From positions 126,276 to 190,275 of the forward strand of contig MU057344.1 of NCBI GenBank assembly GCA_013239625.1: a stretch of 64,000 nt of DNA. The letters run 5' to 3'. The notes beneath the pieces are model-generated. The model saw only the letters and a program-made list of their open reading frames with translations. It made no database searches and was not told the DNA's origin. This DNA comes from Lama guanicoe. Its lineage: Eukaryota. The stretch's first letter is position 1; every line of letters begins with the position of its first letter. Below, piece by piece: positions 1 to 64,000 of the stretch. Position numbers and translations under genes: made by a program.

Positions 1-1491
1 GCCAGGCCTCTCTTTCAGTTGGAGCCTGGTGCTCCCTGGGATAGATATAGTGGGGTTTTACCCACAATCTGTTCCCAGGGAAGGCTCGAAAGACCCAGGA
101 CTGGACCTGCGCTGGACCCCTAAAACCACCTCCCCAACCAGAAATCGAATCACTCCTCCTTCGTGGAGATGGGGAGGGGTGGTAGCTTCTTTCCGACTGC
201 CCTGTGTGGGCTACATCTGGGATCCCCTGCCGGGCCCCCTCCCCTCCACCACCGCCAGGGCACTTTGCCAAGTCCCTGCAGGATTTTCCCGACTTCCTCC
301 CCGCTGCTCCTGGGTGTGGCTGGGGTGGGGGGAGGCTATGAAAGCCGCTCAGCCCTCTTCTGCGGGTTATCGTCCTTCTAGAGCCTACTGTGTGTCTGAG
401 GGTGGGGAGAGAGAGTTGGCCAAGGCTCCCCGCACCCCCCCACCCCACCTTGGGTCACTGGAGGGTGGAAGGAGTCCCTGCAGATTCTGCAGACCCCCCC
501 CACCCGGAGGCTCCCAGCAGGGGCCAGGCAGGTGGACAAGCCACCATTGTTTTTCATTCCCCAATCCAAAAGTTCTGGCCCCCCAGAGATCCTGAAGAGA
601 GGGGCATCTTTTCAGGGACAGGATGCCCCGGTGCATGTCCCCATGGACCTGTTCCTTTGGGGCAGCCCGTTCTACCAGCAGCTCTTGCGACCCACCTGCC
701 CCCAACCCCTAGTAGGCTGTGGGCATCCCAGGCCCTGGTTTGTCAGATCAAGTGCCCTCAGGGCTCCAAGAGTGGAGTGCTGAGGGTGGGGCTGCCCTGT
801 GCTGCCCAGACTTGACTTTGTGGTTCACAGGCTGCCTTGACTGCACTCACCGTAGGAGCCTTGCAGGAGGAGGGGTCTTTCACCTCCTGGAGGAGGATGG
901 TGTCTTGGCCTGTCCGCAGGGCTGCACGGAGCCAAGCTGGCCCAGAGCCCTGAGCTCAGAGCCCATCACCCTGAAACTTCATCATCTGTCTTAGCGGCTC
1001 CTGGCTCTGCCCAGGTGTGGGCCTGAGTAGTGGGTGGGTCCATGGGGAGAGTGGGGCTTGGAAGGCAAGGACCCCAGGCCAGGTGGGTCCCCTTCCCATA
1101 TCCAGCCCGAGCTGAGATGGACGTTATTGGGATTGGGTGGCTGGGGTCACTTAGACCTGAGGGTTGGGGGAGCTCCTTCTTGAGGGAGGAGGTGTGTTTA
1201 CAGGCCACATGTCCTAGTGTGTGATATACATGGACAGTAGCATCCGTCGTGTGTGTGCATGTATGTGTGCATGTGAGCACACAGCTGCTTCCTTACAGCT
1301 GCTTCTTGGGGGGTTGACACATCTGCCCAGGATTTGAGTCTACTCTGGATGTCTGGTCTGAGCCAGCTGAGGTGGGAAGAGGAGAAGATCCAGGCGCCAG
1401 TCTGGTGTTTGCCTCTGGCCTCTGTGGGCCCCTTTCCCCAGTGGGAAGAGGATCGCTGATACCTATGCACACCCCCCCATGTCCGTCCCAG

Positions 1492-30789
<29,298 letters not shown>

Positions 30790-32030
30790 GCCACACCACA
30801 CCCACCACCTACCCTGCTGTAATTATTTTCTATTTTTGTAAACTTGTTGCTTTTTTGATATGATTTCCTTGCCCATGTGTCGGCCGGAGGGACTGCTGGC
30901 CCAGCCTCCCTCCTATCCAGGCAGGCGAGCTGCAGAGACAGACTTGGTGCCCAGGGACTCTCGGGGTGATGGGGGTGGAGGTGATGTGGCACGTGGAGGG
31001 CTTGGCTCACTTGGCAGTCTTGGGATGTGCCCCTCTGCCTCAAGACACCGTGTCCTGGCCTCTTGGGCTGTGCCTTCCCCGTGTGTCCACTCATGTTGGC
31101 CCTCGTGTTTTCCAGCCTGTCAGCAGACCTCACATACACGCTGCCTATGTTCCATCTGGTGAGACCAGTGTCCACAGAGCAGGAGGGCCCTTCCTCTATG
31201 CAGGCTCTATGAGGCCTTTCTGGGGTCCCACCTGAGCCATTCCTCCTTCCAGCATGTGCCCGCTGGGGCTAGCCTCACCAGGGCTAGCCGAGCCAGGGCC
31301 AGCCCCTCCAGGGCCTCCTGTGCCAATACTGTGACTTGGAAAAAATGTCACTGTTGGGGCGACACTGCACCTTCCCTCCAGCTGTGCCCACTAGTCGCAA
31401 GGCACTGGAGAGTGGAGGCCAGGCCCAGGCCTGTTCAGGGCACCCTGGCCGTCAGCTGGCCCTGCCCATCCATCCAGCCACCCTCAGCATGGCTGTGTTC
31501 CCTCCCTGTAAGGAGTCTGAGAGGGAGCGGGGCTACTGTGTGGTATGGTTGACGTCTACTGCCTGCTTACCTGGGCTGCAGGCATCCTCTCTCAAGGAGG
31601 CATGTCCAGTCCTGACCACCAACCACAGTCTTAATGTATTGATTTTAGTTGACATCTGTGGTGGTGGGGCTGTTGTCTTTCCTGTCCTGGATTGAGGGCA
31701 GCTGAGGACACTACACAGCAAACCTCTCCAATTCTAGTGCAAGAAGTGGCTGTCCTTATCCAGGAATGACCAGGAGCTGACCAAGGCCAAGGGGTAGGTG
31801 TAGGAGTGGCAGAGATGGCTGCAAAGCCAAAAATGTCTTAAACTGCAATGTTAGGTTTCATCTGGTCTGGTCTCCACTGTCTGCCTGTGTCCCGTCCTGG
31901 TCAGGGTGGCAGCCCCGAGCCTCCCACAGCCCCTCCCACAGCCAGGCCTCGGCTGTCTGGCTTAGAAGCTGGAGGGAGCCTCATATGTCCTGTTACTAAC
32001 TCCAGTACGTGTCTGTGTCAATCGCCGTGA

Positions 32031-32036
32031 AATAAA
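32031..32036 (+). terminator. AGRN polyadenylation signal
   Basis: AATAAA about 1.24 kb after the stop, followed by GT-rich sequence. Confidence 0.8.
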
Positions 32037-33239
32037 GTCTAAACACTTTAAAGAGGTGCTTGCATGTGTACCCACAAACCACTGCCATCAGCCCCACCTG
32101 GCCCTGCACTCGCCCACCTGGCTGGTTCTTCTTTATAGTAGCTTCTTGCTCCCTTAGGTGGCTCTGGATGGACGAGGGTCCCAGCGATGGGGTGGGGGGC
32201 TGCTTTTGGTAAGGAGACCCCATGCAGTGAGTGTGCACTGCTGTGCATGGGTGAGCTCCTGGTGGCCTCCTTCAGGACTGCAGGTCTTGCCACGGGTGCA
32301 TGTGCCTGAGTGTCTGCACACATATCAGCCTGTTCTGTGTGTCTGTGAACACAGTATGGGAGGAGGGGCTGTGCGGAGAGCGGGCTGAGGGGGAGCCAGG
32401 ATGGGATGGGGGGAGGGGGAAGAGGGAGGATAGGGGTTGGGGTGTGGGGTGGTCCTGTGCTGGGATGGACACAGGGTGGAGGAGGCACTGACTGAGGCAC
32501 CCTGATGCATCTGGAGGGGCTAAGCTGGAGGAGCTGAGGCCACCTGAATGGAGTGCAGAAGGCCATGGGATACCAGGCAGAGGGGAGGCTGGGCTGAGGC
32601 CTGGCACATGAGGGAGTAGGCAGGCTCTGCTAGGTGCTAAGTGAGGGGAGAAGAGGCCCCCAGATGGGGAGATCAAGGAGAAGGTGGGACGGGAAGCTGG
32701 AAGGAGCAGGAGAGGGTGCTCTGGGAGCTGATACTTCCAGAAGGAGGGGGCTCTCAGGGCAACCAGTGCTAAGGTTGCAGGACCCTCAGGTGGTCAGGAG
32801 GGTGAGGAAGAGGAAGAGCAGTGGGCAGTGAGGGCTGACCTGCCCTCAGCACTGGTGGGTGGGGATTTGAGATCAGAGGTTGCAAGCAGCAGAAGGCTCT
32901 AAGCCCTGGTGTACCACTCCTGAAAAGGCCAGAGGGGCTGGGCAGAGCCTGGGCAGGCCCTGACACACCTAATGGGAATCCCAAAGTTAGGAGCCCAGGC
33001 ATGGAAGGGTGGAGCCCCAGGGACAGACTCATGAGAGGTGATTGTCCAGTGGGGGCAGGATGGGGATGACAAGCTAGCCTGGTGGGGGCAGTTGTAGCAG
33101 GACAAAGGCCCTGAGATCCAGGGAATGTCTGCATCATTTAGGAAGTGTAGCGACCAGGTAGGGCACAGAGGTGGGGAGGAGGGAGGAAGGCAGCCCCAAG
33201 CCAGGACGGTGTAAGAGGAAAGACCTGGTTATCACCTGG

Positions 33240-33960
33240 GCTCCCACCTCCGCCCCTCTGGGGTCTCGTCTGGGGTCCCCCGTGGGACGCGGGGCGGGTG
33301 GGAAATGTTCCGCCCCCTCATCCAGCTCCGAGCCCCTCCTTCAGAATGTGGGGACCACAGCCCCTTCTCCCCGAGAACGGAGGCGGAGCCGGAAAGGTTC
33401 TTGGAAGGAAAGCGCCCACGTGAGCTGAACCGCGCCACTCGGAGCAGGGCCGCCCGGCGCCTTCCCTCTCCGAGCCCGGGACGTCGTGTGACCCCTAGGG
33501 CGCCCTCGGGACCTGCTGCTTTTATTCCGGTCTCCCAGCGTCTTGAGACATGAGGGCGCTGGGCCTTTAAGAGAGATTGGGAGGGGCGGGGCCTCTAGGT
33601 AGGCGTGGCCAGGTGGGCGGAGTGGGCCAGTTGTGGGCGGGGCTCCAATGGGCGGGTCCTCTTTGTGGGCGTGGCCTCCTCGGCCCCGGCCAGAGCTTCC
33701 AGACCGAGCAGACATGACCTCGCGCAGGTGAGCCTGGCCACCCGGTGGCCCGACGCCACGACCCCACGACATGGGCTTAGGGCTGACGGGCGCAGACAGG
33801 GCCGGGACGTCTCCCGCTCCTGACCGGTGGCCTCCAGGCCTGGCCTTCTGACACTCACCCACCTCCAGAGCCAGGGCCACCGGATACCTGTGTCCCGCGC
33901 CAGAGAGGCCTAGCCTCACTCAGGAGGCTGGAAAGGACTCTTTTCGATCGGGGTTACTGG
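33240..33960 (+). promoter_or_regulatory. CpG-island promoter of the SHP-like phosphatase gene
   Basis: CpG-rich. Several GC boxes (GGGGCGGGGC 33583-33592 and others to about 33675), ATTGG 33576-33580 and CCAAT 33645-33649 directly upstream of ATG 33714. Confidence 0.8.
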
Positions 33961-36900
33961 GCCTGGGTCGGGGTCAGAGGTACCCTGACCCTAGGGAACG
34001 GATTGTGTCCTTAGGTGGCAGTGGCTGGAGCCTAGAGTGGGCAGCATGTGTCAGGTCAGAGGCAGACCCTCCCTCTCTCACTCCCCTGGACTCCTTGCCC
34101 TGCTTCAGGCTGCCTTTTGGCCACTAGAGATGTGTTCTGCCTGGCAGGGTATCCCACCTCCTCCAGGCCTGAAACTGAGGGTATCCTGGAGGCTTCAGTC
34201 TCCCCCTCTAGGTGTGGCCCCTGCAAAGACAAGTCCCCCTCCACAGGCTCATCTCCCCCACAACCGCCTAAGGCCAGGCTTAGGAGCAAGCTCCTGGGGT
34301 GTGTGTGAGAGCCAGCTTCTGGCCTCCATGAAGAGGGAAGGTGGGACGTGTGCAGGGAGGGGCACTTTCTGCCCTTTCTACCAGATCCCAGCTCCCCGAG
34401 TGTGTGCACACATGCATGTGAGCTCAGACTCTAGCTGGGCATGGGTGTCAGTGGGGAGCTACTCAGGTGTAAGATGCATGTCACCGCTTCCTGGCACTTG
34501 GCACATCCAGAACACCCCTCTGGGGCTTGATGAGGCTGGATGTCATTGGAGGGGGTCACCCTAAGACCCTGAGTGACTCCCTAGATCAGTGAGGGACTGA
34601 ACAAGGTCTGATCTGCAGGGCCCAAGGCAGTGCCTCAGCTGTGAGGGTCCCAGAATCCTTCCAAGGGTGTGGTGATCCTGGCACAGTGGCCTCTGGCAGG
34701 GTCAAGGGCCCTCTTAGGCTTAGGAATAGTGGAAGTGGGTTGAATCTCTAGGAACTTGTCAGTCCCAGAGCCCTGTGATTCCAAGGTTTAACATCCAGCT
34801 GGAGCTCAGGGAGGAGGGCATTTTGGGGTCTGGTTGGAATGACCCGTCTGGCTCCCCTCAGCCTCACTCTTGCTTGTCTCCTAGGCATCTCTGGTGCTCA
34901 GAAAAAGCCATATCCATGTCATGTGCATGTGACCCTGGGCCAACCTGGGAAAGCCCCGGGTGGGGCTCTGCCTGCCCCTGCCAACCCTCCCTGCCCAAGC
35001 TTGTGATGACCATCTGGACTGTCACTCCTCTGGCCCCTGGGTCTCTGCCCACACCCCTATCAGGCCTGGGCAGGCCCAACCAAATCCCAAGTAAAGCTCA
35101 TCCCCCCATGCCTGCCCCCACCCTCTGGCCCCTTCCTGTAGCCCTGTGGTTTGTGGGTCAGTGTGCACCTCCATCAGCATCACTCACCCAGGACTCTGGT
35201 GCTGTGGGCAGGGCTGGGCATGGTCCTGCCAGAGTGCTGTGGTTTGATGTGTTGATATTGGTGTCTGAGGGAGGAGAGTATAGCTCAGTGGTAGAGTGCC
35301 TACCTAGCATGCACGAGGTCCTGGGTTCAATCCCCAGTACCTCCATCAGAAGTAAATAAATAAAACCTACCCCCCAATAAAATAAAGTAAAAGATATTAG
35401 TGCCTGGGAGGAAGCTGGGTCCACAGGAAGAGGAGGGTACAGCTGAACCCGCTCAGGTTCCCTCTCTGTTCAAAGTTGGAGAGGAAAATGTGTCTCTGAT
35501 TAATCTGGTCCTGCACAGACAGGACAGACGTTGATTGAGTTTCCTCGGAGGAGGGGCTGGGGGACAGGGAGATGGAGAAGGACAGTGACTATGTTCTGGG
35601 GCCCTCAGCCCTGGAATTCCAGCCTGGGACCCTTCTCCACTGGCCTGTGTATCTCCCACCATCACAATGTCTTCCCTACAGGTGTGTCCAGCCCCTGTCC
35701 CATGTGTGCATAAGCATGTTGACAGGCTGCTCACTGGGTCTCCTAGAGTCCCAGGGTTGGAGCAGTGCCATACAGATGGGACACCAAGGCCACAAAGGAA
35801 GCTGGCCAGCGGGTTTAGGCTGATCTCTTAGGTAACCTGGGCTGTCCCTGGGCTCCTGAGCACTGACTGGACTCAGCTGGGCCCAGGCTGTTAGACTTGT
35901 GGAGAGCCCAGTATGCCCTGCTCAGCCCACCTGGCTCTCTCCCGGTTCTGCCTGACCCATGTCACCACAGCAGAGCTGAGTCACTGACCCACCACAGAGC
36001 AGGGACCCCTTCAGCACAGAAATGACTCTGAGCCCTGGGCACAGAGGGGGCGTGGAGATTGGAAATGGGGACCTGCAGCCTCCCTACCTCCTTCCACCCC
36101 TTCAGCCAGGCGCAGCCAGCTGGCCTGCTAGGAACCTGGCTCCTGGTAGTCGGGTGTGTGGGAGGGCAGTGGTGTGAGCTGTTGCACCCTCTCTGGACGT
36201 CCCACCCCTAGAGATTTCCACCTGATAGACCCAGGGGCAGTTTGCGTGGAGGAGAGAGGGATGAAAAGTAGGAATGAGAGTCCTGGAAAGGACATACACT
36301 GTGCCCTTCACCCCTTGCTGTGGCTTTGATGCTGGTCTCCACCCTCTATCCCTGCCCCCACACTCTGGGCATTGCCCACCTTGGACTGGAGTCTGTGGCT
36401 GCTGGGGCCGGGGGAGGGGCAGCCGGGTACAGGATGTGGTTCAGCAGAATAGGTGGACGGGCTTGCGGGGGGGGGGGCGGCCGGAAGCCTTCTTTTTGGT
36501 TCTAGTCCCCCCACCCCCACTGCAGTGTCTCAGACGGCACAAGGCCATCACCCTTTTCCTGGTGGCCTCACCTGCTCTCCTGTGACTGGACCTGGAGGTC
36601 ATTCTGTGGCAGCTCCTGCCCCAGGAAGTCTTCCCTGGCAGCCTCACCTGCCAGACCACTCGACCAAAATTGCCCCCAGGTCTGGGTCCTCCTCCTGTAG
36701 GAGAGAGCTTGAGACCCCAGGCCCCAAACATGCCCAGGAAGTGCCAGGCTGGTAGTACCCCTACTTCCCCCAGGGAGAGTGGGAGTGGGAGCACTGGGCG
36801 GCCCTGGGCACATTGTCTGAGCTTCTGGGCCTCTGTGAACCAATATGTGGACCCTGGGGAGCCACAGAAGTCAGAATGGAGTGTGTCCTCCCCGGGGCTA

Positions 36901-39900
36901 ACGTATAATGGTGACGACACAGGGGACAGGTGAACACAGAAGCATGTACACGCCTATCTGCTGTTAACCAGTGCCACATTTGGAAGGTGGAGCAGTGATG
37001 CAGCTTGACTGGGAAGGACCTCTCAGGAAACAGGCAGGGAGGGAGTATGAGCCATGGCCACAGGGGTAGGTGGGAAGTGGCCAGACGAGGGGAGAGGTCA
37101 GGGAACAGAGATGGAGAACACGGTATTTGCCGTGGTGGTTCTGCCAGGTGTGTCGGTGTCCTGAGAGCCACAGAGGGCCACTGGCGAGGTTTAGGTGGCT
37201 CTGATCTCCATTTTCTGAGAATCCCTCGGTCTGCCATGGCTCGGCTGTAGGGTCAGAGATGAGGCCCAGGGACCTGGAATCAGTACTGTCATCCAGGCAA
37301 GAGCTGATGGGCGCTGGCCCCAGGGTGCTGGGAGAAGTGTTTGGCTGTGGGGTATTTAGAAGGCAGGGCAAGAGGGTGGCGAGGTTGGGAGGGTGCTGGA
37401 GGACTTGCGGGCAGGACCTGAGTGACGGGGAGGTGGTGGCCCCCTTCACAGAGTGAGGACCGTGCAGAAGAACGGGGGCTTGAGGGTGTTATCGGGAGGT
37501 TTGAATGTTGCAGATTTTAAGATAGAGATGCTGGTACCTGTCCAGAGATGCTGAGAAGAGTTGTGTCTGTGAGTCTGAAGTTCAGGCCCAGGCAGGGCTG
37601 GAGTTGAGATGGTGTGTGGATGTGTAGACGTGTGTAGGTCACAGGAGAGGGGCTCTGACATTATAGGGCCAGAAAGAAGAGGAAGAGGACGCCAGTCGGA
37701 TGTGGTGCAAAACCAGGGGAGTTTGCACACTTGAGAACAGCAGAGTGGAGGTCGCACTTCTAGAAGGAGGCATGATCCGCCGCGTCAGATGCTGCTGAGG
37801 ATTGAGGCCTGACCACCGGCCCCAGGAGGCGGGTGAGAACCTGTGAGCCCCAGTCTCAGTGGGGCTGGGGGGCACCAGGATTCAGGGCTGTGGGGACTCA
37901 GGCGAAGATGGGCAGTGCTGACCAACTTTCTGTGGTGGTGGAAATGTTTCCACCACTGCGGTCAACAGTCCCCACCAGCTACAGCAGCTTTCAGCAGTGA
38001 AACGTGGCCCCTGTGACCAAGACTGGGATTGGGATTCTGCTGAATTGTAATCCATTCACGGGCACACCCCACACAAGCCATAGGCTGCGTACTGGGCAGC
38101 GCAACATAGACTGTGCAGGGGGATGGCTCCTTAGAGGTGTTGGACAGGAGCTGAAGTCAGGGCACAGGAGGCCTGAGAACGGGGTGGAGGGAGGAGGGGA
38201 GGGCCCGGAGGGAAGAAAGCGGACAGCTTTTACACAAGAGACGCGATCTGATTCCCATTCCGGAAGGACCTCAGTGGGGCAGCTGTGGGGGCAGAGCAGG
38301 GTCCTCCCGGGGCACAGCAGCCACCCCACTTGTGCCCAGGTTATGACTGCAAACAGCTGGTCGGGGCCTGGGGACGCAAGGCAGTGGAGTTGGAGTTGGA
38401 GGCCTGGTTTCCCTCTGGGTGCAGGACTGGGCAGGACCATCCCCCACACCATGTGTCACTGTGCAGTGAGCTGGGGACACACTTCAACCAGGTGTCCCAA
38501 GCTCCTCCTGCAGTGACCCTTGGTGACCCTGGGGGAGATGGTGTTGCCAGTGAAAGGCCAATTACAGCGCCACAGGGTCATGCTGGGGGATTGCAAAGGG
38601 GTCCGTGCTCTGAGGGGCTCTGGCACTACCACATTAGTGTGATTGAATCAAGGCCCGGAAACTCCTGCCCTAATGGGGAGATGCACTGAGACAGAAAACA
38701 CCACGGCGAAGAAAACAGCAGTTGCAATCTCAGACGTGGGCTCACGTGCAGCCCTGAGCTGTACCCCCATCCCCTTGGGGGCTGTAAAGGACCGTCCCAG
38801 GGTGGGGGTGGGGTTGAGTCCCCTTAGCATGGACGCCCCGCTTGGTCCTCCACCAAGACCTGCCTCAGCCTGAATTGGGCCCTGCAGTCCGCAGGACCCG
38901 CGGTGATCCTCTGGGCCTCCCTGGCCCAGCCCCACGCGCAGCCCAGCCACCAGCCACCTGCTTACCCACCACTCACCACCCATTCAGTAGTCATTTACTT
39001 CTGAATTCAAGCCCAGTTGTTAGCCCGCAGGCACTGTTTAGGGCCCTGGGTACACGCTGCACAGTGTCTGCCCTTGTGGGGCTTCAGTCTCAAGCAGAAG
39101 ACATGCAACAAGCCAATAAATACATAATATACGTCAAAGAGATGACAAATGCTACGAAGGGAAATAAGGCAGAATAAGCATCGAAGAGTGAGGTGATGGG
39201 CCCCCAAGTCACGGGAAGTGGCCGGGAGTGAGGACGGCTGGGGCGGAGGCCCTGAGGTGCGTGGCCTGGTGTGGGTGAAGGGCTAAGGCTGGCAGGTAGG
39301 AAGGGCGAGTGCTGACGGCATGGGAGGTGGTTGTGGGCCCATGGGCTGTTCTCCTGTTCTGGGGGGCTGACCAAGTGACTGACACGATGTGCTAGGGTCC
39401 CTCGGGTGGCCAGGACTGGGAGTGGTGGGGCCGAAAGGGTCTGCCCATGGGCTGTAAGGGATGGGGGACCCTGGGCCTCTCTGGGGCATCCTTGGTGCCT
39501 TTGGCTGAGCTGGGCCGGCGGTGGGTGAGGGAGAGGCCAGGCACAGGAGGTTTGAGCCAGAAGGTTTGAGCTGAGGTGCCTGGTGGCGTCCTGTGGGGGT
39601 GCTGGAGGGGCCCTGTCCTGCCCACCTGCCACTGTGGGAGATTTCCACCCATCTGTGTCCCTGAGACCCCACAGCCCCGCCTCCTTCCCTGTGGGCCTCA
39701 GACCCCGTGGGCACAGCCCAAGGGAGGCAGCAAGCGCAGGGTGGCAGCACGGGCATAGGGGGTGTCTGCCGCTGAGGCCAGGACGAAGAGTGGGTGTGGC
39801 CGGCACTGCCCAGCACCGCCCGCCCTCGGGGGCACCAGCTTGCCGTCCTCATTCCAGGTGGTTTCACCCCCGCGTCAGCGGAGTTGAGGCGGAGAAGCTG

Positions 39901-42900
39901 CTCCTGTCCAGGGGCCAGCACGGGAGCTTCCTGGCAAGACCCAGCAAGAGCTGCCCAGGGGGCTTCACCCTGTCAGTCAGGTGGGTGAGCGCTGCAGCCA
40001 GGTGTGAACCAGCCTGAGACCCCAGGAGACCTCAAGGGGTCCGCACACCCGAAGCTGAGAACACAGCTGGGGATCCGGCTCCCCAGTCCTCCTGGGGTGG
40101 GGGCCCCTGCTGGGGGCTAGACACATGAGATTTTGGTTCTGTGGGACGAATGGTATTCCTGGCCAGGTGGCCTCCAGGAAGGAGGGAACCACTTAGAAAG
40201 GCCTTCGGGGAGGGCTCCGTGAGTGGAGCATCGGCAGGACACCCCCTCCCCAGCTCTCTAAGGGGCCTCCGTGCTCCCATCTCCTGGGGGTGTTGCCCAC
40301 TGCCGCCCACTGTGGGTCTGGCCAGAGCCCATGAAGGGTCCATTGTGTGTGGGAGGATGAGCAGGAGGGGCCACGACCAGCAGAGTGGACAGCCAGGCCC
40401 ATGTCCACCCTGTGGTCTAGGGAGGGGGGCTTCCAAAAGGGCTCAGATTTTTCCAGATTTCTGCTAACACTGAGGCAGCAGGTGGGACTGAGGTCAGCCC
40501 TCAGGATGGATCCCCCACCCTGGAGAGACAGGTGCTCCTCCCCGGGGCTTCCCAGGCCGCACTGTGACACATGGGGGAAGCAGTCTTGAGGGCCAGTCCC
40601 CCATCGTCGGGAGCCCGTGGACAGGTGGTCTGGGCTGACGCAGAGCCTGCCATGGGAGGGTCAGGCCTGGAGTTGGCAAGCGCAGTCTTGGCTGCCCCAC
40701 GGCAGTGGGAGTGGGGTGCCCACCACCCAGGGTGGGGCCTGGACACTGGCTGGACACAGAGCTGCAGTGGAGGGGTCTGGCCTTGGCTATGGCTGTTCCT
40801 GGCAAGGGGACGGCAGAGACTGTGACCTCAGGGCAGGAAAATCCCAGCTACTGTTCTAGAAGCTGAGGGTGGCGATGGGAAGGAGGGTGGTGGGCGGGAC
40901 AGGGCTGCCGATGGTGGCTGGTGCACCGGCCCTTCCAGGCGCCACGATGAGGTGACCCACATCAAGGTTCAGAGCACCGGCGACTACTACGACCTGTATG
41001 GAGGGGAGAAGTTTGCAACGCTGGCCGAGCTGGTGCAGCACTACACAGGCCAGAGTGGGGGGCTGCTCCGGGAGCGCGGCGGGGCCCCCGTCGAGCTCCG
41101 GCACCCACTGGCCTGCCAGGACCCCACGTCGGAACGGTGAGCAACTGGGTCTGTGTCTGGCCCGGCCCCTGTGTCTGTCTGCACACGTGTGCATTCGAGT
41201 TTCTGAGGGAACAGATGGCCTCTGGGCGTCCTCTGCCCCCCAGGGCTCAGGGTCCGTCCTGGGCACGGCAAAGCTGAGGGAGTGTCCTGCACCCCCTCCC
41301 CTGGAGTTCTGGGGGCCTCATTTCTTCCAGGTCCCAGGCTCTGGCCATAGGCGTAGTTCTGCAGCCGATCTCACCCCTGCCCTCCTAGCTGGTGACCTGG
41401 TGAGCGATTCCTCCAGCCCTGGGTTCCCATCCGTGCTGCGGAGGCCTGAGAGCTGCATCTACCAAGGAAGCGGGTGGAGCTGGTCTGTGGAGACCAACTG
41501 CCCCTCCTTACTGAGGACCAGGCTGCCACCTGGTGGTCACTCTGGGGCCCTGCAGAGCCCACTTGTCCTGCCTCCTGCCGGTTTCTAGGTAGGGCAGGGC
41601 AGACTGAGGCTGGCTTGGGCCCCCGACGCCTAGGGTCCTTATAGTGAAGAGGTGTCTCTTTGCCTTCCTCAGTCATCTCTCACTGTGCAGTGATGAGAAC
41701 ACGACCAACCCTTATAACCTGGCCATTTGCTTCACCCCTACACTGATGCCTGTTCTAGAAACACGGGTCAAGTGTCCTGCCAGGCTCACACAAATGAGAT
41801 TGTCCAAACCATCATCATCATCCACCACGAGACTATTTTCCCAGAAGCTGAAGAGCTGGATGGCCCTGTTTATGAGATATGTGCGGCTGGGGATGACTGT
41901 TGTGACAGCCTGCGTCTCTCATGGTGTCTGTGTCTCAAAGCCTTTGGCTACGTATGGGTCTGGGCCCCTGACCTGGCCAGGCGGGGCCCCCAGCCTCACC
42001 TGTGCCACCCTGGGCCAGGTGGTACCACGGGCACCTGTCTGGCAAGGAGGCCGAGAAGCTGCTGATGGAGAAGGGACATCCAGGCAGTTTCCTGGTTCGA
42101 GAGAGTCAGAGCAAACCTGGGGACTTTGTGCTATCAGTACTCACACAGCATCTGGACAAGGCGGACCACCAGCCACGGGTCACCCACATCATGATCCACT
42201 TCCAGGTGGGAGGTGGCAGCTGAGGTGGGGTGTGACTCAGGGGAGGGGGCAGCAGCCAGGCCCCTCACTGCTGCCCCCACAGCCAGATGGGAAGTACAAC
42301 GTGGGAGGAGGGGAGCAGTTCGACACCCTGGGAGATCTGGTGGAATGCTACAAGAAGAACCCCATGGTGGAGAGTTCGGGGGCCGTGGTTCACCTCAGGC
42401 AGGTACGCCCCCGGGCATTTGATCCTTGGGGTCCAGAGTGCGCTTCTCCTCCGGGGGGGAGGCCAAGGTTTGCTGGCACAGCCTCACCCAGGCAAAAGGG
42501 CGCCAGGCAGTGCTGGGACGCTGTCGCTGAGGGGAAGGATACAGGGGACAGGGCACTGTGGGTTCTTCTGGACCCTGCTAAGCTTGGACACGGGTCCCTC
42601 CCTGCCAGCCCCTCAAGGCCACGAGAATCAGCGCTGCAAACATTGAGAGCCGTGTGCAGGAGCTCAGCAAGGCCACCGATGCCAGCGGGAAGGCTAAGCA
42701 GGGCTTCTGGGAGGAGTTCGAGGTGCCTGCCTGCTGCTCATTGCCCCCTCTCAGACTCCCATCCTCTGGGGCTGTGGCAAGGGCCAGCAGAGGAGTGCGG
42801 GTCAAGGGGTGTGAGGTTGGTGTTGAGGGCTCTGGGAAAGGGTCAAGGCTCCGGGCTGAAGCCCCATCTCCCCACCCTCAGATGCTACAGCAGCAGGAAT

Positions 42901-45868
42901 GCCGGCTCCTGTATCCCCGGAAGGAGGGACAGCGGCTGGAGAACAAGCCCAAGAACCGATACAAGAACATCCTTCCCTGTGAGGGCCAGGGGCAGGGGCC
43001 ATGGGGGCCAGGGCTCCACCCACCACATTCGGGGGCCCATCTGGCAGAGGGTCCTTCGTGGGTGGAGGCAGGGTCATTTCCCACCGCTGGTGTGATGCCC
43101 CCTCTTGCCCCTTCATCTCTCGTCTCTGCTTACCACGGGTCAGTGGGCAAGGAGGTAGGTGGGGTCCTCAGGTGTCCCCTTTCTGCTGGAGACCTGAGTG
43201 GCATCTTCCCCTTCCCAGTTGATACCACCCGAGTCATCCTGCGTGACGTGGATGACAGTGTGCCTGGAGCTGACTACATCAACGCCAACTACATCAGGGT
43301 GGATGTGAGTGCGGTGTGGTTGGCCAGCTGCACACTTGGCTCTGCATGAATCAAACGTGGCATCTGAGGCCATGTCTGGCCACATAACAGTCACCTTCTC
43401 CCCCTATTATGAGCCTGGAGCTCCTGCTGGCCCCCAGTGATCTGGGGACTTTGGCACAACAGTAGATATTCAGGGGGAGGGGTGCAGCAGTCCCCAAGGG
43501 GTCCTCAGAGGGGTCCTCTGAGCCTGTACAACTAAATATTGGTCCTGACCCCTCCTTAGCCTAGGGTGGGGCAGACTGTGTGTGTGAGCCACCTGGGCTA
43601 GTTTGCATGTCATTGCATCACCTTGCACTTAGCCTCTGGCACTTTAATTCCTGGAAACAGCAGGCAGCTGACCCCACCTCCTTTCAGAGTGACCCAGAAG
43701 AGAAGCCAGGCCATGGACTGGGCAAGGTGTACATCGCCACTCAGGGCTGTCTGCAGACCACGGTGGCTGCCTTCTGGGCCATGGTGTACCAGGAGAACAC
43801 ACGTGTCATTGTCATGACCACCAGGGAGGTGGAGCGAGGCCGGGTAGGGGCTCAGCCTCATGTCCCCCCCTCCTCCCACCCCCACCCCTTGTGTAGGGAG
43901 CAGGGAGGGCCCTGGACAGACCCGCATATGCCCCACAGGGCTGAGGGGCAAGGATGCTGGTGGTCTTCCAGCACGGCTGATGCAATGCACCCACTCCCCC
44001 AGAACAAGTGTTTCCGATACTGGCCAGAGCTGCATGGCAGCCAAGACTATGGCCGCCTGCACGTGTGCAATGCAGCTGAGTACCAGGCCCAGGGTTACTG
44101 TGTGCGGGAGCTGCAGGTGTGGCGGCCAGACCAGGTGAGCCTGGAGGGCACAGGAGGTGTGGGGCCAGAGTCAGAGTGGTCAGGAAGTCCCCAGGTCTGC
44201 ACTGGGGTGAGGAGGCCCTATGCTGGCCCTGCCTCCACCCAACCCTGCTGGCCCTGGTGGCTTCCATATCCCTCAACCCAGTGGGCACAGTCCTGGCCTG
44301 GGCTCTTCTGGACAGTGTTCCCAGATGGGCACGTTCTCAACCCCAGTTGCCTGGCTCCAGAGTGGCCTCACACCCACATTGGCCTCTCCCTCCGGTCTTT
44401 CCCTGGACCATCTCAGCACCTGTGGCCTCCTTTATATGCCAGTGGTGCCTATTTCTACCCCAGGCACAGATCCCTCCCCACTAGTCCCCTGTGTAACCAC
44501 CTGGGGGGCGTCCTGCATGCCCTCTTCATTTGGCCCTTCCCAAAAATAACTCAGAGTCCAGAAACCTGCTCCCTCCTGCGGATGATCTGTCTTCCCTTCC
44601 TCAGGCACCCAAGCCACCTGGGGCTACCTGGGGTCACCTTGGGCCACCTGAGCCACCTGGGGCCACCTGGGGCCACCTGGGCCTGATGGCCCATCTTTTC
44701 CTACCACTCCCTCCTGCTCAGTCTGGGCCCGGCTGGTCACTCCTTGGGAAACCCCGCTAAGCCACGGCCTGCCTCCCTCCAGTCCCTCTTCGTTCCCTGC
44801 GTGTCTCCCACCGCGACGGTCACAGAAGCAACACTGAGGCCCGGCCAGTCTGGGACCCTCCCAGACCAGCCAGGCTGAAGCTCACCATCCTGCCCTGCCT
44901 AGGAGAGGTCGGCGCGCACAGTGAAGCACTATCAGTACTTCAGCTGGCCGGACCACGGGGTCCCGGCCGAGCCCGCCGGCGTCCTCGGCTTCCTGGACGA
45001 GGTGAACCGGGCCCAGAGCAGCATGCCGGGGGCCGGACCTATGGTGGTGCACTGCAGGTGCGATCGGGACGGGGAGGGGCGGGGCCAGCGGCTCAGGTGC
45101 GACCAGGGAAGGTGCCCGCGGCTTTGTCCTGTCAGCTGGTCACAAGCTTCCTGGTCCGTCCCCACAGCGCGGGCATCGGACGCACTGGCACCATCATTGT
45201 GATTGACATCCTGGTGGACTTCATTCGCAAGCAGGGTGAGCCGCCCCTGGCTGGCTGGCCCGCCCTGCCGACCCCGCCCCCTTCATCTCGCCCTCCCACC
45301 CCTCCCTACCGGCCCCGCCCCGCCCTGCCCTGAGCGCGCTCGTCCCCAGGGCTGGACTGCGACATTGACGTCCCCAAGACGATCCAGCTGGTGCGGCGAC
45401 AGCGCTCGGGGATGGTGCAGACCGAGGCGCAGTACAAGTTCGTGTACCTAGCGCTGCGGCGGTACATCCAGGGCGAGCAGCTGCGCCTGAGCGAGCAGGC
45501 TGCGGCGGGGCCGGGCCGGGGCGGCGCCTGCGCGGGCATCACCATGGTGACCAGTGGGCCCGCCCCTCAGCGCGAGCGGCCGGAGGAGCGCGACTCTCTG
45601 AGTGTGGGCGCCTCGCCCGCTGACCCTGGCTGGAGCCCCGGGCCCGCGCCGTCCCAGGCGCCGGCGGCGTGAGTAGGGCGTAGGGCACCGGAGCGGGCGG
45701 TGACCGGGCCGGGAGCAGGGGGGCCTCGGGGGCGGGCCCCGAGTGGGGGCGTGGCCCGGGCGAGGGGGCGTGGCCGCGCGTGGGCCCCCGCGGAACCCGG
45801 TCTCCTCTCGCAGGACTCCAGAGGCCTCTGGCCGCGTGTGTGAGAGCCTGCAGGGCCTCGGGAGATGA
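33714..45868 (+). CDS. SH2-SH2-PTP tyrosine phosphatase, PTPN11/SHP2-like paralog (third SHP family member), 15 coding exons, about 581 aa
   Basis: Exons: 33714-33727 (MTSRR), 39858-39980, 40939-41136, 42019-42205, 42283-42402, 42609-42722, 42882-42978, 43219-43298, 43688-43843, 44003-44134, 44903-45057, 45168-45235, 45350-45498, 45571-45668, 45814-45868 (TGA). Sum 1746 nt with no internal stop. N-SH2 WFHP...FLARPS, C-SH2 WYHG...FLVRES. PTP motifs [52 protein letters not shown]. The intron-13 donor is non-GT. Confidence 0.9.
35269..35392 (+). mobile_element. tRNA-derived SINE (camelid Vic-type) in intron 1 of the SHP-like gene
   Basis: A box TAGCTCAGTGG, B box GGTTCAATCC, A-rich tail. Imperfect target-site duplication GATATTGGTGTCTGAG (35254-35269) / GATATTAGTGCCTGGG (35393-35408). 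Confidence 0.9.
37913..38102. mobile_element. MER3-like non-autonomous hAT DNA transposon
   Basis: cagtgctgaccaa...tactgggcagcgc terminal inverted-repeat remnants and the internal actttctgtggtggtggaaatgtt motif. Confidence 0.55.
38975..39200 (-). mobile_element. L2 LINE 3' fragment
   Basis: attcagtagtcattta...caggcactgtttagggccctggg...tgcccttgtggggcttcagtct resembles the antisense L2 3' end. Confidence 0.55.
41634..41910 (+). pseudogene. Intronless SRGAP1-derived fragment (RhoGAP C-terminal part) in intron 3 of the SHP-like gene
   Basis: Translates to [42 protein letters not shown], then after a frameshift [48 protein letters not shown]. This matches recalled SRGAP1 ([32 protein letters not shown]...[19 protein letters not shown]). 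AT content is higher than the flanks. Confidence 0.85.
44613..44681. repeat. 10-bp minisatellite (GCCACCTGGG)x~7
   Basis: Directly visible tandem array in intron 10 of the SHP-like gene. Confidence 0.85.
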
Positions 45869-46150
45869 GGGCCCCGCGTGCGCACGCCCCGAGTGAGGTT
45901 GGAACCGCGAGGAGGCAGCGCCCAGCCAGGCCGGCCCCCTCATTCCTCGAAAGGACTGTGTTTAGGACAGTGCAGACTGGAGCTCATCCCGGAGCGCGGG
46001 GGAAGGGGTCCCGGGTCTGCCGCTCAGACCCTCCCTGACCAGGCCTGCACGCCCAGAGATGGGAAGGGCGGTCGATTGATCCGGTGTCACCGCCTCTCCT
46101 GGGGCTCCCAGGGGAAGGTGGAGGAGGGGCGGCAGGGCTGCGGTTTGTCT
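44900..46150. promoter_or_regulatory. 3' CpG island over exons 11-15 of the SHP-like gene
   Basis: Very high CpG and GC-box density in both exons and introns. Confidence 0.65.
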
Positions 46151-47440
46151 CCGCGTGGGAGGCCACCAGTGACAACCTGCACCGCTCGCTGAGCACGTGT
46201 GACCTTGTGTGTGCCAAGTGTTTGAGTGCCGGCCTGTATGTGGGACCTGAGTGGCCGGCAAGTGAGTACCAATGTGTCCTGGACCTGACTGTGTCACCAG
46301 CGTTGGTGCCCAGCTCCCCTGCATCCAGGGCACCCCCCTCACCCATCCCTTCGGAGCTGCTTCTCAGCCCTGTCCAGAGCGGTGGTCTGGGGTGTGGCCC
46401 AGGCAGTGGCTCAATTCCTGACTTGACCAGATGTAGCCCAGACCATCACGCTGAGGTCACGCGTGGATAAATGCTTGTTGAATGAAGGAGTATATGACCT
46501 GCTCATGTGACACCCGTGTGACGAGGGCAAAGCTCCCTGTGTGCATGACTGGTGTGTGATGCTGTGATGTCACTGGCATGTGGCCTGTGGTCCCACCCCC
46601 GACACGGATGGCCCTGTGTCTTTGTGGTAGCCTCAGTAAAATGCCTTGTTCTCAGTTCTGTGTCCTTGTAGGGGCCTGGGGCAAGGGTACATGTGAGTCC
46701 CCACAGCTCGGCCCAGCTTCCCCAGGGTGTCCCTGTGCCCTCTCCCCTCCCCAGCCAGAGGCCCAGCTGGGTGTAGCAGGAAGTCCTGGGTTTTGGGGTG
46801 AAGGATGAGGAGGCTAAGACCTGCGCGAGCCAGACCAGCCTGGCCTCTCTTCACCATGCCAACCTGGTGGTGCAGGATTCCTGAGGCCAATAGCAGAACC
46901 GGGTGGGGTTGGGGGTGGGGGTTGGCAGGACTCCCGCCCATCCCTTGAGACACTGCTGCTTCACCAGCCAGGCCTGGCCCAGGGAGGGTCTGCCAGAGGG
47001 CCCTGAGGTCTGTGGATCCAGGACACGCTGGTTTTAGCAACCTCTGGGATGACTTCTGGGGAGTGCAGCCTGGTGTGAACACGGTGGGGGATGGGGAGGA
47101 GGACTCTGGACGAGGCCAAGGCCCTACACCAGTCCTACCTGCCCCAGGTGCTCTGGACCCTCCCTATTTCCCTGGGGGAGCCTCCCAGCCCTGGGGGCCA
47201 GCCAAGTCCAGACGTGCTCCAGCCCGTCCACAGCCCAGAGAGGACAGGAGTTGGACCCCCTAGAACCTGAGGCCAGCCACTTAGGGGCTGCTAGGAGTCC
47301 AGGCCAGTGCAGGTATCCTCTGTACTGAGGGTCTTTGCAGCAGGGGAAGACTGTGAGCTTTTCTGGAGGAAAGGGTTTAGTGGTACAGGAAGGAGGACAC
47401 ACAGCCTGAAGACCTCTTACCAACTGCGGGTACAAAATAA

Positions 47441-47446
47441 TTTATT
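47441..47446 (-). terminator. RNF223 polyadenylation signal
   Basis: TTTATT on + (AATAAA on -), about 525 nt beyond the RNF223 stop. Confidence 0.75.
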
Positions 47447-47970
47447 TAAAAATGTACAGTTCACCAGGTGGGATGAGCACTGAGGGACTGGGCTCCCTGC
47501 CACTTCCCTCTGTCCCCCTGGTCACCCAAGGAAGGGGCCAGCCCTGCCTGGGGAAGGACTCTGGGGAGGGAGCCATGGGTGAAATGTGCATATGAAATAA
47601 GGATGGCAAGTCCTCTCCCTTTTCAGCAAAGGGGCTGTGCCTGCAGACGATTCAGTGTATAGGGAGGGTCCCCACCAAGCTGCTGCTCCTGGGCCTCAGT
47701 GTCCCCACCTGCATAATGGGAGTTATGGGGGTGGCCTCTGGGGTCCATAGGAATCTCTGATTCTTGGAAGCTCAGGGGAACTTTTTGTCCACCCCATAGG
47801 ACCGGGCCCCAGAGAGTCAGGGGCAGGTGAGCCAAATGGGGGTGTGGGTGCCTCAGAGATACTGGGGCTCCTCTGGGATCCCAGGGCTGGACCCCAGCCA
47901 GCTGCTACATCCCATGACCCCAGCTGTGGGCTGGGCAGCCACACCTGGAACTGGGGTGGCGGTGATGACC

Positions 47971-48804
<834 letters not shown>

Positions 48805-50227
48805 CTATTGCTGTCCCTCTGTCCCTCTCTATTGCACTGCCCAAAGGTCCCTGGAAGGACACTGCCCACCTGTGGGCACCTCCACAAAGTCCTGCCTGTC
48901 CCTGGCTTAAGGTCTTTCTGCTCAAGTTGTAACCCTGACCTCCCCACTTCCTCACATGCTGAGTCAGGTGTGAGCATCCTGGGGGTGTCCCAGCCTGGCC
49001 AGCCTAGAGCGGGTCTAAGGATGGAGGCCATGTGCTCACTGCCTATCTGGCCATGCCACTGGGCAGAAATAAAGGTGATGATGACAACAGTCCACCACAG
49101 GTACTATTTACTTCTGGGCTCTGCCAGGCTGGTGTGATACACACGCAGAAAAGGTAGCCGGGGATGGGGGTGGCGACAGCCAGAGGGGCCTGGGCTCTCA
49201 CAGGAGGGGTGTGGCCCTGGGTCAGGTGAAGTGGGTTTGAACACGGATCCCAGCGGTCAGCTAATGTGGTTGGTGCACACCAAGTCCGTGGGCAGCTGTG
49301 TGAGGGTGGGCGCCAGGCCTGGCTGGGTATGGGAGGTGTCAAGACTCTGGATCTGGGAACTGGCTGGAGCTGGTCAGGCTGCGGGAGATGGGAAGGGCCT
49401 GAGCAGGGATGGTGGCCACGGCCTGAGGAGGGGGTTTGCCTCACAGCCACAGCCCGAACCTGCAGGTCAAGCTTGTCTGGCTGGTGAGGAGGGCTTGGTG
49501 CTGGCCCTCAGGGCCTGGAAATGCCCTGCAGTGAGGGAGTGGTAGGTGGACAAGCCCCAGCCTTCCTCTCTAGGCTGGCCTGCCACCCTGAGGGTCACAC
49601 CAGCCACAGCTGCCGTCTAGGAGGTGGTGGGCTGTCCTCTTTCCTACCGACTCCCCTCTCCATGGGAAACGCGGCCTCCGTCTCCCTGGTGAAGCTCAGG
49701 CGACCTGCCTGCTGCCTGTCCACTGGGCCCAGGTCTCCACCCCAGGCAGCCACGTGGGTCCTGACTTGCCCATCACCTTCTTGGAGGACAGAGGCGGCCA
49801 GGGCCTTTGGGACAACCCAAAGGGGCCATGTGACGTCATGGAGCCACGGAGGCTCCCCCAGAGGGGACCTGACCCTGAGCTGCTGGTCAGTCCAGGGGAG
49901 CTGGCAGGATGACTTCGAAGTGGCGTGCCATGAAGGCTCAGGTGTTGCTGCCTACTCACGGTGAACACTGTGAGTCACGATGACATCACTGTGATGTCTC
50001 GAGTGCCCCTGGCATTGCGGCATGAGATGTCACCACAACATGGTGGCAGTAGTTGCTGCAGGCCAGGTGACAGCCTCAGCAGGGTCTGGGGGAACCTCGG
50101 GCTGCCCTCCCCCAGCCAGCGCACGCCACATAACCAGTTCCTTGGCATTGAGGCCCCACCTGTCCAAGGAGGTATCCCACCCTGAGCCTGCACAGATGAG
50201 AAGTAGTGTCAGCTGAGCTGGCCTTAC

Positions 50228-50507
50228 CTGGTCGCTGGGGTCAGCGGGTCCCGGGCATGGCCCTCTTGGCTGGCTCTGCCAGGCTGAGGCCCCGAGCCCT
50301 CCCGTCACAGCAGTGCTGGCTCCCTCTCCTCCGGGGTGGGCTGGCCTGAGCTCTAGCTGGCAGGTGTTCCTCTCCAGGGCTGGCCGTCACCAGCGGTGCG
50401 GGGCAGGTGGGGTACAGGGGAATGGGTGTGCCCTTGCAGGTGTGGAGCGCTGTCTGAGGCAGTTGTAAGTTCTCTGGGCGTGGGCTCCTGGCAGGTGTAT
50501 TTATATA
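50228..50507 (-). promoter_or_regulatory. Probable RNF223 TATA promoter and non-coding first exon
   Basis: TATATAAATA on - at 50498-50507 with GC boxes upstream, and a donor CAG|GTAAGG at 50228. Confidence 0.6.
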
Positions 50508-51915
50508 CTCGCTTGGGATCTTGCTGGCCGGGGCGCGGCCTGGGGCCTCTGGGATTGGCTGGCCTTCCGTCCTCTCCCTGGCAGGCTGGGCGGCCGAGGG
50601 CGGAGTCAGAAGTGAGAGATCAGAGTCTGGGGTGGGGCTGGGGGTCAGTGTAGGCCTCTGCAGTCTGGGCAGGTCTGGGGTGCAGCTGGATGCCTTAGTA
50701 AAACCTCTCCCCTACCCCTGTGGACCCTGAGATACTGGAGCAGCCCCTCCAGAAAGAAATCTGCTCACCAACCCTGTGCAAGGTGGTGGCACCTAGCTCC
50801 TGGGTGAGCCTTCCAGAGGGTCCCTGCAAAGAGCCGCCCCACTCCCTGCTCAGCTCAGCTTGTCCTCCCCGCCCACCTGTGATCTCACTGACGCCCCATC
50901 ACCCCCAGCAGCCCCGTCCTGCCCCACCTCATCCATATGGCTTCTCATAAGCACAGCCCCCAAAACTTGGGCTTCTGCCGCCCCCACCCACCCCTCCCCA
51001 CCTGCAGCCTTCGGGGGCCAGGAGAGCACTCCCTGCTCTGGGTCCAGGGGATGGGGTGAGAGGTCAGGGCTGGGAGCACCCGAGGGGTGAGTCAGGGACC
51101 AGCCTGGCTACAAAAACTTGTTTTAGGTGAGTGCCTGCTGGCAGCACCCTCAGTTACACACGTAGGGCAGAGACTCCAAGGAAGCCCCATCCTGCCAGGG
51201 GATCCGGAAATCTTCCTGGGGATAGGGGAGCAGTTCCAGCCAGTCAGCCTGGGGTCCTAGCAGACCACAGGGCCAATCTATGCAGAAGCCAGGCAAGGGG
51301 CTGGTGAGGGCATGAGGGCTGAGGGTGGGGGCCAGGATGGAGGATGTGGGGCCTGTACTGGAAGGGCTAGGGTCTGACCAGTGGCCTGGACTGTGATTCC
51401 TCACTGCCACCCTGTTCCTGAGATGGGACCCCAATCACGAGGCTGTGGGGAGGGGATATTGGGTTTGGTGAGGCTGAGAGCAGGAGTCCGCCCTGGGGAG
51501 GGAAGGCCCAAATCATCCCCACTGCCCTGGCCGGTGCCCAGTGACCACTTAAGTGAGGAGTCCAGGAGCCCCAGAGGCTGCCCAGCCTCCAACAGCACTA
51601 GGAAAAAGCACTGCGAGCCAACAGCGGTTAGAGGTCAGCAAAAGGAAGCCACTACCGCAGTGCTAGGAGGTGGGTGCACAGAGTGGGCCGCCTGGGCACA
51701 GGACCCCAGGAGGGGCTGGCCACTGTGAGATGGGAGGGGCAGGCAGACCTACACTCACTAGGAGTCCGAGATGTGGGGTGACTGTAGGACAAAAGGGGAC
51801 CCAAAAAAAGGGCTCCCCCGAACATTCCATGAGGGGCTTAACAAGGGGCTGGGGTCTCAGATTGGGGTGGGAGTTCAGAGAGGAAGGTGGGGGCTCATAT
51901 TGAGATGGGGGCTCA

Positions 51916-51949
51916 NNNNNNNNNNNNNNNNNNNNNNNNNNNNNNNNNN
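51916..51949. other. Assembly gap (34 N) within a G-rich low-complexity repeat
   Basis: N run flanked by GGGGCTCAGA(G)-type repeats (about 51848-51995). Confidence 0.95.
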
Positions 51950-52708
51950 AGATTGGGGTGGGGGCTCAGAGAGGGGGGTGGGGGCTCAGAGAAGGGGAGC
52001 AGCTGTGACAGCCGGGCCAGCCTGTGTAAGATGGGCCCAGGGTTCCCACGGGTATCATGATTCAGGGTCACACGCTGCCTCCAGGAAGTGTCCTCCATCC
52101 TCCAGGCACACCCTCCTGAGGGCTCCTGCGAACGCCTGAGCTCTGAGGTCACTGTGAGCTCCTCAGTGCACAGTCAGTGCCCAGGGGCAAGGGGACAAGG
52201 ATACCTGAGGGATGGGCCACCTGGGGCAGTGGCCAGGCCTCCCTGCATGGGATCTCGGCACACTCGGGGCCTGGCGGGCCCACCTAGTGCCCACACACCT
52301 GCTCACTCTCCTCCCTGATGACAGAGGGAGCAGCTGTGCCACGTGGGCTTGTGGGTTCCCTCTGAGCGGGTGGGCATGTTCAACTTTACCCGGCTGTGCA
52401 AGCACACGTGTGATACGTGTGGAGGGAGCATGGCTGCCAGCATGTGGCCCCAGAGCTAGGACTCCCTCACCTGGGCAGAGGACAAGGCCTTCGGTGACCA
52501 TCCCTGCCCAGTCATGGCTCTCAGATGTGGGGGCCCCGAGCCCTCAAGACACCTGGGATTCCTGGGCTGGATCCAGACATTGTCCTCAGCCAGAAGAGCA
52601 GAGGAGAGGACTGTACCCCAAGGCCAGCCTGCCCTGCTCAGGGCAGTGGGGCTTCACTCTTGCTTAGAAACAGGTGAATCTTGGGTCAGCGAGAAAGCCC
52701 TGAGTGGT

Positions 52709-52714
52709 TTTATT
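52709..52714 (-). terminator. C1orf159 polyadenylation signal
   Basis: TTTATT on + (AATAAA on -), about 1 kb beyond the stop. Confidence 0.7.
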
Positions 52715-53699
52715 GACGCTGATTTAAGTTGGCACACGCTCAGCTGCCAGACAAGTTGCCCCTTCATGTCCTGACGAACAAGTTCGTGCCCGAAAACCAT
52801 AAATGCTCTAGACAGGCATCGCTGTGCAGAAGAGCACAGGAGGCTGGCCACGCAGGCCCTGCCTCAGGCCTCTTAGACGCGGACCAGACGTTGAAGAAGA
52901 AAATGTGAGTCCCAGCTGAGGGTCTGGGAAGGACAGGCTGCACCCCGCCCCGTGTGCAGCCGGTGGCCCCCAGGTATCCTCTCTCCACTGGAACCACGGC
53001 CATCTGCAGCCAGCCCAGACCAGAGACACGCAGGGTGGTGGCAGCTAGGATGGGCCGGCAGGTCTGGAGAGACCAGCCAGTCCAGGCAGCAGTCACAGGT
53101 AAACGTGGCCCTGGGTGGACACGTGCGTGTAGGGGCCCTGACCTCCAGCAGCTTCAGGCCAGTGTCCGCCGCCAAGTGGACGAGGACCGGCAGCACCTGG
53201 GGCCCAGGCGGCGCAGCAGATAAGGACAGCCGGGCCTCTTGGACGTTTGTACAGAACGCATTTCCACTTAAAAACAGACAAAAGTCAGCAGAAAACCAGA
53301 CAACTCACTTCCACAGCTGTCTGGACGTGGCTGGAACCTGCAGGCCTCGGCCTCGCTGCTCTCGGTGAGTGTGGAGGGTCTGCCCACCGTGTGCTCCAGG
53401 GCGGAGGAGCGCCCCGCAGCCTGTTGGCCCCTGGGAACTGTCTCTCCCAAGGGGCCTGGACCCCACGTGGCCTGGTTGCTGAGCCTGTTTCAGACAGAGG
53501 CTGGACTGATGCTCCAGGTCAGTCACACTGAGCAGCCACGTGTGGAGAGGAAGAGCCTGCAGGTGAGCCAGCTCCCACTTAGCGTCTGTGGCCAGAGACG
53601 GATGAGCTGAGCCAGGGCCGTGTCCAGGCCCGTCCCGGGGCTTTGCTGAGCAGCACCTGGTCTCTGTGCGCTGGGCTCCCTCCACGGTGACGTGTGGGT

Positions 53700-61550
<7,851 letters not shown>

Positions 61551-62779
61551 GTTCCGGAGCACAGGGTCTGCGGGAGAGGGCACAGATGTCGCCTTCCCAG
61601 CAGGGCACCAGGCCGGGGCCGGGGCAGAGGACCCTTACCTGGCCCTCCTGGCCGCGAGCTGCAGACATCCAGGCCCTCAGGCGTCGAGGCAAGGGTGCTG
61701 AGCACCAGGGAGTCAGGGTCCCAGAGCCCGGCAGACCCTCAGTCTAAGGCCTGCAAACTGAGGTTGATGGGTGAGGCCCCACCGCTGGTCAAGCGAAGCC
61801 AAACCAGGTCAGGGCCTCGGCCTCAGGGGCTCAAGTTCTGACAGGACTGCCCAGAAGGAGCCCCTAGGGCCGGGGCCAGAGAGGCTGGGCAGACTCACTC
61901 CCTCCTCTACCGCTTTCAGCTGCTTCCTGGAAGAAGGACTGAGGGGAGGGGTCTGGATGCCACTTTGCATCTCGAGCACATCCACCTGCTCGCCCTGCTG
62001 TCATTATGGGAAGGGTGTGAGCAACGTCAGGCTGGGGGAGAGGAGCCAGGGCGCAGGCAGTGCTGGGGCACAAACGCTCTGATCGTCCGTGGGCACAGAG
62101 TGCAGACAGGCAAATGGGACCACAAGGGAAAGACACCTCCTAACACGAAAAACACCTGAAACTTGACAGCCCACGCAGCTCAGGGTTCCTGGTGGCGTAC
62201 AGAACGCGGCTCAGAGAAAAATGCACCAACCTTCACAGCCCCTGAAGGAAATCGTTAGTCAGGTTTCTGACAGATTTCTCACCTGCAAGGTGGTAATCAC
62301 AATTATCTGTCCGGAACACATAAAGGTCACCTCTAAAAAGACTTTACGTGACGACGTAGGGCATGAGCAGGGAACAGGGTCAGGTCCCAGAGACAGCTTC
62401 TCACATGTCTGAAAAGTATGCCCTGAGGCTGGGGGATGAGGAGCTGTTCTGGCTCCACTGGCCCAGGGCCTCGGGGCCCTGGTGCTGAGCAGGTGGAGGG
62501 TGAAGGCCAGGGTCCCAGGGTCACTGGCTTTATGCCAGGTCAGTCCAGTGCTGACGGAGGACGCTGCCCCTCCCCACCCCCATCACGCCGTCCCATTAAA
62601 AACACAGGCTTCTCCTGCTGCACCTTCTCTACTACTGATGTCACGGACACACTGACACCTTCGATTCAGGAATCAGATCTCAACCAGCACCTCCGTCTGC
62701 CACCCAGTCAACACTACTGAGTATCGTTTACATACCGCACCACTTAAAGAGTCCAAACCACGTGGGACGCCCCCTCCCT

Positions 62780-64000
62780 CAGCCCCTGGCCCAGCCCCTG
62801 GGCTGCCCTGCCTCTGTACATCAGGCTGTGTCTTCCAGGCTTCAGGCGAGCGGACCACACTGCACACACACACCCTGTGCCTGGCTCCTTCCCTTCCCAT
62901 GGTGATCTTCAGATCGTCCACTGGGGCCGGACGGTGTCTGTGGTGAGGATGTCCTAGGCCCAGTGCTGCGACGGGCCAGGGCGGTGTCCACATTTGGTGA
63001 CTGGGTGATGCTGCAGGGATGTTCTTGTGCCCACCTCTGCATGGACACCAGTCTTCCTTTCTCTTGGATAAATACCTAGGCCCGGAACCACTGGGCCCAG
63101 GTGACCTTCTGAGAAGCTGCCCACCTGTCTTCCAGTGGCGGCCGTGTGTACACCCCCACCAGCACGGTACACGGCTCAGCTGCTCCAGCCTTGCCAGCTC
63201 GTGGCCTCGCACTGGTGGGCAAGCAGCGGGTCCTCCTGGATGTTTCATCCTGCATTTCCCTGGTAACCAACGACAGTCAGCATCTCTCTTCTGCTTCTCA
63301 GCGTACACACGTCTTCCCACCTCTCCTGTGACATAACCATCCGCACCTCTGGGCCACCTTGTTCAGTCAGGTTGTCTATTATTATGTGCTAGTTCCTCAT
63401 GTGTTGTCAGGTAAATGCACTGCAAACATTGTCTCCCATCTGTGACTTGCCATTTCATTTTCTTAAGGGTATCTTTAGGAGAACAAATGCTTACATTTTG
63501 ATAAAATTGAATGCATTGGTTTTTTTCTTTTATGGTTCTTGCTTTCTGCATCCTAAGGAATCCCTGCCTTGACCTCAGGGTCACAAAGATTCCCTGTGTT
63601 TTCTTCTACAAGTTTTATAGTCTCAGTCTGTATATTGTGAACTGCTTTTGCGAGGATGGTGTCAAGCAAAGATCAAGGTTGTCTCTTTCTCTATGTACAT
63701 CCAGTTGCTGCAGGACCATTCATTAAAAAAACTTTCCTTTCTATGTTGAATTATCTCGACACCTTTGTTGGGAATCAGCTGTCGTGTGTGGGTCTATTTC
63801 TGGACTTTCTATTCTATTCCACTCACTTACGTGTCTTTCCTTCACCAAGGACACATACTGAACCTCAACTACTGAAGCTTTACAGAGAGTCTGACACCTG
63901 GTGGAGTAAAGCCCTGCTCTGTTTAATCACTTTGACAAGTCTCGGTCACCGGCATTCCATACTTCAGAATCATCTTGTCATGACAAAAGAGCCTGCTGCA
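62780..64000 (-). mobile_element. Old L1 (L1M) fragment, ORF2 3' region / 3' end, runs off the window
   Basis: Antisense L1 hallmarks: tttctcttggataaatacctagg, tgcatttccctg, gtcacaaagatt...ttttcttcta, ccagttg...accattcattaaaa, gggtctatttctggactttctattctattcca. Confidence 0.8.

What the first reader, a model, noticed from the sequence alone, without database searches (positions are those of the whole stretch)
33714..45868. Intact third SHP-family phosphatase gene (PTPN11-like) between AGRN and RNF223
Seen: 15 exons splice into an open 581-codon SH2-SH2-PTP frame. It starts MTSRRWFHP, has a 14-nt first coding exon 6.1 kb upstream under its own CpG/CCAAT/GC-box promoter, and keeps the catalytic Cys, WPD loop and Q loop. 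Known: many exon sizes (14,123,114,97,80,132,155,68) and the phases match PTPN11 as I recall them, but mammals are usually said to have only SHP1 (PTPN6) and SHP2 (PTPN11), and neither lies next to AGRN. No functional human gene is recognised here; I recall a decayed SHP-like pseudogene in human 1p36.33, unverified. Inference: this is an ancient intron-containing paralog, not a retrocopy, kept in this lineage and lost in primates. It may be the true ortholog of fish ptpn11b and is an essentially uncharacterised signalling phosphatase.
Basis: partly seen in the sequence, partly recalled or inferred. Interest (0 to 1): 0.92.

Follow-up and report, generated by a model that had tools for sequence, protein, structure and literature searches.

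The report
Intact SHP-2L phosphatase gene, already described
The window holds an intact, intron-containing third SH2-SH2-phosphatase gene beside AGRN, but this gene (SHP-2L, fish ptpn11b) was described in 2025 and NCBI already annotates it in many mammals, so this is a real but ordinary ortholog in a camelid-like genome.

Summary
On the + strand at 33714-45868, a 14-nt first coding exon under a CpG island plus 13-14 further exons give an open SH2-SH2-PTP frame. The frame is 581, 583 or 607 codons depending on two splice choices.

It also uses the weaker of two donors at exon 8. Camelus gene models retain that intron, giving 607 aa.

PMC12151841 (2025) named this gene SHP-2L. That paper places it next to AGRN from sharks to mammals, reports its loss in glires and higher primates, and equates it with zebrafish ptpn11b.

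My tree puts the window protein beside Camelus ferus SHP-2L (98% identity), inside the SHP-2L/ptpn11b clade. An AU test rejects a recent mammalian PTPN11 duplicate (p 2e-38).

All 121 columns invariant across the aligned family are kept. dN/dS against a bovine fragment over exons 11-14 is 0.28.

Lineage details: both C-terminal YxN tyrosines are gone, and placental SHP-2L evolves fast.

Apart from a re-read of this same stretch, the scan's index holds one related note (C-tail motifs), which I confirm.

The parts
33200..34000 (+). CpG-island, TATA-less promoter region around the first exon, with GC boxes at 33584, 33615, 33635 and 33650 and a CCAAT at 33645
   Evidence: CpG o/e is 0.46-0.80 and GC 0.66-0.71 here, against o/e 0-0.16 on both sides. 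The sequence was read.
33714..33727 (+). Coding exon 1 (14 nt, encodes MTSR plus 2 nt), donor CAG|GTGAGC
39858..39980 (+). Exon 2 (123 nt), first half of the N-SH2 domain. The phosphotyrosine-binding Arg32 is at 39937-39939.
   Evidence: Pfam SH2, E 5.6e-13
40939..41136 (+). Exon 3 (198 nt), second half of N-SH2, including the [18 protein letters not shown] segment that blocks the active site in SHP-2
42019..42205 (+). Exon 4 (187 nt), first part of C-SH2. Arg139 is at 42098-42100.
   Evidence: Pfam SH2, E 3.5e-19
42283..42402 (+). Exon 5 (120 nt), rest of C-SH2. It carries the window-specific change D180N in KYDVGGG, and Val at the position of SHP-2 L210.
42609..42722 (+). Exon 6 (114 nt), the linker from C-SH2 to the PTP domain
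42882..42978 (+). Exon 7 (97 nt), start of the PTP domain, with the KNRYKNILP phosphotyrosine-recognition loop
43219..43304 (+). Exon 8 (86 nt). It contains DYINANYI.
43688..43843 (+). Exon 9 (156 nt), PTP domain
44003..44134 (+). Exon 10 (132 nt), PTP domain
44903..45057 (+). Exon 11 (155 nt). The WPD loop is at 44945-44953 and the catalytic Cys460 at 45053-45055.
45168..45235 (+). Exon 12 (68 nt), the rest of the P-loop (AGIGRTG)
45350..45498 (+). Exon 13 (149 nt). The Q loop QTEAQ is at 45418-45432. End of the PTP domain.
45499..45570 (+). Intron 13, or a retained 24-codon insert. It is 72 nt, in frame, has no stop, and its donor is GC (CAG|GCTGCG). Bovine has GT at this site.
45571..45668 (+). 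Exon 14 (98 nt), disordered tail. The former first YxN motif now reads S-L-S (45595-45603).
45814..45868 (+). Exon 15 (55 nt including the stop TGA at 45866-45868). The former second YxN motif now reads C-E-S (45839-45847).
30763..32036 (+). Context: end of AGRN. The C-terminal coding exon ends with a stop at 30787-30789, and an AATAAA lies at 32031, about 1.7 kb upstream of the SHP-2L ATG.
   Evidence: (Kazal exons at 20.3-22.8 kb)
47971..48765 (-). Context: a convergent single-exon RING-finger gene with a hydrophobic C-terminal stretch (probably a tail anchor). It belongs to the RNF183/223/225 family and is RNF223 by position.

Best explanation
This is the camelid-lineage ortholog of SHP-2L. 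NCBI calls the gene 'PTPN11-like' in mammals and ptpn11b in fish. It is the third, ancient member of the SH2-SH2-PTP (SHP) family and sits in its conserved place just downstream of AGRN. It looks like an intact gene under purifying selection, not a pseudogene.

By inference from sequence conservation with SHP-2, it is a cytosolic tyrosine phosphatase with these features:
- At rest, the N-SH2 loop ([18 protein letters not shown], fully conserved) holds it shut by sitting in the catalytic cleft.
- It opens when the two SH2 domains (Arg32, Arg139) bind a doubly phosphorylated ITIM/ITSM-type or receptor/scaffold motif.
- It hydrolyses phosphotyrosine with Cys460 (P-loop [11 protein letters not shown]), Asp426 (WPD loop) and Gln507/Gln511 (Q loop).

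In this lineage both C-terminal YxN tyrosines are lost. The tail therefore probably cannot serve as a phospho-dependent Grb2 dock. Intron 13 has lost its GT donor and is probably read through as a 24-residue insert in the disordered tail.

Shown here: the exon structure, the open frame, the domain content, the clade, the synteny, the retained family-invariant residues, and dN/dS below 1.

Inferred only: expression, splicing details, catalytic activity, autoinhibition and binding partners.
For: **Open frame and domains**
- The frame is open over 14-15 exons, with GT-AG at all but one intron.
- Per-exon Pfam hits are SH2, SH2 and Y_phosphatase.
- The best PDB hits are SHP-2 chains.

**Orthologs and phylogeny**
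- NCBI and UniProt annotate orthologs as PTPN11-like in many placental mammals, with Camelus closest.
- The window protein is 98% identical to Camelus ferus P0005, differing at 12 of 607 residues.
- It lies inside Cetartiodactyla, inside the SHP-2L/ptpn11b clade. Support for that clade is SH-aLRT 99 on the quick tree and 94/98 on the careful tree; the SHP-2 clade has 100/100.
- The AU test rejects a mammal-specific duplication of PTPN11, p 2e-38.

**Constraint**
- All 121 columns invariant across SHP-1, SHP-2, SHP-2L, corkscrew and Capsaspora are kept. Only 6 of 168 near-invariant columns differ.
- Against a bovine genomic fragment (L025) over exons 11-14, dN is 0.070 and dS 0.248, so omega is 0.28 (bootstrap 0.15-0.50). 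The PTP exons give omega 0.23. Intron JC distance is 0.29.
- Exons are far better conserved than the in-frame introns next to them in pig-like and bat-like ORFs: 84/96 against 53/89, and 87/96 against 31/83.
- The camelid branch is the shortest among cetartiodactyl SHP-2L branches.

**Promoter and expression hints**
- A CpG-island promoter is preserved.
- Three RNA-seq runs hold 0.22-0.26 of the sampled 31-mers of 39850-45849. By my count a fully spliced mRNA would hold 0.22-0.235. DNA runs hold 0.90-0.95.

**Literature**
- PMC12151841 names the gene and describes its synteny and range.
- PMC3988099 shows that zebrafish Shp2b is catalytically active and rescues Shp2a loss.
Against:
- Placental SHP-2L evolves fast. 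The placental stem branch is 0.33-0.34 changes per site. The distance from the amniote node to the tip is about 0.6 here, against 0.07 for a bird and 0.18 for a marsupial, while SHP-2 barely changes.
- An omega of 0.28 is high for a core signalling enzyme, and the tail exon reaches 0.48.
- Both tail tyrosines are lost.
- The intron-13 donor has changed from GT to GC.
- D180N falls at a near-invariant C-SH2 site.
- There is no AATAAA or ATTAAA on the + strand within 2.1 kb after the stop.
- The same gene has been lost independently in glires and higher primates (PMC12151841), so it is dispensable in some mammals. Zebrafish ptpn11b-/- fish are viable (PMC3988099).
- The dN/dS figure covers only about a quarter of the CDS. 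It also measures the whole camelid-bovine path, not this lineage alone.
- The AlphaFold model of the camel proxy did not reproduce the closed SHP-2 arrangement.
Confidence: 0.85

Rival explanations
1. The gene is a unitary pseudogene in the making. SHP-2L would have lost its function in this lineage, or in placentals generally. The frame would then be open only because too little time has passed, as happened before the gene's loss in primates and glires.
For: - The placental stem branch is long and placental rates are high.
- Both YxN tyrosines are lost, and the window has further N-to-S changes in both motifs.
- The intron-13 donor is mutated to GC.
- D180N falls at a near-invariant site.
- There is no canonical poly(A) signal nearby.
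- The tail exon has omega 0.48.
- Other mammals have lost the gene independently (PMC12151841).
Against: - About 1.75-1.8 kb of coding sequence in 14-15 exons has no stop or frameshift, and all other splice sites are intact.
- All 121 family-invariant columns are kept, including every catalytic and pTyr-binding residue.
- Omega is 0.28, with a bootstrap upper bound of 0.50.
- Exons are much better conserved than introns.
- The camelid branch is not accelerated relative to pig, ruminant or whale.
- The CpG island is intact.
- The RNA runs hold a share of words like that of a spliced mRNA.
- The intron-13 change keeps the frame.
Confidence: 0.09
2. The gene is a recent, lineage-specific duplicate or retrocopy of PTPN11 (SHP-2) that landed next to AGRN.
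For: The best PDB and Pfam matches are SHP-2. NCBI names the orthologs 'PTPN11-like'.
Against: - The gene has 13-14 introns, so it is not a retrocopy.
- It groups with shark, ray-finned fish, lungfish, amphibian and sauropsid ptpn11b/SHP-2L, not with mammalian SHP-2.
- Forcing mammalian SHP-2L and mammalian SHP-2 together costs 346.8 lnL units, p-AU 2e-38.
- The neighbourhood with AGRN is conserved across vertebrates (PMC12151841).
Confidence: 0.01
3. The gene is functional but its role has changed. In placentals, and most strongly in camelids, SHP-2L would be kept for a narrower role, for example in immune or reproductive tissue. It would use its SH2 domains and catalytic centre but no tail phosphorylation, rather than being a redundant SHP-2.
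For: - A burst of change on the placental stem is followed by purifying selection.
- The tail tyrosines were lost in steps: the first in the cetartiodactyl ancestor and the second in camelids.
- The RNA runs that hold the exon-sized share of words are labelled reproductive system.
Against: - There are no expression or biochemical data for any placental SHP-2L protein.
- SH2 specificity residues are almost identical to those of SHP-2 (PMC12151841).
- The rate pattern fits simple relaxation equally well.
Confidence: 0.05

Closest known systems
SHP-2L (SHP-2-like; ptpn11b in fish and Xenopus; 'PTPN11-like' LOC genes in mammals, e.g. cattle LOC526769), as defined in PMC12151841
   Same: - SH2-SH2-PTP architecture.
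- Position directly beside AGRN.
- Clade membership.
- Val at the SHP-2 L210 position of C-SH2.
- MTSRRWFHP start.
- 98% identity to the Camelus ferus protein.
   Different: Relative to most SHP-2L proteins, the camelid copy has lost both C-terminal YxN tyrosines. The window has also lost both Asn residues. It has a GC instead of a GT donor at intron 13, so a probable 24-residue tail insert. It has two alternative donors at exon 8 and a D180N change. Placental SHP-2L as a whole is far more diverged than the sauropsid, amphibian or fish copies.
SHP-2 (PTPN11)
   Same: - The same domain order.
- About 62% identity.
- The autoinhibitory N-SH2 segment, both pTyr-binding arginines, the P-loop, the WPD loop and the Q loop are all conserved.
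- By recall, several exon sizes and phases are the same.
   Different: It is a separate paralog that dates from before the split of cartilaginous and bony fish. The C-SH2 loop and the linker between C-SH2 and PTP differ. The tail lacks Y542/Y580 equivalents here. The locus is different. It evolves much faster than SHP-2.
SHP-1 (PTPN6)
   Same: A tandem-SH2 phosphatase with identical catalytic motifs.
   Different: Identity is lower (about 55%). It forms a separate, long-branched clade. Its position relative to SHP-2 and SHP-2L is not settled by my trees, because only turtle SHP-1 sequences were included.
Drosophila corkscrew and other invertebrate SHP homologs
   Same: The pre-vertebrate single-copy form of the same architecture. 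They served as the outgroup.
   Different: They lie outside the vertebrate SHP-2/SHP-2L/SHP-1 radiation.

Membership tests
SHP family (tandem-SH2 non-receptor PTPs: PTPN6, PTPN11, SHP-2L) | N-SH2, C-SH2 and one classical PTP domain, in this order, in one polypeptide | tested here: met
   Per-exon Pfam hits: SH2 in E2, E3 and E4, and Y_phosphatase in E8-E11 and E13. The exons join in one open frame. PDB best hits are SHP-2 and SHP-1.
SHP family (tandem-SH2 non-receptor PTPs: PTPN6, PTPN11, SHP-2L) | Catalytic signature: HC(X)5R P-loop, WPD loop, Q loop and KNRY pTyr loop | tested here: met
   [25 protein letters not shown] and KNRYKNILP are all present. None of the 121 family-invariant columns is changed.
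SHP family (tandem-SH2 non-receptor PTPs: PTPN6, PTPN11, SHP-2L) | pTyr-binding arginine (FLxR) in both SH2 domains | tested here: met
   FLARPS (Arg32) and FLVRES (Arg139) are present.
SHP family (tandem-SH2 non-receptor PTPs: PTPN6, PTPN11, SHP-2L) | Autoinhibition by N-SH2 docking on the PTP cleft (closed conformation) | tested here: inconclusive
   The N-SH2 blocking segment, including D61 and E76, is identical to that of SHP-2. The AlphaFold2 model of the 98%-identical camel proxy has pTM 0.59. It matches SHP-2 chains only at TM 0.47-0.58 with rmsd of about 23 Å. So the domains match but the closed arrangement is not reproduced.
SHP family (tandem-SH2 non-receptor PTPs: PTPN6, PTPN11, SHP-2L) | Two C-terminal tyrosines in YxN context (Y542/Y580 of SHP-2). 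This feature is typical rather than strictly defining. | tested here: not met
   The window reads ...RDSLSVG... and ...RVCESLQ..., where other SHP-2L proteins read ...YLNVG... and ...VYENL... The first Tyr is lost in all the cetartiodactyls examined, and the second only in camelids.
SHP-2L / ptpn11b orthogroup | Falls inside the SHP-2L clade, apart from SHP-2 and SHP-1 | tested here: met
   Clade support is SH-aLRT 99 on the quick tree (61 rows) and 94/98 on the careful tree (41 rows). The AU test against a clade with mammalian SHP-2 gives p 2e-38.
SHP-2L / ptpn11b orthogroup | Conserved neighbourhood with AGRN | tested here: met
   AGRN Kazal exons lie at 20.3-22.8 kb. Its C-terminal exon has a stop at 30787 and an AATAAA at 32031, on the same strand, 1.7 kb upstream of the ATG. 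PMC12151841 Figure 4 uses AGRN as the marker.
SHP-2L / ptpn11b orthogroup | Val in place of SHP-2 Leu210 in the C-SH2 specificity pocket (the diagnostic given in PMC12151841) | tested here: met
   In the alignment, SHP-2 ...GTVLQLKQP aligns with window ...GAVVHLRQP.
SHP-2L / ptpn11b orthogroup | Transcribed and spliced into mRNA; active phosphatase | not testable with these tools
The only hint is that RNA runs hold 0.22-0.26 of the sampled words. Activity has been shown only for zebrafish Shp2b (PMC3988099).

The most novel reading that the evidence does not exclude
Camelid SHP-2L may be a natural separation-of-function form of an SHP phosphatase. It would keep an intact catalytic centre and tandem SH2 domains under purifying selection. 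Both tail tyrosines are erased, and an intron-derived 24-residue insert became fixed when the intron-13 donor mutated. Such a protein would signal only through SH2-gated catalysis and not through the pTyr-Grb2 adaptor route. It may be expressed mainly in reproductive or immune tissue.
Probability: 0.4. Interest if true: 0.35.

Novelty: already known. Interest (0 to 1): 0.27.

Why it matters
Most accounts still say that mammals have two SHP phosphatases. A third one, kept in most mammals but lost in humans and mice, matters for several reasons:
- It bears on how SHP-2/PD-1/RTK signalling is read in livestock, carnivores, bats and camelids.
- It bears on how SHP2 inhibitors may behave in those species.
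- It is an example of the same gene being lost independently in the two lineages that supply most laboratory knowledge.

That point was made in print in 2025 (PMC12151841). What this window adds is small:
- A clean camelid-lineage gene model.
- Evidence of purifying selection (omega about 0.28 on part of the gene).
- The stepwise loss of the two tail tyrosines in cetartiodactyls and camelids.
- A mutated intron-13 donor.

No mammalian SHP-2L protein has yet been assayed.

Tried and rejected

**Ortholog DNA.** I could fetch no ortholog genomic DNA that way and could make no full-length dN/dS or branch test.

**The joined protein.** Exons were searched one by one by reference. The joined model was built only inside local scripts from window.fa, for the frame check, alignment, tree and dN/dS. 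For folding I used the 98%-identical Camelus ferus protein P0005 as a proxy.

**Folding.** The AlphaFold2 model (pLDDT 71, pTM 0.59) matched SHP-2 domain by domain but not in the closed arrangement. It gives no verdict on autoinhibition.

**Representative library.** The 50%-identity library lumps SHP-2 and SHP-2L into one cluster and carries no names. SHP-2 and SHP-1 sequences had to be reached through cluster look-up and a stickleback SHP-2 fragment.

**Rfam.** It found only a tRNA-like SINE head in intron 1.

**Poly(A) signal.** No canonical signal was found downstream.

**Readings rejected.**
- Retrocopy: the gene has introns.
- Recent PTPN11 duplicate: rejected by the AU test.
- Chance ORF: the domains and orthologs rule it out.

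**Sequences left aside.**
- P0004 (UniRef, Camelus bactrianus) is a chimeric SHP-1/SHP-2L model and was left out of the trees.
- P0016 (Bos X9) has a wrong-frame tail.
- Primate proteins that appeared in hit lists were not used.

Full report
**What is there**

Between 33714 and 45868 on the + strand lie pieces of a tandem-SH2 tyrosine phosphatase, visible already in the ORF list. The N-SH2 piece and the PTP pieces hit SHP-2 chains best in the PDB, and SHP-1 next.

I used the closest annotated ortholog, Camelus ferus 'PTPN11-like' P0005, as a guide. tblastn and a splice-site search gave a complete exon chain. The exons are listed under 'parts'.

The first coding exon is 14 nt (ATG at 33714, donor CAG|GTGAGC). 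Intron 1 is 6130 nt. The stop TGA ends at 45868.

Three variants are all open:
- 607 codons, with the 72-nt intron 13 read through, as in the camel gene models.
- 583 codons, with intron 13 spliced.

Two points qualify its model:
- Intron 13 starts CAG|GCTGCG, which is not GT and is a poor GC-type donor. Bovine DNA has GT there. Both Camelus SHP-2L models examined (P0003, P0005) translate through it. Retention is therefore the likelier outcome.
- Exon 8 has two in-frame donors 6 nt apart. The downstream one (GAT|GTGAGT) is used by the camel model. The upstream one matches the proteins of other mammals.

Neither choice affects the frame or any domain.

Searched one by one by reference, the exons give Pfam SH2 (E2, E3, E4) and Y_phosphatase (E8-E11, E13). 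It was assembled only in local scripts.

**Surroundings**

AGRN lies upstream on the same strand. Its Kazal exons are at 20.3-22.8 kb, its C-terminal exon has a stop at 30787, and an AATAAA lies at 32031.

About 1.2 kb further on begins a CpG island (33200-34000). Its CpG o/e is 0.46-0.80, against 0-0.16 on both sides. It carries four GC boxes and a CCAAT within 130 nt upstream of the ATG, and no TATA.

Downstream, on the opposite strand, is a single-exon RING gene with a hydrophobic C-terminal stretch (47971-48765), probably a tail anchor. It belongs to the RNF183/RNF223/RNF225 family. Calling it RNF223 rests on position.

No AATAAA or ATTAAA follows the SHP-2L stop on the + strand within 2.1 kb. 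Only variants such as GATAAA (46466) and AGTAAA (46635) occur.

Rfam finds only a tRNA-like SINE head in intron 1.

**What it is**

A search with the exon 9-10 region returned 'tyrosine-protein phosphatase non-receptor type 11-like' proteins from many placental mammals. These include camels, ruminants, pigs, whales, horses, carnivores, bats, pangolin, tree shrew and colugo. Marsupial, sauropsid, amphibian, lungfish and fish proteins followed.

A search from Xenopus ptpn11b.L returned only proteins of this group. NCBI names many of them ptpn11b in sharks, bichir, sturgeon, gar and teleosts. True SHP-2 proteins came from a separate search, and SHP-1 from a cluster look-up.

In a 61-row quick tree and a 41-row careful IQ-TREE tree:
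- The window protein pairs with Camelus ferus (98% identity; support 100/100).
- It sits within Cetartiodactyla, within placentals, within one SHP-2L/ptpn11b clade (SH-aLRT 99; 94/98 on the careful tree).
- SHP-2 forms its own clade (100/100).

Holding mammalian SHP-2L and mammalian SHP-2 together costs 346.8 log-likelihood units (p-AU 2e-38).

The window's species is a camelid or a very close relative, but not Camelus ferus itself: 12 of 607 residues differ.

**Already known**

PMC12151841 (Front Immunol 2025) reports exactly this gene as SHP-2-like (SHP-2L). According to that paper:
- It is conserved from sharks to mammals, in a conserved environment marked by AGRN.
- It is intact in cattle, platypus, tupaia and flying lemur.
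- It is lost or inactivated in glires and higher primates, and is represented in human by a pseudogene fragment on chromosome 1.
- It is identical with the zebrafish gene earlier called ptpn11b/Shp2b.

The paper's supplements list cattle LOC526769 but no camelid.

PMC3988099 showed that zebrafish Shp2b has catalytic activity comparable to Shp2a and rescues ptpn11a loss, and that ptpn11b-/- fish are viable.

I did not examine any human sequence.

**Is it still a working gene here?**

For:
- There is no stop or frameshift in about 1.8 kb of coding sequence spread over 12 kb.
- All 121 columns invariant across SHP-1, SHP-2, SHP-2L, insect corkscrew and Capsaspora are kept. Only 6 of 168 near-invariant columns differ, and three of those are shared with camel.
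- The P-loop, WPD loop, Q loop, KNRY loop, both FLxR arginines and the N-SH2 blocking segment are intact.

A metagenome scan gave one usable mammalian contig, L025 (1206 nt). It is bovine-like (94-98% to Bos proteins) and spans intron 10 to intron 14. Against it:
- Exon identity is 0.86-0.96 and intron identity 0.68-0.88, the highest being the in-frame intron 13.
- NG86 gives dN 0.070, dS 0.248 and omega 0.28 (bootstrap 0.15-0.50).
- The PTP exons give omega 0.23 and the tail exon 0.48.
- dS is close to the intron distance of 0.29.

Logan ORFs that read through introns 8-10 in pig-like and bat-like genomes show the same contrast. Exons match at 84/96 and 87/96 residues, against 53/89 and 31/83 for the in-frame introns.

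The camelid branch is the shortest of the cetartiodactyl SHP-2L branches.

Three RNA-seq runs labelled reproductive system hold 0.22-0.26 of the sampled 31-mers of 39850-45849. By my count of wholly exonic 31-mers, a mature mRNA would hold 0.22-0.235. DNA runs hold 0.90-0.95. This is suggestive only.

Against:
- Placental SHP-2L is fast-evolving. The stem branch is 0.33-0.34, and the distance from the amniote node to the tip is about 0.6, against 0.07 for a bird.
- An omega of 0.28 is high for such an enzyme.
- The gene is known to be dispensable in some lineages.

I put an intact, selected gene at 0.85 and incipient decay at about 0.09.

**Lineage-specific details**

The first tail motif reads Y-L-N in horse and tree shrew, and in marsupial and bird; bat has Y-Q-N. 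It is S-L-N/K in goat, bovine, pig and narwhal, and S-L-S in camel and the window.

The second motif (V-Y-E-N-L) is kept in those groups but reads V-C-E-N-L in camel and V-C-E-S-L in the window.

This confirms the scan's sister note s1-861939. It adds that the first loss dates to the cetartiodactyl ancestor and the second to camelids.

The tail (residues 537-607) is predicted to be disordered.

The window alone has D180N in the otherwise near-invariant KYDVGGG of C-SH2.

**Mechanism**

Domains, catalytic residues and SH2 arginines are shown. The rest follows from what is established for SHP-2 and from the zebrafish work: autoinhibition by N-SH2, opening by bis-phosphotyrosyl ligands, and cysteine-based hydrolysis.

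The AlphaFold2 model of the camel proxy matched SHP-2 chains at E 1e-68 and 65% identity, but only at TM 0.47-0.58 with rmsd about 23 Å. The closed state is therefore neither supported nor contradicted.

Without tail tyrosines, the Grb2-docking and tail-SH2 functions described for SHP-2 are unlikely in this lineage.

**Limits**

- Read laying gave nothing.
- The dN/dS figure covers 156 codons and the whole camelid-bovine path.
- SHP-1 was represented only by turtles, so the order of the three paralogs is not settled.
- The match of exon sizes to PTPN11 is from recall.

**Verdict**

It rediscovers a gene that was named in 2025 and that NCBI already annotates in related species.

Noticed in passing
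window 35274-35345 (+), intron 1; a similar element lies near 58.6-58.8 kb: A tRNA-like Rfam hit (42 bits). It is the head of a tRNA-derived SINE, and its translation shows the typical ...SIPSTS... reading.
   Followed up: partly
window 45869-48000 (+): No AATAAA or ATTAAA follows the SHP-2L stop before the convergent RING gene. Only variant hexamers occur (GATAAA at 46466, AGTAAA at 46635). The 3' ends of the two convergent genes may lie close together or overlap.
   Followed up: partly
proteins P0121, P0268-P0280, P0469, P0481: Voles (Microtus, Alexandromys, Chionomys, Arvicola) carry many separate 660-665-aa 'PTPN11-like' genes. They are clearly derived from SHP-2, not SHP-2L, and have a longer C-terminus. 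This looks like an arvicoline-specific amplified PTPN11 copy family.
   Followed up: no
protein P0004 (UniRef, Camelus bactrianus): A database model that joins an SHP-1-like N-terminal half to the SHP-2L C-terminal half. It is most likely an annotation chimera.
   Followed up: partly
proteins P0077 (Symphalangus) and P0106 (Pan paniscus): Predicted 'uncharacterized' primate proteins with only a PTP-domain hit. They match exons 9-10 at 45-49% identity and may be read-through models of the primate SHP-2L remnant. I left them alone on purpose.
   Followed up: no
trees: SHP-1 (turtle sequences only, branch 0.9) attaches to SHP-2L in the quick tree and falls outside the rest in the careful tree. 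The lamprey and hagfish proteins sit near SHP-2 or near the outgroup. The order of the paralog splits is not resolved by these data.
   Followed up: partly
window 55431-55988 (-): An ORF with a hydrophobic stretch that could be a transmembrane segment (...[40 protein letters not shown]...). It may be an exon of the next gene in the human order (C1orf159, by recall).
   Followed up: no
window 1563-1718 and 51916-51949: Runs of N, left as they are.
   Followed up: no

What the first reader, a model, noticed from the sequence alone, without database searches (positions are those of the whole stretch)
45571..45868. Both C-terminal pY-x-N (Grb2-type) motifs of the SHP paralog are doubly erased
Seen: counting from the conserved exon junctions, the SHP2 Y542 motif (EYTN) aligns to DSLS (gac tct ctg agt, 45592-45603) and the Y580 motif (RVYENV) aligns to RVCESL (gtg tgt gag agc, 45836-45847). 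Each Tyr and each +2 Asn is one base change from TAT or AAT/AAC, and the tail contains no tyrosine. Known: these tyrosines recruit Grb2 and tune SHP2 activity. Inference: a catalytically competent SHP without the adaptor function, from either selection or early decay.
Basis: partly seen in the sequence, partly recalled or inferred. Interest (0 to 1): 0.7.

Follow-up and report, generated by a model that had tools for sequence, protein, structure and literature searches.

The report
Third SHP phosphatase lacking Grb2 tail
Camels and llamas keep an intact copy of a third SHP signalling enzyme gene, reported as lost in mammals, whose tail has lost both tyrosine docking sites for the adaptor Grb2; cats and polar bear show the same double loss separately, likely because the tail stopped being needed while the enzyme core is still conserved.

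Summary
The window carries an intact 15-exon SHP gene beside AGRN. In exact codon register with this genome's own SHP2 and SHP1, EYTN reads DSLS and VYENV reads VCESL, each codon one base from Tyr or Asn. Contigs of two DNA runs match letter for letter.

The gene is the ortholog of fish ptpn11b (SHP3), published as lost in mammals but intact in many. The window is a South American camelid.

The erasure was stepwise and is not unique. Both motifs stand in 15 of 15 non-placental rows. Site-1 Tyr is missing in all cetartiodactyls, site-2 Tyr in camelids, site-2 Asn only in the window's lineage. Felids and polar bear lost both separately.

Catalytic, SH2 and autoinhibition residues are intact. The core shows 9 changes against Camelus where 30-39 would be neutral, so this is not a dead gene. 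Best reading: relaxed constraint plus GC-biased drift on a dispensable adaptor tail.

Two caveats. The exon-13 donor is a weak GC and is probably retained in frame. The alpaca RefSeq model ends in a distal exon (59363-59426) with a new YFNV motif, untested by reads.

The parts
33714..33727 (+). Exon 1 (ATG; MTSR), behind a GC-rich promoter-like stretch
   Evidence: same N-terminus as P0001 and SHP2
39858..41136 (+). Exons 2-3 (39858-39980, 40939-41136): N-SH2 with R32, D61, A72, E76
42019..42402 (+). Exons 4-5 (42019-42205, 42283-42402): C-SH2 with R139 (SHP2 R138)
42609..44134 (+). Exons 6-10 (42609-42722, 42882-42978, 43219-43298 or -43304, 43688-43843, 44003-44134): linker and first half of the PTP domain, pTyr loop KNRY
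44903..45235 (+). Exons 11-12 (44903-45057, 45168-45235): WPD loop and HCSAGIGR; catalytic Cys codon 45053-45055
45350..45498 (+). Exon 13: Q loop and last helix; last Tyr of the proximal isoforms (Y520)
45499..45570 (+). Intron 13, 72 nt, open and in frame; donor GC with no consensus match at +3..+6; likely retained
   Evidence: retained in 6 of 6 camelid models that reach it; letters matched by DNA runs
45571..45668 (+). Exon 14; site 1 (SHP2 Y542 equivalent) DSLS at 45592-45603
45814..45868 (+). Exon 15 coding part to stop; site 2 (SHP2 Y580 equivalent) VCES at 45836-45847
   Evidence: joint 45668-45814 seen in one contig of RNA run X15, a related camelid
59363..59426 (+). Distal alternative last exon used by the alpaca RefSeq model P0155; encodes YQPG and YFNV (a new YxN); AATAAA at 60217
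   Evidence: no read evidence obtained
30610..30789 (+). Last coding stretch of the upstream gene (agrin; name recalled from the laminin-G/EGF peptides): synteny marker
   Evidence: translation; (AGRIN flanks SHP3); dog ortholog P0173 is filed by one source as an agrin isoform

Best explanation
This is an intact camelid SHP3 (ptpn11b-type) gene whose tail lacks both YxN motifs; it likely encodes a working SH2-SH2 phosphatase that is predicted to be unable to dock Grb2 through tail phosphotyrosines, and the motifs were likely lost by relaxed constraint and GC-biased drift rather than by selection for loss. Shown: open frame, key residues, motif states across species, few core changes. Inferred mechanism: like SHP2, the protein would be held closed by N-SH2 on the active site, be opened by pTyr docking sites on receptors or scaffolds, and act through its PTP domain (dephosphorylation, and possibly direct SOS1 binding as reported for SHP2). 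The tail-to-Grb2 route would be left to SHP2, which keeps both motifs in this genome. Inferred order: site-1 Tyr to Ser in the cetartiodactyl ancestor; site-1 Asn to Ser and site-2 Tyr to Cys in the camelid ancestor; site-2 Asn to Ser in the South American branch. Each Asn decayed only after its Tyr had gone.
For: Intact 15-exon frame, 581 aa, intron phases as in own SHP2 and SHP1. SH2 arginines, D61/A72/E76, Y279, WPD, C459, R465, Q506 all present. Core 9 of 531 aa differ from C. ferus against 30-39 expected at the local non-coding divergence (ratio 0.23-0.30, Poisson P below 1e-5); tail 2 of 50 against about 3 expected. Both motifs in 15 of 15 non-placental rows but 12 of 34 placental rows. 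Pig, hippo and ruminants have SLN, whales SLK, camelids SLS; Camelus models CEN, window CES; felid models have HLN and end at the site-2 Tyr position while hyena and meerkat keep both; polar bear has SPN and EDEN. Placental SHP3 is shifted to GC-rich-codon residues (GARP/FYMINK 1.3-1.7 against 0.7-1.0), and the window tail has 0 FYMINK residues in 50. Literature passages: Shp2b is dispensable in zebrafish yet rescues Shp2 loss (PMC3988099); Shp2a-Y542F/Y580F rescues fin regeneration (PMC5789028); tail tyrosines are dispensable in some receptor pathways and the PTP domain binds SOS1 (10.64898/2026.06.12.731952).
Against: No RNA evidence from the window's own species group, and none for exons 1-13: RNA contigs covered only 45640 onward, came from a camelid about 3% diverged, and may include DNA. 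The neutral rate rests on 1077 non-coding bases from one run set against a protein model of another record, so the ratio is rough. The SOS1-interface residues are active-site loops also kept in SHP1, so they do not show SOS1 binding. At least three double losses are also what selection for loss would give. The alpaca model ends in a YxN-bearing exon. In mouse SHP2 the same two tyrosines are essential (Shp2-YF embryos die around E12.5; 10.1101/2024.10.20.619055), so dispensability holds only while SHP2 covers. The polar bear model has a garbled stretch at 285-290 and may be a decaying or mis-annotated gene.
Confidence: 0.65

Rival explanations
1. Early decay: the whole gene is on its way to the pseudogene state reached in primates, and the tail is the first part to show it.
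For: Human pseudogene reported (PMC3296744); squirrel monkey model is frameshifted; long placental stem branch, 0.33 against 0.068 for the marsupial tip; degraded exon-13 donor; 57 of 157 placental-type models have non-standard ends; several cattle models run out of frame through intron 12.
Against: Core changes are about a quarter of neutral expectation within camelids. Catalytic positions are unchanged in all placental rows that cover them. Site 1 was lost before camels, pigs, cattle and whales split, and their frames are still open.
Confidence: 0.13
2. Selection removed the Grb2 docking sites to make a phosphatase-only or competing SHP that occupies SHP2 docking sites without recruiting Grb2-SOS.
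For: Separate double losses in camelids, felids and polar bear; single losses in cetartiodactyls and seals; core stays constrained while the motifs go.
Against: Losses are spread over deep and shallow branches and are single-base changes in the direction of the gene-wide GC shift. The whole tail, not only the motifs, diverges 2-4 times faster than the core in most placental pairs. Horse, rhino, dog, hyena, bats, pangolin and treeshrew keep both motifs.
Confidence: 0.1
3. Compensation: South American camelids splice to a newly recruited distal exon (59363-59426) that restores one Grb2-type motif (YFNV), so the adaptor function is not fully lost.
For: The only full-length alpaca model in hand uses it (P0155). 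Good acceptor and downstream AATAAA. Only 5 of 772 YAG sites downstream give a YxN in this phase. The proximal exon matches orthologs far better, so protein homology alone would hardly pick the distal one (inference). The last Asn loss is confined to this lineage.
Against: One annotation model, which also has an odd exon 8/9 junction. The intron would be 13.7 kb and cross two opposite-strand genes. The proximal acceptor is intact. Odd ends are common, and 1 of 57 has a new YxN. The sequence overlaps a low-copy repeat-like stretch (3 other places at 71-79%). No reads could be laid.
Confidence: 0.1

Closest known systems
SHP3 / zebrafish ptpn11b (Shp2b) (PMC3296744, PMC3670263, PMC3988099)
   Same: Next to AGRN, same domain order, nests with fish ptpn11b-named proteins and their tetrapod relatives in a tree that broadly follows species relationships
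   Different: Both papers on SHP3 state loss in mammals, but this copy is intact. Fish, amphibian, sauropsid, platypus and marsupial SHP3 keep both YxN motifs; the camelid copy has neither.
SHP2 (PTPN11)
   Same: 65% identical core (183 of 528 differ), same intron phases, same catalytic, SH2 and autoinhibitory residues
   Different: Separate locus in this genome (contig C6178). It keeps EYTN and VYENV. K364 is R in all SHP3 rows that cover it.
Engineered SHP2-Y542F/Y580F
   Same: No tail phosphotyrosine for Grb2 SH2, core intact
   Different: Natural, in a paralog, on a background with wild-type SHP2; Asn residues and the surrounding tail are also changed
SHP1 (PTPN6)
   Same: 60% identical core; own copy has EYGN and VYEN in the same register
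   Different: Separate locus (contig C2396), longer basic tail, no GC-rich-codon shift although GC3 is the same 0.81
RefSeq/UniRef 'PTPN11-like' models of laurasiatherian mammals
   Same: Direct orthologs; P0155 differs at 4 and P0001 at 9 of 531 core positions
   Different: Automatic annotations. My six searches found no paper describing the mammalian gene or its tail.

Membership tests
SHP family (PTPN6/PTPN11 type) | Two SH2 domains followed by a classical PTP domain | tested here: met
   Pfam SH2 x2 and Y_phosphatase on P0001 and P0155; window model differs from these at 9 and 4 core positions; PDB SHP2 best match
SHP family (PTPN6/PTPN11 type) | Catalytic motifs KNRY, WPD, HCSAGIGR, Q loop; SH2 arginines; N-SH2/PTP interface residues | tested here: met
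SHP family (PTPN6/PTPN11 type) | Phosphatase activity and pTyr-relieved autoinhibition | not testable with these tools
   Inferred from residues; Shp2b activity reported in PMC3988099
SHP family (PTPN6/PTPN11 type) | C-terminal tyrosines in YxN context (usual, not family-defining) | tested here: not met
   only the distal-exon model has one
SHP3 / ptpn11b clade | Synteny with AGRN (and HES4) | tested here: met
   Agrin-type exons end about 3 kb upstream (name recalled). HES4 not looked for.
SHP3 / ptpn11b clade | Groups with fish ptpn11b and non-mammalian SHP3 rather than SHP1 or SHP2 | tested here: met
   Tree of 32 of 51 aligned rows: amniote 100/99, mammal 97/87, therian 97/96, placental 100/100. 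The basal fork against SHP1+SHP2 is open (62% of bootstrap trees), with one SHP1 and one SHP2 row only. Own PTPN11 and PTPN6 exist elsewhere.
SHP3 / ptpn11b clade | Conserved SHP splice structure | tested here: met
   15 exons with phases as in own SHP2 and SHP1; exon-13 donor degraded
Grb2-SH2 ligand (pY-x-N-x) | Tyr with Asn at +2 | tested here: not met
   DSLS and CESL; consensus from the search listing of PMC3787023. Met only by YFNV in the distal exon.
Unitary pseudogene | Frame-breaking lesion or neutral evolution of the coding sequence | tested here: not met
   No stop or frameshift; core ratio 0.23-0.30. Expression of the full gene not shown.

The most novel reading that the evidence does not exclude
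Many mammals keep a third, expressed SHP phosphatase that has repeatedly shed its Grb2 tail (camelids, cats, polar bear), and South American camelids have regained a Grb2-type YxN motif by recruiting a new last exon 13.7 kb downstream.
Probability: 0.08. Interest if true: 0.75.

Novelty: new variant of a known kind. Interest (0 to 1): 0.42.

Why it matters
SHP3 is in print as lost along the mammalian lineage, and zebrafish ptpn11b is presented as a likely teleost duplicate. The data here show one ancient gene, intact and constrained in camelids and annotated in many other mammals, including livestock and pets. Its tail motifs are fixed in every non-placental row yet lost several times in placentals, while the same two tyrosines are essential in mouse SHP2. 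That gives a natural series (both sites, one site, none) for the adaptor-versus-PTP-domain question, and a possible SHP2-redundant gene in non-rodent, non-primate models. The limit: engineered Y542F/Y580F mutants already address the mechanism, the gene is already in automatic annotations, and the loss looks like drift.

Tried and rejected
Assembly error: rejected. Misalignment of the tail: rejected by codon register against own SHP2 and SHP1. Recent SHP2 duplicate or retrocopy: rejected (introns, 65% identity, tree). One-step or window-specific double erasure: rejected.

(search for SHP2 orthologs) was sent in the wrong frame and gave nothing usable, so the tree has only this genome's SHP1 and SHP2. 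laid nothing, so exons 1-12 have no read evidence. (search with the distal-exon frame) met a full queue and did not run. Missing RNA cover of 45340-45640 is not taken as evidence.

Rows corrected after the automatic tally, which lists 9 of 34 placental rows with neither motif. Pig P0020 lacks exon 15, but P0256 has YEN. Colugo P0055 has a different tail and is undecided. The alpaca row's site-2 'Y.N' is the distal exon, not the ancestral site. Seven rows remain: window, two Camelus, three felids, polar bear.

Literature searches for a description of mammalian SHP3 or its tail found only the two 'lost in mammals' papers; the library lacks most subscription journals. No structure or complex was predicted: the core is 65% identical to solved SHP2 and the tail is likely disordered. 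Earlier scan notes: nothing.

Full report
Gene and organism. Six-frame reading and boundary fitting give a 15-exon gene on the + strand from 33714 to 45868, open for 581 codons, starting MTSRRWFHP. It lies about 3 kb behind the last exon of agrin (name recalled from its laminin-G/EGF peptides) and ahead of an opposite-strand RING gene (Pfam; RNF223, name recalled). The nearest records are camelid 'PTPN11-like' models: 4 of 531 core differences to alpaca P0155 and 9 to Camelus ferus P0001. The window is therefore a South American camelid. This genome's real PTPN11 and PTPN6 lie on other contigs; I rebuilt exons 2-15 of each.

The observation. Own SHP2 has Tyr at codon 9 of exon 14 and at the 9th full codon of exon 15. 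The window has TCT and TGT there, and AGT and AGC at the +2 positions. Alignment puts SHP2 Y542, N544, Y580, N582 on S540, S542, C573, S575. Contigs of DNA runs X2 and X12, from two studies, show no other letter from 45340 to 46100 (4 of 24 listed runs were laid). Contigs drop rare variants, so polymorphism is not excluded, but assembly error is.

What the gene is. PMC3296744 (passages) names a third SHP clade, SHP3, syntenic with HES4 and AGRIN, finds a pseudogene in mammals and infers loss along the mammalian lineage; PMC3670263 (one passage) repeats this. Its File S4, which marks C-terminal tyrosines, is a figure I did not see. PMC3988099 (passages) describes zebrafish Shp2b as 64% like human SHP2, active, dispensable and able to rescue Shp2 loss, and points to the teleost duplication. 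That shp3 and ptpn11b are the same gene is my inference. It fits proteins named ptpn11b in bichir and sturgeon. In a tree of 32 of my 51 aligned rows, the window nests in starred placental, therian, mammal and amniote groups beside amphibian, lungfish and fish ptpn11b rows; the fork to SHP1 and SHP2 is open. Full-length models exist for artiodactyls, whales, horses, rhinos, carnivores, pangolins, bats, treeshrew, colugo, marsupials and platypus. The squirrel monkey model is frameshifted. No rodent, catarrhine, afrotherian or xenarthran ortholog was among the top 120 of either search; that is not proof of absence.

History of the motifs. Both YxN motifs stand in 15 of 15 non-placental rows and 12 of 34 placental rows (corrections under Tried and rejected). 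Site 1 reads DSLN in pig and hippo, GSLN in ruminants, DSLK in whales and DSLS in camelids, so the Tyr went in the cetartiodactyl ancestor and the Asn later, twice. Site 2 is YEN in pig, ruminants and whales, CEN in both Camelus species with a model reaching it, and CES in the window. RNA contigs of runs X15 and X17, about 3% diverged from the window, carry 45846 G>A, that is CEN. Felid models have HLN at site 1 and most end exactly where the site-2 Tyr would stand (probably Tyr to stop; not checked in DNA), whereas hyena and meerkat keep both. Polar bear has SPN and EDEN; seals and walrus lost site 1 only. A third tail Tyr present in 13 of 15 non-placental rows is absent from 34 of 34 placental rows.

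Decay or constraint. Catalytic, SH2 and autoinhibition positions are unchanged. With the local non-coding divergence (24 of 932, or 34 of 1077 with intron 14), 30-39 amino-acid changes would be expected in the core between the window and Camelus; 9 are seen. The tail shows 2 where about 3 are expected, too few to test. This is a rough estimate, not a codon model. Constraint is nonetheless looser than outside placentals: the placental stem branch is 0.33 long, and the window differs at 30 of 329 core columns invariant in non-placental SHP3. The protein has moved toward residues with GC-rich codons, core Asn falls from 20-32 to 10-15, and the window tail has no F, Y, M, I, N or K at all. All four motif changes are A to C or G. 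The window sits 126-190 kb from its contig's start in GC-rich DNA, and the tail exons lie in a CpG island. GC-biased gene conversion is my inferred driver; it was not measured.

Splicing of the tail. The exon-13 donor is CAG|gctgcg. Bactrian models read EQT there, and pig EQE, which imply donors that are not GT either; camelid and pig models and most ruminant models retain the short in-frame intron. The likely camelid product is 605-607 aa, still without tail Tyr. The joint 45668-45814 appears in one 59-nt contig of X15, next to an unspliced contig of greater depth that may be DNA. The alpaca model P0155 instead ends in an exon at 59363-59426 with YFNV. By chance 5 of 772 downstream YAG sites would give a YxN, but 57 of 157 placental-type models have irregular ends and this is the only one with a new YxN. 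I could not test it with reads; it is the main open point.

How it likely works. Grb2 SH2 needs pY-x-N (search listing of PMC3787023), so the proximal isoforms cannot dock it by the tail. In SHP2 the two tyrosines matter by context: Y542F/Y580F rescues zebrafish fin regeneration (PMC5789028, passages) but kills mouse embryos through placental defects and hits PDGF more than FGF signalling (10.1101/2024.10.20.619055, passages). A preprint reports direct binding of the SHP2 PTP domain to SOS1 (10.64898/2026.06.12.731952, passages). Eight of the nine interface residues it names are identical here and K364 is Arg, but SHP1 keeps them nearly as well. Another reports phosphorylation-independent Grb2 binding to N-SH2 and PTP (10.1101/859108, passages). 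So loss of the tail motifs removes one route, not all adaptor behaviour. With SHP2 intact, a partly redundant SHP3 can lose that route by drift while its core is kept.

Verdict. A real feature, correctly seen. It is a new variant of a known, neglected SHP family member rather than a new system. The wider point, that SHP3 survives in many mammals and sheds its tail motifs repeatedly, was not found in print by my six searches, although the gene is in automatic annotations. Interest 0.42.

Noticed in passing
window 45499-45570: Intron 13 is a multiple of three and free of stops in many placental models, and its translation is much alike from squirrel monkey to camel. It may be constrained as a regulatory element in the CpG island or as a retained segment.
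   Followed up: partly
window 43298 and 43304: Two donors 6 nt apart at the end of exon 8; the downstream one (gtgagt) adds Val-Asp and is used by C. ferus model P0001.
   Followed up: partly
window intron 3 (41137-42018): Frames hold a broken peptide that reads like a RhoGAP (SRGAP-type) fragment, possibly a retrocopy; the resemblance is recalled and untested.
   Followed up: no
window 45460-45470: A second donor inside exon 13 (CG|gtacat). Sheep and buffalo models join the matching point straight to exon 15 in frame (P0258, P0261), skipping exon 14.
   Followed up: no
window 47441-48804 (-): Single-exon RING-finger gene with a C-terminal hydrophobic stretch (RNF223, name recalled), tail to tail with the SHP gene; no canonical AATAAA on the + strand before 49068.
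   Followed up: partly
window 53700-57900 (-): Exons of a further opposite-strand gene (C1orf159-like, name recalled); the distal SHP exon lies beyond these exons on the other strand.
   Followed up: no
P0173 (dog ortholog): One source files this SHP3 protein as 'agrin isoform X15', which suggests AGRN-SHP3 read-through transcripts or merged annotation.
   Followed up: no
P0199, P0202, P0205, P0208, P0212 (Bos models): Several cattle, yak and banteng isoforms run through intron 12 out of frame after the catalytic motif, while P0009 is in frame; the status of the gene in Bos deserves a check.
   Followed up: no
window 45640: Two RNA contigs of run X15 both begin at 45640 inside exon 14: GC-rich dropout or an internal start in the CpG island.
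   Followed up: no
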